In this document: piece after piece, positions 1 to 64,000 of the stretch
How positions within the stretch are numbered: position 1 is the stretch's first letter
Layout of the letters: the number at the start of each line of letters is the position of its first letter
Origin: Anaerostipes sp.
Lineage (GTDB): Bacteria > Bacillota > Clostridia > Lachnospirales > Lachnospiraceae
Assembly: GCA_028697725.1 (NCBI GenBank)
Contig: JAQVEG010000001.1
Coordinates: forward strand, 167,516 to 231,515
Reading direction: 5' to 3'
DNA: 64,000 bases
The notes under the pieces: generated by a model
Seen by the model: only the letters and a program-made list of their open reading frames with translations
What the model was told of the DNA's origin: nothing
Database searches by the model: none
Position numbers and translations under genes: made by a program

Positions 1-921
1 AAAAAAGAAGATTCTAAGCAAAAGAAGATTGGAGTTATCCAGTTGGTAGAACATGATGCCTTAGATGCGTCATACAAGGGATTTAAAGATGGTTTAAAGG
101 AAGCAGGATATAAAGATGGAGATAAGATCAAAATCGAATATAAGAATGCACAGGGAGAGCAGGCTAACTGCCAGACAATCGGATCACAATTAGTATCTGA
201 TAAGTGTGATTTGATTTTAGCCATTGCAACACCAGCGGCACAAGCAGTTGCCAATGAAACTAAGGATATTCCGATTTTAGTGACAGCAGTTACAGATCCA
301 GCAGCAGCAAAACTTGTGAAAGATAACAAAAAACCAGGAAACAATGTATCTGGTACTTCTGATTTAACTCCTGTAAAGAAACAGATGGGATTGTTAAAAG
401 AATTGTTGCCAAAAGCAAAGAAAGTTGCAATGTTATACTGTTCTGCAGAAGCAAACTCTAAGATTCAAGTGAATTTAGCAAAAAAAGAAGCAAAAAAATT
501 AGGATTAGATACAGTAGATGCAACTGTTTCTGAATCAAGTGAGATTCGTCAGGTTGTGGAATCATTAAAGGGAAAAGTCGATGCAATTTATGCACCAACA
601 GACAATATGATTGCGGCTGGAATGAATACAGTTTCTATGGTTGCCAATGAAGCAAAACTTCCAATTATTGTTGGAGAAGAAGGAATGTGTACTGGAGGCG
701 GATTAGCTACTTACGGTATTAATTACTATAAGTTAGGAAAACAGACGGCTGCACAGGCTGTTAAGATTCTTGAGGGTAAATCTGAGCCAAAGGATATGGC
801 AATTGAATATCAAAGTGATGCTGATTTAATCGTAAATGAAAGTGCAGCAAAAAAATTAGGTATTACAATTCCTGAAAAGATTAAAAAAGATGCGAAGATT
901 GTAAAGACAACAAAAAAATAA
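1..921 (+). CDS. ABC transporter substrate-binding protein (ABC_sub_bind / aromatic amino acid-type), 5'-partial
   Basis: Frame is open from base 1 (KKEDSKQKKIGVIQLVEHDALD...). Motifs IATPAAQA, VTDP..A.LV, GTSD and PTDN are typical of this family; cognate permease and ATPase lie downstream. Confidence 0.85.
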   Translation, partial: KKEDSKQKKIGVIQLVEHDALDASYKGFKDGLKEAGYKDGDKIKIEYKNAQGEQANCQTIGSQLVSDKCDLILAIATPAAQAVANETKDIPILVTAVTDPAAAKLVKDNKKPGNNVSGTSDLTPVKKQMGLLKELLPKAKKVAMLYCSAEANSKIQVNLAKKEAKKLGLDTVDATVSESSEIRQVVESLKGKVDAIYAPTDNMIAAGMNTVSMVANEAKLPIIVGEEGMCTGGGLATYGINYYKLGKQTAAQAVKILEGKSEPKDMAIEYQSDADLIVNESAAKKLGITIPEKIKKDAKIVKTTKK

Positions 922-1002
922 TTATTTTCACTTTTATCAAATATATGGTAAAGTAGAAGTAACAGATAACAATGAATTAATATAAGGTAAGGATATAATA
1001 TT

Positions 1003-2469
1003 ATGAAAAAGATTTTATTTGTAGCTTCAGAGTGTGTACCATTTATTAAAACAGGGGGGCTTGCAGACGTTGTTGGAAGCCTTCCAAAGATTTTTAATAA
1101 AAAAGAATATGATGTTCGAGTAATTATTCCAAATTATGAATGTATTAAATCTGAATATAAGAGCAAGATGAAGGATTTGGGCAACTTTTATTTAGACGAC
1201 ATTGTCTATGTTGGAATTAAGACTTTGAAATTAGATGGTATTCAGTATTATTTTATTGATAATGAATATTATTTTAAGGGAGAAGTTCCGTATTATGATT
1301 TGTTTCAGGATATTGAGCGATTCGCTTATTTTTCAAAGGCAGCACTGTCAATTTTACCAGTGATTGATTTTAGACCAGAGATTATCCATTGTCATGACTG
1401 GCAAGCAGGTTTAGTACCGGTTTATTTGAATTCAATTTTTCAGGGGAATGAGTTTTATTGTGGAATCAGAACAATTATGACAGTCCACAATTTAAGATTC
1501 CAAGGAAAGTGGAATGTAGCACACATTCAAGGGGTTACAAGATTACCCGATGAATGTTTTGCACCAGGACGCTTGGTAAGCTTGAATCAGGATATGGGTG
1601 TTCTAAGAGAGCATAGAGAGGCAAATCTACTTCGAGGCGGATTGGTATACTCAGATTATATTACAACTGTGAGTAATACATATGCAGGAGAGATTCAAAC
1701 TCCATATTATGGAGAGGGATTAGATGATCTTCTTCGTGGCAGAAGCGACCGTTTATGGGGTATTGTCAATGGTATTGATTATAAAGTATACAATCCAGAG
1801 ACAGATGAAGATTTGTACTTTAACTATTCTCAGAAGAATTTTAGAACCATGAAGAAAAAGAATAAAAAGAAATTGCAGGAAGAGTTGGGTCTTGAAGTAT
1901 CAGACAAGATGTTTACCATTGCAATTATTTCAAGATTAACAGATCAAAAGGGATTAGACATCGTTGATTATGTGATGGATCGAATTTGTGCTTCTGGAGA
2001 TATTCAGTTTATTGTTTTGGGAACTGGAGATGGAAGATATGAAGATATGTTCCGTTACTATCAAGGAAAGTACCCAAATAATGTATCGGCAAATATTTGT
2101 TATTCAGATGCATTGTCACACAAGATTTATGGAAGTGTAGATGCAATGTTAGTTCCTAGTCAGTTTGAACCATGTGGACTTACACAGTTGATGGCGTTAC
2201 GTTATGGAACGGTTCCAATTGTAAGAGAAACAGGTGGATTAAAAGACACAGTGGAAGCTTATAATGAATTTGAACAAACTGGAACAGGTTTCTCTTTTGC
2301 AAATTATAATGGAGACGAATTATTTGATCAAATTGAATATGCAAAATCAACATTCTATGAGCAAAAAGCAAAATGGAATAAGATTGTAGACAGAGGAATG
2401 AAAACAGACTGGTCATGGGATTATTCAGCGGGAACTTATAAAGCATTATATGATGAGATTTTAGGATAA
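1003..2469 (+). CDS. glgA: Glycogen synthase
   Basis: N-terminal KTGGLADV ADP-glucose motif, HCHDWQ, SRLTDQKG, PSQFEPCGLTQL. Confidence 0.95.
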   Translation: MKKILFVASECVPFIKTGGLADVVGSLPKIFNKKEYDVRVIIPNYECIKSEYKSKMKDLGNFYLDDIVYVGIKTLKLDGIQYYFIDNEYYFKGEVPYYDLFQDIERFAYFSKAALSILPVIDFRPEIIHCHDWQAGLVPVYLNSIFQGNEFYCGIRTIMTVHNLRFQGKWNVAHIQGVTRLPDECFAPGRLVSLNQDMGVLREHREANLLRGGLVYSDYITTVSNTYAGEIQTPYYGEGLDDLLRGRSDRLWGIVNGIDYKVYNPETDEDLYFNYSQKNFRTMKKKNKKKLQEELGLEVSDKMFTIAIISRLTDQKGLDIVDYVMDRICASGDIQFIVLGTGDGRYEDMFRYYQGKYPNNVSANICYSDALSHKIYGSVDAMLVPSQFEPCGLTQLMALRYGTVPIVRETGGLKDTVEAYNEFEQTGTGFSFANYNGDELFDQIEYAKSTFYEQKAKWNKIVDRGMKTDWSWDYSAGTYKALYDEILG

Positions 2470-2541
2470 TGAGAAAGTAAAAGGTGTGTAAACCTGTGTT
2501 TTCAGGTTTGCATGCTTTTTTAACTAGAAGGAGACAAAAAC

Positions 2542-3456
2542 ATGGATTTATTAATGAATATGCAAAGTGCGATTGCACAAGGAACCTTATGGGGCATTAT
2601 GGCACTTGGTGTATATATTACATTTAGATTATTGGACATTGCTGATTTATCTTGTGAAGGTAGTTTTGCAATGGGCGGATGTGTAAGCTCAGTTATGATT
2701 ATTATGGGATTTAATCCATTTATAACTTTGATTTTTGCTACACTTGCAGGAATGCTTGCAGGATTTGTTACAGGACTTCTTCATACAAAGTTTATGATTC
2801 CAGCTATTTTATCAGGAATTTTAACGATGATAGCATTGTATTCGGTTAATATTCATATTATGGGACAGCCAAATACATCTCTACTTGGAGAAGATACAGT
2901 ATTTACATTGGTAATGAATCAATTTGGGTTAGATCAGACAGTGGCAACACTCCTTGTTGGTGGAGTTATTTGTGTCGTTGTAATTTTGGTTTTATATTGG
3001 TTTTTTGGAACAGAACTTGGCTGTACTCTTCGTGCAACTGGAAACAATGAATTTATGGTACGCGCCCTTGGTGGAAACACAGATACATCAAAGGTAATTG
3101 GATTATTACTTTCCAATGGATTAATTGCATTGTCAGGTGCTTTGGTAGGACAAAATCAAGGATATGGAGATGTAAAAATGGGAATCGGATCCATTGTAAT
3201 TGGTCTTGCATCCATTGTAATCGGTGAAGTTATTTTTGGAAATCGATTTAACTTTGTTTATGTATTGGTATCAGTTGTAGTTGGTTCTGTTGTATATCGT
3301 ATGATAATCTCTTTGGTTCTGCACTTTGGACTAAATACAGACGATATGAAGCTATTTACGGCAATTGTTGTTGCATTGGCATTGGGGATTCCAGCACTTC
3401 GTTCAAAGTATATGCAAAAGAGAATTCCGGCAAGTGAGGAGGATTCATCATGTTAA
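2542..3456 (+). CDS. ABC transporter permease
   Basis: Polytopic hydrophobic protein with DLSCEGSFAMGG and LRATGNN motifs; GGAG RBS; overlaps the ATPase start. Confidence 0.85.
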   Translation: MDLLMNMQSAIAQGTLWGIMALGVYITFRLLDIADLSCEGSFAMGGCVSSVMIIMGFNPFITLIFATLAGMLAGFVTGLLHTKFMIPAILSGILTMIALYSVNIHIMGQPNTSLLGEDTVFTLVMNQFGLDQTVATLLVGGVICVVVILVLYWFFGTELGCTLRATGNNEFMVRALGGNTDTSKVIGLLLSNGLIALSGALVGQNQGYGDVKMGIGSIVIGLASIVIGEVIFGNRFNFVYVLVSVVVGSVVYRMIISLVLHFGLNTDDMKLFTAIVVALALGIPALRSKYMQKRIPASEEDSSC

Positions 3457-4244
3457 GAATTAAAGATGTACATAAGACCTTTAATAAAGGCACTGCAAAT
3501 GAAAAAAAAGCATTGAATGGAGTTAATCTTCATTTGAATCCTGGTGATTTTGTAACGATCATCGGAGGAAATGGTGCAGGAAAATCTACAACTCTTAATA
3601 TGGTTGCTGGAGTTTATTCTATAGATAAAGGAACAATTTTACTTGATGATAAAGATATTTCAGATTGGCCAGAACACAAGAGAGCGAATATGCTTGGGAG
3701 AGTATTCCAAGACCCTATGATGGGAACGGCTGCAGGAATGCAGATTGAAGAAAACCTTGCGATGGCATATCGCAGAGGGAAGAGAAGAGGCCTTTCTTGG
3801 GGAATTACACATAAGGAAAAAGAACTTTACAAAGAGAGACTTGCCATGCTAGATCTTGGTCTAGAGGATCGAATGACATCTAAAGTTGGACTTCTTTCTG
3901 GAGGGCAGAGACAGGCACTTACTTTGCTTATGGCAACTCTTAGAAAACCTAGTTTGTTGTTATTAGACGAACATACTGCAGCTCTAGATCCAAAGACTGC
4001 AAAGAAGGTACTGGATTTAACAGAACTTATTGTAGACAGAGATCAATTGACGACAATGATGGTAACTCACAACATGAAAGACGCTATTAAAGTAGGGAAT
4101 CGTTTGATTATGATGAATGAGGGTCACATTATTTATGATGTGTCTGGAGAAGAAAAAAAGAATTTGAAAGTAGCTGATCTTCTTCAAAAATTTGAGGAAG
4201 CAAGTGGAGAAGATTTTTCTAATGACAGAATGTTGTTATCTTAA
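3450..4244 (+). CDS. ABC transporter ATP-binding protein
   Basis: Walker A GGNGAGKS, signature LSGGQ, Walker B LLLDE, H-loop VTH. Confidence 0.93.
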   Translation: MLRIKDVHKTFNKGTANEKKALNGVNLHLNPGDFVTIIGGNGAGKSTTLNMVAGVYSIDKGTILLDDKDISDWPEHKRANMLGRVFQDPMMGTAAGMQIEENLAMAYRRGKRRGLSWGITHKEKELYKERLAMLDLGLEDRMTSKVGLLSGGQRQALTLLMATLRKPSLLLLDEHTAALDPKTAKKVLDLTELIVDRDQLTTMMVTHNMKDAIKVGNRLIMMNEGHIIYDVSGEEKKNLKVADLLQKFEEASGEDFSNDRMLLS

Positions 4245-4250
4245 TACTGT

Positions 4251-4285
4251 CCCTGAAAGACAATTGTCTTTCAGGGGTATTTTTT
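4251..4285 (+). terminator. Rho-independent terminator
   Basis: CCCTGAAAGAC-aatt-GTCTTTCAGGG followed by a T-run. Confidence 0.85.
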
Positions 4286-4357
4286 CTGTCAAAATCGCAA
4301 AAAAGACTTGACTTTTTCTTGAAAACTTGGATAATAGATAAAGTAAGTTATTTATGA

Positions 4358-4429
4358 GGCCCCATGGTCAAGCGGTTAAGACGCGACCCTCTCAAGGTCG
4401 AATCACGAGTTCAATTCTCGTTGGGGTCA
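4358..4429 (+). tRNA. tRNA-Glu (anticodon CTC)
   Basis: Acceptor stem GGCCCCA/TGGGGTC, D-loop TGGTCAAGCGGTTAAGAC, anticodon arm CGACC-CTCTCAA-GGTCG, T-arm ACGAG-TTCAATT-CTCGT; CCA not encoded. Confidence 0.95.
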
Positions 4430-4430
4430 T

Positions 4431-4472
4431 AACTCTCAAGATAAGGTATTAAGCCAATCTTGAGAGTTTTTT
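4431..4472 (+). terminator. Terminator after tRNA-Glu
   Basis: AACTCTCAAGAT ... ATCTTGAGAGTT followed by TTTT. Confidence 0.75.
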
Positions 4473-4531
4473 ATTTCCCACAACATTAAAATATTTTTTC
4501 TCTAACGGATTTTTCTAACGTCTTTAGTCAA

Positions 4532-5722
4532 CTAAAGTGCTGTTTCATCTGAAAAAATGATATCTGCAAAGTCTGATATTGTCTTTTTCTCTTCCGAACC
4601 TCGAATATGAGCATAGTTGTGTAGGAATGTTTTTACGTCATTTCCCATGATGCTGGAAATGATTTTATCTTGTACACCACGAGAGTAGTTGTTTGTTCCA
4701 AATGTATGTCTGCAATTGTATAAAGGGATTTGAGGTATTCTATCTTTTGGCTTAACTGATTGGCTGTATCTTTCAATCGTTCTACGAAACATCTTTGAAT
4801 AATGGTTAGGGGTTACTGCACCTCCTTCTTCTGTAACAAAAAGAGTATCGGTTGTAAAAAAATCAGGGTATTGAAGCTGTATTTTCTTTTTCCATGTAAG
4901 CGAAGATTTAATTAAGTCGTATAGTGCATCAGGCAGGTAGATAGATCTATGTGACGCTGGTGTTTTTAAGTCAGTAAAATTACCTTGTTTGTCAATTCCT
5001 CTATTAAGCTCTAGTGTATGCAGTTCTTTGTTCAAATCTGTTTCAGCCAGTCCGCATGTTTCTCCTGGTCTTGTCCCCACTAATAAAGAAGTTGCAAACA
5101 TTGCATAATAATGTGATTCTTTTACGATGGGAGAGTTTAAAAAGGCTTGGATTTGCTCGTTAGTCCATGTTATTTTCTTCTTGTATGGCACGTGATTGCG
5201 TTTTATTCCAAGCATGGGGTTCTTGTTAGGCTCAATTACTTTAAGTTCATCTGACGCAAAATTAAAGATGTCACAGAGGATATTAATCATTTTGTTAATG
5301 GTCTCTGGGGAATATGGCTTTCCGTTTTTATTTGTTGTTTCCTGCATTAAGGTTTTAAATTTCAAAATATGAGAGGATTCTATTTTTCTAATGCCAACAT
5401 TCTCAAATACTTCTTTTATGTATCTGTTATAGTAATACTCGTATGTTACTAGGGTGCTGTTTCGATAAAATCCTTTTGAATAAGCGAGCCACTGGTCAGC
5501 AACTTCTCCAAAAAGCATTCCACGTTCTTTTGCGATTTTCTCTTTTTCTTTTCCATTTTTTAATTCCTCCATGATTTCAATTTCATCCTTGGATGCATTT
5601 ATGCGTTTTTCTTGTAATGGTCCAACGATACGTTTTTTTGTTCTGCCATCATAGACAGAAGCGTAGTACCTAGTAGTAATGCTGCCATCTTTTTTTCTGT
5701 AACTTTTCTTTTGTACACTCAT
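4532..5722 (-). CDS. Tyrosine recombinase / phage integrase
   Basis: N-terminal arm-binding-like region, SAM-like middle, catalytic GTRPGETCGL, KT..S.R.I, YNCRHTF, IMGN, YAH. Confidence 0.93.
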   Translation of the reverse strand: MSVQKKSYRKKDGSITTRYYASVYDGRTKKRIVGPLQEKRINASKDEIEIMEELKNGKEKEKIAKERGMLFGEVADQWLAYSKGFYRNSTLVTYEYYYNRYIKEVFENVGIRKIESSHILKFKTLMQETTNKNGKPYSPETINKMINILCDIFNFASDELKVIEPNKNPMLGIKRNHVPYKKKITWTNEQIQAFLNSPIVKESHYYAMFATSLLVGTRPGETCGLAETDLNKELHTLELNRGIDKQGNFTDLKTPASHRSIYLPDALYDLIKSSLTWKKKIQLQYPDFFTTDTLFVTEEGGAVTPNHYSKMFRRTIERYSQSVKPKDRIPQIPLYNCRHTFGTNNYSRGVQDKIISSIMGNDVKTFLHNYAHIRGSEEKKTISDFADIIFSDETAL

Positions 5723-5853
5723 AGAACATCATCCTTTCTAAAGAAGGGTATAAAAAATACACCCTACAATTATTGTTGGATGTATGATATAATTCTAATT
5801 GTTCAGAAGAGAATTATATTAACATCCGTGTTAATAGGTTTCTTTTGCGAAAG

Positions 5854-5881
5854 CAGTCACTTTGCCGAGTGGCTGTTTTTT
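5854..5881 (+). repeat. Cassette repeat copy A (hairpin part only)
   Basis: CAGTCAC-TTTGCCGA-GTGGCTG-TTTTTT; same hairpin as copies B-D. Confidence 0.8.
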
Positions 5882-5901
5882 AAATAGATTAAGTAAAAAA
5901 G

Positions 5902-5934
5902 TTGCATTTTTTTTTACTTAATGTATAATATAAT
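5902..5934 (+). promoter_or_regulatory. Sigma-A-type promoter facing the 3' end of the DUF3644 gene
   Basis: TTGCAT-16 bp-TATAAT, with a second overlapping TATAAT at 5929; no ORF follows on this strand. Confidence 0.65.
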
Positions 5935-5936
5935 TA

Positions 5937-6030
5937 TCAAAGATAACTTGTGAAGGAATAACACTGGGTCCCAGAATGGGGTAAGTACATTATGTACTGA
6001 GCATTCCTATGTGCCTGGGGTTATCTTTTT
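5937..6030 (+). ncRNA. Candidate structured small RNA (possible pseudoknot)
   Basis: Own promoter; closing stem AAAGATAAC/GTTATCTTT plus T-run; inner AGGAAT/ATTCCT stem; AGTACA-TTA-TGTACT hairpin; CCCAG can pair with CTGGG outside the inner stem. Confidence 0.6.
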
Positions 6031-6994
6031 ATTTGCTTCGTTTTAAACTCTCGACAAATTTGTCTGGAGTTTTTTCGATTTCTGATACAATAAATTCAAT
6101 AAATTGTTGTGAATATGTATATTGTTGCTGATTACCAATAATATGTTGATATGCATATTTGGGGTCGTTTTTTATATCGTAGAAATCAATAATAAGGTTT
6201 AATACATAACTATTAAAACCAGAGGAATATCCCAGCTTTATATGCTTTCTTTTTAATCTTTCTTGAATCGCAGTGACAACACTACTATGCGAATATTTAT
6301 GAGTATCTGATGGGTCTTTTACTTCTTTTAGAGTGGTAACCTTTGTATCTGAATCCTTAGAAATACACACTGCAAAATCAGCCTTGTCTCTCTTTTTTGT
6401 TATATATAGATTTTGTCTTATGTTAATTGCAAATTTATCAGAACGTATTTCATCACTTAAAACATCTATTTCATTAGATTGCTTAATGAACTTTTCGGCA
6501 ATTTCAGGACTGTATTTTAATTTGATTTCCTCGTTTGAGAGAGGTTCATATCTCGCTGATATTGTTAGAAAATTTTGTGCAATATATTTAGTAATATCTC
6601 TATTGTGAAATCTTTGAATTTCATTTACAAAGTTAAGAACGCAAGCTTGAAAAAGCGGCGCGTATTTCACCTCATAATCTTCAGTTATATAATGAGTACT
6701 AATATTTCTTAATTCTAATATTTTTTCAAGATTTAATCTGATCCTTGTGTTTTTATCAGAATATATTTTTTTGATTGAGTTTTCTACGCTTAAGGTCCTG
6801 TCAGGTTTATCAGAATAGTAGATGCTTTTTCCACGATTTATAAGCTCGGCTTTTAGCATGAGTTCCCAAGCGTTTACTATAAAGAAAGAAAATCCTTCAA
6901 TTCTGTATTTAATTGTAGGTTTATTGTATATCTCTAATCCTAAAATAAAAGCCTCTATACTTTTGTCAACTAATCTTTCCTTGATATTTTCCAA
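6029..6994 (-). CDS. DUF3644-like protein, predicted HEPN-superfamily RNase
   Basis: Likely TTG start at 6994 after an AAGGCGGG RBS. N-terminus (KSIEAFILGLEIYNKP..YR.EGFSFFIVNAWELMLKA) is typical of DUF3644; RNISTH = RxxxxH motif at 6709-6692. Confidence 0.75.
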   Translation of the reverse strand: MENIKERLVDKSIEAFILGLEIYNKPTIKYRIEGFSFFIVNAWELMLKAELINRGKSIYYSDKPDRTLSVENSIKKIYSDKNTRIRLNLEKILELRNISTHYITEDYEVKYAPLFQACVLNFVNEIQRFHNRDITKYIAQNFLTISARYEPLSNEEIKLKYSPEIAEKFIKQSNEIDVLSDEIRSDKFAINIRQNLYITKKRDKADFAVCISKDSDTKVTTLKEVKDPSDTHKYSHSSVVTAIQERLKRKHIKLGYSSGFNSYVLNLIIDFYDIKNDPKYAYQHIIGNQQQYTYSQQFIEFIVSEIEKTPDKFVESLKRSK

Positions 6995-7111
6995 GTTTAT
7001 CCCGCCTTTCTTTATGTTTAGTATTAATTTCTTCTTAAGTAAAAAATACAATATTCTATTAATGTAACTATATGCGGTAGTAGTAGTAGGGGTGTGAATC
7101 TAATTTTTCCT

Positions 7112-7175
7112 AAAAAAATACTCGCCATGTTACGCATATTACCCGAAAATAACAGAGGCTTGGCGAGTTCCGTTA
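7112..7175 (-). ncRNA. Candidate leader or antitoxin RNA resembling the abiF RNA motif
   Basis: Minus-strand promoter TTGATA-17-TATCCT (7209-7181); 8-bp stem ACTCGCCA/TGGCGAGT enclosing GCCTCT...ATGCGT; T7 tract follows. Confidence 0.5.
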
Positions 7176-7222
7176 CATATAGGATATGATATGCATTTTA
7201 AAATATCAAGATATTTTTGGTA

Positions 7223-8059
7223 TTATAGCTTTATAAGTGCATCGATTAATTCTTTTTCTAAATTCTTTTGTTGTGTTGCAGTTAATTGAGAAGAAGTTCT
7301 TACTATGATAGTTCCTATAACTTTATGCGAACCAGGATTCATCATACCGGTTGAATCAAAAGCAGCAAGGTACTTATTTCTGGTGTCTGCATTCTCTTTT
7401 GTTTTGTAGACTTCTATACAGCCACCGCCATCAGTTCCATTGCCTATAGAATCTTTCCCAGAAAGAAAAGAATGATCAACCTTAGGACTTGAAAAATAAA
7501 TTGCTGCAGTATAACCTCCAGTTTTGTTTAAACTACCATTTGGGTCATTTTTTTCTGTTACCGCTTTAACGTTATTAATGGATTTTATCTTTTTAAGTGA
7601 TGCTAAAACAAACTTTTGTGATGGATTAGTTACTTGCTCCAATTGCTGTATACTTTTGTCTAATTCCGTTGTGCTTTTTTGCAATTCAGATATCTGTTTA
7701 GAATAATCCACACCTTTTTCTAGAATTAAAGTTTCTTTTTTTACAACACTAATTTTTTTGGGGGCATCTGGTACATTGCGTCTAACTTTTTTTGCATTTT
7801 TAATTGAATCCTTTGCATTAGTTATTGTCGATTTTTCGAGTGGCTCTTTCTTTGAATTGATGAGTTTTTGTGCTTTGTTTATGTATCCGTTTAGCTCAAC
7901 ATTTTTTTTGTCAATTTTTTCAGATGCAGCGTTGTATTTGCTAACGGCAATATCATATGGTCTTTTATATGTAAAATACCATACTCCAACAGCTATAATC
8001 AAAACAACAGCAATTCCGATAATAGTAAAGTTTTTCTTTGATGTTCCAGTAGTTTTCAT
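7223..8059 (-). CDS. Membrane-anchored extracellular phage cargo protein (coiled coil plus conserved C-terminal domain)
   Basis: N-terminal TM helix (IIGIAVVLIIAVGVWYF), Lys-rich helical stalk, DPNGSLNK.GGY...GGGCIEVY domain; GGGAGG RBS. Confidence 0.7.
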   Translation of the reverse strand: MKTTGTSKKNFTIIGIAVVLIIAVGVWYFTYKRPYDIAVSKYNAASEKIDKKNVELNGYINKAQKLINSKKEPLEKSTITNAKDSIKNAKKVRRNVPDAPKKISVVKKETLILEKGVDYSKQISELQKSTTELDKSIQQLEQVTNPSQKFVLASLKKIKSINNVKAVTEKNDPNGSLNKTGGYTAAIYFSSPKVDHSFLSGKDSIGNGTDGGGCIEVYKTKENADTRNKYLAAFDSTGMMNPGSHKVIGTIIVRTSSQLTATQQKNLEKELIDALIKL

Positions 8060-8086
8060 AGTTTCCTCCCTTATTGTATATGTAAA

Positions 8087-8159
8087 TTTATTGTAACCTT
8101 AATTTAATCAGTTCTTTATCATATTCAATCAATAGTCACTTTGCAGAGTGTCTGTTTTT
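8087..8159. repeat. Cassette repeat copy B (73 bp)
   Basis: TTTATTGTAACCTTAATTTAATCAGTTCTTTATCATATTCAATCAATAGTCACTTTGCAGAGTGTCTGTTTTT; 2 mismatches to copy D. Confidence 0.92.
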
Positions 8160-8183
8160 TTTTGGATTTTAGTTTAAGAATAA

Positions 8184-8633
8184 TTAGCTTGCAGAATCCA
8201 TATATGCATCTTGAATTTTGCTAGCATATTTTTGATAAACATCTTGAATCTTTCCAGCCCAGTCTTCATAAGTTTCATATTTATCACCATTTTTTTGCAT
8301 TAACTCTGCCATTTCTCCAACTCCATCGTTGCATATTTCAGCAAGGTCACCGACTTTTTTGTTAGAGAGTTTTGCAAGTTTATTTACATCGCCAGTATAT
8401 TTTTTTGATTCTTTTTTGTATTCTTTTACAAGTTTTGGAGTGGCTTTTTTAATCTTTGCAGTATAATCTTTTAATATAGACTTGTAAGTTGTTTTTTCTG
8501 TTTCCTTTTTAATTTCCTTCTTTTCAGTTGTAACTTTTGTAGTTTCTTTTGAATCAGACGAACTACTTCCACAAGCCGTCATTGAAATTGCCATTAATGT
8601 TGCTAATCCTAATGCTAATACTTTTTTCCTCAT
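8184..8633 (-). CDS. Lipoprotein (phage cargo)
   Basis: Signal peptide II MRKKVLALGLATLMAISMTA-C with a Ser/Lys/Thr linker; AAGGAG RBS. Confidence 0.8.
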   Translation of the reverse strand: MRKKVLALGLATLMAISMTACGSSSSDSKETTKVTTEKKEIKKETEKTTYKSILKDYTAKIKKATPKLVKEYKKESKKYTGDVNKLAKLSNKKVGDLAEICNDGVGEMAELMQKNGDKYETYEDWAGKIQDVYQKYASKIQDAYMDSAS

Positions 8634-8647
8634 AATTCTTCTCCTTA

Positions 8648-8748
8648 TTGTAAAAACAGTTAATAAATAGTATAATGTTTACAGATATGGTGAGAAAGGG
8701 GAAAATTTTATCAAGCTATAACCGTCCAGGTGCAACTGGGTGGTTTTA
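8648..8748 (+). ncRNA. Candidate ~65-nt small RNA with its own promoter and terminator
   Basis: TTGTAA-17-TATAAT (8648-8676), then a 10-bp hairpin AACCGTCCAG-gtgcaa-CTGGGTGGTT plus TT; no credible ORF. Confidence 0.5.
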
Positions 8749-8876
8749 CTATTTGACCATTTTGTTGAGGTCATCAAGATGGTTTTTATGTAACTTTATA
8801 AAGGGGTAGATATCGACTCTTTAAAATTGGGTATCCAGTTCATTCATATTATTCAGATTTATACTTTTGAGTTGTT

Positions 8877-9155
8877 TTAGCAAAAAAATTTATTTCATTA
8901 AAGTAAGTCAACCATTTATCTACAACTTCGTTGTTTCGTGCTTCAATAATTCTCATAATGTTTCGAAGTGTTTTTACTTGGAATCTTCGAGTTATTATTG
9001 CAGAGTAAACACTTCCCAGCTTTTGTTATCCAAATTTTCGTAGCATTAGAGGTTGGTTTTCCTTTTGCGACATATACGTGAATTGGTTCAAGAGGATCAT
9101 TTTTATTTGACCAAAAATAAATCCAGTAAGAACCAATTTTAAAAATTTGAGGCAT
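8877..9155 (-). pseudogene. DUF4160-like (HicA/DhiT-related) gene with a frameshift
   Basis: MPQIFKIGSYWIYFWSN..DPLEPIHVYV. After IPSK the frame gives NTSKHYENY*; removing one A of the A5 run (8971-8975) restores TLRNIMRIIEARNNEVVDKWLTYFNEINFF. Confidence 0.65.
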
Positions 9156-9411
9156 TTTCAAAACCCACTTCTTTTGAAAATTCAATTATCAGATGTGCAG
9201 TACTCTCCAATATCTCTTTGAATTTCTCAATTTCAGCATTCGAATATCCATAGACGTTTTCCCATGTGTAATCTGGAAGATAACAGGACGCGTGGTGAAA
9301 TCCGTCTTTTTCATTAGGTGTTTCAATATATACTTTTACTTTATTATCTGGTAGCATTTCAGAATGTGTAATTTCTGTCTCATCCGTAAGTGTCATGAAT
9401 GGATACATCAT
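9139..9411 (-). CDS. Small acidic hypothetical protein overlapping the DUF4160 gene (putative partner or antitoxin)
   Basis: ATG at 9411 after an AAGGAGGG RBS; 90 aa; its 3' end overlaps the DUF4160 start. Confidence 0.7.
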   Translation of the reverse strand: MMYPFMTLTDETEITHSEMLPDNKVKVYIETPNEKDGFHHASCYLPDYTWENVYGYSNAEIEKFKEILESTAHLIIEFSKEVGFENASNF

Positions 9412-9473
9412 AATTAGTCCCTCCTTTATATAAATACAATATTTTATAGTTCTATTATAACCAAAATTCAAAA

Positions 9474-9523
9474 GTTTTTTATCATATTCAATTAATAGTC
9501 ACTTTGCAGAGTGACTGTTTTTT
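9474..9523. repeat. Cassette repeat copy C (about 50 bp core, diverged extension to 9454)
   Basis: GTTTTTTATCATATTCAATTAATAGTCACTTTGCAGAGTGACTGTTTTTT; upstream ATTATAACC..AATT.AA aligns with ATTGTAACC..AATT.AA of copies B and D. Confidence 0.88.
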
Positions 9524-9542
9524 GTTTGTGATATCACAATTA

Positions 9543-10247
9543 TCATTTCTTTTCTTCTTTTAAAGATTCTTGATATCCAGCAACAATTATACCTGCTGGC
9601 AATGCAACAATAGCAATTCCTGCAAAGGAAGAAAGCATACTTATGAATCGTCCAATATCAGATAATGGATAGATGTCTCCATAGCCAACAGTTGTTAGTG
9701 AAACAGTAGACCAATAGATTGCCTTGAAAAATGTTCCGAAAGTTTTGGGTTCTACTTGGAAAGCAATTAGAGCAGTTGTAAAAATGTAAATTACTGCAAG
9801 AGCAAAAACTGTAATTAGTTGGTCTTTTTCATGCTTAAAAACATTTACTATAATATGTATATTTTTAGAATATCTAATAGCTTTGAATAATCTAAATGTC
9901 CGACATAGTCTAAGCATCTTTAATGCTTTAAAAGCTGAATTTATAGGAATAAAACTCGGTATAATTGCAAGTAAATCGATAAGAGCTATAGGTTTGAAAG
10001 GATATAAAAAATAAGAAATTACTCCACGCTTTTTTTCTTCATCAGCAGTTATAATTCGCAAAAAATAGTCCACTATAAAAATTGAAACTGTAATTTTATC
10101 GAGTAACAAAAAGATATGTGATTGTTTATAAAAGCATAAAGGAATTATACTTAAAATAATCGTAATCATCATAATGATATCATATATCTTACTGAGAACA
10201 TCATCATCTTTTGCAACTTCTATTATTTGATATATTCTATTTATCAT
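9543..10247 (-). CDS. 6-TM potassium channel-like ion transporter (prophage cargo)
   Basis: Selectivity filter TTVGYGD, S4-like LKMLRLCRTFRLFKAIR, multiple TM helices. Confidence 0.88.
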   Translation of the reverse strand: MINRIYQIIEVAKDDDVLSKIYDIIMMITIILSIIPLCFYKQSHIFLLLDKITVSIFIVDYFLRIITADEEKKRGVISYFLYPFKPIALIDLLAIIPSFIPINSAFKALKMLRLCRTFRLFKAIRYSKNIHIIVNVFKHEKDQLITVFALAVIYIFTTALIAFQVEPKTFGTFFKAIYWSTVSLTTVGYGDIYPLSDIGRFISMLSSFAGIAIVALPAGIIVAGYQESLKEEKK

Positions 10248-10259
10248 TTTAGACCTCGT

Positions 10260-10332
10260 TTTATTGTAACCTTAATTTAATCAGTTTTTTATCATATTCA
10301 ATCAATAGTCACTTTGCAGAGTGGCTGTTTTT
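10260..10332. repeat. Cassette repeat copy D (73 bp)
   Basis: Near-identical to 8087-8159; lies between cI and the K+ channel gene. Confidence 0.92.
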
Positions 10333-10339
10333 AGGGTTT

Positions 10340-10732
10340 TTAATCCACCCCGCTCCTTTTCATGCGTATCAGCATGTCGTGTACCAGTTTTAAGTCCTCG
10401 GGTGATACGTCTTTGCCTGCATCAAATAGAAGTCGTAATTCTTTATTCTCAAATATCTCTTGTGCAATTTTTTTTGTTTCTTTGTTTAAGTAATATGTTG
10501 ATTGTTCTTGTTCTCCTTTATCTTCCATTAAGTCAGACCTATTTATAGAAAAATAATCACATATCATATCAATTTTTTTCATTCGTGGAGTTTTTTCTCC
10601 CCTGCACCAATTAGAAACTGTTGTTTGTGTGACACCTAAATAATCTGCCAAATCCGACTGATTTTTTCCATGAGTTTTTAGCAGCTCAGTAATATTTTTT
10701 GCAATTATTTTATTCAGTTCTTTTTCAGACAT
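10340..10732 (-). CDS. XRE-family HTH phage repressor (cI-like)
   Basis: HTH QSDLADYLGVTQTTVSNWCRGEKTP; sits at the far end of an int-linked module. Confidence 0.85.
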   Translation of the reverse strand: MSEKELNKIIAKNITELLKTHGKNQSDLADYLGVTQTTVSNWCRGEKTPRMKKIDMICDYFSINRSDLMEDKGEQEQSTYYLNKETKKIAQEIFENKELRLLFDAGKDVSPEDLKLVHDMLIRMKRSGVD

Positions 10733-10734
10733 TC

Positions 10735-10816
10735 ATATCACTTCCTTTTTTCTCTTATAATGTAATTATATAACAAAAGTTATAATGAATCAAGAAAATA
10801 TAACATTAAGTGATAT
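10735..10816. promoter_or_regulatory. Truncated phage genetic-switch region with operator-like palindromes
   Basis: TATAAC-AAAA-GTTATA (10769-10784), ATAACATTAAGTGATAT, and the inverted pair ATATCACTT / AAGTGATAT. Confidence 0.5.
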
Positions 10817-10931
10817 GCGATTATAAAGGCTACCTTGGAACTAGAAATGTGACTGAAACCATAGATTATATTAATAAAATCAAGTATAATGGAGAAAAGT
10901 GGTTGCTTGATGGCTTTATAAAAGGTGTTGA

Positions 10932-11151
10932 TATGATGTTAAATATGAGAGAAAAAGATATAAATTTTATTCAAAATAATTTGGATAATGCTGAAAAGCT
11001 TCTAGCTACAAAAGAAGTTAATGATATATTGGATGCTTTGTATGATTGGATTGAAGACAATGGTTATTCTGCTGAAAGCGAATACCTTGAATACAATGAT
11101 TTGGGTCGAGAGGCTCAAGATGTATATGACAGTGTGTATGCTAGAAATTAA
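10932..11151 (+). CDS. Small acidic phage-type hypothetical protein
   Basis: Probable ATG near 10932 after AAAGGTG, inside ORF 10810-11151; acidic helical sequence; followed by a terminator-like hairpin at about 11203-11235. Start uncertain. Confidence 0.5.
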
Positions 11152-11335
11152 TGAAAAAATACAATGCAGTAAAAAGAATTAAAGAAGTAACATCTGGGTT
11201 ATAAACCACTGGCAGACAGTTGTCGGTGGTATTTTTATACGCATTTTTAAGAAAGGAGCAGTTAAAGGGGAGTTTTTTGCTGGCACACCAGTGTCTCTAT
11301 GCTATAATAATTATAGGAGAAAGAGGAGGAATAAA

Positions 11336-12544
11336 ATGACAGAAAGGGTAATATTTCACATTGATGTTAATTCTGCATTTTTAAGCTGGGAGGCAGTCTA
11401 TGGGATGAAAGAACGTGGAGATATTGTGGATTTACGGGAAGCCCCCTCTATTATAGGCGGCGATGAGGCAACGAGGCATGGAATCGTGCTGGCTGCTTCT
11501 ATGCCAGCTAAGCGACTGGGAATTCGAACGGCAGAAACCATTCGAGAAGCACTTGTCAAATGTCCAAACTTAATCATAAAACCACCAATGCGTCCATTGT
11601 ATGAAAAATATTCCAAGGCTTTTGTGAAAGAAGCGTTGGAATATTCTAATGTTTACGAACAATTTAGCATTGATGAAATATTTTTAGATATGACAGGGAA
11701 AATCGAATTAGGAAAGACTCCAGTGGAAACAGCATACAAGCTAAAGGATCAAATTCAAAATAAATTAGGATTTACAGTGAACATTGGTATTTCGTCAAAT
11801 AAACTACTTGCCAAAATGGCATCAGATTTTGAAAAGCCAAATCGGGTACATACATTATTTTTAGATGAAATCAGAGAGAAAATGTGGCCGTTGAAAGTAG
11901 GTGACTTATTTTCTGTTGGAAAATCAACGGGAAAGAAATTAGAAGTGTTAGGGATTCATACCATTGGAGATTTAGCACAGATGGATTTGAAACTGCTACA
12001 GTCACATATAGGAAAGAAGCATGGGAGAAGAATTCACCAGTTTGCCAATGGAATTGATGATAGTAAAGTGGAATCAAGAGGGGATATAAATAAAGGATAT
12101 GGGCATAGTATTACATTATCAAGGGATATTTCAAATGAAAATGAGGCTGGAGTGGTGCTTTTGTCCTTGGTAGAGAAAGTTGCTGCAAGGCTCCGGAGAG
12201 ATCAAGTGAAAGGTGACTGCGTGGTTGTGGAACTTCGCGACAAGGATTTTCATAGGTATACGCATCAAAGAAAGTTAGATGTACCCACAGATATTACCGA
12301 TGAAATTATGAAAACAGCAAGGGAATTGTTTCTAGAATGTTACAAAGGAACACCGGTTAGACTTCTGGGTGTACGTGTCACAGGAATATCAAAAGAAGAA
12401 TATTCTCAAATGGGATTATTCGATAATGAAAAGAAAGAAAAACTCCGAAAGCTTGATGCATCCTTGGATAGAATAAGGCAACGATATGGAAATGATTCCA
12501 TTCAGCGAGGAAGTATATTTTTGCAAAGCGGGAAAGAAGAGTGA
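11336..12544 (+). CDS. dinB: DNA polymerase IV (Y family)
   Basis: FHIDVNSAF, SIDE catalytic motif, SNKLLAKMASDFEKP, C-terminal little finger domain; GGAGG RBS before ATG 11336. Confidence 0.93.
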   Translation: MTERVIFHIDVNSAFLSWEAVYGMKERGDIVDLREAPSIIGGDEATRHGIVLAASMPAKRLGIRTAETIREALVKCPNLIIKPPMRPLYEKYSKAFVKEALEYSNVYEQFSIDEIFLDMTGKIELGKTPVETAYKLKDQIQNKLGFTVNIGISSNKLLAKMASDFEKPNRVHTLFLDEIREKMWPLKVGDLFSVGKSTGKKLEVLGIHTIGDLAQMDLKLLQSHIGKKHGRRIHQFANGIDDSKVESRGDINKGYGHSITLSRDISNENEAGVVLLSLVEKVAARLRRDQVKGDCVVVELRDKDFHRYTHQRKLDVPTDITDEIMKTARELFLECYKGTPVRLLGVRVTGISKEEYSQMGLFDNEKKEKLRKLDASLDRIRQRYGNDSIQRGSIFLQSGKEE

Positions 12545-12669
12545 ATTAACTAAAAACTCTGAATTTTCTAAATATTACGAATTTGTTACAAAAAACACTT
12601 GATTCTTTACAGAAATGTTGGTATACTCAATCTTGTAGTCAATAAAAGAAAAAATACCTGGAGGATAAC

Positions 12670-13365
12670 ATGCGAACAAGAGTTAAGAATTTAATCGTAG
12701 TAAGCTTATCATTATTAATGGTTTTTGGAATATTATTTCAATCAGTGCCAGTACAAGCAGCGGAAACTGAGAATGAATTAAACGTAGTGTATTACAATCA
12801 AGGAGATTATCCTGATAGTAAGATTGGAACAAGTACAATTAAAGCAGCAGGATGTGGACCCGTTTGTGTCGCTGTCTGCTATAGTTCTTTAACAGGAAAG
12901 AAGGTCAGCATTCCTAAGATATGTAAGTTAGCATATAAAAAGGGATGGTATATCAATGGAGCAGGATGCACGCACTATGTAATTCCTGGACTAAGTAAGG
13001 AATATGGATTAAAAAGCAAGGGACTAGGAACCAATATGAATGCAATTAAGAAAGCATTAAAAGCTGGACATCCAGTGGTAGCCTTAATGGGTCCTGGAGA
13101 TTTTACAGGGAGTGGACATTTTATTGTTGTTACAAAACTTGTTGGGAATAATAGGGTTGAAGTTGCAGACGTGGGAAGCCGAGCAAGAACTGCACAGACA
13201 TGGTCTTTAAAGAAGATTGTAAAACAAAGCAAAGATTATGCAGATGCAGGTGGGCCTTTCTGGGAGATTTCACTTCCATTTAAAGAAAAAGAATCCATTA
13301 ACAATGGAATGATATCTACAGAAAAGACAGTGGATATCAAAGCAATTGCAAAAGTAGAAGATTAA
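12670..13365 (+). CDS. Secreted C39-like cysteine peptidase
   Basis: Signal peptide (...VPVQA), YYNQ, GCGP, GHFIV and ADVGS giving a Cys-His-Asp triad. Confidence 0.8.
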   Translation: MRTRVKNLIVVSLSLLMVFGILFQSVPVQAAETENELNVVYYNQGDYPDSKIGTSTIKAAGCGPVCVAVCYSSLTGKKVSIPKICKLAYKKGWYINGAGCTHYVIPGLSKEYGLKSKGLGTNMNAIKKALKAGHPVVALMGPGDFTGSGHFIVVTKLVGNNRVEVADVGSRARTAQTWSLKKIVKQSKDYADAGGPFWEISLPFKEKESINNGMISTEKTVDIKAIAKVED

Positions 13366-13375
13366 TATAGTATTT

Positions 13376-13410
13376 AAGGCAGTTCATTTTGATATGAACT
13401 GTCTTTTTTT
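13376..13410 (+). terminator. Rho-independent terminator
   Basis: AAGGCAGTTCAT ... ATGAACTGTCTT plus a T-run. Confidence 0.8.
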
Positions 13411-13571
13411 GACAAGAAACTTCATAATTAGTTATTTTATATAATAAATATATAAATATATAAAAATAATTATGTAAAATGTATAAATAATTATTAACAA
13501 AATTATTTCTATATGGTACAATTGTAACAAGGACATAATTGTTACAGAATACTAATTAGGAGGTATGGGAC

Positions 13572-16202
13572 ATGTCAACAAAATGGGTTTATCAATTTAG
13601 TGAAGGTAATGCAGAGATGAGAAACCTTCTTGGTGGAAAAGGAGCCAACTTGGCGGAGATGACTGGATTAGGACTACCAATTCCACAGGGATTTACAGTT
13701 ACTACAGAGGCTTGTACAAATTATTATGATTGTGGGAAGCAAATCAGCGATGAGGTGCAAAAACAGATTAATAAGTACATGAGCGAGTTAGAAGAGATTC
13801 AAGGAAAGAAGTTCGGAGATTTAAACGATCCTTTGCTAGTTTCAGTTCGTTCTGGTGCAAGAGTATCAATGCCAGGAATGATGGATACGATTCTAAATTT
13901 GGGATTGAATGATGTTGCAGTTGAGGGATTTGCAAAGAAAACAGGAAATCCTCGTTTTGCATATGATTCTTATCGTAGATTCATTCAGATGTTTTCAGAC
14001 GTTGTAAAAGAAATCGACAAAGATAAATTTGAACATGCTTTGGATAAGTTAAAGAAAACAAAAGGTGCAAAGTATGATACGGATTTAACAGCAGAAGATT
14101 TAAAAGAGTTGATTGAAAGGTATAAAAAGATCTATAAGAAGGAATTAGGAGAGGAATTCCCTCAAGAACCAAAAGAACAATTGTTAGAAGCAATTAAAGC
14201 AGTATTTAGATCATGGGATAATCCAAGAGCTATTTACTATAGAAGAATGAATGATATTCCAGGAGACTGGGGAACAGCTGTTAATGTTCAAACCATGGTA
14301 TTTGGTAATATGGGTGATACTTCTGGAACAGGAGTTGCATTTACAAGAAATCCTTCCACAGGTGAGAAGCATATTTACGGAGAGTATTTGATTAATGCTC
14401 AAGGAGAAGATGTAGTTGCTGGAGTTCGTACTCCTTTGCCAATTACAAAATTAAAAGAAGATTTGCCAAAGTGTTATGAGCAGTTTATGGAGATTGCCAC
14501 AACACTTGAGAATCACTACAGAGATATGCAGGATATGGAATTTACAATTCAAGAAGGAAAGTTATATTTCCTACAAACAAGAAATGGAAAGAGAACTGCT
14601 CCAGCAGCACTTCGCATTGCTTGTGAATTAGTAGATGAGAAGATGATTACAAAAGAAGAGGCTGTTTCAAGAATCGAAGCAAAAGCATTAGATCAATTGT
14701 TACATCCAAACTTTGATCCAGAAGCGATTAAGGCAGCAGTTGAGATTGGATCTGCGCTTCCTGCATCTCCAGGAGCTGCAGCAGGTAAGGTTTATTTTAC
14801 AGCTGATAGTGCAAAACTTCATCATGAAGCAGGTGAGAATGTTATCTTAGTTCGTTTAGAAACATCACCAGAAGATATTGAAGGAATGCATGCAGCAGAA
14901 GGTATTCTAACAGCTCGTGGTGGTATGACAAGTCATGCAGCCGTTGTTGCTCGTGGAATGGGTACTGCTTGTGTTGCTGGATGTGGAGATATTTCAATCA
15001 ATGAAGCAAAAGGAAACTTTACATTAGGTGGAAAGACAATTCGTGAGGGAGATTATATTTCTTTAGATGGATCTACAGGTAAGATTTATCTTGGAGAAGT
15101 TCGTACAATTCCTGCAAGCATTAGTGGTAATTTTGACCGCATTATGACATGGGCGGATGAGATTCGTGACTTACAAGTTCGTACCAATGCAGATACACCA
15201 GCAGATGCATTAAATGCAGTTAGATTTGGAGCTCAAGGAATTGGACTTTGTCGTACAGAGCATATGTTCTTTGATCCAGAGAGAATTCCAAAGATTCGTC
15301 GTATGATTCTTTCTAAGACAACAGAAGCTAGAGAGATTGCATTGAATCAATTGATTCCTTATCAAAAGAAAGATTTTAAAGAATTATATGAAGTTATGGA
15401 AGGAAAACCGGTTACTATCCGTTTCTTAGATCCACCACTACATGAATTCTTACCTACATCTGCCGAAGATATTTCAGCACTTGCAGCAGATATGGGAGTT
15501 ACAGTAGAAGAGATTAATATTCGTCGTGCAGGTTTACATGAATTTAACCCTATGATGGGACATCGTGGATGCCGTCTTGCAGTTACATATCCTGAAATTG
15601 CAAAGATGCAGACAAGAGCCGTTATGGAAGCTGCAATTGAAGTAAAACAAGAAAAAGGGTATGATATTGTACCAGAAATCATGATTCCATTAGTAGGAGA
15701 AAAGAAAGAATTAGCGTTCGTAAAAGAAGTTGTTGTTGCAACTGCTGAGAAAGTTAAAGATTACTATGAATCAGATATTGAATATAAGATTGGAACAATG
15801 ATTGAGATTCCACGAGCTGCTCTTTTAGCAAATGAAATCGCAGAAGAAGCTGAGTTCTTCTCATTTGGTACAAATGATTTAACTCAGATGACATTTGGTT
15901 TCTCTCGTGATGATGCTGGTAAGTTCTTAGATTCATACTATGATAATAAGATTTATGAGTCAGATCCATTTGCAAGATTGGATCAAAGCGGTGTTGGACA
16001 ATTAATTGACATGGCAGCGAAAAAAGGACGTTCTGCACGCCCAGATATTCACTTAGGTATTTGTGGAGAACATGGAGGAGATCCATCTTCTGTAGAATTC
16101 TGCCATAGAGTTGGACTAAATTATGTATCTTGTAGTCCATTTAGAGTACCAATCGCAAGATTAGCGGCAGCACAAGCTGCATTAGCTTATCCAAGAAAAT
16201 AA
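13572..16202 (+). CDS. ppdK: Pyruvate, phosphate dikinase
   Basis: LLGGKGANL, VSVRSGARVSMPGMMDT, phospho-His TSHAAVVAR, FSFGTNDL, ICGEHGG; 876 aa. Confidence 0.97.
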   Translation: MSTKWVYQFSEGNAEMRNLLGGKGANLAEMTGLGLPIPQGFTVTTEACTNYYDCGKQISDEVQKQINKYMSELEEIQGKKFGDLNDPLLVSVRSGARVSMPGMMDTILNLGLNDVAVEGFAKKTGNPRFAYDSYRRFIQMFSDVVKEIDKDKFEHALDKLKKTKGAKYDTDLTAEDLKELIERYKKIYKKELGEEFPQEPKEQLLEAIKAVFRSWDNPRAIYYRRMNDIPGDWGTAVNVQTMVFGNMGDTSGTGVAFTRNPSTGEKHIYGEYLINAQGEDVVAGVRTPLPITKLKEDLPKCYEQFMEIATTLENHYRDMQDMEFTIQEGKLYFLQTRNGKRTAPAALRIACELVDEKMITKEEAVSRIEAKALDQLLHPNFDPEAIKAAVEIGSALPASPGAAAGKVYFTADSAKLHHEAGENVILVRLETSPEDIEGMHAAEGILTARGGMTSHAAVVARGMGTACVAGCGDISINEAKGNFTLGGKTIREGDYISLDGSTGKIYLGEVRTIPASISGNFDRIMTWADEIRDLQVRTNADTPADALNAVRFGAQGIGLCRTEHMFFDPERIPKIRRMILSKTTEAREIALNQLIPYQKKDFKELYEVMEGKPVTIRFLDPPLHEFLPTSAEDISALAADMGVTVEEINIRRAGLHEFNPMMGHRGCRLAVTYPEIAKMQTRAVMEAAIEVKQEKGYDIVPEIMIPLVGEKKELAFVKEVVVATAEKVKDYYESDIEYKIGTMIEIPRAALLANEIAEEAEFFSFGTNDLTQMTFGFSRDDAGKFLDSYYDNKIYESDPFARLDQSGVGQLIDMAAKKGRSARPDIHLGICGEHGGDPSSVEFCHRVGLNYVSCSPFRVPIARLAAAQAALAYPRK

Positions 16203-16404
16203 GTAATTTATAGATAGGTATGTGTGATAAATCCAGGGAAGGTCTTTTAAGGCTGACCCTGGTTTTTTATTCTTTATTTTACAGATTTTCATAGGTTTTG
16301 TCTCTGTAGTAATGTTAAGTTTTACCTATGAATTCAATATAAAATAAGATATAATAAAGAAAGCAGACAGGAGATAAGAAATTGTGTTTAAGAGGAGTGA
16401 GAAC

Positions 16405-17505
16405 ATGATAAAGACACTTCAAAGATATAAAAGAGAACGAGAGGCATACTTTATAGATGGGGAGGAAGAGATAAGGAAAACCAATCTGAAAACACTGTTT
16501 CAAATAACAGGGGGTACAGTTGTATTTATATGCTTATTAATGGCAATTACACCATTTATTATAGAGGGATGGATGCCTACTTTGACACATATATTACTAG
16601 TTCCAGTAACCGTTGTTTTCTTTTTTATATCATTTATGTGCCTACGAAGTAAAAATATATCAAAATATGTTGTGGACGGAGTGTGTCTTACGTTTATTGC
16701 ATGTATTTTTATCTTTGTAATTCAGTTGGATATATTTCAATATACCAATGCACCGGGTTCATTTATGGAGGCAGTGTTATTAATTGTTCCAACTTTATTT
16801 ATATTTCGATTTCATATTATATATTTAGAGAGTATTTTCTTTGAAATTGTATATGTAACGTGTACATTTTTAGTAAAGAGTAATAAAGTAGCTAATTCAG
16901 ATGTGTTTAATTCAATTGTTGGATTACTTTTATCTGTTATTGTAGCTTATATCATACAGCGTCTTCGTGCAGAAGCCTATCATGCACAGAACAAATATCG
17001 AAAGCTGAGCATGACAGATGGACTAACTGGAATTATGAATAAAGTCAATTGTGAGCATTTTGTAAAGCAGTATTTAAAGGAACGAATTCCATTAGATAAT
17101 TGTGCATTGCTAATTGTTGATATTGATAACTTTAAAAATATCAATGATTCTATGGGACACAAGATGGGAGATCATATTCTAAGTGCCATTGGAAATACAT
17201 TGAATCGTTATTTCCGAAGTACGGATATATTAGGCCGAATTGGTGGAGACGAATTTATGATTTTGATGCGAGGGATTCCTAGTCAAGAGATTGTAGAGGA
17301 TAAGTGTGAGAGAATTCTTGGTTTAATTGTGGAATTGTCAGAGGAATTTCAAGTGGATCTTTCATGCAGTATAGGAGTTGGTCTTTTAGAAGGAGAAGAT
17401 GTGGAATATGAGGAGATATTCCAAGTGGCAGATGATGCTTTATATGAGGCTAAGGCATCGGGAAAAGCAAGGTATGTCATACATCATGTGAATGAAAATA
17501 TTTAG
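16405..17505 (+). CDS. Membrane-bound diguanylate cyclase (GGDEF)
   Basis: Several N-terminal TM helices; DGLTG, DIDNFK, intact GGDEF with an RxxD I-site (RSTD). Confidence 0.9.
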   Translation: MIKTLQRYKREREAYFIDGEEEIRKTNLKTLFQITGGTVVFICLLMAITPFIIEGWMPTLTHILLVPVTVVFFFISFMCLRSKNISKYVVDGVCLTFIACIFIFVIQLDIFQYTNAPGSFMEAVLLIVPTLFIFRFHIIYLESIFFEIVYVTCTFLVKSNKVANSDVFNSIVGLLLSVIVAYIIQRLRAEAYHAQNKYRKLSMTDGLTGIMNKVNCEHFVKQYLKERIPLDNCALLIVDIDNFKNINDSMGHKMGDHILSAIGNTLNRYFRSTDILGRIGGDEFMILMRGIPSQEIVEDKCERILGLIVELSEEFQVDLSCSIGVGLLEGEDVEYEEIFQVADDALYEAKASGKARYVIHHVNENI

Positions 17506-17548
17506 TTACATACAGATGGAGCGAGAAAAATAGAAGCAAGGAGTAGAT

Positions 17549-18538
17549 ATGGCAGAGAAGATGACCATGGCAGATATTGCAGAAATGGCAGGGGTAGCCA
17601 AAAGTACAGTTTCCCGTTATTTTAATGGTGGTTATGTAAAAGAGGAAACAAAGGCGAAAATACAAAAGATAATAGAGGAGTATAATTATGTTCCCAATGC
17701 ATTTGCAAGATTGAATGCAAAGGAGATGAAAGTTATTGGTGTAGTTGTTCCGACTTTGAATTCAAAGATTACAAGCAGAGTCATTACCAGTATTGACCGA
17801 TATTTAAGGGAAAATGATTATACAACGCTTATTATGAACTCAGATCATGATATTGATCTTGAATTAGAAAATATTCGTCGTTTAATTCGCCAGAATGTAG
17901 ATGGAATTTTAATTAGTTCTATTGCTATTACAAAGGATCATAAGGAATTATTTCAAAAGACGAAAATTCCAATTGTGGTGTTGGCACAAGAATATGAAGA
18001 AGGAGTCTCTATTCTTGATGATGACTATAATGCTGGGAAGTTTGTTGGCGAATATGTAGGTAAAATGGGACATAGAAAAGTTGGATACATTGGAGTGTAT
18101 GAGACAGATACAGCAGTTGGAGTAAAGAGACGTGATGGAGTTTTAGATGGTCTTAAAAAATATGGAATCATGAATCCTTTGATTGGTAAGAGTGATTACA
18201 GTTTTATCGGAGGCCAAAAGGTAACCAAAGAGATTTTGGAGCAGGAAAAGGTAGATTGTATTATTTGTGCTACAGACCGTCTGGCATTTGGAGCATACAA
18301 GATTCTTCAAATGCAGGGGCTGAGAATTCCAGAAGATGTATCGGTGATTGGGTTTGGTGGCTATGATGAGAGCAGCCTATTGACTCCAGAATTGACGACA
18401 TTGAAATTCGATTCTTATGGAATGGGATACTTAGGAGCAGAGTCGATTCTCAAGATGTTAAAGGGAGAGGCTGTTTCAAAAAAGCAGATGGTAGAATATG
18501 AATTTATTCAAGGGAAAAGTGTAAAAGAACAGAATTAG
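17549..18538 (+). CDS. scrR: LacI-family sucrose operon repressor
   Basis: TMADIAEMAGVAKSTVSRYFN HTH; adjacent to the sucrose PTS, hydrolase and fructokinase genes. Confidence 0.85.
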   Translation: MAEKMTMADIAEMAGVAKSTVSRYFNGGYVKEETKAKIQKIIEEYNYVPNAFARLNAKEMKVIGVVVPTLNSKITSRVITSIDRYLRENDYTTLIMNSDHDIDLELENIRRLIRQNVDGILISSIAITKDHKELFQKTKIPIVVLAQEYEEGVSILDDDYNAGKFVGEYVGKMGHRKVGYIGVYETDTAVGVKRRDGVLDGLKKYGIMNPLIGKSDYSFIGGQKVTKEILEQEKVDCIICATDRLAFGAYKILQMQGLRIPEDVSVIGFGGYDESSLLTPELTTLKFDSYGMGYLGAESILKMLKGEAVSKKQMVEYEFIQGKSVKEQN

Positions 18539-18606
18539 CATAGAACAGGGAGAAAACAATGATTTTCCCTGTTCTTTTTACTATAAAATCGGTATGTTTA
18601 AAAAAT

Positions 18607-18681
18607 ATGAAACCGATTCCATAAAAAGTATTGACAAAACAGATAGATGGTATTAGAATACAAGTATGGAACCGATACCAC
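18607..18681 (+). promoter_or_regulatory. scr operon promoter flanked by two LacI-type operators
   Basis: TTGACA-17-TAGAAT (18631-18659); operators ATGAAACCGATTCCAT (18607-18622) and ATGGAACCGATACCAC (18666-18681). Confidence 0.75.
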
Positions 18682-18701
18682 ATTTTAGAAGGAGAGAAGA
18701 T

Positions 18702-20594
18702 ATGGATTATGCTAAAATAGCAAGTGAAGTTATTAAACATGTCGGAGGAAAAGAGAATATTCAATCTGTACAGCATTGTGCAACTAGATTGAGACTTCAG
18801 TTGAAGAACAATGATTTAAGAAATGAAGAAGCCGTTAGTGATATTGAGGGAGTAAAGGGAGTATTCTTAACACAATCTCAGTTTCAGATTATTTTTGGTT
18901 CAGGATTGGTGAACCTTGTATGTGATGAAGTTCAAAAACAATTAGGAAATATTGTTGAGACAGCAGATGAATCATCCAGCGAGAAAAAGGGGAATCCTTT
19001 GCAGCGTTTTGTAAAGATGCTAAGTGATATCTTTGTACCAATTATTCCTGCAATCGTAGCAGGTGGTTTATTAATGGGTCTGAATAATATCTTAACATCA
19101 GGACTATTTCATGGACAATCTGTTATCGAGTTATATCCACAATGGCAGGGATTAGCAGCAGCTATCAATACTTTTGCCAATGCACCATTTACATTTTTGC
19201 CAGTATTAATAGGTTTTAGTGCCACAAAGAAGTTTGGTGGAAATCCATTTCTAGGTGCCGCCATGGGTATGATTATGGTACATCCAGATTTGTTAAATGC
19301 CTATAGCATCGGACTTGAAACGGCACCTGTATGGAATATCTTTGGATTTAAGATTGCAGCCATTGGGTACCAGGGAACTGTTCTTCCAGTATTAGCAGTA
19401 TCCTTTATTTTAGCAACTATTGAAAAGAAATTACATAAAGTGACACCAACTTGGTTAGACAATTTAACGACACCATTGATATCAATTATGGTAACTGCAT
19501 TTTTAACATTTATCTGTGTAGGACCCGTTTTAAGAGAAGCTGGTAACTTATTAGCAACTGGAATTACATGGACATATAATACACTTGGATTTGCAGGTGG
19601 AGGATTATTCGGACTTGTATACGCTCCAATTACTTTGACAGGAATGCATCATAGTTTTATTGCAATTGAAACCCAGTTAATTGCTGACGTAGCACATACA
19701 GGGGGAAGCTTTATCTTTACAACAGCAAGTATGAATAATGTAGCACAGGGAGCAGCAGTTCTTGCCGTATTATTCTTAACAAAAAATGAAAAAATGAAAT
19801 CAATTTGTTCTGCATCTGGTATTTCAGCATTGCTTGGAATTACAGAGCCAGCTATGTTTGGTGTTACCTTGAAATTAAAATATCCATTTTATGCAGCTAT
19901 TATTGGTTCAGGAGTTGGGAGTGCATATTGTGCGGCAACAAGAGTTTTATCACAGGCATTAGGTGCTGCAGGTCTTCCAGGATTTATCTCAATGCTTCCA
20001 AAAGACTACATGAATTTTGGAATTGGACTAGTACTATCTATGGCAGTATCCGCAGGATTAACATTTGTATTTTGGAAGAAGTTTAATATTGAAGGGGAAG
20101 AGAAAGAAAAGCAGCCAGTGATTGAAGAAACATTATCAGATGACGTGGTTACAGAATTATACGCACCAATGAAAGGTGAAGTTGTATCAATCGAAGAAGC
20201 CAATGACCCAGCATTTGCAGCAAAAGCCATGGGAGATGGAGTTGCAGTAAATCCAGAAGAAGGGATTGTATATGCACCAGCAGATGGTAAAATCAGTTTG
20301 ATATTTCCAACGAAACATGCCATTGGAATTACCACAGATACGGGAATTGAATTATTGATTCATGCAGGAATTGATACTGTAAAGATGGAAGGTGAAGGTT
20401 TTGAAACTTTTATTCATACGGGAGATGTTGTGAAAAAGGGTGATAAAATCTTATCTTTTGATATGGACTTAGTGAAGGCAAAAGGATATCAAACACAGAC
20501 TATGTTTTTAATTGCAGATGCAAAAGGAAAAGAATTAGAAGTTATGCCAAATGCTAAGGCTTCTTTAGACTCAAAAGTCATGGTTTTAAAGTAG
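18702..20594 (+). CDS. scrA: PTS sucrose-specific EIIBCA
   Basis: EIIB HCATRLR, EIIC GITEPA, EIIA HAIG...LLIHAGIDT; ATG 18702 after a GGAG RBS. Confidence 0.9.
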   Translation: MDYAKIASEVIKHVGGKENIQSVQHCATRLRLQLKNNDLRNEEAVSDIEGVKGVFLTQSQFQIIFGSGLVNLVCDEVQKQLGNIVETADESSSEKKGNPLQRFVKMLSDIFVPIIPAIVAGGLLMGLNNILTSGLFHGQSVIELYPQWQGLAAAINTFANAPFTFLPVLIGFSATKKFGGNPFLGAAMGMIMVHPDLLNAYSIGLETAPVWNIFGFKIAAIGYQGTVLPVLAVSFILATIEKKLHKVTPTWLDNLTTPLISIMVTAFLTFICVGPVLREAGNLLATGITWTYNTLGFAGGGLFGLVYAPITLTGMHHSFIAIETQLIADVAHTGGSFIFTTASMNNVAQGAAVLAVLFLTKNEKMKSICSASGISALLGITEPAMFGVTLKLKYPFYAAIIGSGVGSAYCAATRVLSQALGAAGLPGFISMLPKDYMNFGIGLVLSMAVSAGLTFVFWKKFNIEGEEKEKQPVIEETLSDDVVTELYAPMKGEVVSIEEANDPAFAAKAMGDGVAVNPEEGIVYAPADGKISLIFPTKHAIGITTDTGIELLIHAGIDTVKMEGEGFETFIHTGDVVKKGDKILSFDMDLVKAKGYQTQTMFLIADAKGKELEVMPNAKASLDSKVMVLK

Positions 20595-20607
20595 GAAGGG
20601 AACATAA

Positions 20608-22074
20608 ATGTTTAAAAAGTATGAAAAGGTATTCAAAACTCAATATGATGACTGGTATCAAGGACAGTCAGATTATCGAAAAAAGGTTGCCAGTGATCCA
20701 CGAAGACTTAAGTTTCATCTTATGCCAAAGACAGGATGGTTAAATGATCCCAATGGGTTGTGCCAGTTTCATGGTGTGTACCATATTTATTATCAATATA
20801 CACCCTTTGAACCAATGGGAGAGCTTAAGATGTGGGGACATTATACAACGAAAGATTTTGTGACATACGAGGATGAAGGACCGGTACTATTTCCAGATAA
20901 TGATGGAGATGCCCATGGAGTCTACTCGGGTTCTGCATTTGTTAAAGATGACACTATTTATTATTACTATACAGGCAACATCAAGTATTTTGACAGAGAT
21001 GACTATGATTATATCAACCAGGGGCGAGGCAGTAATACCATACTTGTCACAAGCAAAGATGGATCCAATTTCACACCAAAAGAGATTTTAATGACCACAG
21101 ATGATTATCCACAAGATATGAGCAATCATGTTAGAGATCCAAAGATTTATCAACATGGAGATGATTACTATATGGTGTTAGGAGCTAGAGATCGTGAAAG
21201 TAAGGGCGTGGTGCTTATATATCGATCAAAGGATTTAAGAAATTGGGAGTACTATAATCGAATTACTACAAGTGAATCTTTTGGTTATATGTGGGAGTGT
21301 CCAGATTTGTTTGAACTTGATGGGAAATTAATTTTAAATTCCTGTCCTCAGGGTGTGGAGGCCCAAGGTATCGACTATGAAAATGTTCATCAATGTACAG
21401 CAATGGAGATGGACTATGACTTTGATAAAAACACCTATGAAATTAAGAGTATACATCTAGTAGACCGAGGATTTGACTTTTATGCACCACAGACTTTTGA
21501 AGATGAAAAAGGAAGACGAATTCTCATTGGCTGGATGGGAATTCCAGATGCAGATTATGTGAATCCAACAGTGGAAGATGGGTGGCAGCATGCATTGACA
21601 ATTCCAAGGCAGCTTCATATAAGAGATGGGAAATTAGTGCAAGAACCATTGGAAGAATTAAAACAACTTCGTGAAGATGATGGAACTGTATATGATTTTG
21701 GAGGGGAACAGGGACCTGTTTTAACAAATGACATATATGAAGCGTTCATTAGTTTTAAGAAATGCGAAAGTTTTTCTATGACATTGAGATATGGGGTGAC
21801 CCTAACCTATGAAGATCAAGTGCTTACCTTGAATTTGGGCGAATTTGGATGTGGGAGAAAAACAAGAAAGGTTCAAATAAAACAATTAGAGAACCTACAT
21901 ATCTTTGGAGATACTAGTTCTTTTGAGATTTTTGTGAACCATGGAGAAGAAGTCTTTACAACCAGAGTTTATAGTTTAGAAGGAAGAATCAATATAAAAG
22001 GAAAATGTGAAGGTACAATGACAGTATATCCTTTAAAATCATTTTCCATGGAAGGAGGATGCAATGAAGAATAA
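20608..22074 (+). CDS. scrB: Sucrose-6-phosphate hydrolase (GH32)
   Basis: WLNDPNG, RDP and WECP GH32 motifs. Confidence 0.92.
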   Translation: MFKKYEKVFKTQYDDWYQGQSDYRKKVASDPRRLKFHLMPKTGWLNDPNGLCQFHGVYHIYYQYTPFEPMGELKMWGHYTTKDFVTYEDEGPVLFPDNDGDAHGVYSGSAFVKDDTIYYYYTGNIKYFDRDDYDYINQGRGSNTILVTSKDGSNFTPKEILMTTDDYPQDMSNHVRDPKIYQHGDDYYMVLGARDRESKGVVLIYRSKDLRNWEYYNRITTSESFGYMWECPDLFELDGKLILNSCPQGVEAQGIDYENVHQCTAMEMDYDFDKNTYEIKSIHLVDRGFDFYAPQTFEDEKGRRILIGWMGIPDADYVNPTVEDGWQHALTIPRQLHIRDGKLVQEPLEELKQLREDDGTVYDFGGEQGPVLTNDIYEAFISFKKCESFSMTLRYGVTLTYEDQVLTLNLGEFGCGRKTRKVQIKQLENLHIFGDTSSFEIFVNHGEEVFTTRVYSLEGRINIKGKCEGTMTVYPLKSFSMEGGCNEE

Positions 22075-23047
22075 GTTATGTGGAATTGGTGAAGCGTTAA
22101 TTGATTTTATTCCAGATGTAAAGGGACAGCGGTTAAAAGATGTTCCATCTTTTACTAGAGTTGCAGGTGGAGCGCCGGCAAATGTAGTTGGTGCAGTTAC
22201 CAAACTTGGAATTCCCTCCAAGTTTTTGACCAAGCTTGGAGATGATCCTTTTGGAGATTACATTGTGGATGTATTAGAGGAAGCAGGGATTGATATATCA
22301 AACATTGAACGAGATAAGGAGGGGGAAACAGCCCTTGCCTTTGTATCTTTAGCATCTGACGGGAATCGAGATTTTAAATTTTACCGTAAAAACAGTGCTG
22401 ACTTAAGATACAGTGCCAAAGATATTCCAAAGGATGTTTTAAATGACTGTGGAATGATTCATTTTTGTAGTGTGGATTTGGTTGAATCTCCAATGAAAGA
22501 GGCTCACAAAAAGTTAGTCGAGATGGCAATTGAGGAAAATGTTCTAGTATCTTTTGATCCAAACCTTAGATTTTCTTTGTGGGATGATTTAAATGAGTTA
22601 AGAAAAACAGTCAATGAATTTATTCCAATGGCTGATATTGTAAAGATATCAGATGAGGAATTAGAATTTATTACAGGACATACAACCATACAGGATGCAG
22701 TGCCTGAGATTTTGAAAAAAGGTCGCTGTAAGTATGTGATTTACACCAAAGGGAAAGACGGAGCCGAAATCTATACAAAAGATGGAATGACATCTGCACC
22801 AGGATTTAAAGTTGAAGTAAGAGATACCACAGGAGCAGGAGATGCATTTATAGGAGCATTTTTGTATTGCCTGCTAAGAGATGAAGTGAAGGACTTAGAG
22901 GATGTAAGTTTTGATACATTGAGGGAGTATCTTGTGTTTGCCAATGGGTACGGGGCATACACAACAACAAAAGAAGGTGCACTTGCAGCTATGGCAGATC
23001 GGGAAGAGATGGAACCATGGATGGAAGAATTAAAGAAGAAATCTTGA
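22064..23047 (+). CDS. scrK: Fructokinase (PfkB family)
   Basis: GGAPANV, DPNLR, DTTGAGDAF. Confidence 0.88.
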   Translation: MKNKLCGIGEALIDFIPDVKGQRLKDVPSFTRVAGGAPANVVGAVTKLGIPSKFLTKLGDDPFGDYIVDVLEEAGIDISNIERDKEGETALAFVSLASDGNRDFKFYRKNSADLRYSAKDIPKDVLNDCGMIHFCSVDLVESPMKEAHKKLVEMAIEENVLVSFDPNLRFSLWDDLNELRKTVNEFIPMADIVKISDEELEFITGHTTIQDAVPEILKKGRCKYVIYTKGKDGAEIYTKDGMTSAPGFKVEVRDTTGAGDAFIGAFLYCLLRDEVKDLEDVSFDTLREYLVFANGYGAYTTTKEGALAAMADREEMEPWMEELKKKS

Positions 23048-23137
23048 GATAAAAACTGATTTGTGTTATACTCGGGAAAACGAAGGCGTTATGAGTATTG
23101 GACTCATGGCGCCTTTGTTTTATTTAGGAGGTTAAAT

Positions 23138-24316
23138 TTGGGCATTACATTGAATCAATTATATGAAAAGATAAAAAAGCAATTTAAAATGGAAGTATTA
23201 TCAGGGCAGAATAATATGAATGTAGAAGTTTCAGGTGTTTATTACATGGAGGATATTGATATATCTGCATGGACGAGAAGTGGTGAGTTGATTATGACAA
23301 CGGCTATGAAAACGGTGGAAAATCCAAAGTGGTTGCAAGAATTTATCGATAGCCTTCTTCCATATCATCCCAGTGGAATTCTTGTAAATACGGGAGGATA
23401 CTTGGAAGATATTTCACAGGATTTGATTGCCTATTGTGAAGAAAAACAACTGCCCCTGATTACATTTCCATGGCAAGTCTATCTTCAGGATGTAAATGAG
23501 AAAATCACAAATCTAATTTATCAGGAAAAGCAGAAGAAAAATGATATGGAGAACGGAATATTAAATGCTATCTTTGAGCCTGAAGTGGAAGAAGAGTATG
23601 AAGCCTGCATGAAGAAGCTAGGATTAGATCAATATAACGCAGTTTGTATATTGACAGTGCAACTAAAAGCAAAAGAAAAAGAAGCGATACTTTTATACTT
23701 TTGGAGGCTTATTTTGAAGCAATGGAATCGAGTATATGTAGTGGAAAATAAGGAGGAGCATATTTTTTTGTTTTATGGAACAAAGGATATAAAGCTAAAG
23801 GAAATTATATTAGCAGCTATAAAAGAGTGTAAAAAGACTTTTAATGTATTAGAAATTTCCATTGGAATGGGTACTTGGGTTTCTCATTACACCAAAATTC
23901 ATGATAGTTATGAGAAGGCACAGTTATGTAAAAAAATAAGTGTTCGTCAAAAAGAAGATATGATTGTTTTTGATGATTTAGAAATCGTTGGGCTGTTGAT
24001 GACTTGTAATCAAGAGATGCTGAAAGAGTACTATAGAAAGTATTTGGGGGACTTAGCTGTATATGATAAGGAAAATGGAACAGATTATATTCATGTGTTA
24101 GAGGCATACTTGAAATATAATGGAAGCAAAAGGGAGACAGCGCAAGAGCTTTTTGTTCATCGAAATACAGTAAGTTACAGATTAAAAAAGATAGAGGAAA
24201 TGCTGGATACGGATTTTAGTGACTTGAAGGAATTATTGAAATATCAAATGGCAGTTTATATTCCTTATTTTCTGGATATTGAATCAGATGAATTGTGCAG
24301 TGATACAAAAAAATAG
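23138..24316 (+). CDS. PucR-family transcriptional regulator
   Basis: N-terminal PucR ligand-binding domain (W...GELIMTTA), C-terminal HTH (TAQELFVHRNTVSYRL); TTG start after GGAGG. Confidence 0.85.
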   Translation: MGITLNQLYEKIKKQFKMEVLSGQNNMNVEVSGVYYMEDIDISAWTRSGELIMTTAMKTVENPKWLQEFIDSLLPYHPSGILVNTGGYLEDISQDLIAYCEEKQLPLITFPWQVYLQDVNEKITNLIYQEKQKKNDMENGILNAIFEPEVEEEYEACMKKLGLDQYNAVCILTVQLKAKEKEAILLYFWRLILKQWNRVYVVENKEEHIFLFYGTKDIKLKEIILAAIKECKKTFNVLEISIGMGTWVSHYTKIHDSYEKAQLCKKISVRQKEDMIVFDDLEIVGLLMTCNQEMLKEYYRKYLGDLAVYDKENGTDYIHVLEAYLKYNGSKRETAQELFVHRNTVSYRLKKIEEMLDTDFSDLKELLKYQMAVYIPYFLDIESDELCSDTKK

Positions 24317-24451
24317 GGATAGATTTGTAAACTGAAATATTGTCAAAAAATAAAAATCAACATATAATAAAACTTGTACAAAGGAGTGCAGCAGATTGCT
24401 GTGCTCCTTTTTTTGTAATTAAGGAGAATTAACAGCAGAAGAAAAGAAAGG

Positions 24452-25966
24452 ATGAGGAATATGACAGGATATATTATTATGGCAGTATTTGCCATTGTGT
24501 GTTTAAGTGTTTCTAGCTTTGTGGCAAAGAGATATTCAGGAGGAGGCGTTGATGATTTTGTGGCGGCAGGAAGAAGTATTCCATTTGGACTTGTCACAGC
24601 AAGTGTTATGGTTTCATGGGTCTGGACCATTACAATTATTGGTTCTGCGGAAGCTGGATTTAATTATGGAGTTTCTGGTGGAATGAACTATGCATGGGGA
24701 GCAGCAATACCATTTTTTGTATTTATACCATTGGTATTAACACTTCGCAGAAAAATGCCAAAGTGTACTACCTTTGTTGAATTTATTAAAGCTCGTTATG
24801 GATCGAAGGTTTCTCAGATATTTATTGTTTTTGCATTGGCACTTACATTTTATATCTTATTGTCTCAGGGTGTTGGAATGGGAGTTGTATTTAGTACTTT
24901 GTTTCATATGCCATATAAATTTGCAGCAGCGGTTCCGTTAATCATTATTGCAATGTATACTGCAAAGGCTGGGCTTCGTGGATCTATTGTCAATGATGTT
25001 ATTATGTTCTTTGTGATTGCGTTGATCTTTATTATTACTGTTCCATTGGTGTTAAAAACGCTGGGAATGGAAACAATTTATAACGGATTGAAGGATGTTG
25101 CAACTAATGTGTCAAATGTAAATCATAACAAAGATGCTTTAAATATGTTGTCAGGAACAGGATTTCGGTATGGGATTGTATCCATGGTAGTCTGTATGGG
25201 ACAGGTATTGCTTGATCAAGGTTACTATAGTAAAGCAGTGGCAACAGTTAGTAAAAAATCATTGTTAGTTTCTTATATAATTGGAACTGTTGTTGCGTGG
25301 CTTCCAATTCCAATTATCAGTGGAGTTGTATACGGTGGTGCAGCTCTTGGGGTTGGTGCAAGTGTAGGCGGAGGCCAATTGGCAACAACATCAGATGTGG
25401 CACCTTACATTATGCAGTTGGTATTTGGTGGTGGAATCGGATCCATTATGTTTGCGTTGATGATTTTTATGACAGGACTTACAACTGGTGGTGATATATT
25501 ATCGGGAGCACAGGCCATCTGTACTGTTGATATTTACAAAAAGTATGTAAATAAAAATGCAACAGAAAAGGAGCAGACAAGATTTGGACGCCGCATGACT
25601 ATTGTAATCGGACTCATTATGGCAGTTGTTGTGATGTATCTGGAAGGAAAATCAATTTTATCGCTGGATATCTTTAGTGGAATTATTTTTGCGGCTCCAT
25701 GTGCAGCATTTATTGCAGGATTAATTTGGGATAAAGTATCAAACAAAGTTGCGGTAGCTTCCATTTTCATTGGACTTGCCACAGGGATGATTGCGTACTT
25801 TGTGATTCCAGATGACAATATTAATTATTTTGTTGGAAATGTATGCTCTTTGTGCGTACCAATTCTGGTAATAATGATAGGTTCTTTCTTTACGAAAGAA
25901 AGATTTGACTTTGATATATTAAAGAAATATGAGCCAGATCATTTAGTAAATGTAGTCGAAGATTAA
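24452..25966 (+). CDS. Sodium:solute symporter family transporter (urea/DUR3-like)
   Basis: About 13 TM helices; DFVAAGRS, SWVWT and RYG motifs of the SSS family. Confidence 0.8.
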   Translation: MRNMTGYIIMAVFAIVCLSVSSFVAKRYSGGGVDDFVAAGRSIPFGLVTASVMVSWVWTITIIGSAEAGFNYGVSGGMNYAWGAAIPFFVFIPLVLTLRRKMPKCTTFVEFIKARYGSKVSQIFIVFALALTFYILLSQGVGMGVVFSTLFHMPYKFAAAVPLIIIAMYTAKAGLRGSIVNDVIMFFVIALIFIITVPLVLKTLGMETIYNGLKDVATNVSNVNHNKDALNMLSGTGFRYGIVSMVVCMGQVLLDQGYYSKAVATVSKKSLLVSYIIGTVVAWLPIPIISGVVYGGAALGVGASVGGGQLATTSDVAPYIMQLVFGGGIGSIMFALMIFMTGLTTGGDILSGAQAICTVDIYKKYVNKNATEKEQTRFGRRMTIVIGLIMAVVVMYLEGKSILSLDIFSGIIFAAPCAAFIAGLIWDKVSNKVAVASIFIGLATGMIAYFVIPDDNINYFVGNVCSLCVPILVIMIGSFFTKERFDFDILKKYEPDHLVNVVED

Positions 25967-25987
25967 GCAGAAATGGAGGAATGAATA

Positions 25988-26155
25988 ATGTTAAGTTTTG
26001 AAGCGTTTCGCATGTTTATAATAGTTGTTTATGTTTGGTTTGTAATAGGTGCAGGAATTATTGGAGTTTTTGCAGCAAAAGAACTTGCAATCTTAATTCG
26101 TGGAAAGAAAGAAGTAAAGGCAGAGGGGAGCAGTGAATTAAAATATGAAGTGTAA
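25988..26155 (+). CDS. 55-aa single-TM small protein (absent from the ORF track)
   Basis: GGAGGA RBS 7 nt upstream; MLSFEAFRMFIIVVYVWFVIGAGIIGVFAAKELAILIRGKKEVKAEGSSELKYEV; overlaps the start of the next gene. Confidence 0.6.
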   Translation: MLSFEAFRMFIIVVYVWFVIGAGIIGVFAAKELAILIRGKKEVKAEGSSELKYEV

Positions 26156-26957
26156 TGTTGTTTGTATTCAGACAGAACCAAAAATGTATGAAAAGCAGAA
26201 AAATCTCGCTGCTATGGAGAGAATGTTAGAAGAGGCAGTAAAAAAATATTCTGATGTGGACCTTGTGGTATTTCCAGAGCTTTGTGTGACGGGATATCAA
26301 TGCGGAGATAAATTCTATGAATTGGCAGAAAAACCAGAAGACGCTTCAGAATCTGTGGCATTTATGAGTTGTTTGGCAAGGAAATATGGAGTTCATATTA
26401 TTTATGGAATGGCAGAACAAGATATGGAAAAGAAAGAAGTGATTTATAATTCCCAGTTCTTTATTGATGACGAGGGAGAACTTCTAGGAACCTATCATAA
26501 AGTACATTTATTTGCTTCAGAAAAGGCATTTTTTACACCAGGAGATGAGTTCAAGGTATTTGATACGAAGATTGGAAGAATTGGCTTGTTTATCTGTTAT
26601 GATGCTTTCTTCCCAGAAGCAGCCAGATGTCTAGCTGTTCAAGGGGTTGATTTGCTTGTTAATAGCACAAACTGGGAGAAACCATATGATTATGATATGG
26701 ATATGGTTATGGCGGCGAGAGCATTGGAAAATACAGTTTATCTTGCATGTTGTAATCGAATTGGAGAAGATACAACCCTTGGATTCTTTGGACATACACG
26801 AATCCTAAATCCATTAGGTCAGGTGATTTCAAAAGTAGAAGGTGAAGTAGAGGACATTATTTATGCAAGTCTGGACTACGAAAAGGCAAAGCAGATGAAA
26901 GTAGATTACTATACAATGCTGACGGAACGAAGACCAGAAGTGTATGAAATGATGTAG
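26145..26957 (+). CDS. Carbon-nitrogen hydrolase (nitrilase/amidase family)
   Basis: Glu-Lys-Cys triad: FPEL, YHKVHL, ICYD. Confidence 0.9.
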   Translation: MKCNVVCIQTEPKMYEKQKNLAAMERMLEEAVKKYSDVDLVVFPELCVTGYQCGDKFYELAEKPEDASESVAFMSCLARKYGVHIIYGMAEQDMEKKEVIYNSQFFIDDEGELLGTYHKVHLFASEKAFFTPGDEFKVFDTKIGRIGLFICYDAFFPEAARCLAVQGVDLLVNSTNWEKPYDYDMDMVMAARALENTVYLACCNRIGEDTTLGFFGHTRILNPLGQVISKVEGEVEDIIYASLDYEKAKQMKVDYYTMLTERRPEVYEMM

Positions 26958-26999
26958 ATATAGGCTACCATAAAAAATAGAAATAATTAATGAGTAAGT

Positions 27000-27044
27000 A
27001 AGGTACAGTGTCATTTTTGTTAGATGACATTGTACCTTGTTTTT
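27000..27044 (+). terminator. Rho-independent terminator
   Basis: AAGGTACAGTGTCAT ... ATGACATTGTACCTT plus a T-run. Confidence 0.8.
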
Positions 27045-27179
27045 AAGTACAGTGATAAAAGAAAGATTTTAGAAATTTAAGAAGGAAATAAGTTTCTGCG
27101 TTGACGATATTAAAGTTTCGCTATAGAATACAATTAATAGAATAATTTAGATTTTATGTTTCTGGAAAGGTGAGTCAAT

Positions 27180-28073
27180 ATGAGTGATTATGTAATTAGT
27201 TGTTGTTCTACTGCGGATTTAAGCGCAGAGCATTTTTTTAATAGAGATATTAAGTATGTTTGTTTTCATTTTGAATTAGATGGGAAGGAATACCTAGATG
27301 ATTTGGGTCAGTCTGTACCACTCCTAGATTTTTATCAGGAGATGCAAGAGGGTGCTATGACAAAAACATCACAGGTAAATGCAGAAGAATTTATAGAATT
27401 TTTTGAACCTTTTTTGAAGGAAGGAAAGGATATTCTTCATGTGTGTCTTTCCAGTGGACTTTCTGGCGTCATGAATTCTGCTGTGATTGCAAAAGATGAA
27501 TTAGAAGAAAGGTATCCAGATAGGAAAATTTATATTGTGGATTCTCTAGGGGCATCTTCAGGATATGGACTTCTTATGGATAAACTGGCAGATCTTAGAG
27601 ATGCAGGAATGAATATGGAAGATTTGTGTGACTGGGCCAATGTACACAGTTTAGAAGTACATCATTGGTTCTTTTCTACAGATTTGGAGTTTTATATTCG
27701 AGGCGGACGTATTTCAAAGACGTCGGGAGCCATAGGTGGAGTTTTTGGAATTTGTCCATTGCTTAACATGAATAGGGAAGGGGCTTTAGTTTATAGAAAG
27801 AAGGTTCGTACAAAGAAAAAAGTAATAAAAGAGATTGTGGAGCAGATGAAAGAACACGCAGTTGATGGAGAAAATTATAGTGGAAAATGCTATGTTTCTC
27901 AGGCTGCCTGTTATGATGACGCTGAGAAGGTAGCAAAGCTAGTGGAAGAGACATTCCCAAAGTTGGATGGGAAGGTTGAGATATATGATATTGGAACTAC
28001 CATTGGAAGCCATACAGGGCCAGGAACTGTTGCATTATTTTTCTGGGGAGATAAAAGAACAGAGGGGAATTAG
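27180..28073 (+). CDS. DegV-family fatty-acid-binding protein
   Basis: STADL, KTSQ, LSSGLSG, DSLGAS, RGGRIS and IGSHTGPG motifs. Confidence 0.9.
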   Translation: MSDYVISCCSTADLSAEHFFNRDIKYVCFHFELDGKEYLDDLGQSVPLLDFYQEMQEGAMTKTSQVNAEEFIEFFEPFLKEGKDILHVCLSSGLSGVMNSAVIAKDELEERYPDRKIYIVDSLGASSGYGLLMDKLADLRDAGMNMEDLCDWANVHSLEVHHWFFSTDLEFYIRGGRISKTSGAIGGVFGICPLLNMNREGALVYRKKVRTKKKVIKEIVEQMKEHAVDGENYSGKCYVSQAACYDDAEKVAKLVEETFPKLDGKVEIYDIGTTIGSHTGPGTVALFFWGDKRTEGN

Positions 28074-28075
28074 GT

Positions 28076-29014
28076 ATGAGAAGAAGAATCTATCAGATTA
28101 TAGGACCGAGAAATGAAGAAGATGTGCATAATAAAGTATATAATATGTTTATTGTAATTATTTCAATATGCAGTATTATTCCGTTGACATTTCTTCATCC
28201 TCAGGGAATATTAAAGACGGGATTATTGAAGCTGGAGACAATTACAGTTTATCTGTTGTTCCTGGATTATTTTCTTTGCTGGCTGACCAGTGACTATAAA
28301 GTAAAGAGTCATTCGCCATGGGCATTTATTTTATATCCATTATCGCCAATTGCCTTACTAAATATTCTGTCTTTGTTACCTTCGTTAGGGTTACTTCCAA
28401 TGCAGTTTACGATTTTAAGGCTTTGTCGAATGCTGAAAGTGATGCAGTATTCTAAGAGTTGTTCTCATATTGTGAAGGTGTTTAAAAAGGAAAAGAAAAC
28501 ATTATTTTCTGTTTTGATTATAGCAGTTTTTTATATTTTCTTATCGGCATTGATTATGTTTGTCAAAGAAGGAGGAGTTACCTTCCATTCATTTTTTGAC
28601 GCACTTTACTGGGCGACGACTGCACTAACCACAGTTGGGTATGGTGATGTCTATCCTACAACGACAGTGGGAAGGCTGATTAGTATGATATCTTCTTTGT
28701 TTGGGATTGCGGTAATTGCATTGCCAGCAGGTATTGTAACCGCAGGATTTGTGGATTCTATTACCCAGGAAATTAAACATGACGAAGAATTAAAGAAGGA
28801 AAAGAAGTTAAAGAAACTTCAAATGAAAGAAAAGAAAGAGGGAATATTACAACAAACGGTTGTATCTGGAATTACAGTGACAGAGCTTCAAGATGTAAAT
28901 GAAATCCAACAGAAGATTGAAGAATACAGAAGTGAAACAGCAAAGCTTGAACGAAGGTTAGCAGAGCTTAAGTTTCAAAATGAGATGATTGAATTAGAAC
29001 AAGGAGGTGAATAA
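28076..29014 (+). CDS. Potassium channel-like ion transporter with a C-terminal coiled coil
   Basis: TTVGYGD filter; S4-like ILRLCRMLK; heptad-rich tail. Confidence 0.87.
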   Translation: MRRRIYQIIGPRNEEDVHNKVYNMFIVIISICSIIPLTFLHPQGILKTGLLKLETITVYLLFLDYFLCWLTSDYKVKSHSPWAFILYPLSPIALLNILSLLPSLGLLPMQFTILRLCRMLKVMQYSKSCSHIVKVFKKEKKTLFSVLIIAVFYIFLSALIMFVKEGGVTFHSFFDALYWATTALTTVGYGDVYPTTTVGRLISMISSLFGIAVIALPAGIVTAGFVDSITQEIKHDEELKKEKKLKKLQMKEKKEGILQQTVVSGITVTELQDVNEIQQKIEEYRSETAKLERRLAELKFQNEMIELEQGGE

Positions 29015-29639
29015 CATGGAAAAGCAAAGTGAAAAAACAAAAAATTATATAAAGATTATGTCAATTGGAGTTGCAGTTGATTTAATCTGTTATTTGATTG
29101 GACATTTTTTTCATATTCCCGCTTGGATGGATGCCAATGGAACCGCGATTGCAGCCATGTTATTAGAGCCTGGAGCAGGGATTTTAGTTGGATTTGTTAT
29201 TAACTTTTACAAGGCTGCATTTATTTATACAAGTAAGGAATTGATTGCATATTTGCTCAGTGCATCTATTGCAATCATTATAGGAATTGGAATTCGTAAG
29301 AAAGGAAAGATATCTATTAAACGAATTATACCTCTTTCATTTTTATGTATGTTGGTTAATTGGAACTTGGCATTTCTCATTGACTTGTGGCAAGGGGGAG
29401 TCATAAGTCATTGGGAGAATCAGTTTTATCATATGGCGAGAAGTCAGGGACATTCAAAATATATGGCTATGTATCTTGGGATTTTTGGCTTGAAATTCTT
29501 AGATTGTATCATTCGGATCGTTGTTTTGTATGCAGCTTATTATATCATACCAAAGAAATGGCAGAATGAAACATATATAAGTGAAGTATCTTGGAAGAAT
29601 CCGTATTTTAAGAGAAAACAAGAGGATTTTATTGAATAG
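29007..29639 (+). CDS. Membrane protein (ECF S-component-like)
   Basis: About 6 TM helices with W.DA.GT and G.LVG motifs; overlaps the K+ channel stop. Confidence 0.55.
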   Translation: MNNMEKQSEKTKNYIKIMSIGVAVDLICYLIGHFFHIPAWMDANGTAIAAMLLEPGAGILVGFVINFYKAAFIYTSKELIAYLLSASIAIIIGIGIRKKGKISIKRIIPLSFLCMLVNWNLAFLIDLWQGGVISHWENQFYHMARSQGHSKYMAMYLGIFGLKFLDCIIRIVVLYAAYYIIPKKWQNETYISEVSWKNPYFKRKQEDFIE

Positions 29640-29758
29640 TAGGGGAAAATGTCATACTTTCTTTGACGAAGCAGGAATCATATGTTACTATGGAAAATGG
29701 ACTAAAAGATGGGGTAATAGCCTCACTTGAGATATGAATAAAGGAGAAATATAGAATT

Positions 29759-31510
29759 ATGAACACGTCAAATATTTATCGTAACAGAACACTGAACCAG
29801 ATAGGGGAAGGTGACGTAGGAGCAACATTACGAGTTGCTGGATGGGTAGAGAATATCCGTGACCATGGTGGAGTTTCATTTATTGATTTAAGAGATATGT
29901 ATGGAGTTCTTCAAGTTGTTATGAGAGATACAACACTTTTAGAAGGAATTAATAAGGAAGATTGTATTTCCATTGAAGGTGTGGTTGATCATAGAGATGA
30001 AGATACTTATAATCCAAAGATTCCTACAGGAACCGTTGAATTAGAAGCGCACAGTGTTGATATGCTTGGAAAGGTATATACTCAATTACCATTTGAGATT
30101 GCAAAGTCAAAAGAAAATCATGAAGATTTGAGATTAAAACATCGCTATCTTGATCTTCGGAATCAAAAGGTTCGCGACAACATGATTTTCCGTTCTAATG
30201 TAATCACTTATTTGCGTGAGAAGATGACAGAGATGGGATTTTTAGAGATTCAGACACCAATCCTTTGTGCTTCTTCACCAGAAGGTGCCAGAGATTATAT
30301 TGTTCCTTCTCGTAAGTTTAAAGGAAAGTTTTATGCACTTCCACAGGCACCACAACAATATAAACAGTTATTGATGGTATCTGGATTTGATAAGTATTTT
30401 CAGATTGCACCATGTTTTAGAGATGAAGATGCAAGAGCAGACCGTTCTCCAGGAGAATTCTATCAATTAGATTTTGAGATGAGTTTTGCAACACAAGAAG
30501 ATGTATTTGAAGTGGGAGAAGAAGTATTAACTTCTACATTTGCAAAGTTTGCACCAGAAGGATATGAAGTGACACAGGCACCTTATCCAATTATTAGTTA
30601 TAAGCAGGCTATGTTAGAGTTTGGAACAGATAAGCCAGATCTTCGTAATCCTCTTCGTATTGTGGATGCAACAGACTTCTTCCAGAGATGTACATTTAAG
30701 CCATTCCATGGACAGACAGTACGTGCGCTGAATGTACATGCGAAGCTTTCAAAGGGACAACATGAAAAGCTGTTAAAGTTTGCAAAGTCTATCGGTATGG
30801 GTGGATTAGGATATTTAGAAGTTAAAGAAGGAATGCAGTATAAAGGGCCAATCGATAAGTTTATTCCAGATGATATGAAGACAGAGATTGCAACGCTTGC
30901 AGGACTACAAGATGGAGATACTATTTTCTTTATTGCAGATAAGGAAAAACAGGCATCTTTATATGCAGGTCAGTTACGCACAGAGTTAGCAAACCGACTT
31001 GACTTATTGGAAAAGAATGCCTACAGATTCTGTTATATCAATGACTTCCCAATGTTTGAATATGACGAAGAATCTAAGAAGATTATCTTTACACATAACC
31101 CATTTTCTATGCCACAAGGTGGTTTAGAAGCATTGAATGAAAAGGAACCAACAGATATCTTAGCTTACCAATATGATATTGTATGTAATGGGGTTGAGTT
31201 ATCATCAGGTGCAGTTCGTAACCATAATTTAGATATTATGAAAAAGGCGTTTGAGATTGCTGGATATACAGAAGAAGATTTAGAAAGCAAATTTGGAGCT
31301 TTATTCCATGCATTCCAATTTGGGGCACCTCCTCATGCAGGAATGGCACCAGGAGTTGATCGTATGATTATGCTTCTTCGAAATGAAGAGAATATTCGTG
31401 AGGTGATTCCGTTCCCTATGAATGGAAATGCACAGGATCTTATGTGTGGAGCTCCTGGAGATGTATCAGAGATGCAGCTTCGAGAAACACATATTAAAGT
31501 AAGAAAATAA
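29759..31510 (+). CDS. aspS: Aspartate--tRNA ligase (probably non-discriminating Asp/Asn type)
   Basis: OB-fold RDHGG, motif 2 FRDED, motif 3 PPHAGMAPGVDR. Confidence 0.93.
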   Translation: MNTSNIYRNRTLNQIGEGDVGATLRVAGWVENIRDHGGVSFIDLRDMYGVLQVVMRDTTLLEGINKEDCISIEGVVDHRDEDTYNPKIPTGTVELEAHSVDMLGKVYTQLPFEIAKSKENHEDLRLKHRYLDLRNQKVRDNMIFRSNVITYLREKMTEMGFLEIQTPILCASSPEGARDYIVPSRKFKGKFYALPQAPQQYKQLLMVSGFDKYFQIAPCFRDEDARADRSPGEFYQLDFEMSFATQEDVFEVGEEVLTSTFAKFAPEGYEVTQAPYPIISYKQAMLEFGTDKPDLRNPLRIVDATDFFQRCTFKPFHGQTVRALNVHAKLSKGQHEKLLKFAKSIGMGGLGYLEVKEGMQYKGPIDKFIPDDMKTEIATLAGLQDGDTIFFIADKEKQASLYAGQLRTELANRLDLLEKNAYRFCYINDFPMFEYDEESKKIIFTHNPFSMPQGGLEALNEKEPTDILAYQYDIVCNGVELSSGAVRNHNLDIMKKAFEIAGYTEEDLESKFGALFHAFQFGAPPHAGMAPGVDRMIMLLRNEENIREVIPFPMNGNAQDLMCGAPGDVSEMQLRETHIKVRK

Positions 31511-31793
31511 TTAAAATCAAAGAGAAGCTGTTTGCAGAATTTGCAGACGGCTTTTTTTGATGACTTAGTTATAAAATGTAAAAAAATGGTTGAAATAATA
31601 ATTATTTCATAGTACAATCTTAATATTCAAAGAGGCATTCTTACCTCTTTTCGTCTTTGACCTTTCGGTCAATGAATCCAAGAAAAACAATATAATACTG
31701 ATACAGGAAGAAAACAGGTTGCTTTTTAAATGTAGTATCTTATAATAAAAACAAGAGATGTCTTCTTTCTGATTCAAAAGAAAAGGAGATATT

Positions 31794-32789
31794 ATGGGAG
31801 AAGCAGATAAAAAGATGAATCCATACTTGGAAAACCCAAAACGATTTGCAGAAGTATTAAATCAAGGATTGTTTCAAGGGAAACCAATAATTAACCCATC
31901 AAAACTTAAGAAGATTGATGCAACTAATCGAGTTTTTGGAAAAGAAATAACAGAGAGGGATATTGTTAAAAGTTATGGAGATGAGATTGTTTTTGCAATT
32001 CTAGCGGTTGAAAATCAACAGCGAGTCCATTATGCTATGCCGTTACGGAATTATATCTATGATGGAAGCACTTATGATAAACAAAGAAAAGATATTGCAA
32101 GAAAGCATAAGAAAAAGAAAGATTTAAAAGGTGATGAGTATATTAGTAGGTTTTCAAAATATGATAAGCTAATACCAGTTATCACTTTGGTAGTTTATGC
32201 AGGAGAAAACTGGGATGGTCCAAGGCAGCTCCATGATATGCTTAACATACCAAAGGAATTAGAAGAATATAAGCCACTGATGGCAAATTATCATTTGAAT
32301 CTTTTAGAAATATCTAAAATTGAGAACTTGGATAGTTATAGTGATGAATTAAAACTAGTTTTTGGATTTATCAAGTACCAATCAGATAAAAAAGCACTAC
32401 AAGAGTTTATAATTGATAATGAAAAAATTTTAGAGCATGTACCAAAAGAAACAGGAGAAGTAATTCAAGCAGTATCTGGTTCCAATGAGATTTTAAAATA
32501 TGTAGATGTTAAACAGGAGGAAGTTGATATGAAAACAGCATTTCAAGAAATATTAGAGGATTGTAAAGCAGAGGCAAAGGCAGAAGGAAAGGCAGAGGGA
32601 AAAACAGAGGGTGAAATTAAAAAATTAATCCAATTGGTCTGTCGTAAACTTAAAAAGCAGCAAGACTGTACAGTAATTGCAGATGCACTAGAAGAGGATG
32701 TTACATATATTCAAACAATTATAGAGGCAGCTGAGCCTTTTGCACCAGAGTATAATATAGATGATATATATAAGAACTTGAATAAATAA
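31794..32789 (+). CDS. Rpn-family recombination-promoting nuclease / putative transposase (PD-(D/E)XK)
   Basis: RDIV, VENQ, MPLR, PVITLVVY.G...W motifs; EAKAEGKAEGKTEG helical repeats. Confidence 0.85.
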   Translation: MGEADKKMNPYLENPKRFAEVLNQGLFQGKPIINPSKLKKIDATNRVFGKEITERDIVKSYGDEIVFAILAVENQQRVHYAMPLRNYIYDGSTYDKQRKDIARKHKKKKDLKGDEYISRFSKYDKLIPVITLVVYAGENWDGPRQLHDMLNIPKELEEYKPLMANYHLNLLEISKIENLDSYSDELKLVFGFIKYQSDKKALQEFIIDNEKILEHVPKETGEVIQAVSGSNEILKYVDVKQEEVDMKTAFQEILEDCKAEAKAEGKAEGKTEGEIKKLIQLVCRKLKKQQDCTVIADALEEDVTYIQTIIEAAEPFAPEYNIDDIYKNLNK

Positions 32790-32816
32790 TCAACAACTAG
32801 AAAACGAGGATAAATC

Positions 32817-35459
32817 ATGACAGCAAAGAAGAAATTCTGCATGGCGATTGTAGCCCATGTGGATTCGGGGAAAACAACATTATCGGAAGCGATGCTATAT
32901 GAAAGTGGAAATATTAGAAAGATTGGACGAGTGGATCATCAGGATGCATTTTTAGATACCTATGCTCTGGAAAAGAGCCGTGGGATTACGATTTTTTCTA
33001 AGCAGGCAATGTTAGAACTTGAGCATACGAAAGTGACTCTTCTTGATACACCAGGTCATGTGGATTTTTCAGCTGAGATGGAACGGACACTTCAGGTTCT
33101 TGACTATGCAATTTTGGTGGTCAGTGGGGCTGATGGAGTGCAGGGACACACTCGAACTTTGTGGAACTTATTAAAGCAGTATGAGATTCCTACATTTTTA
33201 TTTATTAATAAAATGGATCAAAATGGGACCAATCAAAATGAAATAATGGAAGAATTGAAGGTAGGATTAGATGAGGGCTGTGTGGATTTTAGTTTCAAGG
33301 ATAAGGCTTCTTTTGAAGAAGCTATTGCTATGTGTGATGAACAGGTGTTGGAAGATTATTTTGAAACTGGAGAGATTAAAAATGACACTATCTGTGATTT
33401 GATTCAGAAAAGAAAGCTTTTTCCTTGTTTCTTTGGTTCGGCATTAAAGTTAGATGGAGTGAAGGAATTTCTTGAGGGATTAAAGCAATATACAAAGCAG
33501 AGGATTTATCCAGATGTTTTTGGAGGAAGAGTTTTTAAAATTGCCAGAGATAGGGATGGGAAAAGACTTTCTTATATTAAAATAACAGGAGGATGTCTAA
33601 AGGCAAAGGACGTAGTCCGAGGAATCGATGTTACAGGACAAGCATGGGAAGAGAAGGTACATGAATTACGCATTTATTCAGGGGAGAAGTATGAGACTAT
33701 TTCAGAGGCTGTGGCAGGAGAGGTTTGTGCTGTTACAGGTCTTACAAAAACTTATCCAGGACAGGGAATTGGGTTTGAAAATGAAGGGAAAAAACCAGTA
33801 TTAGAACCTGTGCTTACCTATGAGATTCAACTGCCAGAAGAAACTGATCCGGCAGTGATGCTGCCGAAACTTCAAGAGTTAGAGGAAGAAGAGCCAGAAT
33901 TACATATTGTCTGGAATGAGAATTTACAGGAAATTCATGCACAGCTTATGGGTGAAGTTCAAATGGAAATTCTAAAACATTTAATAGAAGAGAGATTTGG
34001 AGTGGCTGTTTCCTTTGGACAAGGGAACATTGTATACAAGGAGACTATTGGGAATATAGTAGAAGGTGTGGGACATTTTGAGCCTTTAAGACATTATGCG
34101 GAAGTGCATTTACTTATGGAGCCATTGGAGCGTGGGAGTGGTCTGGAATTTGCCATGGACTGTAGTGAAGATGTGCTAGATAAAAACTGGCAGAGACTTA
34201 TCCTTACACATTTATTGGAGAAAGAACATAAAGGGGTATTGACTGGTTCACCGATTACAGATATAAAGATGTCTATTGTGGCTGGAAAGGCACATCAAAA
34301 GCATACAGAAGGCGGGGATTTCAGGCAGGCAACTTATCGTGCTATCCGGCAGGGATTGATGGAGGCAGATTCTATTTTGTTAGAGCCTTTTTATAGATTT
34401 CGTCTGGAGATTCCAGAGCAGATGGTGGGAAGAGCTATGACAGATATTGAAAAGATGCATGGAACATTTGAACTTCCAGAGCAGGCAGGAGAACTTACAT
34501 TGATTGGTGGAAGAGGTCCTGTAGCCACCATGAGAGATTATCAAAAAGAAGTGGTGGCATACACCAAAGGATTTGGGAAAATATCTTTTCAAATGGATGG
34601 GTATGATGTCTGTCACAATGTAGAGGAAGTCATAGAAGAAATTGGATATCATGCAGATGAGGATACAAAGAATCCATCGACTTCTGTGTTTTGTTCCCAT
34701 GGTTCTGGATATTATGTACCATGGAACGAAGTAAAGGAGCATATGCATGTGGCAAGTGTTCTTTCAAAAGAAGCAGAGGAAGAAGAAATCAATGAGCCAG
34801 TGAATCGAATATCTGTGGAAGAAGAATGGATGGATGTGGACGAAGTTGACCGAATTTTGCAGCAGACTTACTATGCCAATCAAGGAAAGAAAACAAATAC
34901 GAAACGTCACAACATGCAAAAGCGAAGAGATATGGTATATACTGGGCTGTCAAAGCCTAGAAAAATAGAAAAGAAAGATAAATATTTGTTAGTGGATGGA
35001 TACAATATCATTTTTGCGTGGGAAGAATTAAGTGAACTTGCAAAGAAGAATCTTGACAGTGCAAGAGGTCGGCTTTTGGATATTTTAGCTGATTATCAGG
35101 GAATGAAACATATGGAGTTGATTGCTGTATTTGATGCTTATCGATTAGAAGGACACCCAACAGAAATCTTAGATTATCATAATATTCATGTGGTTTATAC
35201 CAAAGAAGCGGAGACAGCAGACCAATATATTGAAAAATTTGCCCATTCCCATAGTAAGAAATATGATATTACAGTTGCAACTTCTGATGGATTAGAGCAG
35301 ATTATTATTCGTGGAGAAGGATGTCGTTTGATTTCAGCAAGAGAATTTGAGCAGGAGATAAAGAGAGAAAAGGAGTTGTTTCGTGAAAACTATTTAAATG
35401 AAACAAAGCAGATAACACACAATCTCTCTTCAAAAATAAAAGGGCTAGAAAAGGAGTAA
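32817..35459 (+). CDS. TetM/EF-G-like translational GTPase fused to a C-terminal YacP/Rae1-like NYN domain
   Basis: AHVDSGKTT, RGITI, DTPGH, NKMD; domain IV/V-like regions; C-terminal LVDGYN...VFDA...ETADQYIE...VATSD. Confidence 0.85.
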   Translation: MTAKKKFCMAIVAHVDSGKTTLSEAMLYESGNIRKIGRVDHQDAFLDTYALEKSRGITIFSKQAMLELEHTKVTLLDTPGHVDFSAEMERTLQVLDYAILVVSGADGVQGHTRTLWNLLKQYEIPTFLFINKMDQNGTNQNEIMEELKVGLDEGCVDFSFKDKASFEEAIAMCDEQVLEDYFETGEIKNDTICDLIQKRKLFPCFFGSALKLDGVKEFLEGLKQYTKQRIYPDVFGGRVFKIARDRDGKRLSYIKITGGCLKAKDVVRGIDVTGQAWEEKVHELRIYSGEKYETISEAVAGEVCAVTGLTKTYPGQGIGFENEGKKPVLEPVLTYEIQLPEETDPAVMLPKLQELEEEEPELHIVWNENLQEIHAQLMGEVQMEILKHLIEERFGVAVSFGQGNIVYKETIGNIVEGVGHFEPLRHYAEVHLLMEPLERGSGLEFAMDCSEDVLDKNWQRLILTHLLEKEHKGVLTGSPITDIKMSIVAGKAHQKHTEGGDFRQATYRAIRQGLMEADSILLEPFYRFRLEIPEQMVGRAMTDIEKMHGTFELPEQAGELTLIGGRGPVATMRDYQKEVVAYTKGFGKISFQMDGYDVCHNVEEVIEEIGYHADEDTKNPSTSVFCSHGSGYYVPWNEVKEHMHVASVLSKEAEEEEINEPVNRISVEEEWMDVDEVDRILQQTYYANQGKKTNTKRHNMQKRRDMVYTGLSKPRKIEKKDKYLLVDGYNIIFAWEELSELAKKNLDSARGRLLDILADYQGMKHMELIAVFDAYRLEGHPTEILDYHNIHVVYTKEAETADQYIEKFAHSHSKKYDITVATSDGLEQIIIRGEGCRLISAREFEQEIKREKELFRENYLNETKQITHNLSSKIKGLEKE

Positions 35460-35461
35460 AC

Positions 35462-36136
35462 ATGTACCGAATATTAATTGTGGAAGATGATATGATGATT
35501 GCAAGAGAAATGCAAAAGCAGATTAAAGTCTGGGGATTTGAAACAAAAGTTGTGGAGAATTTTCAAAATATTTTGATTGAATTTGCAGCGTATGAACCAC
35601 AGTTAGTGCTTTTAGATATTTCACTGCCGTTTTTTAACGGATATCATTGGTGCAGTGAGATTCGGAAGGTATCTAAGATTCCTATTATCTTTATTTCATC
35701 CATGTCAGATAACATGAATATTGTCATGGCAATGAATATGGGTGGCGATGATTTTATTTCAAAACCTTTTGATTTTAATGTGCTAATGGCAAAGATTCAG
35801 GCACTGCTTCGTAGAACCTATGATTTTGGAAATCAGATGAGCCTCATGGAGCATAAAGGTGTTATGCTAAATCTGTCAGATGGAAGTGTTTTGTATGAGG
35901 GAAAGCAAGTTGATTTAAGTAAAAATGAATATAAGATTTTACAAAGTCTTATGGAACAAGTAGGTACCATTGTGAGTCGAGAAGATATTATGGAACGACT
36001 TTGGGAATCTGAGAGTTTTGTAGATGACAATACACTCACTGTAAATGTGACAAGACTTCGTAAAAAGTTAGAAAATGCAGGAATTAAAGATTATATTAAG
36101 ACAAAAAAAGGAATTGGTTACTGGATTGAGGGATAA
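35462..36136 (+). CDS. OmpR-family response regulator (BceR/GraR-like)
   Basis: IVEDD, LLDISLP, KPF, and a winged-helix TLTVNVTRLRKKL. Confidence 0.9.
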   Translation: MYRILIVEDDMMIAREMQKQIKVWGFETKVVENFQNILIEFAAYEPQLVLLDISLPFFNGYHWCSEIRKVSKIPIIFISSMSDNMNIVMAMNMGGDDFISKPFDFNVLMAKIQALLRRTYDFGNQMSLMEHKGVMLNLSDGSVLYEGKQVDLSKNEYKILQSLMEQVGTIVSREDIMERLWESESFVDDNTLTVNVTRLRKKLENAGIKDYIKTKKGIGYWIEG

Positions 36137-36138
36137 GG

Positions 36139-37125
36139 ATGAAAAAATATTTAAAAAAACATAGGCTTGGAATTGTATTTGGAATTCTATGTGGACTTTT
36201 ATTTGGTTTTTATGTTTATTTAATTGAATTTCCAATAGAAGGAGCAGTATATGTCCTTTTATTATGGGGCATTTTTGGAATTATTTTTCTGGGAGCAGAT
36301 TTTTTTCGATATAAGAAAAAGATGAAAAAACTTCAGATAGAAGAACAAAAAATTTTAGTTTCTTACAATAGAAACTGGCCAGAATATGAAGATGAGATAG
36401 AGCATATTTATCAGAATATGATTAGAAAGTTGCAAGATGAGAAGATGCATATAGTATCAAAGCAGGATGCATGGCAAAGTGATATTATGGACTACTATAC
36501 CTTGTGGGTGCATCAAGTGAAAACTCCAATTTCGGCAATGAAACTTATGCTTTGGAATATGGAATCAGGAAGTCAGCGAAGAGAGTTGGAAGCTGAATTA
36601 TTTCAAATGGAGCAGTATGTGGAGATGGCACTGTCTTATATGAGACTTCAAAGTGATACCAATGATTTGGTAATTCAATCCTATGAATTAGATAGAATTG
36701 TGAAAAAAGCAGTCAAAAAGTTTTCAAAAGTATTTATTGGAAAGAAGATTTCCCTTGATTTAAAGGAGATTAATCTTATGGTACTCACAGACGATAAATG
36801 GTTGAGTTTTGTCATAGAACAGATATTGTCCAATGCATTAAAATACACCAAAGAGGGGAAAATTCAGATTTATACAAAGGGCGAGAATCTTATAATCGAG
36901 GATACAGGAATCGGTATTGCCCCAGAGGATCTTCCAAGAGTGTGTGAAAAGGGTTATACTGGATATAATGGAAGATTGGATCAAAAGTCTTCTGGACTTG
37001 GATTGTATTTATGTAAACAGACCATGGAGAAATTAGGTCATACCTTTGAGATGAAATCAAAAGTGGGTGTTGGAACAAGTGTGACATTAGGGCTTGATAG
37101 AAAAAAGAAAGTAGTAGAAGCATAG
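36139..37125 (+). CDS. Intramembrane-sensing histidine kinase (BceS-like)
   Basis: Two TM helices with a tiny loop, WVHQVKTP H-box, DTGIG, GLGLYL. Confidence 0.9.
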   Translation: MKKYLKKHRLGIVFGILCGLLFGFYVYLIEFPIEGAVYVLLLWGIFGIIFLGADFFRYKKKMKKLQIEEQKILVSYNRNWPEYEDEIEHIYQNMIRKLQDEKMHIVSKQDAWQSDIMDYYTLWVHQVKTPISAMKLMLWNMESGSQRRELEAELFQMEQYVEMALSYMRLQSDTNDLVIQSYELDRIVKKAVKKFSKVFIGKKISLDLKEINLMVLTDDKWLSFVIEQILSNALKYTKEGKIQIYTKGENLIIEDTGIGIAPEDLPRVCEKGYTGYNGRLDQKSSGLGLYLCKQTMEKLGHTFEMKSKVGVGTSVTLGLDRKKKVVEA

Positions 37126-37149
37126 CAACCTTACATTTTTGTAAGGTTG
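37126..37149. promoter_or_regulatory. BceR-type response-regulator binding site
   Basis: Perfect inverted repeat CAACCTTACA-TTTT-TGTAAGGTTG between the kinase and ABC ATPase genes. Confidence 0.7.
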
Positions 37150-37241
37150 TTTCGTTATATTGAAAGGTAAACCGATGGAACGAATGCCATACCCTTGTTA
37201 GAATATAACTAGAAGTTAAAAAAGAAAACAAGGAGGAACTT

Positions 37242-38009
37242 ATGAAATTATTAGAAGTCAATCATTTGAAAAAAATATATACAACCAGATTTGGTGGAAA
37301 TCAGGTGCAGGCATTGAGTAATGTTTCATTTTCAGTAGAAGAAGGTGAATATGTGGCAATTATGGGAGAGAGTGGTTCTGGAAAGACAACGCTTCTTAAC
37401 ATGATTGCCTCTCTGGACCAACCTACAAGTGGAACAGTTGTTTTAAAGGGTAAAAATTTCTCACAGATAAAAGAAAAGGAACTGTCAGCATTTAGGAGAG
37501 ATCATCTAGGGTTTGTATTTCAGGATTTTAATTTGCTGGATACTTTTTCTTTGAAAGATAATATTTTCTTACCAATGGTTTTATCTAGAACCCATGTAAA
37601 GGAAATGGAGGAACGTTTGGTACCTATTGCTCAGAAATTAGGAATTACAGAGCTTCTTGATAAATTTCCTTATGAGGTTTCTGGTGGACAAAAGCAAAGA
37701 GCTGCAGTTGCAAGAGCGCTGATTACCAATCCAGATTTGGTGTTGGCAGATGAGCCAACTGGAGCCCTTGATTCTAAGGCGGCAGATGATTTGTTAAACT
37801 TGTTCCGAACAATCAATGATGATGGGCAGACGATTTTAATGGTAACTCATTCTGTAAAAGCGGCGAGTCTTGCTGACCGTATTTTGTTTATTAAAGATGG
37901 AGAAGTGTTCCATCAATTATATCGTGGAAACATGAAAAATGATGAAATGTTCGGAAAGATTTCTGACACACTTACTATGATTCAGACAGGTGGTGTTCAA
38001 AATGAATAA
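37242..38009 (+). CDS. ABC transporter ATP-binding protein (BceA-like)
   Basis: GESGSGKT, VSGGQKQR, LADEPTGALD. Confidence 0.9.
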   Translation: MKLLEVNHLKKIYTTRFGGNQVQALSNVSFSVEEGEYVAIMGESGSGKTTLLNMIASLDQPTSGTVVLKGKNFSQIKEKELSAFRRDHLGFVFQDFNLLDTFSLKDNIFLPMVLSRTHVKEMEERLVPIAQKLGITELLDKFPYEVSGGQKQRAAVARALITNPDLVLADEPTGALDSKAADDLLNLFRTINDDGQTILMVTHSVKAASLADRILFIKDGEVFHQLYRGNMKNDEMFGKISDTLTMIQTGGVQNE

Positions 38010-39981
38010 GACATTTTACCCTAAATTAGCAATTTCAAATATTAAGAAAAATGGAAAGTTTTATTTTCCATATTTAGTTACCTTTATCGGTATGACCATG
38101 ATGTTTTATATTATGGGAGCTTTGGCAGGAAACAAGGGAATTGACCAAATGAGAGGTGCATACAGCCTTAAGATGATTATGGATTTAGGAACTGCTGTCA
38201 TTGGAATTTTCTCAGCTATCTTTTTGTTTTATACCAATAGTTTTTTAATGAAGCGAAGACAAAATGAGATTGGTCTATATAATATTTTAGGAATGGAAAA
38301 ACGTCATATTGCAAGAATATTAGGATATGAAACCTTCTTTATTTGTGTTGGAGGTATTGTATCAGGTTTAATTCTAGGAATTGTATTAAATAAATTTATG
38401 TTTCTTATATTAGCTAAAATGATAGGATTTAAAGTTCCCTTTCAATTTGAATTTATGCCAGAAACCATTGTGATGACAGCGTTGTTATTTGGTGCGATCT
38501 CTATTGTTATATTTTTGTGGAATATTATAAAAATCAAAGTGGCAAATCCAATGGAACTGTTACATGGTGGAGTTGTAGGAGAAAAGGAGCCCAAAACAAA
38601 GGGACTTTTGGCAGTGATTGGAATCATTTGTATTGGTGTAGCATATTATATTGCCATTACTACAAAAAATCCACTAACGGCAATTATGTTGTTTTTTGTG
38701 GCAGTGCTTCTTGTAATCATTGGTACCTATGCACTATTTACCGCAGGAAGTATTGTGATTTTAAAACTTCTTCGAAAAAATAAAACCTTTTACTACCATC
38801 CAAAACATTTTACATCGATTTCAGGAATGATTTATCGAATGAAACAAAATGCAGCAGGACTTTCTAATATTTGTATTTTATCCACCATGGTTTTGGTTAT
38901 GATTTCAACGACAACATGTCTGTATATTGGAGTAGAAGATGCATTAAGTGAGATGTATCCAAAAGATATTTTAATTAGTGAAAATTATGATAAAAGTAAT
39001 CATGAAGAAAAAATCGATAAACTAATTCAAAAAGAGTTAGATGAAAGAAACCTAAGCATTAAGAATGTGAAGAAGTATAGTCAATTATCTTTTGCAGGAA
39101 ACTTTAAAGATGGAGTATTTTCTTTGGCTCCAGATAATACAACAGACCAAGTGCATCAACTTGAAATTATAACAAAAAGTGATTATGAGGCAATGGGCGG
39201 GACAACAGTGCCTTTAAAAAAGAATGAAGTAATCGTATGCAGCAAGGGTCAGAAACTTGAAGATAAGATAAATGTTTTGTCTACAGACTTATATGTGAAA
39301 AAGTATATCAAAGACTTTCCAATAGAAAGTGATATGGAAACTGTAGTGAAAAATGTGGATTATATTGTAGTTTATGACCAGCAGACCATGGAGCAGCTTT
39401 TTAAAAGGGAAAGTGCACAATTTAAAGAATATCAGATTTTTATGATGTGTCATAAAGAGTTTGATTTAACTGGAAGTGATGAAGATAAAATAGCTTTTTC
39501 CAAAGGTTTATCTGAGAGATTTTCACAGGAAAAAGGAATGGAGGTTCATCAAAGAAGCCGACAGGAAAATAAAGCAGAATTTTATGCAATCTTTGGGGGA
39601 TTCTTATTTTTGGGAATTTTTCTTGGAAGTTTATTCTTAATGGCTACTGCATTAATTATTTACTATAAACAGATTTCTGAGGGGTATGAAGACAAGCAGA
39701 GATTTGAGATTATGCAGAAGGTTGGAATGAGCAAAGAAGAAGTGAAAAAGACAATTAGTTCTCAGATTGTGATGGTATTCTTTCTTCCTCTAGCCATGGC
39801 TGGAATTCATGTATTGGCAGCATTTTCATTGATGGAAAAACTTCTTGCCTTGTTTAGTTTGAGAAATACAACATTGTTTGCAACGTGTACCATAGGAACG
39901 ATGGTTGTGTTCGCAGCTGTATATATCATTGTGTATCTATTAACTGCAAAAGTATATTATAAGATTGTAAAATGGAATTAA
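38002..39981 (+). CDS. FtsX-like ABC permease (BceB-like peptide antibiotic resistance)
   Basis: About 10 TM helices with a large extracellular domain; RQNEIGLYNILGM and YKQISE motifs. Confidence 0.88.
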   Translation: MNKTFYPKLAISNIKKNGKFYFPYLVTFIGMTMMFYIMGALAGNKGIDQMRGAYSLKMIMDLGTAVIGIFSAIFLFYTNSFLMKRRQNEIGLYNILGMEKRHIARILGYETFFICVGGIVSGLILGIVLNKFMFLILAKMIGFKVPFQFEFMPETIVMTALLFGAISIVIFLWNIIKIKVANPMELLHGGVVGEKEPKTKGLLAVIGIICIGVAYYIAITTKNPLTAIMLFFVAVLLVIIGTYALFTAGSIVILKLLRKNKTFYYHPKHFTSISGMIYRMKQNAAGLSNICILSTMVLVMISTTTCLYIGVEDALSEMYPKDILISENYDKSNHEEKIDKLIQKELDERNLSIKNVKKYSQLSFAGNFKDGVFSLAPDNTTDQVHQLEIITKSDYEAMGGTTVPLKKNEVIVCSKGQKLEDKINVLSTDLYVKKYIKDFPIESDMETVVKNVDYIVVYDQQTMEQLFKRESAQFKEYQIFMMCHKEFDLTGSDEDKIAFSKGLSERFSQEKGMEVHQRSRQENKAEFYAIFGGFLFLGIFLGSLFLMATALIIYYKQISEGYEDKQRFEIMQKVGMSKEEVKKTISSQIVMVFFLPLAMAGIHVLAAFSLMEKLLALFSLRNTTLFATCTIGTMVVFAAVYIIVYLLTAKVYYKIVKWN

Positions 39982-40076
39982 AAAAAGAAAGAAAGCCTAA
40001 GAAAATTCTTGGGCTTTCTTTCTTGTATTATCGAGGGATTTGAGTTACCATAAAGTAGAAAGAAAAACAAAAAATT

Positions 40077-41051
40077 ATGGAAAAGAGACTTAGAATGAAG
40101 AAAGATACATTAGGGACAGTAGTTTTGCTTGGGGCAGGAATTACGGCAGGAATTTTGACACTTTCCGATCTTTTATTTCGGTTTGCATGTCAAAGAAATC
40201 TTCCAAAACATCGTCCTCGTAGAAAGAAGACGGAAGATGACCATGGAATGGGGAAGTATGGAGAATTAATGAAAGAGGGCGCACATTGGTTTCGCTCAAT
40301 GGACTATAAGGAAGTCGTCATAGAAAGTGGAGATGGACTTCGTCTTACAGGATATTTTTTGAAGAAACCAAAGGCGAAGCAGACGATTTTATGTGTCCAT
40401 GGATATCGAGGACATGGAATTGAAGATTTTGGATACATTGCAAAGTTTTATTATAAACATGATAGTAATGTTTTAATCATTGATCAAAGAGCAAATACAA
40501 AAAGTGAAGGAAACTACATTACTTTTGGGGCAAAAGAGTGTAAAGATGTGGCTCAGTGGGCATGGAAGATTCATGACGATATCGCACCTAATAAACCAAT
40601 TATCCTAGATGGAGTTTCCATGGGTGCAACATCTGTGTTATTGGCAACAGGCGAGCTTCTTCCAAAGAGCGTAAAAGGTGTGATTGCTGATTGTGGATTT
40701 ACCAGTGCAAAAGAGGAGATTGAATACGTGGCAAGGAATATGTTTCATTTGCCCAAATATCCGTTTCTGCCATTGATTGAGTTTTTGTGTCACAGACGGG
40801 CAGGATTTACCTTTGAAGATACAAATGTAAAGAACAGATTAAAACATAATAAACTACCGATTTTATTTGTTCATGGAGGAAGAGATGATTTTGTTCCAAC
40901 AATCATGTCTGCAAAAAATTATATAGCATGTAAATCAAAAAAATATCTTGAAATTGTAGAGGATGCAAAACATGCTATGAGTTATATGGTAGAAGAAAAG
41001 CGTTGTCAGAAATGGTTGTTAGAATTTATTGATGAATGTTTAAAGAAATAA
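40077..41051 (+). CDS. Alpha/beta hydrolase
   Basis: HGY, GVSMG nucleophile elbow, VHGGRD, His in AKHA. Confidence 0.85.
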   Translation: MEKRLRMKKDTLGTVVLLGAGITAGILTLSDLLFRFACQRNLPKHRPRRKKTEDDHGMGKYGELMKEGAHWFRSMDYKEVVIESGDGLRLTGYFLKKPKAKQTILCVHGYRGHGIEDFGYIAKFYYKHDSNVLIIDQRANTKSEGNYITFGAKECKDVAQWAWKIHDDIAPNKPIILDGVSMGATSVLLATGELLPKSVKGVIADCGFTSAKEEIEYVARNMFHLPKYPFLPLIEFLCHRRAGFTFEDTNVKNRLKHNKLPILFVHGGRDDFVPTIMSAKNYIACKSKKYLEIVEDAKHAMSYMVEEKRCQKWLLEFIDECLKK

Positions 41052-41102
41052 AAGTTGATTTCAAATAAGCAAACAAGTATAATGATAAACGGTAATTATT
41101 AA

Positions 41103-41186
41103 AAAGGGGAGTCCACCAAGTGGGCTGAGAGTAAGCGAGAAGCTTTGACCCGAAACCTGAATTGGATCATGCCAACGTAGGGATAT
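41103..41186 (+). ncRNA. TPP riboswitch (upstream of thiD-cytX)
   Basis: GGGGAG...GCTGAGAG...GACCCG-AACCTGA-TTGGATCATGCCAACGTAGGGA; terminator at about 41200-41237. Confidence 0.92.
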
Positions 41187-41311
41187 ATACGAAGTGTAAG
41201 CTGCGCAGATATCTTTACGATGTCTGCACTTTTTTTAAGTGTCAATTCAGGCAGCGGTTTTTGGGGGCACCACCTAAATCGCTTAACAAAATAGTGCAGG
41301 AGGATTTTATA

Positions 41312-42103
41312 ATGAAAACAGCATTAACAATCGCCGGAAGTGATTCTAGCGGAGGCGCCGGAATTCAAGCAGATATTAAGACAATGACAGTCAATGGAGT
41401 TTATGCCATGAGTGCCATTACTGCCTTAACAGCTCAAAATACAACCGGTGTAACAGGAATTATGGATGTAGATCAAGAGTTTTTGGAGAAACAGTTGGAT
41501 GCAGTATTTACAGATATTTATCCAGATGCCATAAAGATTGGAATGGTTTCTTCAAGTTCGTTGATTCATGTAATTGCAAAGAAATTAAAACAGTATGAGG
41601 CAAAGAATATAGTCGTAGATCCAGTGATGGTGGCTACAAGTGGAGCAAAACTAATTACAGAGGAAGCGATTTGTGCATTAAAGCAGGAACTACTGCCTTT
41701 GGCAGCCGTATTAACACCAAACATTCCAGAAGCAAAGGTTTTATCAGGCATGGAAATTGAAACACCAGAGGATATGATTGATGCATCAAAGTATATTGCA
41801 GAAACTTATCATTGTGCTGTACTATGTAAAGGCGGACATCAGTTAAATGATGCCAATGATTTATTGTATCGTGATGGAAAGTATAAGTGGTTTGAAGGAA
41901 AGAGAATTAATAACCCCAATACTCATGGGACAGGATGTACTTTATCAAGTGCCATTGCATCTAATCTTGCAAAAGGATATGACTTAGATACATCAGTATA
42001 CAAAGCAAAAGAATATATTTCAGGTGCTTTAAATGCAATGTTAGACTTAGGAACTGGAAGTGGACCAATGAATCATGCATTTTTAATTGACGGAGGCAGA
42101 TAG
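41312..42103 (+). CDS. thiD: Hydroxymethylpyrimidine/phosphomethylpyrimidine kinase
   Basis: TIAGSDSSGGAGIQADIK, DPVM, TPNIPEA, HGTGCT; ATG 41312 after GGAGG. Confidence 0.93.
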   Translation: MKTALTIAGSDSSGGAGIQADIKTMTVNGVYAMSAITALTAQNTTGVTGIMDVDQEFLEKQLDAVFTDIYPDAIKIGMVSSSSLIHVIAKKLKQYEAKNIVVDPVMVATSGAKLITEEAICALKQELLPLAAVLTPNIPEAKVLSGMEIETPEDMIDASKYIAETYHCAVLCKGGHQLNDANDLLYRDGKYKWFEGKRINNPNTHGTGCTLSSAIASNLAKGYDLDTSVYKAKEYISGALNAMLDLGTGSGPMNHAFLIDGGR

Positions 42104-42104
42104 A

Positions 42105-43283
42105 ATGAAGACAGAGAATGGGACATCGTTGTTTAGCAACGGATTAATATGGTTTGGTGCAGGAGTTTCTATTGCAGAGATTTTAACAGGAACATATTTG
42201 GCACCACTTGGATTTGCAAAGGGATTACAGGCAATTCTATTAGGACATTTGATTGGATGTGTGTTATTATTTTTAGCAGGAATGATTGGAGCCAATACAA
42301 AAAAGAGTTCTATGGAAACTGTGAAAATGAGTTTCGGTAGAAAAGGAAGTTTATTATTTAGTATATTAAATGTACTTCAGCTAGTTGGATGGACGGCTAT
42401 CATGATTTATGATGGAGCGTTAGCAGCAAATGGAATCATTAAGTCAGGTGCCTGGATATGGTGTTTGATTATTGGAGTTTTAATCATTTTGTGGATTTTA
42501 ATTGGAATAAAGAATCTTGGAAAGATTAATACATTTGCCATGGCAGCATTATTTGTTTTAACGATGATTTTGTGTAAAGTGATTTTCTTTAGCGGAGCGT
42601 CTGGACATGTAATGAGTGGAGATAGTATGACCTTTGGAGCCGGAGTAGAACTATCTGTTGCAATGCCTTTATCATGGCTTCCATTGATTAGTGATTATAC
42701 AAGAGAAGCAAAGAATCCATTAGGTGCAACCTTAACAAGTGCATTGACATATGGAATCGTTAGCTGTTGGATGTATGTAATTGGAATGGGTGCTGCAATT
42801 TATACTGGAGAATATGATATTGCCCAGATTATGGTGAAAGCAGGACTTGGAATTGCAGGATTATTAATTATTGTATTCTCAACAGTAACTACAACATTTT
42901 TAGATGCATATTCTGCCGGGGTTTCTAGCGTTTCAATTTCAGGGAAAATCAATGAAAAGTGGGCAGGTGTCATTGTAACGATAATTGGAATTGGAGCGGC
43001 TATCATATACCCTATGGATAATATTACAGATTTCTTATATTTGATTGGGTCTGTGTTTGCACCGATGATTGCAATTCAGATTGTAGATTACTTTTTCCTA
43101 AAGCATGACCATGTGGATAAAGAATATGATATTCTAAATCTAATCATATGGCTTGCTGGATTTATTGCATATCGAAAACTTATGACAATTGATACACCAG
43201 TGGGAAATACGTTACCAGATATGGTGATTACAATGATTCTTTGTTTTGTGCTTCATCTTGTATGTAGAAGAAATAAAAAATAA
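42105..43283 (+). CDS. cytX: Putative hydroxymethylpyrimidine transporter (NCS1 family)
   Basis: WFGAGVSIAEILTG and MPLSWLPLISDY motifs; under TPP riboswitch control. Confidence 0.85.
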   Translation: MKTENGTSLFSNGLIWFGAGVSIAEILTGTYLAPLGFAKGLQAILLGHLIGCVLLFLAGMIGANTKKSSMETVKMSFGRKGSLLFSILNVLQLVGWTAIMIYDGALAANGIIKSGAWIWCLIIGVLIILWILIGIKNLGKINTFAMAALFVLTMILCKVIFFSGASGHVMSGDSMTFGAGVELSVAMPLSWLPLISDYTREAKNPLGATLTSALTYGIVSCWMYVIGMGAAIYTGEYDIAQIMVKAGLGIAGLLIIVFSTVTTTFLDAYSAGVSSVSISGKINEKWAGVIVTIIGIGAAIIYPMDNITDFLYLIGSVFAPMIAIQIVDYFFLKHDHVDKEYDILNLIIWLAGFIAYRKLMTIDTPVGNTLPDMVITMILCFVLHLVCRRNKK

Positions 43284-43302
43284 CAGGAGAAGAGGAAATA
43301 AG

Positions 43303-45243
43303 ATGGTGGATTACACCAAAGACAAGAAGACAGAAAATGTCATGAAAAACATGGTTCATAGAATAATGGATATGGATTATGAGGTCATTGCAATGATTGA
43401 CATCTCTTTAAATAGAGTTAGATTTTGTAAAAAGGAGCAGGAAGAATTTTTCAAATTACAAGACAAAAGTGAATTATATAATGAAACTGTGATTCAGCCT
43501 TTATCTGAGCTTATTGTGTCTCAAGAGGTTGATTATGCAATCAAGAAACTGAGCATCCCATATATTGTGGATGCTCTTTCCCATTCTAAAACATATGTAT
43601 GCACTTATATGGTAAAGGAAAAAGCTGGGGAAGAAGGATTTCGAAGATGGAAATTCACTTATTTAGATGAGGAAAAAAATCTAGTTCTTTATACGAGAAG
43701 TAATGTTACAGATTTGTATGAAATAGAAAAAAACCAAAGAAAGATACTGCGTAATGCGTTGATTCAGGCGGAAAAGGATAGCAAGACTATTGTAGATTTT
43801 ATATCTCAAATTAGTCACGAAATCAGAAATCCAATGAATGCTATGATTGGAATTGCATCTCAGGGAATGCAGCCAGGAAAGATGAAAAATGAGCTGCGAG
43901 AATGTATTGGACAAATGGAAAAACTTGCAAAATGTATTTCAGAGTCAAGTAATGAAATTCTAGATTATGTTATGCTGAAAAAAGGAAATTCTTTCTTATA
44001 CGAAGAAATCTTTCAATTCCATGAACTTCTGCAAAGGGTAAATGCAAAATGTTATGCAAAGGCAGCGGAGAAGGAGATTGAGTATCTAGTAAGCTATGAC
44101 AGTTTTATAGAGGATTATTATATTGGCGACAGTGAAAAACTAAATCGACTTTTGTGTGAAATTATTTCCAATGGAATTAAATATACTCCAAAAGGTGGGA
44201 AAATAAATCTTTCCATTCATGTAAAGGAACATATAAATGATACCATATCTATGCAGTTTATTATTAATGATACAGGGGTTGGTATCTCAGATTCTTTTTT
44301 ACCATATATTTTTGATCCCTTTCAAAGGGAAAAGAGAAAAAGAGGTGTGGGAGGAATTGGGTTAGGACTAAGTATCTGCAAACAATTAGTTGGAGTTATG
44401 AATGGAACTTTACATATAAATACAATCCAAGATGTAGGAACAAGATTTGTGATTGAGATTCCTCTTCGTGTTATGGACCAAAGTTTAAATCAAAGGAATT
44501 CCAATAAACAGCTTGCACTGATTATCCATAGAGAAACAGCTAAATGTCAGGAGATGAGAAAAACACTAGAAAGTCTGGGAGTTCAAGCAAAATGGGTTAC
44601 ATCAAATACACAGGCATTTCGGTTTATTCATCGCTGTATGAAGCAAGGAGAGATATTTGACTTTGTTTTTTATGATTTTTTGCTGTCTGTGAATCATGAC
44701 TGTTCCACCATCCAAAAGTTGAAAAGCTGTCTTGGAGAAAAGGGAAAGTTAATATTGACTTATAATGAGATAAATGAAGAACTAGAGAAAACTGCCAGAA
44801 ATGAAGAGGTGGATATAGTTTCTGAGCATTCTGTGAATAAAGTTTTTCTGAAAGAGTATGATTTTACAGGGAAGAGAGTCTTGATTGTAGAAGACCACGA
44901 ACTGAATGTAAGAGTAGTAAAGAATCTTTTAGAAAAGAAACATGCACAAATTGATGTTGCAGAAAATGGATTGGCTGCCATTGAAGAATTTCTTTCTCAT
45001 GATGCTGGATATTATGATGCAGTTTTAATGGACATTCAAATGCCTTTAATTGATGGAATTACAGCCACAAAAGCAATTCGCTCCACTAAAAAATCCGACG
45101 CTAAGACAATTCCCATTATTGCAATGAGTGCAAATGTATATGAGAAAGCAAGGAAAGAATCAAAAGCGGCGGGAATGAATGCACACATAGCAAAGCCCAT
45201 AGAACCCGAAGTATTCTATGGGACATTGCATAAATTCTTATGA
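43303..45243 (+). CDS. Cytoplasmic hybrid histidine kinase / response regulator
   Basis: SHEIRNPMN H-box, NGIKYT, DTGVG, GLGLSI; a degenerate internal receiver and an intact C-terminal receiver (LMDIQMP). Confidence 0.85.
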   Translation: MVDYTKDKKTENVMKNMVHRIMDMDYEVIAMIDISLNRVRFCKKEQEEFFKLQDKSELYNETVIQPLSELIVSQEVDYAIKKLSIPYIVDALSHSKTYVCTYMVKEKAGEEGFRRWKFTYLDEEKNLVLYTRSNVTDLYEIEKNQRKILRNALIQAEKDSKTIVDFISQISHEIRNPMNAMIGIASQGMQPGKMKNELRECIGQMEKLAKCISESSNEILDYVMLKKGNSFLYEEIFQFHELLQRVNAKCYAKAAEKEIEYLVSYDSFIEDYYIGDSEKLNRLLCEIISNGIKYTPKGGKINLSIHVKEHINDTISMQFIINDTGVGISDSFLPYIFDPFQREKRKRGVGGIGLGLSICKQLVGVMNGTLHINTIQDVGTRFVIEIPLRVMDQSLNQRNSNKQLALIIHRETAKCQEMRKTLESLGVQAKWVTSNTQAFRFIHRCMKQGEIFDFVFYDFLLSVNHDCSTIQKLKSCLGEKGKLILTYNEINEELEKTARNEEVDIVSEHSVNKVFLKEYDFTGKRVLIVEDHELNVRVVKNLLEKKHAQIDVAENGLAAIEEFLSHDAGYYDAVLMDIQMPLIDGITATKAIRSTKKSDAKTIPIIAMSANVYEKARKESKAAGMNAHIAKPIEPEVFYGTLHKFL

Positions 45244-46347
45244 AAATAAATCTTTTAAAACCTGTTGAGCATTCATATTCTGGTATCCATCTGGATCTGT
45301 CATCATAGTGCTGCTATTTCCAGTATTCCAACGCATTTGTCCAAAATGACTTAAATACTTTTTGCTTCGTTTGTTGGAAGGATACTTTTTATACCAAGAA
45401 GGATAATACTTCTTCATATATTGTTTTGCAAGTTTAATTGCCTGACTGTTATTGCTTCCAGAGCGAGTCTGAGTTCCACTGAGCTGAACGCCAGGAGCAC
45501 TGCTGTGAAGAAGTACAACACTTCCGTCAGAACACTGACCAATCACAATCCATACATGACCACTGCAATCAGAACAGGCGGTACTCATAATGTCACCAGG
45601 TTTATAATTTTTGACCTTGGAAGGTTTTTGATAAGTTCCCCATTTACGACTTGCAAAATTCTTTGCCATTTTTTTAGAGGACATAACATATCCACTTTTA
45701 TTATTTGCAGTATTTCGGATATTGTAAATACTCCAGCCAACAAATCCAGAACAATCAAGACCATTGCCCCACTGATATCTTGTTTTTGAGGTATTATAGT
45801 TTTTCTTTTGTTTTCCAAAAAAAGTTCTCCAGTTTGGATTGACGCCAATGGTTTTTGCGTCCTTTCCAGCAGAAGTGTCTGCCTTGTTCCATCCCCCACC
45901 CCAGATGTACATGGTAGAACCACAAGGAGCAAGTGCTGATTTAAGATAATTCTTTAAAGTAGAATAACCTTTTTTAGAAATTGTGGCAGATACAGATTTA
46001 CTGTAGGAACCATAATAACGTTTTTTGGATACGATACGATATCCACGAACCTTGAATTGATAAGTTTCTCCACGTTTTAAATTCTTAACCGTATATTTGC
46101 AGGATTTTGTATATCCCTTGTAAGTATAAGACTTCTTGCTGGGGTTATATTGATAAACAGCATACCTTGTTGCGTAAGATGCTTTTCTCCAGGTAATATT
46201 TACATTTGTTTTTACAGCAGTTGCAGTTACATAAGAAGGCTTTTTAGGTCTTTTAGTGGCTGCAAATAATATGGTACTTGAAAGGACTAATATCATAGTG
46301 CCAAAGAGCATACAAAATATCCTTTTTTTCTTTCTTATTATATTCAT
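45238..46347 (-). CDS. Secreted FN3-domain protein with an NlpC/P60-like cysteine hydrolase domain
   Basis: Signal peptide, FN3-like segment (W.KAS.ATRY.VYQY...Y.FKVRGY), YIWGGG, GLDCSGF, GHVWIV. Confidence 0.7.
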   Translation of the reverse strand: MNIIRKKKRIFCMLFGTMILVLSSTILFAATKRPKKPSYVTATAVKTNVNITWRKASYATRYAVYQYNPSKKSYTYKGYTKSCKYTVKNLKRGETYQFKVRGYRIVSKKRYYGSYSKSVSATISKKGYSTLKNYLKSALAPCGSTMYIWGGGWNKADTSAGKDAKTIGVNPNWRTFFGKQKKNYNTSKTRYQWGNGLDCSGFVGWSIYNIRNTANNKSGYVMSSKKMAKNFASRKWGTYQKPSKVKNYKPGDIMSTACSDCSGHVWIVIGQCSDGSVVLLHSSAPGVQLSGTQTRSGSNNSQAIKLAKQYMKKYYPSWYKKYPSNKRSKKYLSHFGQMRWNTGNSSTMMTDPDGYQNMNAQQVLKDLFS

Positions 46348-46460
46348 TCCTACCTCATTTCGTGCAGTTTCATCGTTATCCCTTAGAACAAAGTATAACA
46401 TAATTTTATAAGGTGTTGTCAAAAAACACTCTATATGTTAAAATAATTTTCGTAAAAGAA

Positions 46461-46543
46461 ACTGGGGAGCTTGGAAAACCGGCTGAGAGGAAGTTTAAAC
46501 TTCGACCCTTATACCTGATGCGGATAATGCCGACGTAGGAAGA
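46461..46543 (+). ncRNA. TPP riboswitch (upstream of thiSFGH)
   Basis: CTGGGGAG...GCTGAGAGG...GACCCTT-ACCTGATGCGGATAATGCCGACGTAGGAAG; terminator at about 46570-46607. Confidence 0.92.
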
Positions 46544-46739
46544 ATTCTAGAAAGTTTATAGAATATTTCAAAAGAAGCATTTTCAAAAGAGAATGTTTCT
46601 TTTTTTAGGAATTCTTTGAAATAACATCAGGAGCAATTACATAAAGTAGAAGTTGAGAGTGCATGAAAGCAGCATGAAGGGGGACACCACCACGGGTGTC
46701 ACTTTTCTTGTTGCTTTTTTTTTGAAAAGAGGTGAAATT

Positions 46740-46934
46740 ATGGTACAAATTAATGGAGAAATGAAGAATGCAGCAGGATGTTTGATGAAAGAGTATTTGC
46801 TAGAAGAAGGTTATCGAATGGATACCATTGCAGTGGAACTAAATAAAGAAATTCTACCAAAAAAAGAGTATGCAAATACATTATTAAAAGATAATGACGT
46901 GATAGAAATTATTAATTTTGTTCGAGGAGGATGA
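46740..46934 (+). CDS. thiS: Thiamine biosynthesis sulfur carrier
   Basis: 64 aa, ubiquitin-like, C-terminal GG; IAVELN motif. Confidence 0.9.
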   Translation: MVQINGEMKNAAGCLMKEYLLEEGYRMDTIAVELNKEILPKKEYANTLLKDNDVIEIINFVRGG

Positions 46935-47581
46935 AAATGAATCAATATAATCTGCCATCAAAGGATGATTTTGAACAGATGATTTATGAACGACATACAC
47001 CAAAGGTTCATGACAAGGTAAAAACAGGAAGGGTTGCAGTGGCAGGTCTTGGGGGACTTGGGTCACATATTGCAATTGCCCTTGCAAGAATGGGGGTAGG
47101 ATTCCTTCACTTGGTGGATTTTGATGTGGTGGAGCCGAGTAATTTAAATCGTCAGGAGTATCGAATTTCCCATTTGGGAATGGCAAAAACAGAGGCGTTA
47201 AAAGAACAGCTTCTTGAAATTAACCCTTACATTGAGATAAGAACAGACAACCTGAAAGTGACAGAGGATAATGCCATAGAATTATTTCAAACAGATGACA
47301 TTGTATGTGAGGCATTTGATGGACCAGAGCAAAAGGCAATGCTTATTAATACACTGCTCTCTGAAAAGGAAGATGTAAAAATTGTATCTGGAACTGGCAT
47401 GGCAGGGTATGGAAGAAGCAATGAAATTGTGACAAAAAAGATAAATGAACAGTTATATTTGTGCGGAGATTTTGTAAATGGTGCAAAACCAGGATGGGGT
47501 CTTATGGCACCAAGGGTTATGATTTGTGCAGGACACGAAGCAAATAAAGTAATTGAACTATTAGTGAAGGAGACAGTATGA
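46931..47581 (+). CDS. thiF: ThiS adenylyltransferase
   Basis: GLGGLGS, DFD.VE.SNLNRQ, CEAFD. Confidence 0.9.
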
Positions 47582-48345
47582 AAGAAGATAAATTAATTAT
47601 AAAAGGACATGAATTTACATCAAGATTTATTCTAGGATCAGGAAAGTATAATCTGGAATTAATCAAAGCTGCAATTCAAGAGGCAGATGCACAGATTATT
47701 ACCATGGCAGTGCGAAGAGCAAATACAAATGGAAATGAAAATATTTTAGATTTTATTCCCGATAACGTAACGTTACTTCCAAATACATCAGGTGCAAGAA
47801 ATGCCAAAGAAGCAGTTCGAATTGCAAGAATGGCAAGAGAACTTGGATGTGGAGATTTTATTAAAATTGAAGTGATTCGAGATACAAAATATTTACTTCC
47901 AGATAATGCAGAGACAATTAAAGCAACACAGATTCTAGCAGATGAAGGATTTGTAGTAATGCCATATATGTATCCAGATTTAAATTCTGCCAGAGATTTA
48001 GTAAATGCAGGAGCAGCTGCGGTAATGCCTCTTGCAGCACCAATTGGATCCAACAGAGGGCTTTGCACCAAAGATTTTATTCAAATTCTAATTGACGAAA
48101 TTGATGTACCAATTATTGTAGATGCAGGAATTGGTTCACCATCCCAAGCTTGTGAAGTCATGGAAATGGGGGCAGCAGCCGTTATGGCAAATACCGCCAT
48201 TGCAACAGCAGGAGATCTTCCTCGTATGGCAAAAGCATTTAAAGATGCAATTCAGGCAGGGAGAAATGCATATCTTTCAGGTCTTGGAAGAATTCAAAAT
48301 ACAGCCAGTGCATCATCACCATTTACAGGATTTTTACAGGATTAG
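47578..48345 (+). CDS. thiG: Thiazole synthase
   Basis: [36 protein letters not shown]. Confidence 0.95.
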
Positions 48346-48353
48346 ACAGGAGG

Positions 48354-49523
48354 ATGAAAATGTCAAAGGAAAGAACAAACCATATGGAATATATGGAAGG
48401 TATGGAGCAAATAAATCCAGAAATTAAAAATCGTGTCATAGAGGAAATGAATGAGTATGACTACAATGCTTACAAGGCACAGGATGTGAAAAGAGCATTG
48501 GGAAAAGAGACACTAAAGCCAGAAGATTTTGCTGCACTTTTATCTCCAGCCGCAGAACCATTTTTAGAGGAAATGGCACAAAGAGCAACAAAGGAGACAA
48601 GAAAGCATTTTGGAAATGCAGTAAATATGTTTACGCCCCTTTATATTGCGAATTATTGTGAGAATTATTGCATTTATTGTGGATTTAACTGTTACAACAA
48701 GATTCACAGAGCAAAGTTAAATGCTGAAGAAATTGAAAAAGAAATGGAAGCCATTGCAAAAACAGGCTTGGAAGAGATTTTGATTTTAACAGGGGAAAGT
48801 AGAAAAATGTCCGATGTAGAATATATTGGAATGTCTTGTAAGATTGCACACAAATATTTTAAGATGGTAGGACTTGAAGTGTATCCTATGAATTCAGATG
48901 AGTATAAATATCTTCATGAATGTGGTGCTGACTATGTGACTGTATTTCAGGAAACATACAATTCAGATAAATATGAAACATTACATTTAGAAGGACATAA
49001 ACGTATTTTTCCATATCGATTAGAAGCACAGGAGAGAGCCTTGATGGGTGGAATGCGTGGAGTTGGATTTGCAGCACTTTTAGGACTAGATGATTTCAGA
49101 AAAGATGCATTTGCAACTGGAATTCATGCATACTATTTGCAGAGAAAATATCCTCATGCAGAAATTGCATTTTCATGTCCAAGACTTCGTCCAATTATTA
49201 ATAATGATAAAATTAATCCAAAAGATGTCCACGAACCTCAATTGCTTCAAGTAATGTGTGCATATCGTATTTTTATGCCATTTGCAAGTATGACTATTTC
49301 CACAAGAGAAAGAGCAGAGTTTAGAAATCACGTCATTGGTCTTGCAGCCACAAAAATATCTGCTGGAGTCAGCACTGGAATTGGAAGTCATACAAAGGAA
49401 ACAGAGCATAAGGGAGACGATCAGTTTGAAATTGCTGATGAGAGAAGCTTTGATGAAGTGCATGAAGATATTAAAAAACAGGGGTTACAGCCAGTGACAA
49501 ATGATTATGTGTTTGTATCATGA
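48354..49523 (+). CDS. thiH: 2-iminoacetate synthase (radical SAM tyrosine lyase)
   Basis: PLYIANYCENYCIYCGF (CxxxCxxC), FQETY, ISAGVSTG. Confidence 0.93.
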   Translation: MKMSKERTNHMEYMEGMEQINPEIKNRVIEEMNEYDYNAYKAQDVKRALGKETLKPEDFAALLSPAAEPFLEEMAQRATKETRKHFGNAVNMFTPLYIANYCENYCIYCGFNCYNKIHRAKLNAEEIEKEMEAIAKTGLEEILILTGESRKMSDVEYIGMSCKIAHKYFKMVGLEVYPMNSDEYKYLHECGADYVTVFQETYNSDKYETLHLEGHKRIFPYRLEAQERALMGGMRGVGFAALLGLDDFRKDAFATGIHAYYLQRKYPHAEIAFSCPRLRPIINNDKINPKDVHEPQLLQVMCAYRIFMPFASMTISTRERAEFRNHVIGLAATKISAGVSTGIGSHTKETEHKGDDQFEIADERSFDEVHEDIKKQGLQPVTNDYVFVS

Positions 49524-49612
49524 TGGTTGACATAAAAATTCTAATCTCGTATGATAAGTAACAGTTCGTTTATTTTAAGAATAGATAAATGAGATCATTG
49601 GGAGGATAGAAT

Positions 49613-50953
49613 ATGAATCAGGATGTATTTGAAAAATATTCAGTACCTAAGGCAATGCTTACCCTAGCAACGCCAACAGTGCTGAGTATGTTAGTAACGA
49701 TTTTATATAATATGGCAGATACTTTTTTTGTTGGACAGACAGGAGATGCCAATCAGGTGGCGGCAGTATCTTTGACCACGCCAGTATTTCTCATGCTTAT
49801 GGCGGTGGGAAATATTTTCGGAATTGGAGGAAGTGCTTATATATCTCGTTTGCTAGGTCAGGGAGAGAAGGATAAGACCAAACATGTATCAAGTTTTTGC
49901 TGTTACGGATGTATTGTCTGTGGATTATTTATGATGGGATTGTTCCTTTTAGGAATGCCTACAATATTAAAACTCATTGGGACAAGCAGCAATACTTATG
50001 GATTTGCCAAGGATTATTTGACTTGTATTGGATATGGAGCAGTATTTGTAGTATTTGCGAATGCGTTTGGGAACGTTGTTCGTGGAGAAGGTGCGGCTAA
50101 GGTTTCCATGATAGGGATGATGATTGGAACCATTGTAAATATTGTGCTGGATCCAATTATGATTTTAAAAATGGATATGGGTGTCTTTGGTGCTGCACTT
50201 GCAACGATTATTGGGAATGCCTGTGCCATGGTATTTTACCTAATTTATTTTAAGAAGGGAAAAACAATCCTTTCTATTAAGAGAAAAGATTTTATGTTAA
50301 AAGATGGAATCTTTGCAGGCGTTGTATCGGTGGGAATTCCAGCATCAATTAACAATATTTTAATGAGTGTGTCCAATGTAGTGCTTAATATATTCCTTGT
50401 AAAATACGGAGATGCACAGGTAGCTGCTATGGGAGTGGCTCAAAAGGTAAACATTTTAACGGTGTTATTATCCATTGGAGTTGCCATGGGAGTACAACCA
50501 CTCATTGGATATTATTACGGAGCAAAGAGAGTTCAGGACCTAAAGAAAACAATGGCGTATGCCATGGGATTTAACTTTATTATGGGTTCTATTATTACCG
50601 TCTTATATGTGATGAATTCACAAGTGATTGTCAGTGCCTTCATTAAAAGTCAAGAAGTGCTTCCTTATGGAGTGCAAATGTTACGGGCATTGATGGTATC
50701 GGCACCTGTTCTTGGAATTATGTTTGTATTTAACTTTACATTCCAGGCCATGGGGAAACCAAAACAGTCTTTGATTTTATCGCTGGGACGCCAAGGATTA
50801 TTTTTCCTTCCAGTTCTTTTGATTGCAGATCGAATGATTGGATTGGATGGAGTTGTATATGCACAGCCAATTGCCGACTACGCATCCATTTTGATTTCAT
50901 GTATTATGTTTGTGCTAATAAAGCGAGAATTAGACCAATATTTAAAAGATTAA
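49613..50953 (+). CDS. MATE-family efflux transporter
   Basis: 12 TM helices; YNMADTFFVG, NIVLDP and QP..GY.YGA motifs. Confidence 0.9.
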   Translation: MNQDVFEKYSVPKAMLTLATPTVLSMLVTILYNMADTFFVGQTGDANQVAAVSLTTPVFLMLMAVGNIFGIGGSAYISRLLGQGEKDKTKHVSSFCCYGCIVCGLFMMGLFLLGMPTILKLIGTSSNTYGFAKDYLTCIGYGAVFVVFANAFGNVVRGEGAAKVSMIGMMIGTIVNIVLDPIMILKMDMGVFGAALATIIGNACAMVFYLIYFKKGKTILSIKRKDFMLKDGIFAGVVSVGIPASINNILMSVSNVVLNIFLVKYGDAQVAAMGVAQKVNILTVLLSIGVAMGVQPLIGYYYGAKRVQDLKKTMAYAMGFNFIMGSIITVLYVMNSQVIVSAFIKSQEVLPYGVQMLRALMVSAPVLGIMFVFNFTFQAMGKPKQSLILSLGRQGLFFLPVLLIADRMIGLDGVVYAQPIADYASILISCIMFVLIKRELDQYLKD

Positions 50954-50957
50954 AATA

Positions 50958-51000
50958 TAGGAGGTTGACAGATGAAAAATTCATTTGTCAACCTCCTTTT
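50958..51000 (+). terminator. Rho-independent terminator
   Basis: AGGAGGTTGACAGATG ... CATTTGTCAACCTCCT plus a T-run. Confidence 0.85.
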
Positions 51001-51080
51001 ATATTATTTCAATTTCTACAAGAAAGTGTTATAATTATAAGCAATAGAGGGAGAATTCGGTAGTCGTGGGGGGCGATAGA

Positions 51081-54000
51081 ATGAATAAATGCAGGGTTTT
51101 AAAAAAGAGATTAGGGAATCAGGGATTTACTCTTGTAGAAACCATGGTTGTACTACTAATATTAGGAATTTTGATGTCAGTGACCGCAGGGGGGTTAGTG
51201 GCTTATTTGCGTCATGCCAATTTTAAGAAGAACAATGAGTATGCACAGACCATTTATACGGCAGCTCAAAGCTCCTTTACCTATGCAAAGACCAGCGGGC
51301 AATTAGAGGAATTAGCAGATGAGCTTAATACAGATGTGGAACCCACCAGATACAATACTAAGAATAAGCTTACAAAAGATATGATTACCAATGGTGCCAA
51401 TTTAGACGATCGTGATCGTATGTATACTATGACATTTAAGAAGGGATTCAAAAGTTCTTCTGATTATTTTGGTGCCTACAAAACAGTTTACGATATGGTA
51501 GCGGTCTATGTGTATGATCAAGAGATTTTAGACAATACATTTACTGTGGAATTTGATCCAGTGGATGGAAAGATTTTAGGGGTTTGCTATGATGATAAGG
51601 CAGATGACTTTAATTACGAATCAACCAATAGTAATCGTAATTACAGTATTAAGAATCGAGACAGAAGTGCAAGATATGAATATTTAATTGGATATTATGG
51701 AATTGATACTTTGTCTGCGCGGGCACCAGAGACTGGTGGAAGACCTGTAATTAACAATCAGGCATTGGTGAATTCAGATACTCTTTATTTAAGATGGAGA
51801 TTAAGTTCTCAATATGCAAATGTAACGGAGAGTCTTACCTATCAGATTAAACTATATAAAAAGTCACCAGTAGAGGGACAAAAGGATATTTTATTTGCTT
51901 CTTTTGCAGTGAATGGAGATAACAATAAAATCAAAGCTGAGAGCAACACAGACAATCCGGATGAATTGTTTGTGAAGGCAGATGTAACTCTTTATGATGA
52001 CAATGGGAATGTAACGGATACAAAGAAGAATATGCAGTTTAAAGCATATGAGTCAAGTAATCGAATGCTTTATGTGGTGTTAGATGGAGCAGATCAGGCT
52101 TCAGACTCACAGGTTGGGCTACAGACAGGGGATTATGATAATACTTACAGTATTAAACGATTGGGAATTAAGGATGCTTCTAATATTTACGCAACCGTAC
52201 AAGGAACTGGAACATCTTTTAAGGCAACAGCAAGAAAGCAGACCAAGACCGAGAATAGTTACTTTGCAAGTGGAAGTACAGATACATCAGGGAATTTAAC
52301 ATATAAGATTGCTAATGCAAGACACTTGTTTAATATGCGGTTTTCTGAAAATGAAATTCCAGAGACAAACAATGTAAACTATGTTCAATCCAGCGATTTT
52401 GCCTGGGATGGGGAAGATAGTTTAGTTTCTAGTGGCAATTTATTTTATGGGCAAAAGACTGCAACTGATTCTGGGGAAAGTGGAAAGCAAGTTTTTCCAA
52501 TGATTCCTGAATTAAAGAAGAATCATTCTTATAAAAGTGAGACAGATAAGCAGTATAAGATATCTGGATTGAATCTTAGAAGCAAGGATAATACAGCTTT
52601 GAATGCAACTGGATTGTTTGGAAAGAACAGCGGAACCATTGCAAGTGTAACCATTGCCAGTGCAGATGTTCAAGGAACCAATTATGTTGGAGCCTTATGT
52701 GGTATTAACGGTGGAAGTTTATCTCATGTTACGGTAGATCATAATTCAACCATAGAAGGAACAGGAGAATATGTTGGAGGAATTGTTGGAAGTGATCAGT
52801 CAGGATATGTACTATCAGATGGGTCGGTTCAAGTGGGAACTTCAAGGACTTATGAATATTTGAAAAATGAAGGAGATGTAAAAGGTGGAAGTTATGTGGG
52901 CGGTATTATTGGCTACATCCATGGATACTATCAGCCAGATGAGAATACAAAAGCAGGGATAGAGATTCTATCCATTAAAAATTGTGACAATACAGGGTTC
53001 GTGCGAAGCACAAAAGAAGATGGACAGTGTATTGGAGGAATTGTTGGATATAATAAACAAACTCATATTTTAGAGTGCAGCAGTGCACCAGAACTTCCAA
53101 GTACCGTTGTGGAGCGTGAATATGCACAATACTTAAAGGGTGTCTGTAAAGGTGATTATGTTGGAGGAATCGTAGGATTCAATGAAAATGCCGACATTTC
53201 AAAATGTCATACGGAAAGTGATAATACAGATACTTATGTAGCAGGTAGAGATTTCGTTGGAGGAATTGTAGGATTTCAGACTGGTGAATTAAATGAAAAT
53301 GGAACTATGGATACAGAACTTACATTAAGTGGGGACACAGATGGATCCAATGGAGTGAATCAGGCCAATGTAGTGGGAAGAAGTTATGTTGGTGGAATTG
53401 CTGGCTTCAATGGAAAAGTTACAGGAAGTGTTACAACCAATTTAGATGGAACAAAAACAATTCAAATTCAGAAGGATACCATTGGGAAAAATAAGAATGC
53501 AAAGATTACCAACTGGAACAATCGAGGCGTGATTATGGCGACAAACCGAGGTGATGATAACGAGATTGCTGAGTATGCTGGTGGTATTACAGGATATAAC
53601 GGTGGAATTATTGAGAATTGTACAACCAATGTAGATACCAATGCAGTGTCTGGAAAAACAAGGAGAACATTTGCCAGTGAAGTTGGTGGAACAGGAAATT
53701 ATGTAGGTGGTATGGCAGGCTACAATGCTGGAAGTATTATAGCAAGTGGTAATATGAATGTAAATAGTGTAGCAGCTGGCCAGCGTTATGTAGGTGGCGT
53801 TGTAGGGTATGAAGCTGAGGGAAGTTCTATTTCAGAACATATGCAGCTAAAAGGCGGTTATGTATATGGTAAATACTTTGCAGGCGGATTGATTGGACTA
53901 AATCGAAGTCAGGAAGTTTACGATAAACAGTATGTGACAAAACCAACAGATATTCAGGGAGAATTATTTGTAGGTGGAATTTTCGGTGGGAATATTTTAT

Positions 54001-57000
54001 CAAAAGGCGGAGATTTAAAATTAGAAACAAGCAATTCTCTTGGTAAAGTCAAAGGAAGAGCTTTTGTTGGCGGATATATTGGGTATAACAAAGCGGTAGA
54101 AGCTGGGTATAAAGAGTCTGAGGATTTAAATACTTTGTGTACGGACTTGTCCAAAACAAATAAAGAAATTGAAACAGTAGTTCAAAAGGCAGATTCGTCA
54201 GATCAACAGATGAATCTTGGTTCTAAAAGCGGAGACACTCTCTCTTGTTACTTAGATAGAGTAGAAGGAGATATTTATGTTGGAGGCGTTGCAGGATATA
54301 ATGGAGAGAATACAAAGCTATATATTTACAATATAGAGAATAAAACAAAGGTAACTGCCAAAGCACATATAAGTGGAGATTATGATAAGGAGTATTCTTA
54401 TGGTGGTGGTATCATTGGTTTGGTGTCTAAGAATATGTATATTTATCACTGTAAAAATGAATCTTCTGGAAAGGTAACAACAAAAGGAACCTATCATGGA
54501 GGTCTTGCAGAAGAGAATTTAGGAATAATTTCAACTTGTGATGCAAATACCTTTGGCTCTTCAACAACAGATTATGTTGGTGGAATTGCGGGTGTCAATG
54601 CAAAGAGTGGAAGGATTCAAGAATGTAAAACCATAGGAACAATTACTGGAAACAATCGTGTTGGAGGAATTGTATCTGAAAACTATGGAAGAGTGGAAGA
54701 ATCAAAGATTGAGAACAATGTAAATGGTTCTGGAGATGGCATCGGAGGAGTTGCAGGTGCCAATGAAAAAGGCGGAATCATAGTAAATTCAAAGATTAAC
54801 AATTCTATTATTGCAAAAGGAAATAATGTTGGAGGAGTTGTAGGAATTAACGAGAAAGGAACTCTTAACAATACAAATGTTGTGAAAGAGGGAATTACAA
54901 TTCAAGGACATAATGGAGTTGGGGGTTATATTGGAGAGAATATAGAGGCCGATTTAACAGGCTTAAGAAATAATGCCACAGTAGATGCAGATGCAAATGC
55001 AGGGGGGATTGCAGGTAAGCTATCTGGAAGCTGTACAATTACAAATTGTGAAAATACATCTTCAGGGAAAGTAACAGCGAATAAAACAATTACCATGGAT
55101 GGAAAGAAAAAAGGATATGCAGGAGGTATTACATCCAGCACAGAAAAAGGAGTTGAAATTAAGAACTGTACCAACAAAGGAACTGTTTTAAGTGCTGCAG
55201 GAGAAGCAGGAGGAATGACTGGAAACAATGGTCATGGTGCAGTGATAATATCCCCAACAGTAGATGATGGCAAGATTACTGGAAAGGCAGCTGTGGGAGG
55301 AGTTGCAGCCACCAATGAAGGAAATATTACAAATGCAGTGATTAAAGAGGGGGTTACCCTTTCAAAAGTAAGTACAGCAAACGATGTTTCCATGGGAGGT
55401 GTCGTTGGAGAAAATGGGTCGTTAGGAACCATTACCAATGCATCAGTAGGAACAAGCAGCTTAGAATTTAACTTAAAAGCAACTAGTGATGGTGGAGACT
55501 ATGGAAGTGTTGCAGGAAAGAATGAGGGAATGTTATCAGGCGGAACTTCAGAAGACAATTCTAAGATTATCTACGGGGTGGTTTCTTCTGGAAGTAATGT
55601 AAATAAGACTTCTGCGAATATGGGCGGAATTGTTGGAGATAACAGTGGAACTATAAAGTATTATAAATTTAGTGGAAGTGTCATGGGAAAAGGAAACAGT
55701 AACTACGGATATGGAGGAATTGCAGGAATCAATAGAAATATCATAACCCACTGTGGGCTTGTTGGAAACACGTCTTTGGTGGAAGCTGTGGGAGATGCTA
55801 TGGATATTGCCAGTATTGGAGGTATCGCAGGCAGAAATGAAAAAGGGGCAATTTTATCCCATTCTTATGTAAATGGTGGAAATTCCTCTGGGAATGCGAT
55901 TGTGATTCAATCAACGTCTGTTGGTTATGTTGGTGGATATTGCGGATACAATCTTGGGACTGTAACAAAGAACAATACATCATCTGTAGATGGTTACGTA
56001 ACGATTCAAACATCAAAAGGTCACCTTGGAGGTATGATTGGTAACAATGATAAGACTGGGGTTGTCACGCAATCTACCACTGGAGGAGGAAGTGAAGAGA
56101 CACAAAGCAATCATCACTGGAAAGTAATTGCAAAAGCACATGCAACAGATAATGGTACGGGTGGTGCTATCGGTTATAATGCCTCTGGAAAGGACATAAA
56201 GGAACTTGTCAACTACGCAGATGTAACCAAGTCAACTGCGTCAGGAACCAATGCATGTGGTGGAATCGTTGGTCGTTTGGAGAATCAAAGCAATTCAGCA
56301 TGGAGAATGTCCAATTGTAAGAATTACGGAACAATCACTGGACGTGAAAGTACAGGAGGAATGATTGGACGTTGGAAGTACAAAGGCGGAACCATTGAAA
56401 AGTGTGAAAACTATGGAAGTGTGACTGGCTCAGGTATGGATATTGGTGGTATTATAGGAGACTTATATCAAGTGACAGATAAAGAATCATTTACTGTTAC
56501 AGGATGTAAAAACTATGCAAATCTCATAAATCCAGGAGTGAAGAATGTAGGAGGAATTATAGGAGGATCAGGCTCAGCTACGATTTCCAATGTGAATCTC
56601 AATATTTATAATTGTATTAATACTGGAAAGATTACAGGAAGTTCTTCGGTAGCAGGAATTGTGGGATACTTTAGTATATACAAGTTGAATGTAAAAATTA
56701 CAAAATGCAGAAATTATGGTTTGTATGAGGCAACGTCAAATGGTGGTGGAATCTATGGTTCTGGAAGTGGAACGACCATTGAAAATTGTTTTGGCGTATC
56801 CACAGTAGAACATCCAATTACATCGTCCAAAGTTACCATGAAGAACAGTTATTGTTTTGATCAGGCAAAGGAAGGAGAGGAAGATTCTATTTCTAATATT
56901 GCATGGCCATCTGGTTCAAACAATGGAAATGTTACTTCAGAGGGAGAGTCTATCTTAGGTTCCCTTGTGGATGATAACTGGAGTACAAGATATACAAGAT

Positions 57001-59942
57001 TAAATGTGGAAAAGGATGGCACCAAGGGAAAAGGTGATATTGTAATCACATTTAATAACAATATGAAACTAAATAGCTTTACTACATATTGGTTCTCAAA
57101 TGATGCATCAAAGAGAAGAATCTATACGTATAATATTTATTATTGGAATAATGTGACAAAGAGCTGGGTGAAAGCAAATCCAGATAGCAGTCAACCAATT
57201 ACTGCTACAGGAAGTAAGAAAACGGATACGGAAGCAACAAAGAAAAGCTATGGAAGTACTGTTGAATTTGGTGGAGTGGAAACTGGAAAGATTAAAATTG
57301 AAGTATTAGGAAATTCCACAGGGAATAATGCAATGTCATTATGGGAAATGAAAGTAAATGAAAAAAGTCCAGTTCTTGGAATAAATACCACAGCAGCTAA
57401 TACTGCAATACCTTTGCATGTTTCTAAGAATTCAGATAAAAGCACATATCGAGCGATTAATATAGCTTATGATGCGGATATAACTGATTTGCCTAAGAGT
57501 CCACTGGATATTACCGATACAATGTCAGATGATAATCGAAAGAGTTATTATGAACTTATTGATCCAAAACTAATATTGTTTTACAACAATCAATATGGAA
57601 TTGGAAAGCTAGAGACACCAACAGGCTTAGCCTTGACCAGTAAAGATGGAAATTATATTGCGTCTTGGGATTCAAATGAAAAAGTGTTCTACTATAAATT
57701 AGTTGTGGAAGTATATGAAACACAGGGAGATACAGTGCCTGTTGATTCAAAGGAAATAGATGTAACTAGTGGAAGTTCAGCCTCTATTCCAATGGAAGAT
57801 GACTGGGGTGGTAAATATATTACATTTTCTGTGCAGGCAATGAATGGAGATGACACAGATAATGGTCAGCCAGATTCCAATGACTCTGAGGTTGCAAGAT
57901 TGCTAACGGGTCAGCAGATAAAACCATTTCTTCCAACACCAGATGTACATTACGAATTATATAAAAAGGCAGATGGAAATCCAGGATATCGAATTGTACT
58001 TAAAAACAGCAGTGAGTACAGTGGTTCAAAAGAAGATGCAGTCATTCATGTTTATCAGGATGATAAGGAAGTGGCATCGTTCTCTGCCAAAGAAGGATCA
58101 ACAGATAATATTGTTTTTGAAGGAAACAATTATAATGTCCAATATACTGCATACGCAGAAGCTGGGGGAACATTGACAGATATATATAACGATTCAAGCA
58201 GATATGGACGAGAAAGCGTGGTATTAACATTTGATAAGTTTACGCAAAAGATTATAAATGCTTCTTTCAATGGATTTACTGGATTGACACCAGATACATT
58301 AAGTTATGTAGCCTTATTATCATCAGCATCCAATGAAATTTATTATCGAACGGAGTTTATGGTAACTGACGAAAAGTTAAATATTCCAGTTGTAGTATCA
58401 AGTTCAAAGGTGCGTGTATCCAAATCATCATCTACAAGTCCAGTAACTTTGGATAAGCTGCCAAAGGATATTGCAGATAAGGATTTTTCGGTTCGTAGTT
58501 ATCCAATCTCCAGCCAAAATGATGTAGCAGAGTATACATTATTAGTAAAAGAAGGGCTGGATATAGAAGATCCTAAAGATAAAGCCATATTAGAGTCCTA
58601 TATTGATGGAAGTACAGCAAAAGCAGGATATTCCATTGAAAAAGTCAATGGAAAGTACGATGTTTATTACAGCTTACTATTAGACCAATATGATACTTAT
58701 AGCGGTTGTATCTATTGGAAACAAAAGGATGAGTTGAAGGCACCAAAAAGTAGTCAAACAGCACCAGTATTGCCAGATACAATTAGTCAAAGTGAAGATT
58801 TTTATACTTTTGAGTGGGATAAGGATCAACTAGGTGGGAAATACAAAGTTGTCATTACAGGAACTACACTAAAGGGAGAAGAAGTTGAATTGTGGTCTTC
58901 TGCTGAAACATCAGAACATGAGTATCGAGTGGATGGCAGTGAATGGATGTATAAAAATATTCATTTGAAAGTCACACGCTTAGGGGAGCAGAACACATCG
59001 GGTATCCTAACAAAATATGGGACAACAACAACAAAAGATTATCCACAGAAGATTCATTTACCAAAGATGGAAAGTCCAACCATAGAGTTAGTTGATTCAA
59101 ATGAGTTAAACTATAAAGTGGGATGGAATATTATCAGCAATACATATAAGGATTATTTTGATTATTATGCAATTGTAGTTACAGATACCAATCATCCTGA
59201 AAAATCATTTACAGTAAAGGAAAATGATATTACAAAGAGTGAGAGTATGATAGATCTTGATTCTGTGGCAGGGGACAAGGTGACAATTACAGTAAGAGCA
59301 GTTGCAAAAGAAAACTCCAATGTATATCAATCAGGAAAATTATCTGATGAGCATAGCTTGCAAGTGCCATTGCGTATTGATACGCCAATCGTAGATGAAT
59401 TTTTGACATTGACACCACAGTATGATGCGATTGTGAGTCAAGACGACTTTGAAAATAAAGGAGTGAGTCTACATATGACAGCCCAGAAGGCTGGGGAAGG
59501 AGGATATGTATTAAAGGCAGGAATCTTTGAAGATGTCAATGCAGATTTGGAGAAAGATAAGCCAGATGCTCAGATTAACAAAGGAGAACAGTTGAGTATG
59601 TCTGGGAATTTGAAGGATTCTAAGACAAGTTTTAAAGATATTTCCTATGATTTTGCAGGATATTATTTGAAAGTGAAATTGCGTAGTGTAAATGAAGGAG
59701 AGATTAGTTCCCTTTGGTCAGCGGTGGAAACTTTTAGACTGCCAAAAGTAAGAATTAATACGCCGAAGATATCACAGGAAACAAAGGATATTGAAACTGA
59801 GATTACCACGACTTTTTCTGAAAGCAGTGGCTCAGAGAAGAAAACTATTTCTTTTGATTCGATTTTGTTTCAGGTACCATCAAATGATGAAGGTAAATTA
59901 AAAGATTACATCATTGAAACAAAGGCGGCACAAAAGGATTAG
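51081..59942 (+). CDS. Giant type IV pilin-like adhesin (class III signal peptide, >30 GLUG-like repeats, discoidin-like and FN3-like domains); frame continues past an amber codon to 60467
   Basis: NQG|FTLVETMVVLLILGILM; repeated (Y/N)VGG(I/V)(A/V/I)G.N.G units; ITFNNNMKLNSF...IKIEV...SLWEMKV module; KLETPTGL...ASWD FN3-like segments. Confidence 0.85.
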   Translation: MNKCRVLKKRLGNQGFTLVETMVVLLILGILMSVTAGGLVAYLRHANFKKNNEYAQTIYTAAQSSFTYAKTSGQLEELADELNTDVEPTRYNTKNKLTKDMITNGANLDDRDRMYTMTFKKGFKSSSDYFGAYKTVYDMVAVYVYDQEILDNTFTVEFDPVDGKILGVCYDDKADDFNYESTNSNRNYSIKNRDRSARYEYLIGYYGIDTLSARAPETGGRPVINNQALVNSDTLYLRWRLSSQYANVTESLTYQIKLYKKSPVEGQKDILFASFAVNGDNNKIKAESNTDNPDELFVKADVTLYDDNGNVTDTKKNMQFKAYESSNRMLYVVLDGADQASDSQVGLQTGDYDNTYSIKRLGIKDASNIYATVQGTGTSFKATARKQTKTENSYFASGSTDTSGNLTYKIANARHLFNMRFSENEIPETNNVNYVQSSDFAWDGEDSLVSSGNLFYGQKTATDSGESGKQVFPMIPELKKNHSYKSETDKQYKISGLNLRSKDNTALNATGLFGKNSGTIASVTIASADVQGTNYVGALCGINGGSLSHVTVDHNSTIEGTGEYVGGIVGSDQSGYVLSDGSVQVGTSRTYEYLKNEGDVKGGSYVGGIIGYIHGYYQPDENTKAGIEILSIKNCDNTGFVRSTKEDGQCIGGIVGYNKQTHILECSSAPELPSTVVEREYAQYLKGVCKGDYVGGIVGFNENADISKCHTESDNTDTYVAGRDFVGGIVGFQTGELNENGTMDTELTLSGDTDGSNGVNQANVVGRSYVGGIAGFNGKVTGSVTTNLDGTKTIQIQKDTIGKNKNAKITNWNNRGVIMATNRGDDNEIAEYAGGITGYNGGIIENCTTNVDTNAVSGKTRRTFASEVGGTGNYVGGMAGYNAGSIIASGNMNVNSVAAGQRYVGGVVGYEAEGSSISEHMQLKGGYVYGKYFAGGLIGLNRSQEVYDKQYVTKPTDIQGELFVGGIFGGNILSKGGDLKLETSNSLGKVKGRAFVGGYIGYNKAVEAGYKESEDLNTLCTDLSKTNKEIETVVQKADSSDQQMNLGSKSGDTLSCYLDRVEGDIYVGGVAGYNGENTKLYIYNIENKTKVTAKAHISGDYDKEYSYGGGIIGLVSKNMYIYHCKNESSGKVTTKGTYHGGLAEENLGIISTCDANTFGSSTTDYVGGIAGVNAKSGRIQECKTIGTITGNNRVGGIVSENYGRVEESKIENNVNGSGDGIGGVAGANEKGGIIVNSKINNSIIAKGNNVGGVVGINEKGTLNNTNVVKEGITIQGHNGVGGYIGENIEADLTGLRNNATVDADANAGGIAGKLSGSCTITNCENTSSGKVTANKTITMDGKKKGYAGGITSSTEKGVEIKNCTNKGTVLSAAGEAGGMTGNNGHGAVIISPTVDDGKITGKAAVGGVAATNEGNITNAVIKEGVTLSKVSTANDVSMGGVVGENGSLGTITNASVGTSSLEFNLKATSDGGDYGSVAGKNEGMLSGGTSEDNSKIIYGVVSSGSNVNKTSANMGGIVGDNSGTIKYYKFSGSVMGKGNSNYGYGGIAGINRNIITHCGLVGNTSLVEAVGDAMDIASIGGIAGRNEKGAILSHSYVNGGNSSGNAIVIQSTSVGYVGGYCGYNLGTVTKNNTSSVDGYVTIQTSKGHLGGMIGNNDKTGVVTQSTTGGGSEETQSNHHWKVIAKAHATDNGTGGAIGYNASGKDIKELVNYADVTKSTASGTNACGGIVGRLENQSNSAWRMSNCKNYGTITGRESTGGMIGRWKYKGGTIEKCENYGSVTGSGMDIGGIIGDLYQVTDKESFTVTGCKNYANLINPGVKNVGGIIGGSGSATISNVNLNIYNCINTGKITGSSSVAGIVGYFSIYKLNVKITKCRNYGLYEATSNGGGIYGSGSGTTIENCFGVSTVEHPITSSKVTMKNSYCFDQAKEGEEDSISNIAWPSGSNNGNVTSEGESILGSLVDDNWSTRYTRLNVEKDGTKGKGDIVITFNNNMKLNSFTTYWFSNDASKRRIYTYNIYYWNNVTKSWVKANPDSSQPITATGSKKTDTEATKKSYGSTVEFGGVETGKIKIEVLGNSTGNNAMSLWEMKVNEKSPVLGINTTAANTAIPLHVSKNSDKSTYRAINIAYDADITDLPKSPLDITDTMSDDNRKSYYELIDPKLILFYNNQYGIGKLETPTGLALTSKDGNYIASWDSNEKVFYYKLVVEVYETQGDTVPVDSKEIDVTSGSSASIPMEDDWGGKYITFSVQAMNGDDTDNGQPDSNDSEVARLLTGQQIKPFLPTPDVHYELYKKADGNPGYRIVLKNSSEYSGSKEDAVIHVYQDDKEVASFSAKEGSTDNIVFEGNNYNVQYTAYAEAGGTLTDIYNDSSRYGRESVVLTFDKFTQKIINASFNGFTGLTPDTLSYVALLSSASNEIYYRTEFMVTDEKLNIPVVVSSSKVRVSKSSSTSPVTLDKLPKDIADKDFSVRSYPISSQNDVAEYTLLVKEGLDIEDPKDKAILESYIDGSTAKAGYSIEKVNGKYDVYYSLLLDQYDTYSGCIYWKQKDELKAPKSSQTAPVLPDTISQSEDFYTFEWDKDQLGGKYKVVITGTTLKGEEVELWSSAETSEHEYRVDGSEWMYKNIHLKVTRLGEQNTSGILTKYGTTTTKDYPQKIHLPKMESPTIELVDSNELNYKVGWNIISNTYKDYFDYYAIVVTDTNHPEKSFTVKENDITKSESMIDLDSVAGDKVTITVRAVAKENSNVYQSGKLSDEHSLQVPLRIDTPIVDEFLTLTPQYDAIVSQDDFENKGVSLHMTAQKAGEGGYVLKAGIFEDVNADLEKDKPDAQINKGEQLSMSGNLKDSKTSFKDISYDFAGYYLKVKLRSVNEGEISSLWSAVETFRLPKVRINTPKISQETKDIETEITTTFSESSGSEKKTISFDSILFQVPSNDEGKLKDYIIETKAAQKD

Positions 59943-60467
59943 GACGACAAAGATACCTACAAGACAATAGCAAGTGTTGACAATAAAGTGACACCAGAAA
60001 AGAATGTAAGTCCGTTTACCATAATGGAAAACAACAAGGAAATCAAACAGGAAAATACCTTGTATGAAACTACAACTTCTAAGGATCAGACCACTGTTAC
60101 ACACAGTTATATGTATAAACTAGGATATGTCAGAGATTTAGAGTGGACAAATGAGGCAAAGACGGTTTCTTATAAAGGTACCTTCCATGCATATTTACAG
60201 GCAGTTGCAACTGTTGTGACCCAAAATGGAACATCTGCAACAACATATAGTTATGAGTTGATTCTTCCAGATATCACAGACAGTGATTCATTAAAATTTA
60301 TTGATGGTGTTGCACATCGTTATACGGATTCAGTGCAGGTAAAAGGAGAGGCAGCAGATGCCAACCGTTATGGAGATACTTATACAAGGCAGTGGAGAAG
60401 AACTGTAGAAGAAGACAAAGATGCAGGTATTATTTATGGAACTGAGATAAGTGAAATAAAGGAATAA
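59943..60467 (+). pseudogene. C-terminal segment of the giant pilin-like gene, cut off by the in-frame TAG at 59940-59942
   Basis: Same frame as 51081; open from 59943 (DDKDTYKTIASVDNKVTPEK...) to TAA 60467; no RBS before the GTG at 59988. Confidence 0.7.
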
Positions 60468-60489
60468 ACAAAGGATAGAAGGTGAAGTC

Positions 60490-61065
60490 ATGAAAAGGAC
60501 AATGAAGAAAAATGAAAATAAAGGGGCAGCAATTATTATTGTATTGTGTGTGCTTTGTATCTTTATGGCATTGTCCTTATCTATGATTTTTATGTCATTT
60601 CAGGTGTTAAATAATGCTCAGAAATCTTCTACTAAGGAGCAAAGTAAAATATCAGCAGTCACATTTAATGACACATTGAAGCAAGAGATTATTAGTGAGA
60701 AAGGTATTTTAGGATATGATACTGGAAAGGCCCCTGAAAATGTACGCCAATATATTTATCAGCAGATTAGTGAAAATAAATGGCCTTACTACAATACGGC
60801 TGAGCCAGGACATGGAAAGTATGATGACACTATGCGTGATTTAACAATCTCCATTCCAGAAACGAAAACACCAAATATGGGAACCGTAAAAGCAAAAATG
60901 TACTGGGAAAGTTCTGAAGATGAAAGTGATATGTCCAATGTGATTTTAGTGACGTCAGTAACTGCCACATTTCGGAAGCAAAGTTATACTGTAAAAACCC
61001 AGTATGAATTGCAGAAAGATTCGGCAGATAATTGGAAGTGGACAGTGACTTGGGATGCAGATTAG
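60490..61065 (+). CDS. Minor pilin-like protein (PilX/GspK-type N-terminus)
   Basis: NKG|AAIIIVLCVLCIFMALSLSM: basic leader, Gly, hydrophobic helix, no Glu5. Confidence 0.7.
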   Translation: MKRTMKKNENKGAAIIIVLCVLCIFMALSLSMIFMSFQVLNNAQKSSTKEQSKISAVTFNDTLKQEIISEKGILGYDTGKAPENVRQYIYQQISENKWPYYNTAEPGHGKYDDTMRDLTISIPETKTPNMGTVKAKMYWESSEDESDMSNVILVTSVTATFRKQSYTVKTQYELQKDSADNWKWTVTWDAD

Positions 61066-61075
61066 GAGGTGTGCC

Positions 61076-61414
61076 ATGAAAAATCAAAAAGGTATGACAA
61101 TGGTTGAAGTAATGGTTGCATTTGTGATTTTACTTTTAGGAATTGCCTTCTTATATCGCTCTACTTTGTTTTCTTTAAATCAGGCAAAGATGGCACAGGA
61201 AATACAAAAGCATTCAGATGATTCCTATGCAGATTATTATAATAAAGCAGGAAGTTCATCAACAGAGAAAACAACAGAGATTTCAATTTCAGCAAAAGAC
61301 GGGAACACGAATATTACATGGCAGATGCCCATAAAGTTTGGAACTGCAGTGAGCAGTGAATCAAAGGGAGGAATTTATATTTATTTCTTCCAGTTGCCAG
61401 GAGGTGAATCATGA
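61076..61414 (+). CDS. Minor type IV pilin (PilV-like)
   Basis: MKNQKG|MTMVEVMVAFVILLLG; GGAGG RBS before ATG 61076. Confidence 0.8.
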   Translation: MKNQKGMTMVEVMVAFVILLLGIAFLYRSTLFSLNQAKMAQEIQKHSDDSYADYYNKAGSSSTEKTTEISISAKDGNTNITWQMPIKFGTAVSSESKGGIYIYFFQLPGGES

Positions 61415-62040
61415 AAAGAATTTTAAAATTCATGAAGTTAAATCAAGGAATGACCTTAGTGGAGTTGATTGTAACCTTTGCAATTCTGGGGATTCTTATG
61501 ACAGCAACCATTGCAACTCTGTCTCCTGCTATGAATGTATTTCAAAAAGTAAGTGCTATGAGCCGAGGACAAAGTGTGGCAAGTATTCTTCTTGACAAAA
61601 TTGGAAGTGAAGTAGAGACGGCAACTGGAAATGTATCCATTGGAAATACTGCCAATGGAACAGTCCTTGGGGAAAATACATCAGGCTCTTATATCTCTTA
61701 TCTTGATAAAGATGGGCAGGAGGTTGTTATGTATGCAGGACCAAACACATCATCTTCCGCAGAAAAAAACACAGAGACAACTTTGCAGATTCACTACAAC
61801 AAAACATTGAACCTAAAAGAAGGAATTGACTGGTATTTTTCTAAGGAAACTTATATGAATGAAAAGATTACAAGTCTAACATTCCAGCGAATTAAAAATA
61901 CTACACGCATTCGTATTTATCTAGCATTGGAAAATACTAGGACAGGAACAACTTACGAAAGAACCAAAGTGGTAGATTGTTTTAAACTAGATGATTCAAG
62001 TTTTTTAAAAGAAGGAAAACTCCCTGGATTAACCTATTAG
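61411..62040 (+). CDS. Minor type IV pilin (PilW-like)
   Basis: NQG|MTLVELIVTFAILGILM; ATGA overlap with the upstream pilin. Confidence 0.82.
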   Translation: MKRILKFMKLNQGMTLVELIVTFAILGILMTATIATLSPAMNVFQKVSAMSRGQSVASILLDKIGSEVETATGNVSIGNTANGTVLGENTSGSYISYLDKDGQEVVMYAGPNTSSSAEKNTETTLQIHYNKTLNLKEGIDWYFSKETYMNEKITSLTFQRIKNTTRIRIYLALENTRTGTTYERTKVVDCFKLDDSSFLKEGKLPGLTY

Positions 62041-62111
62041 AAAGATTAGATTTATAATTGTTACGAAAGTGTGAAATTACTGATAAACTCAACGAATTAT
62101 AAGGTTTTTTG

Positions 62112-62140
62112 TTGATTTTTAGAAAGCAAGGAGTTATAAT
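62112..62140 (+). promoter_or_regulatory. Sigma-A promoter of the major pilin gene
   Basis: TTGATT-17 bp-TATAAT. Confidence 0.7.
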
Positions 62141-62190
62141 AAAGGAGTAAATAAATTATACCAACATATTCATAAACAAGGGGGAGAATT

Positions 62191-62595
62191 ATGTTAACTA
62201 AATTACAAGAGTTACGAAAAAGCAAGAAAAAAGGGTTTACATTAGTTGAATTAATCGTAGTATTGGTTATTTTAGCTATCTTGATTGCATTGTTAGTGCC
62301 AGCGTTAACTGGTTACATTGACAAAGCAAAAGAAAAATCAGTTGCTGCAGATGCGAGAATGATGCTAGAAGCAGTGCAAACAGAGGAATCAGATGCATAT
62401 GCTAAGTCGTCTAAAGGTGGTTATGCAGTAAAAACAGATGCAACACCAACAGCTGCTATGAATACACTAGCTGAACAAGAAACATCAACATATACTTCTT
62501 GTAAATACAATACAAATGATAAAGGCAAGGTTACAGAGATGACCTATGTTAAAGATGGACATACGGCAAAGTGGACTGGTACAGCGTGGGAATAA
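62191..62595 (+). CDS. Probable major type IV pilin
   Basis: KKG|FTLVELIVVLVILAILIALLVPALTGYI; 134 aa; own promoter and terminator (about 62610-62643). Confidence 0.88.
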   Translation: MLTKLQELRKSKKKGFTLVELIVVLVILAILIALLVPALTGYIDKAKEKSVAADARMMLEAVQTEESDAYAKSSKGGYAVKTDATPTAAMNTLAEQETSTYTSCKYNTNDKGKVTEMTYVKDGHTAKWTGTAWE

Positions 62596-62821
62596 GTTAA
62601 TGAATAGTGATAGGAGCAAACTTTTGTTTGCTCTTATTTTTTGTCTATGGATAGGGTTCATTGATATTGTACTTTTTTTGTTTTTTCAAGTATTTTACAA
62701 TGATAACATGGACTTTTTTGTCAATCTCCGTTATAGTAGATTCAATGGCGTGAATTTAGGGGCATCAATGTACGAAGAATGCGTACGTATTACTTTAATT
62801 AATACAGTGGAGGAACATGAA

Positions 62822-64000
62822 ATGCTAAGAATGACAAAAGAAGAACTAAAAAAGGAAATTGTAAATCAAGTGAAGTATCGTTTTCGTAAGAATATTAAAG
62901 ATGCTTCAAAACAGGAAATCTATCAAGGAATCTGTTATGCATTAAAAGAGACAATCGTTGATGATTGGATGGAAACACAGAATAGATATATAGAGGAACA
63001 TGCAAAGACAGTCTATTATCTTTCAATGGAATTCTTAATGGGAAGAGCTTTAGGCAATAACTTAATTAATTTAGCTGCATATGAAGAAGTTGCAGAGCTA
63101 ATTGAAGAATTTGGTGTTGGTGATATTTATGAGATTGAAGATCAAGAGCCAGATGCAGCACTTGGAAATGGTGGACTAGGACGTCTTGCAGCGTGCTTTA
63201 TGGACTCTTTGGCAACACTTGGATATCCAGCATATGGATGTGGAATTAGATACCGTTATGGTATGTTCCAGCAAAAGATTGAGGATGGTTACCAAAAGGA
63301 GATGCCAGATAACTGGTTAGTACATGGAAATCCATTTGAGATTGAACGTCCAGAATATGCAGTGGAGATTAAGTTTGGTGGAAGAATTGACACAACTTAT
63401 GATGATGAAGGAAGAATGAATTTCTCACATCATGATTATGAAAGTATTCTTGCAGTGCCATATGATATGCCAGTGACTGGATATAAGAATGGAATTGTAA
63501 ATTCACTTCGTATTTGGGATGCAAGACCAATCAAGAGTTTTGATCTTGATTCTTTTGATCGTGGAAATTATGCACAGGCAAGAGAATGGAAAAACAATGC
63601 AAGAAGTATTGTAGAAGTATTATATCCTAATGACAATCACTACACAGGAAAAGTGCTTCGTTTAAAACAACAATATTTCTTCGTATCTGCAAGTATTCAA
63701 ACTGCAGTGAATAAATATATGTATTTACAGCCACATGATCACATCTTTGGACTTGCTGACAAAGTATGTTTCCAATTAAACGATACACATCCAACGGTTG
63801 CAGTTGGAGAATTAATGAGAATATTACTAGATGAGTATCAATTAGAATGGGATCAGGCATGGGCAATCACAACAAAGTGTTGTGCTTATACAAACCATAC
63901 AATTATGGCAGAAGCATTGGAAAAATGGCCAATTGAGATGTTCTCTTCATTACTTCCAAGAGTTTACCAGATTATCGAAGAGATTCATCGTAGATTCTCA
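62822..64000 (+). CDS. glgP: Glycogen/starch phosphorylase, 3'-partial (absent from the ORF track)
   Basis: GGAGG RBS, then ATG CTA AGA ATG ACA...; YYLSMEFLMGRALGNN, LGNGGLGRLAACFMDSLAT, LYPND, LRLKQQYF, QLNDTHP, AYTNHT; frame runs off the window end. Confidence 0.95.
   Translation, partial: MLRMTKEELKKEIVNQVKYRFRKNIKDASKQEIYQGICYALKETIVDDWMETQNRYIEEHAKTVYYLSMEFLMGRALGNNLINLAAYEEVAELIEEFGVGDIYEIEDQEPDAALGNGGLGRLAACFMDSLATLGYPAYGCGIRYRYGMFQQKIEDGYQKEMPDNWLVHGNPFEIERPEYAVEIKFGGRIDTTYDDEGRMNFSHHDYESILAVPYDMPVTGYKNGIVNSLRIWDARPIKSFDLDSFDRGNYAQAREWKNNARSIVEVLYPNDNHYTGKVLRLKQQYFFVSASIQTAVNKYMYLQPHDHIFGLADKVCFQLNDTHPTVAVGELMRILLDEYQLEWDQAWAITTKCCAYTNHTIMAEALEKWPIEMFSSLLPRVYQIIEEIHRRFS

What the first reader, a model, noticed from the sequence alone, without database searches (positions are those of the whole stretch)
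5889..6030. Promoter-driven, probably pseudoknotted ~95-nt RNA converging on the HEPN gene's stop codon
Seen: TTGCAT-16-TATAAT; closing stem AAAGATAAC(5939-47)/GTTATCTTT(6020-28); inner stem AGGAAT(5954-59)/ATTCCT(6003-08); hairpin AGTACA-TTA-TGTACT; CCCAG(5970-74) can pair with CTGGG(6015-19) across the inner stem, forming a pseudoknot. It is GC-richer than its surroundings and non-coding. Known type III antitoxins (ToxI, CptI, TenpI) are pseudoknotted RNAs that bind an RNase toxin; here the neighbour is a HEPN protein and the RNA is single-copy and convergent. The promoter sits in an inverted repeat TTAAGTAAAAAA-N9-TTTTTTACTTAA, and the same 12-mer recurs at 7035-7046 upstream of the HEPN gene, a possible shared operator (low complexity, weak evidence).
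Basis: partly seen in the sequence, partly recalled or inferred. Interest (0 to 1): 0.75.

Follow-up and report, generated by a model that had tools for sequence, protein, structure and literature searches.

The report
Conserved small RNA partnering HEPN gene
Next to a predicted RNA-cutting defence gene lies a real, very conserved, structured small-RNA gene listed in no RNA database; it accompanies every close relative of that gene in many bacterial phyla and is probably its off-switch.

Summary
Window 5939-6035 (+) is a real ~92-nt structured RNA gene with its own sigma-70 promoter and a closing helix followed by a U-tail. It runs against, and overlaps the stop codon of, a DUF3644-HEPN/EC042_2821 gene (PADLOC candidate defence PDC-S19).

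- **Databases:** it matches no Rfam 15 family, and no paper in the searchable library prints its core.
- **Spread:** it recurs at 53-103 bits in more than 110 species of Bacillota, Actinomycetota, Bacteroidota, Spirochaetota, Pseudomonadota and Saccharibacteria, and in Streptococcus satellites and Staphylococcus and Listeria phages.
- **Structure:** 14 base pairs show compensatory changes, and 96-97% of pair cells are canonical.
- **Strand:** G-U pairs place the RNA on the strand opposite the gene.
- **Linkage:** starting from the protein, 77 of 77 loci with room carry the RNA at the gene's 3' end. Other PDC-S19 subfamilies and E. coli lack it.

The fold is P1, internal loop, P2, then a three-way junction with P3 and a variable P4.

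The most likely role is an antitoxin-like regulator of the HEPN RNase. About 30% of RNA copies are orphans, and some of these are under purifying selection, so an exclusive antitoxin role is unproven.

The parts
5884..5926 (.). Inverted repeat (17-nt arms, 9-nt gap) around the -35 box. It is specific to this window and absent from relatives.
5902..5907 (+). -35 box TTGCAT of the RNA promoter
   Evidence: Read. In 137 unique loci a -35 box with at least 4 of 6 matches lies at this place in 70%, against 24% in a control region.
5924..5929 (+). -10 box TATAAT. The predicted transcript start is about 5936-5940.
   Evidence: A -10 box with at least 5 of 6 matches is found in 82% of 137 unique loci against 23% in the control, and 120 of 137 start 35-42 nt before the core.
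5939..6035 (+). The small-RNA gene: P1, internal loop, P2, a three-way junction with P3 and P4, and a U-tail.
   Evidence: Covariance model R1 scores 102.4 bits here. Covariation. Strand.
5939..5949 (+). P1 5' strand. It pairs with 6018-6028.
   Evidence: Six of its pairs show changes on both sides, for example A-U, C-G, U-A and U-G at one pair.
5950..5961 (+). Conserved 5' side of the internal loop (GUGAAGGAAUAA). G5955 and G5956 can pair with C6015 and C6014; all four are invariant.
5962..5968 (+). P2 5' strand (CAC-U-GGG). It pairs with 6006-6013.
   Evidence: Four pairs have changes on both sides. GUG/CAC replaces GGG/CCU in the Javan296 lineage.
5970..5981 (+). P3 hairpin, CCC-AGAAUG-GGG.
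   Evidence: The pair at columns 35-49 is U-A in 59, C-G in 36 and U-G in 4 sequences. Loops seen: GAAU, AAAG, GAAAA.
5984..5998 (+). P4, a hairpin of variable length and sequence (AGUACA-UUA-UGUACU).
   Evidence: Other loci have different stems, some with UUCG or GAAA loops.
5999..6005 (+). Conserved junction strand GAGCAUU between P4 and P2.
6006..6013 (+). P2 3' strand (CCUAUGUG).
6014..6028 (+). CCUG, the 3' side of the internal loop, followed by the P1 3' strand.
6026..6035 (+). U-rich tail after P1, the likely 3' end of the RNA. It overlaps the stop codon of the HEPN gene (6029-6031).
   Evidence: The 12 nt after P1 hold 7.8 T on average in 137 loci. Stop-codon overlap.
6029..6994 (-). 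DUF3644 (HEPN, RNISTH motif) plus EC042_2821 C-terminal domain gene, 321 aa. It belongs to the PADLOC PDC-S19 subgroup PDLC04952. The likely start is TTG at 6994, not 7051.
6045..6077 (+). Second hairpin plus U-tract on the RNA strand, inside the last codons of the gene. It may be a back-up terminator for read-through of the RNA.
   Evidence: I2. A similar element occurs in 38 of 96 unique loci.
7035..7046 (+). Second direct copy of TTAAGTAAAAAA, 40 nt before the gene's start codon. Together with 5889-5900 it brackets the RNA-gene cassette.

Best explanation
Window 5939-6035 (+) encodes an uncatalogued, independently transcribed, structured small RNA of about 92 nt. It is the fixed genetic partner of one clade of DUF3644-HEPN/EC042_2821 proteins, the PADLOC PDC-S19 subgroups PDLC04952 and PDLC04949.

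**Shown**
- It has its own promoter, and P1 plus a U-tail close it.
- The fold is conserved, with compensatory changes.
- The RNA lies on the strand opposite the gene.
- Its 3' end overlaps or abuts the gene's stop codon.
- It co-occurs with every intact gene of the clade that was examined.

**Inferred**
- The RNA keeps the HEPN ribonuclease harmless in uninfected cells, like an antitoxin.
- It does so mainly by binding the protein through its invariant loop and junction nucleotides, as type III and AbiF-type RNA antitoxins do.
- The unavoidable antisense overlap with the 3' end of the mRNA may add to this, as in type I systems.
- When transcription of the cassette stops or the RNA is destroyed, for example on phage infection or plasmid entry, the RNase would be freed.

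The cassette usually sits as cargo next to the integrase of prophages, satellites and islands, or in restriction-modification loci.

My odds: about 0.95 that this is a real RNA gene coupled to the HEPN gene, and about 0.55 that it acts as a negative regulator or antitoxin of the protein.
For: **The RNA is the most conserved stretch of the locus.** blastn hits to phages and satellites cover only the RNA, at 77-89% identity. The proteins are 31-71% identical.

**It is widespread.** About 114 are full-length model hits of 53-103 bits from at least six phyla.

**The structure is supported.**
- 96-97% of pair cells are canonical, against 86-89% in shuffles and 36-64% in slid controls.
- 14 pairs have changes on both sides, and 0 of 500 shuffles reach the observed score.
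- P4 varies in length and sequence, with stable tetraloops in some loci.

**Strand.** 97.2% of pairs are canonical on this strand and 81.7% on the other. 17% are G-U.

**Promoter.** A -10 box with at least 5 of 6 matches is present in 82% of loci against 23% in the control, at a fixed distance. A T-rich tail follows P1.

**Linkage to the gene.**
- Starting from the protein, 77 of 77 loci with room carry the RNA, convergent at the gene's end.
- In 401 genomes of the phylum, all 3 genes of this clade have it.
- Wherever a DUF3644 frame lies near the RNA, it is on the opposite strand, with its stop codon within 10 nt beyond, or inside, the P1 3' strand in 96% of 96 loci.

**Asymmetric decay, as in toxin-antitoxin pairs.** There are 14 broken genes and 30 lost genes beside an intact RNA, but no intact gene without the RNA.

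**The protein looks like an active RNase.**
- The HEPN R-N-x-S-T-H motif is conserved; R and H are invariant in 33 sequences.
- The C-terminal 'REase-like' domain has no invariant acidic residue, so it may bind rather than cut.

**A tested precedent exists.** The AbiF HEPN toxin is neutralised by the structured RNA RCd22 (PMC12373285).
Against:
- No binding or toxicity data exist for this family.
- 30 of 101 species-level RNA loci with room have no DUF3644 gene, and 29 of those 30 genomes have none anywhere.
- In five orthologous loci the orphan RNA stays 87-96% identical, while the neighbouring hsdM DNA is 77-88% identical and the spacer 15-66%. The RNA is therefore selected without the protein, which a pure antitoxin role does not predict.
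- Orphan copies are no more degenerate than partnered ones, although the pattern scan favours intact cores.
- The RNA core stays invariant across phyla even where the proteins are only 31% identical. This could point to a more universal ligand.
- The asymmetry of decay is partly expected because the gene is a ten-fold larger mutational target.
- Related DUF3644 proteins (HEC-08, Ishtar) are reported as single-gene defences, and no RNA partner is mentioned in the passages searched.
Confidence: 0.55

Rival explanations
1. The RNA acts purely as a cis-antisense or termination element, as in type I systems. It works only through its convergent, overlapping transcription: it forms a duplex with the 3' end of the HEPN mRNA (RNase III cleavage or stabilisation), causes transcriptional interference, or serves as a bidirectional terminator or insulator for whichever gene converges on it. 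It does not bind the protein.
For: - The stop codon lies inside, or within 10 nt beyond, the P1 3' strand in 96% of 96 loci, so the two transcripts must overlap.
- A U-tail follows P1.
- 38 of 96 loci have a second hairpin plus U-tract a little further into the gene.
- Orphan copies abut the 3' ends of other genes (hsdM, hsdR, NYN, PGA_cap, Abi_2) with gaps of 0-180 nt.
Against: - An antisense RNA is complementary to its target whatever its sequence. This model therefore does not explain the invariant unpaired nucleotides across phyla, or the compensatory maintenance of four helices.
- Most of the RNA lies outside the coding region.
- The strand opposite P1 has no clear U-tract, so P1 is a poor bidirectional terminator.
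Confidence: 0.15
2. The RNA is a positive cofactor or sensor. It forms a ribonucleoprotein with the HEPN protein and is needed for its activity or its triggering, for example as an aptamer for a small molecule or a phage product. It is not an inhibitor.
For: - The conservation pattern resembles that of riboswitch aptamers and RNP scaffolds: an invariant internal loop and three-way junction, and variable peripheral P4.
- The core is more conserved than the protein.
- Co-occurrence is strict.
Against: - Decay is one-sided: the gene is lost or broken 44 times beside an intact RNA, and the RNA is never lost beside an intact gene. That fits an inhibitor better than a cofactor.
- Orphan RNAs persist in genomes that have no DUF3644.
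- No known riboswitch matches.
Confidence: 0.15
3. The RNA is an autonomous element whose main function does not involve DUF3644. Examples would be a decoy carried by mobile elements against a host factor or a defence system, or a regulator shared by several defence cassettes. The HEPN clade would simply have become fixed next to it.
For: - Five orthologous orphan loci show purifying selection on the RNA without any DUF3644 gene in the genome.
- Staphylococcus phages carry a second copy that converges on a PGA_cap gene.
- Other orphans lie beside Abi_2, NYN, RloB, MmeI and type I R-M genes.
Against: - Such a function alone does not explain why 77 of 77 genes of the clade keep the RNA in exactly the same overlapping arrangement across phyla.
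- 14 further RNA loci keep fragments of the HEPN gene, among them L136, where the RNA now faces an Abi_2 gene. This suggests that some RNA-only sites arose by loss of the gene.
Confidence: 0.12
4. It is not an RNA at all but a DNA-level site, such as an attachment, recombination or operator site next to the integrase.
For: - A tyrosine or serine recombinase gene is the upstream neighbour in 28 of 104 loci.
- Direct repeats bracket the cassette in some loci.
Against: - The G-U asymmetry between strands (97.2% against 81.7% canonical).
- A positioned promoter and a U-tail.
- Compensatory changes in nested helices, and a hairpin of variable length with tetraloops.
- 76 of 104 loci have no recombinase next to the RNA.
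Confidence: 0.03

Closest known systems
AbiF (Abi_2 HEPN) with its ncRNA carrying abiF motifs, e.g. RCd22 of a Clostridioides difficile prophage (PMC12373285)
   Same: A prophage-borne HEPN-superfamily toxin or defence protein paired with a structured, non-repetitive small RNA. In that system the RNA was shown to neutralise the protein by direct binding.
   Different: - The HEPN family differs: DUF3644/EC042_2821 here, Abi_2 there.
- The RNA is unrelated and gives no Rfam hit, including to the abiF motif.
- This RNA is convergent and overlaps the gene's 3' end. As recalled from memory and not checked here, the abiF motif lies upstream of the abiF gene on the same strand.
- Nothing has been tested experimentally for this RNA.
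Type III toxin-antitoxin systems (ToxIN, CptIN, TenpIN)
   Same: The proposed logic is the same: a labile structured RNA holds an endoribonuclease inactive, and the pair acts in abortive infection on mobile elements.
   Different: - The antitoxins there are tandem repeats upstream of the toxin in one operon and are processed by a ToxN-fold toxin (established knowledge of these systems).
- Here the RNA is single-copy, has its own promoter and is convergent. The toxin is HEPN.
- The proposed pseudoknot is not supported.
Type I toxin-antitoxin pairs with convergent 3' overlap (txpA/RatA, bsrG/SR4 of Bacillus subtilis prophage regions)
   Same: A convergent small RNA overlaps the 3' end of the toxin mRNA, and the pair lies in prophage or island regions of Bacillota.
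   Different: - Toxins there are small membrane peptides.
- Those antisense RNAs are not conserved in sequence across phyla.
- Here the toxin would be a 321-aa HEPN enzyme, and the RNA has an invariant structured core.
PDC-S19 (PADLOC candidate), which is the EC042_2821 HEPN family of Anantharaman et al. 2013 (PMC3710099). Relatives: HEC-08 (bioRxiv 10.1101/2024.01.29.577857) and Ishtar (bioRxiv 10.64898/2026.07.06.735840)
   Same: The protein is a clear member: DUF3644 with an Rx4H motif plus the EC042_2821 C-terminal domain. Like the described members, it sits in defence and restriction-modification contexts.
   Different: - These systems are described as single-gene, and no RNA partner is mentioned in the passages found.
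- The RNA accompanies only subgroups PDLC04952 and PDLC04949. It was absent from 7 genes of other subgroups and from complete E. coli genomes.

Membership tests
Type III toxin-antitoxin (ToxIN/CptIN/TenpIN) | The antitoxin is an array of tandem direct repeats upstream of the toxin gene on the same strand. | tested here: not met
   There is no tandem array. The RNA is single-copy in the genome. It is convergent with its own promoter.
Type III toxin-antitoxin (ToxIN/CptIN/TenpIN) | The toxin is a ToxN/AbiQ-type endoribonuclease that processes the repeats. | tested here: not met
   The protein is DUF3644 HEPN plus EC042_2821. The fold search gives only weak HEPN matches.
Type III toxin-antitoxin (ToxIN/CptIN/TenpIN) | A pseudoknotted RNA binds and inhibits the toxin protein. 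| not testable with these tools
   The proposed pseudoknot is not supported by covariation. Binding needs experiments.
AbiF / abiF-motif RNA | An Abi_2 (PF07751) protein with an abiF-motif RNA. | tested here: not met
   Pfam finds DUF3644, not Abi_2. The whole Rfam 15 library, which to my recollection holds an abiF motif model, gives no hit up to E = 10.
Type I toxin-antitoxin | An antisense RNA overlaps the toxin mRNA. | tested here: met
   The gene's stop codon lies inside the RNA gene in 68% of 96 loci and no more than 10 nt beyond it in 96%. In the window the stop is at 6029-6031 and the U-tail at 6026-6035.
Type I toxin-antitoxin | The toxin is a small hydrophobic peptide. | tested here: not met
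   The protein is a 321-aa soluble HEPN protein.
PDC-S19 / EC042_2821 HEPN family (the protein partner) | A DUF3644 HEPN domain with an Rx4-6H motif. | tested here: met
   PF12358 matches at E = 5e-55. RNISTH is present, and R and H are invariant in 33 sequences.
PDC-S19 / EC042_2821 HEPN family (the protein partner) | An EC042_2821 C-terminal REase-like domain, and a match to the PADLOC model. | tested here: met
   PF18740 matches at E = 1.5e-32. PDLC04952 matches at E = 8e-146.
Any Rfam 15 family | A score at or above the family's gathering threshold. | tested here: not met
   No hit lies on the RNA at gathering threshold. Up to E = 10, only chance-level matches touch its 5' edge or the opposite strand.

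The most novel reading that the evidence does not exclude
The RNA is a portable, ligand- or infection-sensing 'safety catch'. In this reading it is a compact aptamer-like fold whose invariant core recognises something universal, such as a metabolite, a nucleotide signal or a host machine. It would gate the HEPN RNase and perhaps other effectors found at its 3' end (PGA_cap, NYN, Abi_2, type I R-M). Orphan copies on phages and mobile elements would act as anti-addiction or anti-defence decoys that disarm PDC-S19 in the cells they enter, as phage-encoded pseudo-ToxI does for ToxIN.
Probability: 0.2. Interest if true: 0.9.

Novelty: new variant of a known kind. Interest (0 to 1): 0.78.

Why it matters
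PDC-S19 (DUF3644/EC042_2821) is catalogued as a one-gene candidate defence. For one large, cross-phylum clade the unit is in fact two genes, a protein and a small RNA. Cloning the protein gene alone may therefore fail or mislead, and annotation pipelines miss half of the system.

The RNA is a new, strongly supported structured RNA family. It is about 92 nt long, is found in more than 110 species, and is carried by Streptococcus satellites and by Staphylococcus and Listeria phages. It would extend RNA-mediated control of HEPN nucleases, so far known for AbiF and as the proposed origin of Cas13, to a second HEPN lineage. It would also add a new gene arrangement: single-copy, convergent and overlapping.

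The conserved orphan copies raise a testable idea, namely that mobile elements carry RNA decoys against such systems.

Tried and rejected
- **Single-sequence folding:** not significant (z = -0.5 on the + strand, -1.45 on the - strand).
- **Rfam:** no family at gathering threshold or up to E = 10, either on the window or on a GC-rich variant.
counted on 100 sequences and rejected.
- **Shared operator:** the inverted repeat and the 12-mer are absent from close relatives.
- **Flanking direct repeats as cassette scars:** only a weak excess, 15% against 7.5% in the control.
- **A functional element on the gene's strand (3' UTR) or a DNA site:** rejected by the G-U asymmetry and the promoter.
- **A small ORF inside the element:** rejected, because P4 varies in length by steps that are not multiples of three and changes are compensatory.
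- **A mimic of a host RNA:** no similar sequence elsewhere in the genome.
- **The 'second ncRNA' upstream of the gene (7040-7225):** no conservation in phages. It looks like the terminator of the upstream gene.
- **A conserved third gene:** none found. Upstream neighbours are varied: recombinases in 28 of 104, hsdS in 7. Beyond the HEPN gene lie cI-type repressors in 7 of 40, and type I R subunits in some.
- **PDB fold search of the AlphaFold2 model:** no hit at E <= 1e-3.
- **Literature:** no paper links DUF3644 or EC042_2821 to an RNA or prints the core 18-mer.
- **E. coli genomes:** no copy.
Full report
**Context.** The window holds a tRNA gene at 4358-4429 (+), a tyrosine integrase gene at 4532-5722 (-), and a 306-nt gap. 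Next comes a gene at 6029-7051 (-) whose product has a DUF3644 domain (E = 5e-55) and an EC042_2821 'REase-like' C-terminal domain (E = 1.5e-32). It matches the PADLOC candidate defence PDC-S19, best model PDLC04952, at E = 8e-146. This is the EC042_2821 HEPN family of Anantharaman et al. 2013 (PMC3710099). Alignment with relatives puts the real start at the TTG at 6994, giving 321 aa. It also shows the HEPN motif RNISTH, whose R and H are invariant in 33 sequences.

**Check of the observation.**
- TTGCAT (5902-5907), a 16-nt spacer, TATAAT (5924-5929).
- The closing stem 5939-5947 / 6020-6028.
- AGGAAT / ATTCCT, the hairpin at 5984-5998, and CCCAG / CTGGG.
- The inverted repeat around the -35 box.
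- A third copy of TTAAGTAAAAAA at 7035-7046.

The element has 41% G+C against 27-29% in its flanks. On its own this is weak. The minimum free energy is ordinary (z = -0.5), and the 12-mer is not significantly enriched. No Rfam 15 family matches.

**Relatives.**
- blastn against phage records finds only the stretch 5923-6034, at 77-89% identity. Hits come from 28 Streptococcus satellite and phage records, 17 Staphylococcus phage records and a Listeria phage (two records). Staphylococcus and Lactobacillaceae plasmid records also hit.
- In Javan12, StB20-like, B_UFSM4, the Listeria phage and others, the element again converges on a DUF3644/EC042_2821 gene.
- An RNA-first scan with an 18-nt core pattern gave 43 viral contigs.
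- A covariance model built from 26 sequences (R1) scores about 114 of those 119 loci at 53-103 bits over its full length. The remaining five loci are chance pattern matches.
- Hosts include Lachnospiraceae and other Clostridia, Streptococcus, Enterococcus, Selenomonas and Megasphaera. They also include Collinsella, Olsenella, Adlercreutzia, Eggerthella and Corynebacterium; Bacteroides, Alistipes and Paludibacteraceae; and Treponema, Oxalobacter, a Saccharibacteria MAG and a Myxococcota MAG.
- The genome of the window has one copy. Complete E. coli genomes have none.

**Structure.** RNAalifold and manual reading agree. Window coordinates of the elements:

| Element | Window coordinates | Note |
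|---|---|---|
| P1 | 5939-5949 / 6018-6028 | closing helix |
| Internal loop | GUGAAGGAAUAA / CCUG | asymmetric; invariant GG/CC pair 5955-56 / 6014-15 |
| P2 | 5962-5968 / 6006-6013 | CAC-U-GGG with CCUA-U-GUG |
| P3 | 5970-5981 | hairpin CCC-loop-GGG, in the three-way junction |
| P4 | 5984-5998 | variable hairpin, in the three-way junction |
| Junction strand | 5999-6005 | conserved GAGCAUU |

On 100 distinct sequences aligned to the model:
- 96-97% of pair cells are standard pairs, against 86-89% in shuffles and 36-64% when partners are slid.
- 14 of 24 pairs show changes on both sides.
- None of 500 shuffles reaches the observed score.

P4 changes in length and sequence between lineages and carries UUCG or GAAA loops in some.

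Pair 38-104 is unpaired in 73 of 100 sequences, and there are no informative double changes. The competing local hairpin shows U-A in 59 sequences against C-G in 36 at its outer pair.

It also excludes the covarying GGG/CCU part of P2.

**Strand and transcription signals.** G-U pairs make up 17% of cells. The same pairs are 97.2% canonical on this strand and 81.7% on the gene's strand. In 137 unique loci:
- A -10 box with at least 5 of 6 matches occurs in 82%, against 23% in a control region.
- A -35 box with at least 4 of 6 matches occurs in 70%, against 24%.
- 120 of the -10 boxes start 35-42 nt before the core, which puts the transcript start at the foot of P1.
- The 12 nt after P1 hold 7.8 T on average.

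The element is therefore an independent gene on the strand opposite the HEPN gene. It is not a 3' UTR element and not a DNA site.

**Coupling to the HEPN gene.**
- Wherever a DUF3644 frame lies within 4 kb of the RNA, it is on the opposite strand and ends at the RNA.
- In 96 unique loci the stop codon begins between -40 and +29 nt of the P1 3' end, with a median of -3. In 68% it lies inside the RNA gene, and in 96% no more than 10 nt beyond it. The two transcripts must therefore overlap.
- Starting from the protein, the 80 closest viral loci (47-80% identity) gave 77 RNA hits at the gene's end. The three loci without a hit are cut off there.
- In a sample of 401 genomes of the phylum, DUF3644 occurs in 10 and the RNA in 5. 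The three genes of this clade all have the RNA.
- The seven DUF3644 genes without it belong to other PDC-S19 subgroups (PDLC04953, 04955, 04954, 04950 and 04951). They show no match even with filters off. The RNA-linked clade corresponds to PDLC04952 and PDLC04949.

**Orphans.** Of 113 genuine species-level RNA loci:

| Class | Loci |
|---|---|
| Full-length gene beside the RNA | 57 |
| Gene cut by the end of the locus | 7 |
| Gene fragments only | 14 |
| No gene, although there is room | 30 |
| No room to tell | 5 |

. Of the 30 genomes whose RNA locus has no gene, 29 have no DUF3644 anywhere.

Orphan RNAs face type I hsdM (five loci), hsdR, an MmeI-type enzyme, Abi_2 (three loci), NYN, RloB, HNH, Bro-N and others. 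Staphylococcus phages carry a second copy that faces a PGA_cap gene.

The five hsdM loci are orthologous. The RNA is 87-96% identical, with compensatory changes in P4. The hsdM DNA is 77-88% identical, and the spacer 15-66%. The RNA is thus kept by selection without the HEPN gene.

Orphans are no more degenerate than partnered copies (P = 0.65), with the caveat that the pattern scan selects intact cores.

**Wider context.** The upstream neighbour is a tyrosine or serine recombinase in 28 of 104 loci and hsdS in 7. Beyond the HEPN gene, a cI-type repressor follows in 7 of 40 loci. This is the integrase-proximal cargo slot of prophages and satellites, or a restriction-modification locus.

**The protein.** An AlphaFold2 model has a mean pLDDT of 83.7. 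It has no PDB neighbour at E <= 1e-3, only weak likeness to HEPN toxins such as HepT/SO_3166. The C-terminal domain has no invariant acidic residue, so a catalytic PD-(D/E)xK site is doubtful and a binding role is possible. This last point is inference.

**Interpretation.**
- Shown: a new structured RNA gene, fixed in a convergent, overlapping arrangement with one clade of HEPN genes.
- Inferred: it restrains the RNase.
- Evidence favouring an antitoxin-like role: strict presence beside intact genes, one-sided decay (44 loci with the gene lost or broken, none with the RNA lost), invariant unpaired nucleotides suited to protein recognition, and the tested precedent of AbiF/RCd22.
- Evidence against an exclusive role: the selected orphan copies, and a core conserved beyond the level of the protein.
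- The obligatory 3' overlap means an antisense contribution cannot be excluded.

**Literature and earlier notes.**
- Searches for DUF3644 and EC042_2821 found only the 2013 census, HEC-08 and Ishtar. The passages found mention no RNA partner.
- No paper prints the core sequence.
- Earlier notes of this scan from other genomes reached the same reading. I treated them as leads and re-derived each claim here.

Noticed in passing
L093, L095, L111, L124, L131 (RNA next to hsdM): In five orthologous loci the RNA has no HEPN gene in the genome. It stays 87-96% identical, with compensatory P4 changes, while the hsdM DNA is 77-88% identical and the spacer 15-66%. The orphan RNA is under purifying selection.
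   Followed up: partly
L010:2416-2511, L059:2499-2594, L044 (Staphylococcus phages StB20-like, S-CoN_Ph18 and relatives): A second copy of the RNA, with its own promoter, converges on a 385-aa PGA_cap (CapA-like) gene 33 nt after the RNA core, that is about 25 nt beyond P1. In S-CoN_Ph18 no DUF3644 gene lies within the 2.5 kb fetched on either side.
   Followed up: partly
window 5889-5900 and 7035-7046; also L022, L157, L032, L117, L181, L207: The RNA-plus-gene cassette is bracketed by short direct repeats in some loci: 12 nt here, 24 nt in L022, 16 nt in L157. Repeats of 10 nt or more occur in 15% of loci against 7.5% in mismatched controls. They may be insertion scars.
   Followed up: partly
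window 6045-6077 (+): A palindromic hairpin followed by a T-run lies on the RNA's strand, inside the last codons of the HEPN gene (…FVESLK…). A similar terminator-like element occurs in 38 of 96 unique loci. It may stop read-through of the small RNA.
   Followed up: partly
window 5723-5882 (+): A terminator specific to the + strand (CAGTCACT-TTGCCG-AGTGGCTG followed by six T) closes about 130 nt of unannotated sequence between the integrase start and the RNA promoter. Only sub-threshold Rfam matches lie here (PyrR-like, E = 0.15). It may be a short transcript or leader.
   Followed up: no
It holds a hairpin ACTCGCCA…TGGCGAGT followed by seven T on the - strand, most simply the terminator of the upstream 278-aa gene. 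The fold z-score is -2.24, and there is no similarity in phage records.
   Followed up: partly
window 6992-7051: The ORF finder starts the HEPN gene at TTG 7051 (340 aa). Alignment with relatives, and a purine-rich stretch (AAAGAAAGGCGGG) ending 6 nt before it, point to the TTG at 6994, giving 321 aa.
   Followed up: yes
L065, L083, L136: In three loci the RNA faces an Abi_2 (AbiD/F-type HEPN) gene 109-177 nt away. L136 keeps a C-terminal DUF3644 remnant in between, which suggests one HEPN gene was swapped for another at the same slot.
   Followed up: partly
window 4358-4429, 41095-41200, 46453-46558: A tRNA gene lies directly beside the integrase, so the island is probably inserted at a tRNA. 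Two TPP riboswitches lie elsewhere in the window.
   Followed up: no
window 8943-9471 (-): A DUF4160 gene (80 aa) overlaps a 110-aa gene of unknown family. It may be a small two-gene module in the same island.
   Followed up: no

Follow-up and report, generated by a model that had tools for sequence, protein, structure and literature searches.

A DUF3644-HEPN nuclease gene and a convergent structured RNA as a candidate mobile defence module

How might a HEPN nuclease gene be held in check when no antitoxin gene stands beside it? The question arises from a 64,000-nucleotide stretch of an Anaerostipes genome (the window, from whose first letter all positions are counted), in which the initial annotation had proposed a new defence system consisting of a HEPN RNase bracketed by two structured RNAs. 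Neither an MNT protein nor any other recognisable antitoxin-like protein was found beside the nuclease gene, in agreement with that annotation, and the upstream neighbour is a gene for a 278-aa protein (7223-8059) without a Pfam match.

The nuclease and its island

The 321-aa open reading frame at 6029-6994 on the minus strand (TTG start) is a genuine gene. Residues 7-177 of its product match the DUF3644 HEPN domain in Pfam (PF12358; 186.5 bits vs. a cut-off of 27.6, E = 4.5e-55), and, in line with the annotation, Anantharaman et al. 2013 (PMC3710099) assigned DUF3644 to the HEPN superfamily. The Rx4H motif, R96-N-I-S-T-H101, is intact as described; R96 and H101 do not vary across the 19-20 relatives aligned, some of them only 21-26% identical. 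Structure prediction, which had been suggested as a check on the HEPN fold, yielded an AF2 model with a pLDDT of 78; the top 23 Foldseek matches in the PDB were all HEPN or HEPN-related chains, the best of them HepT-type HEPN toxins (5yep_B first, probability 0.99, TM 0.58), at weak E-values of 0.076 at best. A PDB sequence search with the protein gave no match, and Pfam found no Abi_2 domain (PF07751). By domain match and modelled fold, it is a HEPN protein of the DUF3644 family and a candidate RNase.

A second domain had been overlooked. Residues 227-318 match the EC042_2821 REase-like domain (PF18740; 112.6 bits vs. a cut-off of 24.9 in Pfam), immediately preceded by candidate PD-(D/E)xK residues, D206...(E/D)224-x-K226, that were assigned by eye. 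Within the clade D206 and K226 are kept, as is an acidic residue (E or D) at position 224, while these residues are not kept in a 26%-identical relative and the D206-K226 segment has a pLDDT below 50 in the AF2 model. The protein is also not new: over residues 2-320 it matches the PADLOC model PDLC04952 of the candidate system PDC-S19 (E = 5.5e-146), eight other PDC-S19 models match too, as does phrog_9605, and the family has been described since 2013. No mention of PDC-S19 was found in the literature searched. The present protein shares its two domains and the Rx4H motif with the EC042_2821/DUF3644 family, which occurs in restriction-modification operons, prophages and defence islands (PMC3710099).

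The gene had been placed in the int-cI cargo slot of a prophage. As context for this, a tyrosine integrase gene (4532-5722, minus strand; Pfam Phage_integrase and Phage_int_SAM_3) adjoins a tRNA-Glu(CUC) gene (4358-4429, plus strand; ARAGORN and Rfam), and positions 10340-10732 contain a cI-like HTH gene. The tRNA gene is probably the integration site of the island; a second copy of its 3′ end, marking attR, was sought across the window and not found. The integrase and the cI-like gene stand as described, but none of the open reading frames before a pyruvate phosphate dikinase gene that begins at 13572 was identified as a phage structural gene, so that 'prophage' is a loose term for what is a small integrase island or remnant.

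A conserved structured RNA convergent with the nuclease gene

The downstream RNA, annotated at 5937-6030 as separately promoted and bounded by a terminator, was recovered on the plus strand, divergent from the integrase gene, as a covariance-model match of 109.7 bits at 5936-6034. This sRNA of ~99 nt has five helices: P1 (5941-5949/6018-6026), P2 (5954-5956/6014-6016), P3 (5962-5968/6006-6013), P4 (5969-5973/5977-5981) and P5 (5984-5988/5994-5998). It is preceded by a predicted sigma-70-type promoter (5902-5929), with TTGCAT at 5902-5907 and TATAAT at 5924-5929 separated by 16 nt, and its closing stem is followed by a U-run (6027-6034) that overlaps the nuclease stop codon (6029-6031). These signals recur: of 141 distinct RNA copies, 127 have at the equivalent position a promoter that matches in no fewer than 9 of 12 letters, compared with 23 when the control strand is read, and 125 have a T-run of at least five. 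That the sRNA is expressed and that the nuclease mRNA reads through into its complement are predictions from these sequences.

In an alignment of 87 distinct sequences, 98.9% of the cells in the helices are paired, compared with merely 34-50% in slid controls, and compensatory changes occur at 14 of the 28 base pairs; none of 500 shuffles attained the observed values. Read on the sRNA strand, the alignment contains 94 G-U pairs and 3 mismatches, whereas the gene strand gives 1 G-U pair and 96 mismatches, with consensus folding energies of -21.6 and -13.0 kcal/mol, respectively. Because of the G-U pairs the RNA is placed on the strand opposite the nuclease gene. Single-sequence folds are unremarkable (z = -1.7 to -2.4), so that the reality of the sRNA rests on the comparative evidence. 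Some single-stranded segments, e.g., UGAGCAUU after P5, and some G-U pairs are invariant. Scans with Rfam 15 gave no match for a 126-nt stretch containing the sRNA at E-values up to 10, and scans of the region and of Streptococcus and Staphylococcus phage copies were likewise blank. A new, apparently undescribed structured RNA family is well supported. An attC site of an integron cassette was considered and rejected on its core sites, conserved interior and strand asymmetry: the closing stem is AGATAAC/GTTATCT, with GAC/GTC in one locus, vs. RYYYAAC/GTTRRRY in attC; the interior is highly conserved, unlike the variable attC interior, and its G-U pairs indicate a one-strand RNA; and the neighbouring recombinases are of the phage tyrosine or serine type, not IntI, and lie beside a tRNA gene here and in some other loci.

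In 77 of 77 viral and 19 of 19 genomic loci whose records had room for it, the sRNA lies opposite in strand to the nuclease gene and directly after its stop codon; these loci had been found by protein similarity alone, among relatives at 47-80% identity. It is 79-92% identical across loci, vs. 68-75% for the nuclease gene DNA. In ~10 of 99 loci the nuclease reading frame is broken and the sRNA intact, and no clade gene, intact or broken, was found without the sRNA where the record had room. The decay pattern fits an antitoxin or immunity role because broken genes keep an intact sRNA and no clade gene is without one. Distant DUF3644 proteins (24-34% identity) are without the sRNA; in the sequences compared, it is an obligatory companion of the nuclease clade at identities of at least 47%. 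EC042_2821/PDC-S19 is catalogued as a single-gene system, and only this clade has the sRNA; the available portions of the literature on the family contained no mention of an RNA partner. Several hundred sRNA copies were found in Bacillota, Fusobacteriota and Bacteroidota; Streptococcus, Staphylococcus and Listeria prophages and satellites are among the carriers.

The sRNA is not exclusive to the HEPN protein. It also abuts other defence-type genes (PDC-S22/KilA-N, AbiD, NYN), convergently and with gaps of at most 25 nt, and converges at ~76 nt on a GHKL ATPase gene that adjoins a Dcm methylase gene. Copies 95-100% identical to DUF3644-linked ones adjoin KilA-N, NYN, bPH_3-SHOCT and DUF4352 genes, or lie ~125 nt from the end of an aroA gene. 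The nuclease is absent in about a quarter of pattern-first matches and in two of five RNA-positive genomes of a phylum sample. Among 136 distinct neighbours on the 5′ side of the sRNA, 58 are tyrosine and 12 serine recombinases; an integrase-specific RNA was rejected, as these are two unrelated recombinase families and about half of the 5′ neighbours are not recombinases.

The hairpin upstream of the nuclease gene

The second RNA of the initial annotation (7175-7112) fared differently from the first. A hairpin followed by U7 does exist at 7113-7168 on the minus strand, but its fold is no better than that of shuffles (z = -1.3) and it is specific to this locus. BLAST detected no conservation of the upstream flank in 19 homologue loci or 40 relatives, and a shared motif resembling the hairpin was sought without result in 2.1 Mb of related loci. 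The neighbourhood survey of homologues that had been recommended found the downstream RNA in all 19 genomic and 77 viral loci with room, and the upstream hairpin was absent from the related loci surveyed. The hairpin is probably the intrinsic terminator of the 278-aa gene, seen in this genome alone; the sequence comparisons do not support its being a conserved part of the module.

We consider it unlikely that the hairpin is instead a genuine leader or antitoxin RNA of the abiF class, which would give the HEPN gene two RNAs. Such a model could draw on a sub-threshold match to Rfam abiF (RF03085) at 7120-7167, the best in the whole 2.9-Mb genome, on the right strand and within the 228-nt leader of the HEPN gene; on the segment CGCCAAGCCUCU, in which 12 of 12 positions agree with the abiF family consensus; and on the order of promoter, hairpin with U-run and gene, which resembles that of RCd22-abiF. 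The match nevertheless reaches 18.9 bits where the gathering score is 37, has a genome-wide E of 1.46 and consists of a single motif instead of two, the nuclease is not an Abi_2 protein, and a search of 50 related viral records found no abiF match. Together with the shuffle-like fold, the blank surveys of related loci and a position just where the 278-aa gene needs a terminator, this argues against an abiF-class RNA.

Function of the convergent RNA

The sRNA would most likely serve as an RNA off-switch, and antisense pairing is favoured over direct binding to the protein. Our preferred reading, held tentatively, is a two-part mobile defence module with a type-I-like cis-antisense RNA off-switch: one part would be the DUF3644-HEPN and REase-like nuclease, a PDC-S19 member, and the other the strongly promoted ~99-nt, five-helix sRNA on the opposite strand, with its terminator overlapping the nuclease stop codon. 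As the nuclease gene lacks its own terminator ahead of the sRNA gene, the 3′ end of its mRNA must, on the predicted read-through, bear the full sRNA complement. Abundant sRNA would then pair with this 3′ extension, RNase III would cut the sRNA-mRNA duplex and nuclease expression would stay low; interference from convergent transcription may contribute. If infection or prophage induction acted as the putative trigger and lowered the sRNA, more nuclease would be made, and the presumably toxic HEPN RNase and REase could abort the infection. The convergent sRNA on unrelated genes is what a mechanism depending on position, not on the partner protein, predicts. The invariant unpaired nucleotides and invariant G-U pairs are needless for pure antisense action and suggest protein recognition or a tertiary fold. 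Trans-acting pairing of the sRNA with the 5′ UTR or the ribosome-binding site of the nuclease gene was rejected: complementarity of the sRNA to the nuclease 5′ region is not enriched (mean z = -0.05), and median interaction energies are -18.1 kcal/mol for cognate vs. -18.6 kcal/mol for non-cognate combinations. As to toxicity, published reports on DUF3644 relatives, in the portions available, link HEC-08 to defence and Ishtar to plasmid loss and there make no mention of an RNA partner for either, which suggests that DUF3644 proteins need not be constitutively toxic.

The possible fit to type I systems lies in the convergent arrangement, with the sRNA terminator overlapping the nuclease stop codon. 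In the type I pairs txpA/RatA and bsrG/SR4 of Bacillus prophage-like elements, transcription is convergent, the 3′ ends overlap and control depends on RNase III, which is the mechanism favoured for the present locus. In these pairs the toxin is a small membrane peptide and the antitoxin RNA shows conservation within narrow taxa only, whereas the present partner is a 321-aa two-domain nuclease and the sRNA is conserved across phyla. With type III systems (ToxIN, CptIN, TenpIN, AbiQ) the locus would share an RNA antitoxin for an endoribonuclease in abortive infection, roles that are candidate ones here. However, a type III antitoxin consists of tandem repeats, stands on the same strand as its toxin gene and upstream of it, and is processed by the toxin. 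A tandem-repeat antitoxin of this kind was rejected, as no such repeats were found flanking the nuclease gene and the sRNA, a single copy, lies downstream in convergent orientation.

The closest functional analogue is RCd22, a structured RNA of ~100 nt with its own promoter that neutralises the prophage-borne HEPN toxin AbiF_Cd of C. difficile phi027 (Saunier et al. 2025, bioRxiv 10.1101/2025.04.15.648962). RCd22 lies upstream on the same strand, contains two abiF motifs, is co-transcribed with its Abi_2 toxin by read-through (bioRxiv 10.1101/2025.04.15.648962) and thus differs from the present sRNA, which is 3′ convergent, has another fold and accompanies a protein with DUF3644 and REase domains. 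The HEPN RNase-RNA pair AbiV/abiV2 of Lactococcus, in which the protein binds an RNA hairpin (bioRxiv 10.1101/2024.05.05.592566), also has its RNA upstream on the same strand, and abiV2 has no sequence or structural similarity to the sRNA. Tha-1 and Tha-2 of S. aureus phages are HEPN RNases in the int-cI slot with an antisense-embedded inhibitor gene, Ith (Rostol et al. 2024, PMC11087260). Compared by description, the two are alike in the HEPN protein, in its int-cI position within Firmicutes prophages and in an inhibitor gene, putative here, that is transcribed antisense within the operon; the difference is that the Tha inhibitor is a protein and that the HEPN domain of Tha is C-terminal, without an REase domain.

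These precedents of HEPN-RNA pairs (AbiF/RCd22, AbiV/abiV2) lend some weight to the main competitor of antisense control, a type-III-like antitoxin or cofactor whose three-way-junction fold would bind the HEPN-REase protein and block or license it. Slower evolution of the sRNA than of the protein gene, the invariant single-stranded segments and G-U pairs, the 100% linkage with the nuclease clade and the antitoxin-like decay are all consistent with protein binding, but sRNAs of 95-100% identity stand beside unrelated proteins or near aroA, and a single-copy, 3′ convergent RNA differs from all known type III antitoxins; we regard this reading as possible but on balance unlikely. It is similarly doubtful that the sRNA is the first of a new class of antitoxin or immunity RNAs, single-copy and protein-binding, in which a three-way-junction RNA would directly gate a dual HEPN-RNase/REase-DNase effector and, as a portable module, would have been recruited by various prophage defence genes (PDC-S22, AbiD, NYN nucleases).

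The varied neighbours of the sRNA could also be explained if its gene were a generic cargo-slot element of Firmicutes prophages, satellites and defence islands, linked to the nuclease by common descent only. Such an element might be a bidirectional terminator and antisense-promoter insulator that stops lysogenic read-through into the integrase or other neighbours, and its conserved sequence might enable cargo exchange via recombination. Integrases of two unrelated families make up 70 of the 136 distinct 5′ neighbours, identical sRNAs beside different cargo imply recent swapping at the boundary, a StB20-like phage has two sRNA copies capping two different genes, and other structured RNAs (FuFi-1 and 6A) occupy the same regions. 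A terminator or insulator, however, needs no five covarying helices or near-invariant loops kept across phyla; the sRNA accompanies the nuclease gene in integrase-free settings too, beside HsdS, methylase and Abi_2 genes; and complete linkage down to 47% protein identity is more than a shared slot would yield, which makes this explanation improbable. More improbable still is a prophage regulatory RNA or decoy that acts in trans, with its targets in the host or the phage, or that binds a host protein, with the nuclease merely a neighbour. The strong independent promoter, the terminator, the conserved structure and the RNA copies without the nuclease would suit such a role, but the sRNA occurs and diverges strictly together with a single protein clade and keeps a constant orientation and abutment, which argues against it, and no candidate target was identified.

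If the sRNA is required by the nuclease, the listing of PDC-S19 as a single-gene candidate has a practical consequence: cloning of the open reading frame only could mislead, through unexplained toxicity or unregulated expression. Hosts of the sRNA such as Streptococcus, Staphylococcus and Listeria are tractable, which makes the idea of RNA antitoxins for HEPN nucleases directly testable. The finding extends the AbiF/RCd22 case, and HEPN effectors may quite generally be controlled by RNA, through more than one architecture.

A two-domain nuclease of a catalogued family

The nuclease ORF (6029–6994, minus strand; TTG start, RBS AAAGGCGGG) encodes a 321-aa protein in which Pfam recognizes a DUF3644 domain (residues 7–177, E = 4.5e-55) and an EC042_2821 restriction-endonuclease-like domain (residues 227–318, E = 1.4e-32). 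The initial annotation had described a DUF3644 HEPN protein with an RNISTH motif, which holds, and had overlooked the second, REase-like nuclease domain. Its HEPN identity is supported by the Pfam match, by R96 and H101 of the motif, which are invariant in the alignment down to relatives of 21–26% identity, and by structure prediction: all top PDB fold matches of an AF2 model (pLDDT 78) were HepT-type HEPN toxins, the best being 5yep_B (probability 0.99, TM 0.58, E = 0.076). Clade members show a possible PD-(D/E)xK site at D206 and (E/D)224-x-K226; these residues were picked by eye and lie just N-terminal of the Pfam match, in a low-confidence segment of the model. The protein matches candidate system PDC-S19 over its full length (PADLOC, E = 5.5e-146) and phrog_9605 of PHROGs, a family annotated as of unknown function, and is, judged by sequence, a member of a known, catalogued candidate-defence family. 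DUF3644 is the ‘EC042_2821’ family of the HEPN superfamily, for which fusion to REase domains and occurrence in R-M operons are on record (Anantharaman et al. 2013, PMC3710099); searches for ‘PDC-S19’ and ‘EC042_2821’ in the open-access literature and bioRxiv returned nothing besides that paper. Two DUF3644 relatives with other C-terminal domains are reported to act in defence that is abolished by mutation of the HEPN histidine (HEC-08) or against plasmids (Ishtar).

The same small island holds an ion-channel gene (9543–10247; Pfam Ion_trans and Ion_trans_2), and beyond the cI-like gene a 417-aa ORF (11291–12544) has the appearance of a putative Y-family DNA polymerase. The island's minus-strand cargo genes are separated by copies of a hairpin with a T-run (AGTCACTTTGCAGAGTGACTGTTTTTT, plus-strand reading) at 5855–5881, 8134–8160, 9497–9523 and 10307–10333, with 73-nt versions at 8087–8159, 9450–9522 and 10260–10332. 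In plus-strand orientation this hairpin resembles a terminator for antisense transcripts, and one of the copies immediately precedes the promoter of the sRNA.

A structured RNA convergent with the nuclease gene

Both flanks of the nuclease gene were compared across 19 loci, chosen by protein similarity alone, from Lachnospiraceae, Lactobacillaceae, Enterococcus, Staphylococcus, Fusobacterium and Paludibacteraceae. About 90–108 nt directly past the nuclease stop codon matched in 19/19 loci at 79–92% identity, higher than the 68–75% of the nuclease gene DNA. In the alignment, both a closing stem and a variable hairpin contain compensatory changes. RNAalifold predicted five helices with 28 pairs on the plus strand at −21.6 kcal/mol, against −13.0 kcal/mol for the gene strand. 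In plus-strand reading these pairs comprise 463 Watson-Crick, 94 G-U and 3 mismatched cells, and on the gene strand the same set gives 1 G-U and 96 mismatches; as the set comes from the plus-strand prediction, the count is biased towards that strand, and the independent gene-strand fold serves as the control. Because these counts place the RNA on the plus strand, it is convergent with the nuclease gene. Among the 101 covariance-model matches, 87 of them distinct, 98.9% of cells are paired and 14 of the 28 pairs show double changes (120 cells), values reached by 0/500 shuffles; slid controls pair at 34–50%. On this comparative evidence the downstream RNA is real, and its earlier placement at 5937–6030 was nearly exact (model boundaries 5936–6034, plus strand), with the U-run overlapping the nuclease stop codon (6029–6031).

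The predicted promoter of the sRNA consists of TTGCAT (5902–5907) and TATAAT (5924–5929) on the plus strand, 16 nt apart. A sigma-70-type promoter occurs at a fixed distance in 127/141 distinct sRNA copies (23/141 on the control strand), with a perfect TATAAT in 70 of the 127, and a T-run of at least five follows the closing stem in 125/141. A weak Rfam match to S. aureus RsaF at 5846–5932 (+; 24.3 bits vs a cut-off of 60, E = 0.29) spans this AT-rich promoter region and is probably due to chance. The sRNA itself matched no Rfam 15 family, also when its stretch was scanned alone with a limit of E = 10, nor did its copies in Streptococcus and Staphylococcus phages. Four loci (L030, L054, L091, L163) carry a variant that shares only the P3-P4-P5 three-way-junction core and has different, GC-rich outer helices; it scores 29.8–31 bits (positions 27–77) in the three scanned with the covariance model, and in L091 a large serine recombinase gene converges on it from ~110 nt away. 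The model built here may thus capture only part of the family.

The initial annotation also counted an upstream RNA as part of the system, a reading that the comparison does not bear out. The hairpin with its U7 (7113–7168) folds no more stably than shuffled sequences (z about −1.3), and neither the 19 loci nor 40 relatives show conservation of the upstream flank. Its segment CGCCAAGCCUCU is identical to the abiF family consensus and it is the top abiF match genome-wide, at a sub-threshold 18.9 bits (gathering score 37; genome-wide E = 1.46); no comparable match was found in 50 related viral records or 2.1 Mb of related loci. We treat the hairpin, which stands where the upstream 278-aa gene (7223–8059) needs a terminator, as a local feature outside the gene-sRNA module; that it is an abiF-type leader, relict or divergent, is rather unlikely.

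Linkage, apparent exchange of partners, and carriers

A protein-first scan of IMG/VR yielded 268 relatives, and among the best 80 (47–80% identity) the sRNA, encoded on the other strand, directly follows the stop codon in 77/77 with room, its bit score dropping with rising protein divergence. In ~10/99 protein-first loci the nuclease ORF is disrupted and the sRNA intact (61–112 bits beside the truncated or broken ORFs of L012, L014, L016, L019, L240, L269, L285, L286, L296 and L302); no clade gene, intact or broken, lacked the sRNA where the record had room. Across 401 sampled genomes of the phylum, the sRNA occurs in 5 and a DUF3644 gene in 10; the two adjoin in 3/3 genomes with both, two genomes have the sRNA without DUF3644, and the seven with distant DUF3644 genes (24–34% identity) lack the sRNA even with search filters off.

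The sRNA is not exclusive to the nuclease protein. A core-motif scan (69 viral and at least 118 metagenomic stretches) gave 187 sites, 126 with a convergent nuclease gene, 8 without room and 53 with something else; the latter include a few chance matches, two CRISPR-spacer sites, the four variants and ~40 true copies. Convergent, abutting alternative partners encode PDC-S22/KilA-N, AbiD/Abi_2, an NYN nuclease, bPH_3-SHOCT and DUF4352. In one case the sRNA converges on a GHKL ATPase gene ~76 nt off, itself adjoining a Dcm methylase gene, and another neighbour, on the sRNA's own strand, encodes an AbiL-like ATPase. Since many of the sRNAs beside other genes are 95–100% identical to nuclease-linked copies, their sequences point to recent cargo exchange at the sRNA boundary.

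On the 5′ side of the sRNA, 136 distinct neighbours include 58 tyrosine integrases, 12 large serine recombinases, 10 HsdS subunits and 4 Abi_2 proteins; the sRNA thus sits in the cargo slot beside the integrase of prophages or satellites, or else within a defence island. Named carriers comprise 28 Streptococcus records, mostly ‘satellite phage Javan’ (e.g., Javan9 of S. agalactiae A909), 17 Staphylococcus records, including StB20-like, S-CoN_Ph18-25 and B_UFSM4/5, and 2 Listeria phages. StB20-like (L209, NC_028821) has two copies (584–678 and 2414–2511), one converging on the DUF3644 gene gp57 and the other ending 20 nt from the stop codon of the ‘CapA family protein’ gene gp54. In the metagenome contigs L061 and L074, a CRISPR array with repeat GATCACCCCCGCGGATGCGGGGAC has a spacer, CACTGGGTCCCAAAATGGGGTAAGCAACTATATG, that matches the conserved core of the sRNA gene, and some host has thus targeted elements with this sRNA. 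The slot seems rich in structured RNAs; FuFi-1, 6A and SpF66 (Rfam) lie within ~2 kb of the sRNA in integrase-proximal regions (L122, 2447–2669; L077, 5681–5731 and 5995–6210). Three tRNA genes occur near the nuclease or sRNA locus in each of two proviruses (L287, 418–1388; L168, 8315–11668), all clustered upstream of the nuclease gene in L287.

Possible roles of the sRNA

Established here are the protein domains, the structure and strand of the sRNA, its transcription signals and its linkage to the gene. The sRNA may bind the nuclease protein directly, as shown for RNA recognition in RCd22-AbiF (bioRxiv 10.1101/2025.04.15.648962) and AbiV-abiV2 (bioRxiv 10.1101/2024.05.05.592566). Unpaired nucleotides and G-U pairs that do not vary among copies would fit protein recognition and count against pure antisense action; we consider direct binding rather unlikely. 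A generic insulator or boundary element, for an RNA that also borders other cargo, appears improbable, and a trans-acting RNA unrelated to its neighbour more improbable still.

Our tentative preference is for an antisense off-switch of the nuclease. Because just a few nucleotides separate the stop codon from the closing stem, the nuclease mRNA presumably cannot end before the sRNA gene and so must hold the sRNA complement. The well-promoted, convergent sRNA would then pair with this mRNA, which in Firmicutes would become open to attack by RNase III. Such pairing would resemble that of 3′-overlapping type I pairs, and the arrangement recalls ith, the gene embedded antisense in Tha systems (PMC11087260). 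Complementarity of the sRNA to the 5′ region of the nuclease gene was not enriched. The recurrence of the convergent geometry with unrelated partner genes favours a mechanism based on position.

Follow-up and report, generated by a model that had tools for sequence, protein, structure and literature searches.

A putative abiF-class leader RNA precedes a DUF3644 HEPN-REase cassette in Anaerostipes

The abiF small RNA normally switches off AbiF suicide toxins. Known members of this RNA class (Rfam family RF03085) are RCd22, encoded by the phi027 prophage of C. difficile (PMC12373285), and AbiFr, the RNA of PbAbiF (PDB 8VZ6, reviewed in PMC12737573). We analyzed a 64,000-nucleotide stretch of an Anaerostipes sp. 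genome, referred to as the window and numbered from its first letter, in which a candidate RNA of this class lies on the minus strand ahead of a different HEPN gene. Like RCd22 and AbiFr, it displays its own sigma-A-type promoter, GCCUCU and AUGCG..A.C within internal loops and a terminator behind the motif, and, within a prophage, it immediately precedes a HEPN gene; a short RNA accompanied by read-through is likewise the output expected for the window leader. Unlike RCd22, which is present in two copies, it occurs as a single copy. It further deviates from abiF RNAs by 11 additional nt in the loop, where an extra helix forms, by one inner A-G opposition, by a motif stem that itself serves as the terminator, and by the identity and distance of the next gene, a DUF3644-REase gene at 113 nt instead of an Abi_2 gene at 20-35 nt.

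Two further types of system are comparable to this locus. Type III toxin-antitoxin systems (ToxIN, AbiF/AbiFr) share the order of an RNA gene and a terminator preceding a ribonuclease toxin gene, where the balance between termination and read-through would determine how much antitoxin is made per toxin. The constant RNA of the DUF3644 family is, however, a convergent sRNA located 3' of the gene, and the consistent co-occurrence of RNA and toxin that characterizes type III systems was not found, the leader being present in 3 of ~55 lineages. Promoterless cassettes, such as those of integrons or hairpin-bounded cargo modules, resemble the locus with respect to sharp borders and the lack of a conserved promoter for the coding sequence: the DUF3644-REase gene and its sRNA form a unit found behind foreign promoters or in operons, and hairpin linkers bound the cargo. 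Unlike integron cassettes, the unit is associated with neither an attC site nor an integron integrase, and its conserved 3' element is an sRNA gene with a promoter rather than a recombination site.

The preliminary description of this DNA had pointed at a TTGATA-17-TATCCT promoter, a pair of stem arms, GCCTCT and ATGCG elements and a U-tract, all of which lie on the minus strand where it had placed them (Table 1). The -10 hexamer TATCCT is followed by the five nucleotides ATATG and by a UAAC box, as is that of a canonical leader (L223, TACAAT-ATATG-TAACAG). The 5' box GUAACGGA is the counterpart of a conserved UAACAGAA at the 5' ends of abiF leaders, a segment lying outside the Rfam model. Considered one by one, these features carry little weight. 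With 9 of 12 matching positions, the leader promoter belongs to a group of sites of which a promoter scan found 20 in the region, compared with 13.7 expected. The 8-bp outer stem contains five G-C pairs and is followed by one A and seven U residues, so the hairpin looks like an intrinsic terminator as far as its letters tell; a simple terminator scan missed it because the enclosed region of 32 nt exceeds the limit of 8 used in that scan. The 113-nt spacer towards the HEPN gene is not homologous to any other locus, and the scan, at its threshold, detected no promoter-like site there.

Table 1 Features of the locus in window coordinates, in order of position
Feature	Position	Strand	Remarks
Tyrosine integrase	4532-5722	-	Adjoins tRNA gene 4358-4429 (+)
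Hairpin linker AGTCACTTTGCnGAGTGnCTGTTTTT	5855-5881 (+), 8134-8160, 9497-9523, 10307-10333		Four or five copies
Convergent sRNA gene	5902-6034	+	-35 TTGCAT 5902-5907, -10 TATAAT 5924-5929, body 5940-6026, U-tract 6027-6034
DUF3644 (EC042_2821-type HEPN, motif RNISTH) plus REase-like protein, 322 aa, TTG start	6029-6997	-	Pfam, PADLOC, AlphaFold
Spacer between leader and HEPN gene, 113 nt	6998-7110	-	Cassette homology starts at ~7013
Whole abiF-class leader RNA (putative)	7111-7176	-	R1 model, 33.4 bits
U7 tract	7112-7118	-	One A after the stem; same layout in L280 and L259
Outer stem, 3' arm TGGCGAGT (RNA UGGCGAGU)	7120-7127	-	Sequence and fold
ATGCGTAACA	7128-7137	-	Invariant AUGCG 7133-7137, then UAACA; A35 and C37 kept
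Extra loop helix GUUAU / GUAAU (DNA of the stretch GTTATTTTCGGGTAAT)	7138-7153	-	Absent from Rfam consensus; alignment A7
AGCCTCT	7154-7160	-	Bulged A and GCCUCU 7154-7159, invariant in abiF
Outer stem, 5' arm ACTCGCCA (RNA ACUCGCCA)	7161-7168	-	Sequence, fold and R1 alignment
5' box GTAACGGA (= GUAACGGA)	7169-7176	-	Alignment A1 and R1 alignment
-10 hexamer TATCCT	7181-7186	-	4/6 match; 17-nt spacer behind TTGATA
-35 hexamer TTGATA	7204-7209	-	Same offset from the RNA as in true abiF leaders
Upstream membrane-anchored protein, 278 aa, family not assigned	7223-8059	-	
cI-like repressor	10340-10732	-	

Membership in the abiF class was assessed with covariance models. At curated Rfam thresholds, only one tRNA and two TPP riboswitches were identified in the window, the latter being ordinary elements at 41095-41200 and 46453-46558 (+). 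No abiF RNA was found at the gathering threshold in the window or in 19 homologous loci, nor did a search of L003, one of the leader-bearing relatives discussed below, yield an abiF match in E-value mode. In the comparison with the Rfam abiF model that had been proposed in the preliminary description, a permissive search aligned the whole of RF03085 to 7167-7120, with a score of 18.9 bits against the gathering cut-off of 37. This match is the best in the whole 2.9-Mb genome, with an E-value of 1.46, and matches as strong occur in ~3% of 400 genomes of the same class, several of them inside genes; the Rfam score by itself therefore proves nothing. Its reduction is mainly caused by the 18-nt loop, which the model expects to be 7 nt long, and by an A-G opposition at the first inner pair.

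True abiF leaders were collected from the 400 genomes, and they extend beyond the 37-nt Rfam motif: a TATAAT -10 element is followed after ~5-6 nt by UAACAGAAC, the hairpin (CCCGAC-A-CGC-CUCU....AU-GCG-gACCAy-GUCGGGU) and a U-rich tail, and in most of them Abi_2 starts 20-35 nt past the hairpin, or 30-60 nt from the GCCUCU core. A covariance model, R1, was built from an alignment (A1) of 21 distinct true leaders from the same class, excluding those of the window and of L003. R1 detects the window leader with 33.4 bits (E 3.2e-8); searched against the whole genome, the leader is the sole significant match (E 1.5e-6). The abiF likeness claimed earlier is thus genuine by a class-specific model, though the Rfam cut-off is not reached. 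The window leader retains all 14 positions that are invariant in A1 (G7, GCCUCU, AUGCG, A35 and C37), together with 10 of 14 that are nearly so. The 5' box reads GUAACGGAAC compared with GUAACAGAAC in true leaders, its distance from the -10 element is also kept, and part of the R1 score stems from this box, which is unmodelled in Rfam. Regarding architecture, the leader possesses an outer stem of 8 bp (6-7 bp in the class), the bulged A and a 6-nt 3' loop, UAACAU, while two of three inner-stem pairs are formed, the first being A-G. Judged from its sequence, the element at 7111-7209 is a genuine, divergent abiF-class leader with its own predicted sigma-70 promoter. It is not positioned directly 5' of an Abi_2 or AbiD/F gene, the next gene encoding DUF3644 and an EC042_2821 REase domain.

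A fortuitous resemblance, with the hairpin being nothing but the terminator of the gene at 7223-8059, would agree with an Rfam score below cut-off at about one match expected per genome, with the ~3% of genomes that match as strongly, many of them in genes, and with a fold that is not more stable than that of shuffled sequences (z = -0.96). Yet the R1 E-value of 3e-8, the promoter at canonical distance and the existence of near-identical leaders elsewhere, one of them before an Abi_2 gene, render this hardly credible. The hairpin is the only terminator of the 7223-8059 transcript and very probably does terminate it as well, which is compatible with both readings offered in the preliminary description, namely that the RNA serves a further toxin family, or that it outlasted a cassette swap.

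Loose pattern scans of viral contigs yielded mostly chance matches inside genes and proved useful only for L109, L259, L280, L271, L330, L337 and L340. Among these are the two closest leaders. L280 is an orphan with 84% identity and an identical outer stem; L259, with 75% identity, lies before an Abi_2 gene that starts 66 nt after the GCCUCU core and has its RBS directly behind the U-tract. Both contain a loop helix of the same length and register as in the window, with covarying pairs. Since A17, A36, the loop helix and the strong U-tract are all common to the window, L280 and L259, the departures of the window leader from the canonical form are subfamily traits rather than signs of decay. 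A model of these three leaders (R2) identified further loop-helix leaders across the phylum, and similar loop inserts are present in L390, L392, L396 and L402. Most leaders of this kind precede intact Abi_2 genes (L392, L396, L402 and also L259), which argues for the loop helix as an abiF subfamily trait reflecting neither decay nor a particular downstream gene. Specificity of the loop helix for DUF3644-linked leaders was considered and rejected, as the same insert precedes Abi_2 in L259, L392, L396 and L402. In the window, L280 and L259, a strong U-tract directly after the outer stem indicates that the hairpin of the motif also functions as an intrinsic terminator.

The gene behind the leader had been described as a non-AbiF, DUF3644-type HEPN gene, and Pfam analysis agrees, adding a nuclease-like domain (DUF3644, 5e-55; EC042_2821 REase-like domain, 1.5e-32). 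RNISTH conforms to the Rx4H motif of HEPN proteins (RNxxxH), and the EC042_2821 HEPN family has been described before (Anantharaman et al., PMC3710099). The protein also matches the PADLOC candidate defence system PDC-S19 with 484 bits; a literature search on PDC-S19 found no paper. Alignment of DUF3644-REase and Abi_2 profiles via hhalign covered merely 31 columns around RNxxxH with a probability of 0.7%, and Pfam identified no Abi_2 match in the protein. An AlphaFold model (pLDDT 76) retrieved minimal HEPN toxins (HepT, sacsin HEPN domains) as top Foldseek matches, albeit weakly; PbAbiF (8VZ6) was absent from the best 50, and a PDB sequence search with the HEPN-REase profile gave no match. 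A disguised AbiF is hence ruled out on the level of profile and fold, with only a generic HEPN helix in common.

A total of 112 loci with DUF3644-REase homologues (45-93% identity) from genomes, viral contigs and metagenomes were compared. Their upstream regions are mutually unrelated, and several of the genes lie directly behind another gene in an operon. DNA homology extends from ~-16 nt relative to the start codon, covering the RBS, to ~+110 past the stop codon. The unit thus has sharp borders and lacks a conserved promoter for its coding sequence.

The homologous stretch past the stop codon contains a convergent sRNA gene, whose U-tract overlaps the HEPN stop codon. A sigma-70 promoter, an end-paired RNA and a U-tract recur on the strand opposite the gene, in a layout shared by every locus apart from the exception named below. 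The predicted sRNA comprises ~95 nt, with a body of ~87 nt and paired ends (AGAUAAC...GUUAUCU, 5940-6026). Conservation of this region exceeds that of the protein; L213 displays 49% protein identity and 88% DNA identity. RNAalifold analysis of 40 distinct copies revealed five helices, in which 98.1% of cells are paired, a share that drops to 32-49% once the pairing partners are shifted. Compensatory change is seen in eleven pairs, a number reached by none of 500 shuffles, and many invariant G-U pairs are compatible only with a reading on the plus strand, that is, against the gene. No Rfam family matches the sRNA. A dedicated HMM identified it in 98 of 99 assessable loci, in antisense orientation throughout, and the sRNA rather than an abiF-type leader is therefore the constant RNA companion of the family. 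It is probably the real RNA partner of the HEPN-REase protein. The single assessable locus devoid of the sRNA, L212, is the most distant homologue (45% identity) and has a plain terminator after the stop codon.

Leaders of the abiF type are distributed sporadically among these loci. R1 detected them in 7 of 112 loci, corresponding to 3 of ~55 lineages: the window, L003/L206/L109 and L149/L151/L152/L153. Each lineage exhibits a promoter, a hairpin with loop helix and a U-tract, followed by 35-113 nt to the cassette border. They do not form one clade in the protein tree, at least 2-3 changes being required, and their sister loci have entirely different upstream DNA. The convergent sRNA is intact in all three. 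MAFFT misaligned the three DUF3644-linked leaders (A2), and an R1-fitted alignment (A3) was likewise unusable. The three leaders are 57-65% identical to each other, whereas each is nearer to leaders without a DUF3644 gene (window-L280, 84%; window-L259, 75%; L003-L390, 72%; L149-L271, 69%), which argues for three separate captures and against inheritance. A leader ancestral to the DUF3644-REase cassette that was lost repeatedly has, accordingly, only a slim chance of being correct. The tree does permit one gain followed by losses, with the window and L003 falling into a weakly supported group of 17, but the three leaders each resemble Abi_2-linked or orphan leaders more closely than they resemble one another, the spacers lack homology, and cassette homology ends at ~-16 in all loci.

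The leader of L003 differs from the invariant core at 3 of 14 positions (GCCUCU to GUCUCU, AUGCG to AUGCA, ACC to AAA), while promoter, stems and U-tract are retained. Such drift would fit selection for a promoter and terminator, not for AbiF-type protein recognition. A second hairpin of L003, at 5681-5733 (+), is located 2.2 kb past the 3' end of the DUF3644-REase gene. Its 5' flank resembles that of abiF leaders (AUAACUGAUCCCGGAC...GUCCGGGAUUUUUGUUUU) and R1 scores it at 21 bits, yet GCCUCU is missing; the hairpin may represent either a terminator of the usual kind or the remnant of a leader.

A rival reading is a new partnership, in which the abiF-type RNA binds and neutralises or otherwise regulates the DUF3644 HEPN protein, and the gene is placed under two RNAs, leader and sRNA. 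The threefold pairing would then reflect functional compatibility beyond a shared slot, and abiF RNAs would not be tied to Abi_2. The same pairing in three lineages, the full set of 14 invariant positions in the window leader, the fact that AbiF and the DUF3644 protein are both HEPN RNases with RNxxxH, and a sole leader change between L152 and L149 that preserves a base pair (C-G to U-G) are in line with such a partnership. It nevertheless appears unlikely: ~52 of ~55 lineages lack the leader and sister loci have unrelated upstream DNA, the sRNA is intact in all three leader-bearing lineages, HEPN-REase and AbiF show no specific kinship in sequence or fold, L003 has lost 3 of 14 invariant nucleotides, and the three leaders are mutually unrelated. 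Moreover, complementarity between leader and sRNA is no better than between shuffled sequences.

Separation of abiF leaders from their toxin genes is not confined to DUF3644 loci. Among ~39 leaders from two unbiased genome samples, ~19 precede an intact Abi_2 gene, ~8 a decayed one (truncated or frameshifted) and ~12 another gene or none; toxin genes are thus commonly lost or replaced while the leader persists. Successors other than Abi_2 include a RhuM-like gene (L246) and an integrase, the latter in L224 and, on a viral contig, in L271. In L390, L391, L401 and L238/L245, the leader is followed by no more than the initial Abi_2 codons (MSEIKPFKT..., with frameshifts), pointing at toxin decay with the RNA retained. 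We also noted that abiF-type hairpins without a toxin gene recur at the edges of integrated elements: L224 and L271 have the leader directly before an integrase, and a leader-like hairpin abuts the 3' end of a tRNA in L340/L299.

Orphan hairpins raise the question of a decoy, an AbiF-antidote RNA kept without a toxin that would disarm the AbiF proteins of hosts or rival elements. Their frequency in phage and prophage DNA (L280, L231, L337) and the own promoter and terminator of the window leader, which would make it a complete small-RNA gene, are consistent with this role. The host genome, on the other hand, contains three Abi_2 genes on other contigs (L382 on G000:C88, L383 on C68 and L384 on C1), none of which is associated with an R1-type RNA, and no second R1-type RNA is present in the genome. 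The -10 element of the window leader is weak, and a function in expression accounts better for the leader lying directly ahead of a toxin-like gene devoid of a promoter, so that we regard a decoy as quite improbable. L382 and L383 are preceded by other structured, terminator-ended leaders, that of L382 being GAACUCGGG-UGACCUUCGGGCC-CCGGGUCUUUUUUU, and further undescribed leader classes may exist for Abi_2 subfamilies.

The surroundings of the leader are those of a mobile element. The integrase delimits one end of the cargo region of a prophage or island, and hairpin linkers separate the cargo genes between it and the cI-like repressor. Versions of 73 nt are located at 8087, 9450 and 10260. Read along the minus strand, the repressor is followed by linker-separated cargo, the 278-aa gene, the leader, the HEPN gene with its sRNA, the integrase and the tRNA; the unit bounded by linkers at 5881-8087 comprises sRNA, HEPN gene, leader and 278-aa gene. 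When the island DNA was searched against 200 genomes of the same family, no relative carrying a different gene in this slot was recovered.

With a probability of roughly 60%, we favor a genuine abiF-class leader that was kept after a cassette swap and now acts as promoter, attenuator and terminator. The arrangement of L259 would represent the native one, with the leader directly before an Abi_2 toxin gene, the short terminated RNA as antitoxin and the read-through product as toxin mRNA. The Abi_2 gene would then have been replaced, in a slot near the integrase of the prophage cargo region, by a mobile promoterless cassette composed of the DUF3644 HEPN-REase gene (PDC-S19) and its convergent ~95-nt sRNA. 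RNA polymerase is predicted to start near 7177 and to stop mostly at the U7 tract (7118-7112), resulting in a ~65-nt RNA, while a fraction would continue across the 113-nt spacer and transcribe the HEPN-REase gene, which lacks a promoter; the same hairpin would end the transcript of the 278-aa gene. Control of the HEPN protein most likely rests on the convergent sRNA.

Between the two readings of the preliminary description, the cassette swap is favored, since the leader is absent from ~52 of ~55 lineages, the sRNA is constant, the leaders are unrelated to each other and displaced leaders are common. A role of the RNA with a new toxin family received no positive support, a generic HEPN helix being all that the protein has in common with AbiF. 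As the 200 genomes revealed no locus that combines the island flanks with Abi_2 in place of the cassette, we infer the swap rather than observe it. Several findings count against it: three captures are far above what random insertion would produce, retention of all invariant nucleotides equally fits ongoing selection for protein binding, and the -10 element TATCCT is weak. The three captures being too many for random insertion, something seems to favor the pairing of leader and cassette. This could be a shared prophage slot together with recombination at hairpin-terminators, the usefulness of a strong promoter and terminator platform for a toxic gene or, with a low probability, true compatibility of the RNA with a second HEPN family.

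These results present a known RNA class in a new variant and context, and depict abiF leaders as portable expression platforms. The Rfam threshold misses a sizeable set of abiF leaders with an extra loop helix, and roughly half of the sampled leaders have had their toxin gene lost or exchanged. The unit of promoter, hairpin and terminator appears to have been co-opted three separate times to express at least one further toxin-like defence cassette. AbiF and its RNA are regarded as the root of Cas13 and its guide RNA (PMC12165695, PMC12737573), and an uncoupling of RNA and HEPN protein therefore bears on the origin of Cas13. With one HEPN gene positioned between two RNAs, the locus offers a natural test case for whether an AbiF antidote RNA would act on a foreign HEPN protein.

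Follow-up and report, generated by a model that had tools for sequence, protein, structure and literature searches.

How does the lysogeny module of a prophage come to hold several cargo genes separated by copies of one repeat, and what are the repeats? The question is raised by a locus in the window that we analyzed, a 64-kb stretch of an Anaerostipes sp. contig, for which a preliminary description had proposed an integron-like array of cassettes punctuated by four repeats, A to D, three of which would each supply an insulator and a promoter to the next cargo gene. We re-examined the copies, the genes between them and their counterparts in related genomes. In our reading, which we consider probable, the repeat is a linker composed of two fused borders of a cargo slot and was not built as an insulator-plus-promoter unit.

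Copies of the repeat

A repeat search of the window reproduced the pair first described: B (8087-8159) and D (10260-10332) are 73 nt each, 97% identical with 2 mismatches, and lie 2173 bp apart. Copy C, earlier given as a core of about 50 bp (9474-9523), is a full 73-nt copy at 9450-9522, 78% identical to B over 73 nt, and A (5855-5881) is the hairpin without the left half, as had been thought. The 27-nt hairpin with its T-run occupies 5855-5881 in A, 8134-8160 in B, 9497-9523 in C and 10307-10333 in D. With up to three mismatches allowed, the 20-mer AGTCACTTTGCAGAGTGACT has four sites in the 64 kb, all of them copies A to D, where 0.01 would be expected by chance; none of 100 shuffles matched the observed count, and the left part of the repeat occurs three times against an expectation of zero. 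The four-copy repeat between the cargo genes is thus real. It is also no dispersed repeat unrelated to prophages, the alternative that the preliminary description had named: the whole genome holds five hairpins, each within a prophage lysogeny module, and the single one outside the window (C72:7909-7929) belongs to a second prophage of the same genome.

Genes of the prophage remnant

The host element is a prophage remnant of approximately 6.8 kb. Chromosomal homology with a sister species stops at window position 4476 and resumes at about 11310; the lysogeny module that had been recognized is present, but nothing else is left of the prophage. The integration target is a plus-strand tRNA-Glu(CTC) gene (4358-4429), and an att-type duplication at 4387-4476, a segment also found on contig C1, precedes the island, which begins at about 4477. 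We looked for an attR copy of the tRNA end in the window and found none, which fits a truncated remnant. The last phage-derived piece on the right is a plus-strand 113-aa open reading frame with a terminator at 11205-11230 (10810-11300).

The order of the array is repressor, D, channel, C, DUF4160 pair, lipoprotein, B, 278-aa gene, PDC-S19 gene, A, small RNA and integrase, with all protein-coding genes of the series on the minus strand. The CI/Cro-type HTH repressor (10340-10732) has a promoter, TTGATT-17-TATAAT, at 10793-10765 that likely drives the whole leftward operon. Linker D starts 7 nt after the repressor stop codon and consists of an immA fossil (LIEYDKKLIKLRLQ-stop, 10260-10306) and a plus-strand hairpin with T5 (10307-10332). 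It is followed by a 234-aa ion channel (9543-10247; Ion_trans, Ion_trans_2), whose gene is frameshifted in two other assemblies, and by linker C, with a diverged immA fossil at 9450-9496 and a perfect plus-strand hairpin with T6 at 9497-9523. Behind C lie a 90-aa protein (9139-9411) and a DUF4160 protein (8943-9185), and then a fragment at 8755-8850 that resembles, by eye and unscored, the interior of the KilA-N gene of the C72 prophage; this fragment is debris at the junction where the DUF4160 cassette lost its hairpin.

The next cargo gene encodes a 149-aa lipoprotein (8184-8633) and has a promoter-like site at 8696-8669, back to back with a second plus-strand mini-unit (8648-8745) that has a TTGTAA-17-TATAAT promoter and a terminator, CCGTCCAG...CTGGGTGG, and is conserved in C72 and in G003, a sister species. 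Linker B comprises a minus-strand fossil of immA/IrrE (Peptidase_M78; LIEYDKELIKLRLQ-stop, 8087-8133) and a plus-strand hairpin with one U.U mismatch and T9 (8134-8163). Directly behind it is a 278-aa protein with no family match (7223-8059), followed by a DUF3644/EC042_2821 nuclease-like gene (6029-7051), the PADLOC candidate defence gene PDC-S19, with a promoter-like site at 7209-7181 and an RNA convergent to it at 5902-6030. The lipoprotein and PDC-S19 units were the only cargo for which the promoter scan gave such sites. The module ends with a 396-aa tyrosine integrase (4532-5722; PF00589, PF14659). Protein-family analysis confirmed the earlier identities of the lipoprotein, the ion channel, the DUF4160 protein and the repressor. 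Exact-protein look-ups returned strain-level copies of the 278-aa protein and no matches for the channel, the lipoprotein or the 90-aa protein.

Strand bias of the hairpin

The hairpin has a plain stem of up to 8-11 pairs, capped by a tetraloop and followed by a T-run; it is perfect in C, has one U.U mismatch in B and is degenerate in C', the copy in G003. All eight hairpin copies fold more stably as plus-strand RNA (-7.2 to -18.9 kcal/mol, against -1.7 to -14.1 kcal/mol for the minus strand), because G.U pairs turn into A.C on the opposite strand. Their plus-strand tails have five to nine T, and the minus-strand tails have at most 5 T in 8. For copy A the values are -16.7 kcal/mol as plus-strand and -6.0 kcal/mol as minus-strand RNA; B, C and D give -8.4 to -15.1 kcal/mol with T5 to T9 on the plus strand. 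Read in the direction of the genes, B, C and D give -2.8, -8.2 and -3.1 kcal/mol, and the stem is followed by ATTGATTG in place of a U-run.

By these predictions each of the eight copies has, on the plus strand, the stable stem-loop and subsequent U-run of an intrinsic terminator, and copy C was also reported by a terminator scan. The hairpin with its T-run is thus a predicted intrinsic terminator that faces against the cargo genes. The earlier claim of a hairpin plus T-run holds for every copy as regards the hairpin, but the T-run is on the plus strand only. The insulator role proposed for the repeats is not supported by this orientation: fold, G.U pairs and T-run all favor the strand opposed to cargo transcription, and a hairpin so oriented would hardly insulate the cargo genes from each other. 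A search of the window for plus-strand promoters immediately upstream of B, C and D gave no convincing candidate.

A small RNA upstream of the integrase

Copy A has a transcription unit of its own. Judged by conservation and folding, it is the native terminator of a conserved small RNA, about 85 nt long, that is encoded upstream of the integrase gene. The plus-strand small-RNA gene (5783-5881) has an extended -10 promoter, TATGATATAAT (5783-5793), a predicted transcript from about 5798 to 5881, a first stem-loop at 5819-5834 and, as its terminator, copy A itself, AGTCAC-TTTGCCGA-GTGGCT with T6 (5855-5881). The module is present in 13 of the 20 species of the genus, and six of its base pairs show compensatory changes. 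The GGATGTATGATATAAT promoter, with a terminator about 85 nt downstream, is conserved before three recombinase types: a tyrosine integrase, an unrelated tyrosine integrase and a serine recombinase. An Rfam search gave no match at the gathering score, and a weak sub-threshold match to RsaF (24 bits against a cut-off of 60) was rejected.

The integrase leader itself contains a minus-strand hairpin with a U-run (5746-5764) directly before the integrase RBS, conserved in alignments, that looks like an attenuator terminator; its function, and regulation of the integrase by the small RNA, we infer. Countertranscript-driven attenuation cassettes occur on the Gram-positive plasmids pT181 and pIP501, and the arrangement here is similar in that the small RNA of copy A faces an integrase leader with a terminator-like hairpin before the RBS. 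The likeness is limited to copy A.

The AGTCAC-N8-GTGACT palindrome might alternatively be read as a protein-binding site, either a repressor operator or an attC-like recombination site, since four to five copies of this near-perfect 6-8-6 inverted repeat lie in a lysogeny module beside an integrase and a repressor. We regard this as very improbable. The 20-mer scan of the window found no such motif in the promoter region of the repressor/cro switch. Elements that share the hairpin have repressors that are 35% identical and integrases of unrelated tyrosine type, or a serine recombinase. In other elements unrelated hairpins with a T-run substitute for the terminator sequence at the same position, so that structure is conserved and sequence is not, and the variation among copies is G.U-compatible on one strand. 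There is also no IntI-type integrase, no attI and, on reading the sequence, no RYYYAAC or GTTRRRY core.

The left half and the end of immA

By homology, B, C and D each preserve in their left half, as a fossil, the final ~14 codons of an immA/IrrE peptidase gene. Intact M78 peptidase genes from other species of the genus match the 73-mer at their 3' ends (E-values of 5e-7 and 2e-6), and the alignment to intact immA spans TTGAATATGAT through the stop codon; the homology is thus to the 3' coding end, in frame, and ends at the stop. The fossil translates as LIEYDK(K/E)LIKLRLQ*, compared with ...LGY(D/N)(E/K)(E/K)LIKL(R/K)LK* in the intact proteins, and the intact M78 gene in G003 was assigned to PF06114. 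Homology between B and D ends right after the fossil stop codon.

The alignment also accounts for the element that the preliminary description took as a conserved promoter box. The minus-strand boxes are present as described, TACAAT in B and D (plus-strand ATTGTA at 8090-8095 and 10263-10268) and TATAAT in C (9459-9454; plus-strand ATTATA at 9454-9459), but they coincide with the codons of the fossil, and the 'TACAAT box' is, on this evidence, the Leu-Gln-stop of the lost immA gene. Intact immA genes have no TA(C/T)AAT box and abut the RBS of the cargo gene, arranged as in an operon. At 16-18 nt upstream of the three boxes there is no acceptable -35 or TG element, and the promoter scan reported none of the boxes. 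In linker D, 5 nt separate the end of the box from the Shine-Dalgarno sequence of the channel gene, a distance that would be too short for the box to serve that gene.

These observations bear on the reading closest to the original one, namely that B, C and D work as regulatory cassettes in the manner of the T4-like phage PeSLs, with a hairpin that terminates the upstream cargo and a box that promotes the next gene, so that each cargo is an independent transcription unit. All three copies do have the order hairpin, -10-like box, RBS and gene, the box of B would leave a leader of ~24 nt, and the analogy with PeSLs holds at the level of layout (PMC2839356). The best case is C, with a perfect TATAAT where intact immA genes have none and a leader of ~45 nt, conserved in G003; here the fossil could have been recruited as a promoter. 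However, the weak gene-direction folds with ATTGATTG instead of a U-run, the missing -35 and TG elements, the position of the D box and the origin of the box in the immA fossil all argue against it, and we consider this reading unlikely.

Cargo exchange in related elements

In related prophages one variable cargo gene lies between the immA stop codon and the terminator. Each of 12 elements of the genus has a different cargo gene next to the terminator, and immA often immediately precedes that gene. In the sister species G003 two blocks are homologous to the window: G003:C58 3385-4045 corresponds to 8089-8754 (94%) and 3955-4633 to 8865-9543 (95%). The two blocks overlap solely in the linker. 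The G003 linker C' is 91% identical to linker C. The gene after the 149-aa lipoprotein gene is the 278-aa gene in the window and the DUF4160 pair in G003, and beyond the 3' end of lipo200 with its hairpin come the small RNA and integrase in C72, but a further cassette in G003. Indels and replacements among G003, C72 and the window thus have their endpoints in the repeats.

Such breakpoints support cassette shuffling, and from these alignments we conclude that the repeats mark, and probably mediate, cassette exchange, much as PeSLs do. The exchange was observed within two closely related species whose chromosomal flanks are ~94% identical, and with fused linkers confined to these two species the shuffling could reflect a handful of events. 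The proposal that cassettes are exchanged through the repeats therefore stands as to different neighbors at the same hairpin, but over a narrow range of hosts. The deletion variants between B and D that it had led one to look for did not appear: three assemblies of the source species have the same array without a B/D deletion (for the one aligned at single-base level, 99.75% identity over 9138 bp). The island is carried, for example, by the isolate of assembly GCA_050950685.1.

Searches of larger collections gave the same narrow distribution. Within the genus the hairpin was found only in G000 and G003, and a scan of 400 other genera in the family, with mismatches tolerated, returned nothing. 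The exact pattern of the hairpin had no occurrence in viral_contigs or in the JGI metagenomes, and five matches in genome_contigs, in unrelated phyla, were rejected as chance. The exact pattern of the hairpin/fossil junction was found in neither of two collection scans, and fused linkers were absent from the viral and JGI metagenome collections. The phage GenBank collection had no match to the repeats; it matched the DUF3644 gene with its convergent RNA and nothing else.

Could the array then be local debris, left by a few tandem duplications and deletions in one decaying prophage lineage, with no function and no promoted exchange, the arrangements in G003 and C72 being illegitimate events near a hairpin? 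In favor of this view, the island is a remnant and contains a gene fragment (8755-8850), B and C' have degenerated, three assemblies show the array unchanged, and the linkers are known from two sister species. Yet at least four independent junctions share the hairpin, combining six right flanks with four left flanks in three elements that have unrelated recombinases and lie at different loci. B and D are 97% identical between unrelated flanks, and all four linkers have the same fusion point, which indicates that the joint propagated as a unit. We therefore think debris an improbable explanation of the array.

A proposed origin of the linkers

The composite reading, which we prefer, would start from the leftward lysogeny operon of the temperate phages of the genus, made up of the repressor, immA and one variable cargo gene. 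The cargo gene would end head-on against the terminator of the plus-strand small RNA made upstream of the integrase, and with this layout the slot has the immA stop codon as one border and the terminator as the other. Copy A is the slot terminator at its original position. In B, C and D it is joined head to tail, precisely at its stem base, to the final ~14 codons of immA. Such a joint would be expected from a tandem duplication of the unit of immA 3' end, cargo and terminator; alternatively, the unit may have been excised as a circle and re-inserted by homologous recombination. The joint of ~73 bp would then have spread, and cassettes would have been stacked and re-ordered through it.

In such an array transcription from the repressor promoter probably continues into the genes behind B, C and D, as it normally does into cargo behind immA. 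The hairpins would stop only antisense plus-strand transcription and would otherwise serve mainly as homology patches and breakpoints. With B (one mismatch) and C' (degenerate) decaying, some copies may have no function.

Comparison with known systems

T4-like phages and moron biology already provide examples of exchange at conserved linkers that contain a terminator. PeSLs combine a strong sigma-70 promoter with a gene-direction terminator, both shown experimentally (Arbiol et al. 2010, PMC2839356; Comeau et al. 2014, PMC4122927). Like the linkers, they are short composite intergenic repeats with a terminator-type stem-loop between non-essential cargo genes, they contain the endpoints at which related genomes differ by insertions, deletions or replacements, and in both systems cargo excision as circles is possible in principle. 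The linkers differ in that their terminator is predicted to face against the genes, with no terminating stem-loop in the gene direction (-2.8 to -8.2 kcal/mol by prediction, and no U-run), and in that their 'promoter' half consists of the fossilized end of a gene, whose promoter features are weak. They reside in the remnant of a temperate Firmicute phage, in contrast to the lytic myoviruses that carry PeSLs, and number 4-8 copies in two species.

Integron attC arrays are likewise series of promoter-less cassettes in one orientation, with imperfect palindromes between them and an integrase adjacent. The likeness proposed at first is one of layout: the integrase here is a phage-type enzyme adjoining tRNA-Glu, not an IntI-type enzyme with attI and Pc, there are no attC cores and no extrahelical-base architecture, and the hairpin is common to elements with different repressors and unrelated recombinases. 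Homologous or illegitimate recombination best accounts for the joints. Morons, reportedly first defined by Juhala and Hendrix, invite comparison as well. As with phage morons and other lysogeny-module cargo slots (Cumby et al. 2012, PMC3594210), a defence candidate, lipoproteins and a channel are inserted between repressor and integrase, the accessory genes vary between related prophages and would be expressed from the prophage, and the lipoprotein and PDC-S19 units have their own promoter-like sites. Unlike morons, three of the cassettes have no convincing own promoter and carry instead a copy of the 3' end of the upstream gene, and the borders of the slot have themselves been duplicated into the array.

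Implications

For annotation, the locus is a caution that regulatory-looking repeats in prophages can be fossils and that the last codons of a gene can mimic a -10 box. The small-RNA gene ahead of varied integrases in gut Lachnospiraceae phages is the more general and more testable feature.

A bolder reading is that the fused linker is an active, self-propagating recombination module: excised circles would carry one linker and re-insert in phages that have an immA 3' end or the terminator, and orphan terminators would shield the repressor operon from antisense transcription. We put this forward tentatively, as possible though doubtful. If it is true, lysogeny modules would accumulate arrays of defence and exclusion genes, and the linkers would be a temperate Gram-positive counterpart of the PeSL mini-circles of T4, made from a recycled gene end and a small-RNA terminator. 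The composite reading itself offers a sequence-level account of how the single cargo slot of a temperate phage may become a multi-gene array of defence and exclusion candidates, with the fused borders of the slot acting as a portable homology patch.

The island and its genes

All genes between 4532 and 10732 lie on the minus strand. They encode, in order, a tyrosine integrase adjoining tRNA-Glu, a DUF3644/EC042_2821 protein (PADLOC candidate PDC-S19), a 278-aa protein without a family match, a 149-aa lipoprotein (8184-8633), a 90-aa protein with a DUF4160 protein, an ion-channel protein (9543-10247) and a CI-type repressor. A single 113-aa ORF and a terminator lie to the right of the repressor; beyond them come a Y-family polymerase, a C39-like peptidase and PPDK. 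Because chromosomal homology with the sister species G003 (approximately 94% identity) stops at 4476 and restarts at about 11310, the mobile DNA is only about 6.8 kb. The island is the remnant of a prophage, a lysogeny module lacking all lytic genes. A search of the window found no attR copy of the tRNA end, and there is no intact immA (Peptidase_M78) gene in the island or in C72, the contig carrying the second prophage of this genome.

In this genome the ion-channel gene is whole (234 aa); in two other assemblies with the same island, L087 and L088, it is split (197 + 58 aa or 197 + 31 aa). The DUF3644/PDC-S19 gene and a convergent promoter-driven RNA (5902-7051) form a unit that is mobile across genera: phages of Staphylococcus and Streptococcus, and a streptococcal satellite, carry DNA 72-83% identical to it. 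In strain L087 (GCA_050950685.1), tRNA-Glu and the island are separated by an IS91-family element (Y2 transposase) and the end of a second prophage. In the present genome, contig C1 opens with a further copy of the tRNA 3' end and 47 nt more (C1:42-132), adjoining what is apparently another, unannotated recombinase gene. Thus, tRNA-Glu is a tandem-insertion site. The chromosomal part of the window holds two TPP riboswitches (41095-41200 and 46453-46558, above the Rfam gathering score).

Copies of the repeat and their distribution

The preliminary description had counted four copies of one repeat, and a repeat search of the window recovered all of them. The 73-nt family comprises B (8087-8159), D (10260-10332; 97%) and C (9450-9522; 78%); C had been taken for a core of about 50 bp, but it is a full-length, though diverged, copy. 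The 27-nt family, consisting of the hairpin and its T-run, starts at 5855 (A, hairpin only), 8134, 9497 and 10307. With up to three mismatches, the hairpin 20-mer occurs at only four sites in the 64-kb window (chance expectation 0.01), and the left part of the repeat occurs three times (expectation 0). Genome-wide dispersal had been raised as a possible objection; the 2.9-Mb assembly contains exactly one further hairpin (C72:7909-7929), and the repeat is therefore not of that kind.

Within the genus, both the hairpin and the junction are confined to this genome and G003. Neither was found in IMG/VR or the JGI metagenomes, in 400 other genera of the family or, chance matches aside, in 185,000 species representatives. 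Beyond the locus, the hairpin does have different cargo flanks in C72 and G003, but only within two sister species. Strain GCA_050950685.1 and one JGI contig have the same gene order, and the deletion between B and D that had been suggested is absent from both; a base-by-base comparison, made for the former, gave 99.75% identity across 9138 bp and showed the four hairpins unchanged.

A predicted terminator facing the cargo genes

We folded all eight known copies (four in the window, one in C72 and three in G003) on both strands. As plus-strand RNA, they are predicted to form stems of up to 8-11 pairs, mostly closed by tetraloops, at -7.2 to -18.9 kcal/mol, with a degenerate stem in the G003 copy C'. 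On the minus strand two G.U pairs turn into A.C, so that the RNA folds at no better than -1.7 to -14.1 kcal/mol. Copy A' of G003 carries a compensatory T-to-C change. A run of T5-T9 follows the hairpin on the plus strand in 8/8 copies, and the opposite side has at most five T in eight. Stability and T-run on the same strand argue that the hairpin evolved as an RNA terminator; that is, it is a predicted terminator of transcription opposing the cargo genes.

The context of copy A is consistent with this. Upstream of the integrase gene, a block of 140 bp shows 87-96% identity among four elements of this genome (window 5746-5881, C72, C34 and C78) and G003, and it precedes three kinds of recombinase: a tyrosine integrase, an unrelated tyrosine integrase and a serine recombinase. 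The block holds a plus-strand extended -10 promoter, GGATGTATGATATAAT (5783-5793), with the terminator about 85 nt downstream. It is present in 13/20 species of the genus as well as in metagenomic relatives. In most of these, a different terminator hairpin (CCGYC...GRCGG, for instance) takes this place and is likewise followed by a T-run on the plus strand. From 15 sequences, RNAalifold predicted a 5' stem-loop and the terminator, six pairs being preserved by changes on both sides. Copy A is probably the terminator of a conserved plus-strand small-RNA gene of about 85 nt, with exchangeable terminators. Reading the hairpin as an operator or attC-like site is disfavoured, since the repressors (35% identity) and the recombinases are unrelated, the motif is missing from the switch region, and unrelated hairpins replace it in other elements.

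The small-RNA gene faces the integrase leader. On the integrase strand, a conserved hairpin and U-run (5746-5764) lie between the promoter and the integrase RBS, right before the latter, and the minus strand has a conserved TGATATAAT-like box in mirror image. Together, these suggest face-to-face promoters and an attenuator.

A plus-strand promoter reading TTGTAA-17-TATAAT lies in the interval 8648-8745; its -10 box overlaps that of the lipoprotein promoter on the opposite strand. About 60 nt downstream is a terminator (CCGTCCAG...CTGGGTGG) resembling the common one of the integrase-linked small RNA. Both C72 and G003 keep this unit, with a G.U pair turned into G-C.

Origin of the linkers

In other species of the genus, only the left 40 nt of the 73-mer find a match. 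The matching sequence is the 3'-terminal part of an intact ImmA/IrrE-type metallopeptidase gene, which is located just downstream of the repressor and directly against the RBS of a lipoprotein gene. Homology between linker and immA runs from TTGAATATGAT through the stop codon (alignment A1). Translated, B and D read LIEYDK(E/K)LIKLRLQ-stop, and the intact genes end in ...LGY(D/N)(E/K)(E/K)LIKL(R/K)LK-stop; similarity between B and D breaks off immediately past the fossil stop codon. The left half of B, C and D is thus a gene fossil of the immA 3' end.

B, C and D had been proposed to be insulator-plus-promoter modules, each with a TA(C/T)AAT box. TACAAT is the Leu-Gln codon pair preceding the stop of the fossil. 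The boxes are without -35 or TG elements, and in D the box ends 5 nt ahead of the channel gene's Shine-Dalgarno sequence, so near that a transcript starting at the box would not carry it; the terminator, being on the plus strand, is on the wrong strand for the cargo genes. A purpose-built cassette of this type is therefore disfavoured, although a perfect TATAAT in C keeps the idea alive for that copy.

Twelve more elements of the genus were compared. The minus-strand gene whose 3' end meets the terminator differs from one to the next: lipoproteins (138, 146 and 337 aa), a DUF4160-like protein and secreted and membrane proteins are among those encoded, and immA is frequently just upstream of this variable cargo gene. 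The normal order is therefore repressor, immA, one variable cargo gene, small-RNA terminator, small RNA and integrase. In B, C and D, the right border of this slot (the terminator) is joined at the stem base to its left border (the immA 3' end). Since the fusion point is identical in all four known fused linkers (B, C, D and C'), the joint arose once and was then propagated. This structural account is well supported; the functions of the linkers we infer.

Exchange of cassettes between elements

Two blocks of contig C58 of G003 align to the window: 3385-4045 to 8089-8754 (94%; lipoprotein cassette and B) and 3955-4633 to 8865-9543 (95%; DUF4160 cassette and C). They overlap in the linker only. 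G003 has the order lipoprotein, linker, DUF4160 pair, hairpin, small RNA and integrase, whereas in the window the DUF4160 pair is upstream of the lipoprotein and the 278-aa gene follows it. After the 3' end of a 200-aa lipoprotein gene and its hairpin, C72 continues with the small RNA and integrase, G003 with another cassette. Overall, the eight hairpins in three elements combine six different right flanks with four different left flanks, and the loop variant (GCCGAG vs GCAGAG) goes along with the left flank. That the repeats serve as homology patches for cassette exchange, as first proposed, agrees with these arrangements. The alternative, that the linkers are pure debris, is disfavoured by how many independent junctions there are and by B and D being 97% identical despite unrelated flanks.

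Exchange also reached inside a gene. The 149-aa lipoprotein and the 200-aa one (L021 7289-7891) resemble each other only in a 23-aa signal peptide (78% identity), their 5' region and their 3' untranslated end; their mature parts are unrelated, a further sign of swapping between conserved ends. At 8755-8850, non-coding sequence resembling the interior of the C72 prophage's KilA-N gene stands where the DUF4160 cassette is without the hairpin that its G003 counterpart has.

The nearest known systems are the promoter-early stem-loops (PeSLs) of T4-like phages (PMC2839356, PMC4122927) and morons (PMC3594210). Two defining features of PeSLs, a strong promoter and a sense-direction terminator (PMC2839356, PMC4122927), appear to be missing here. 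The element's distribution is narrow, and PeSL- and moron-like systems are already known; as in PeSLs, the linker would work as a homology patch.
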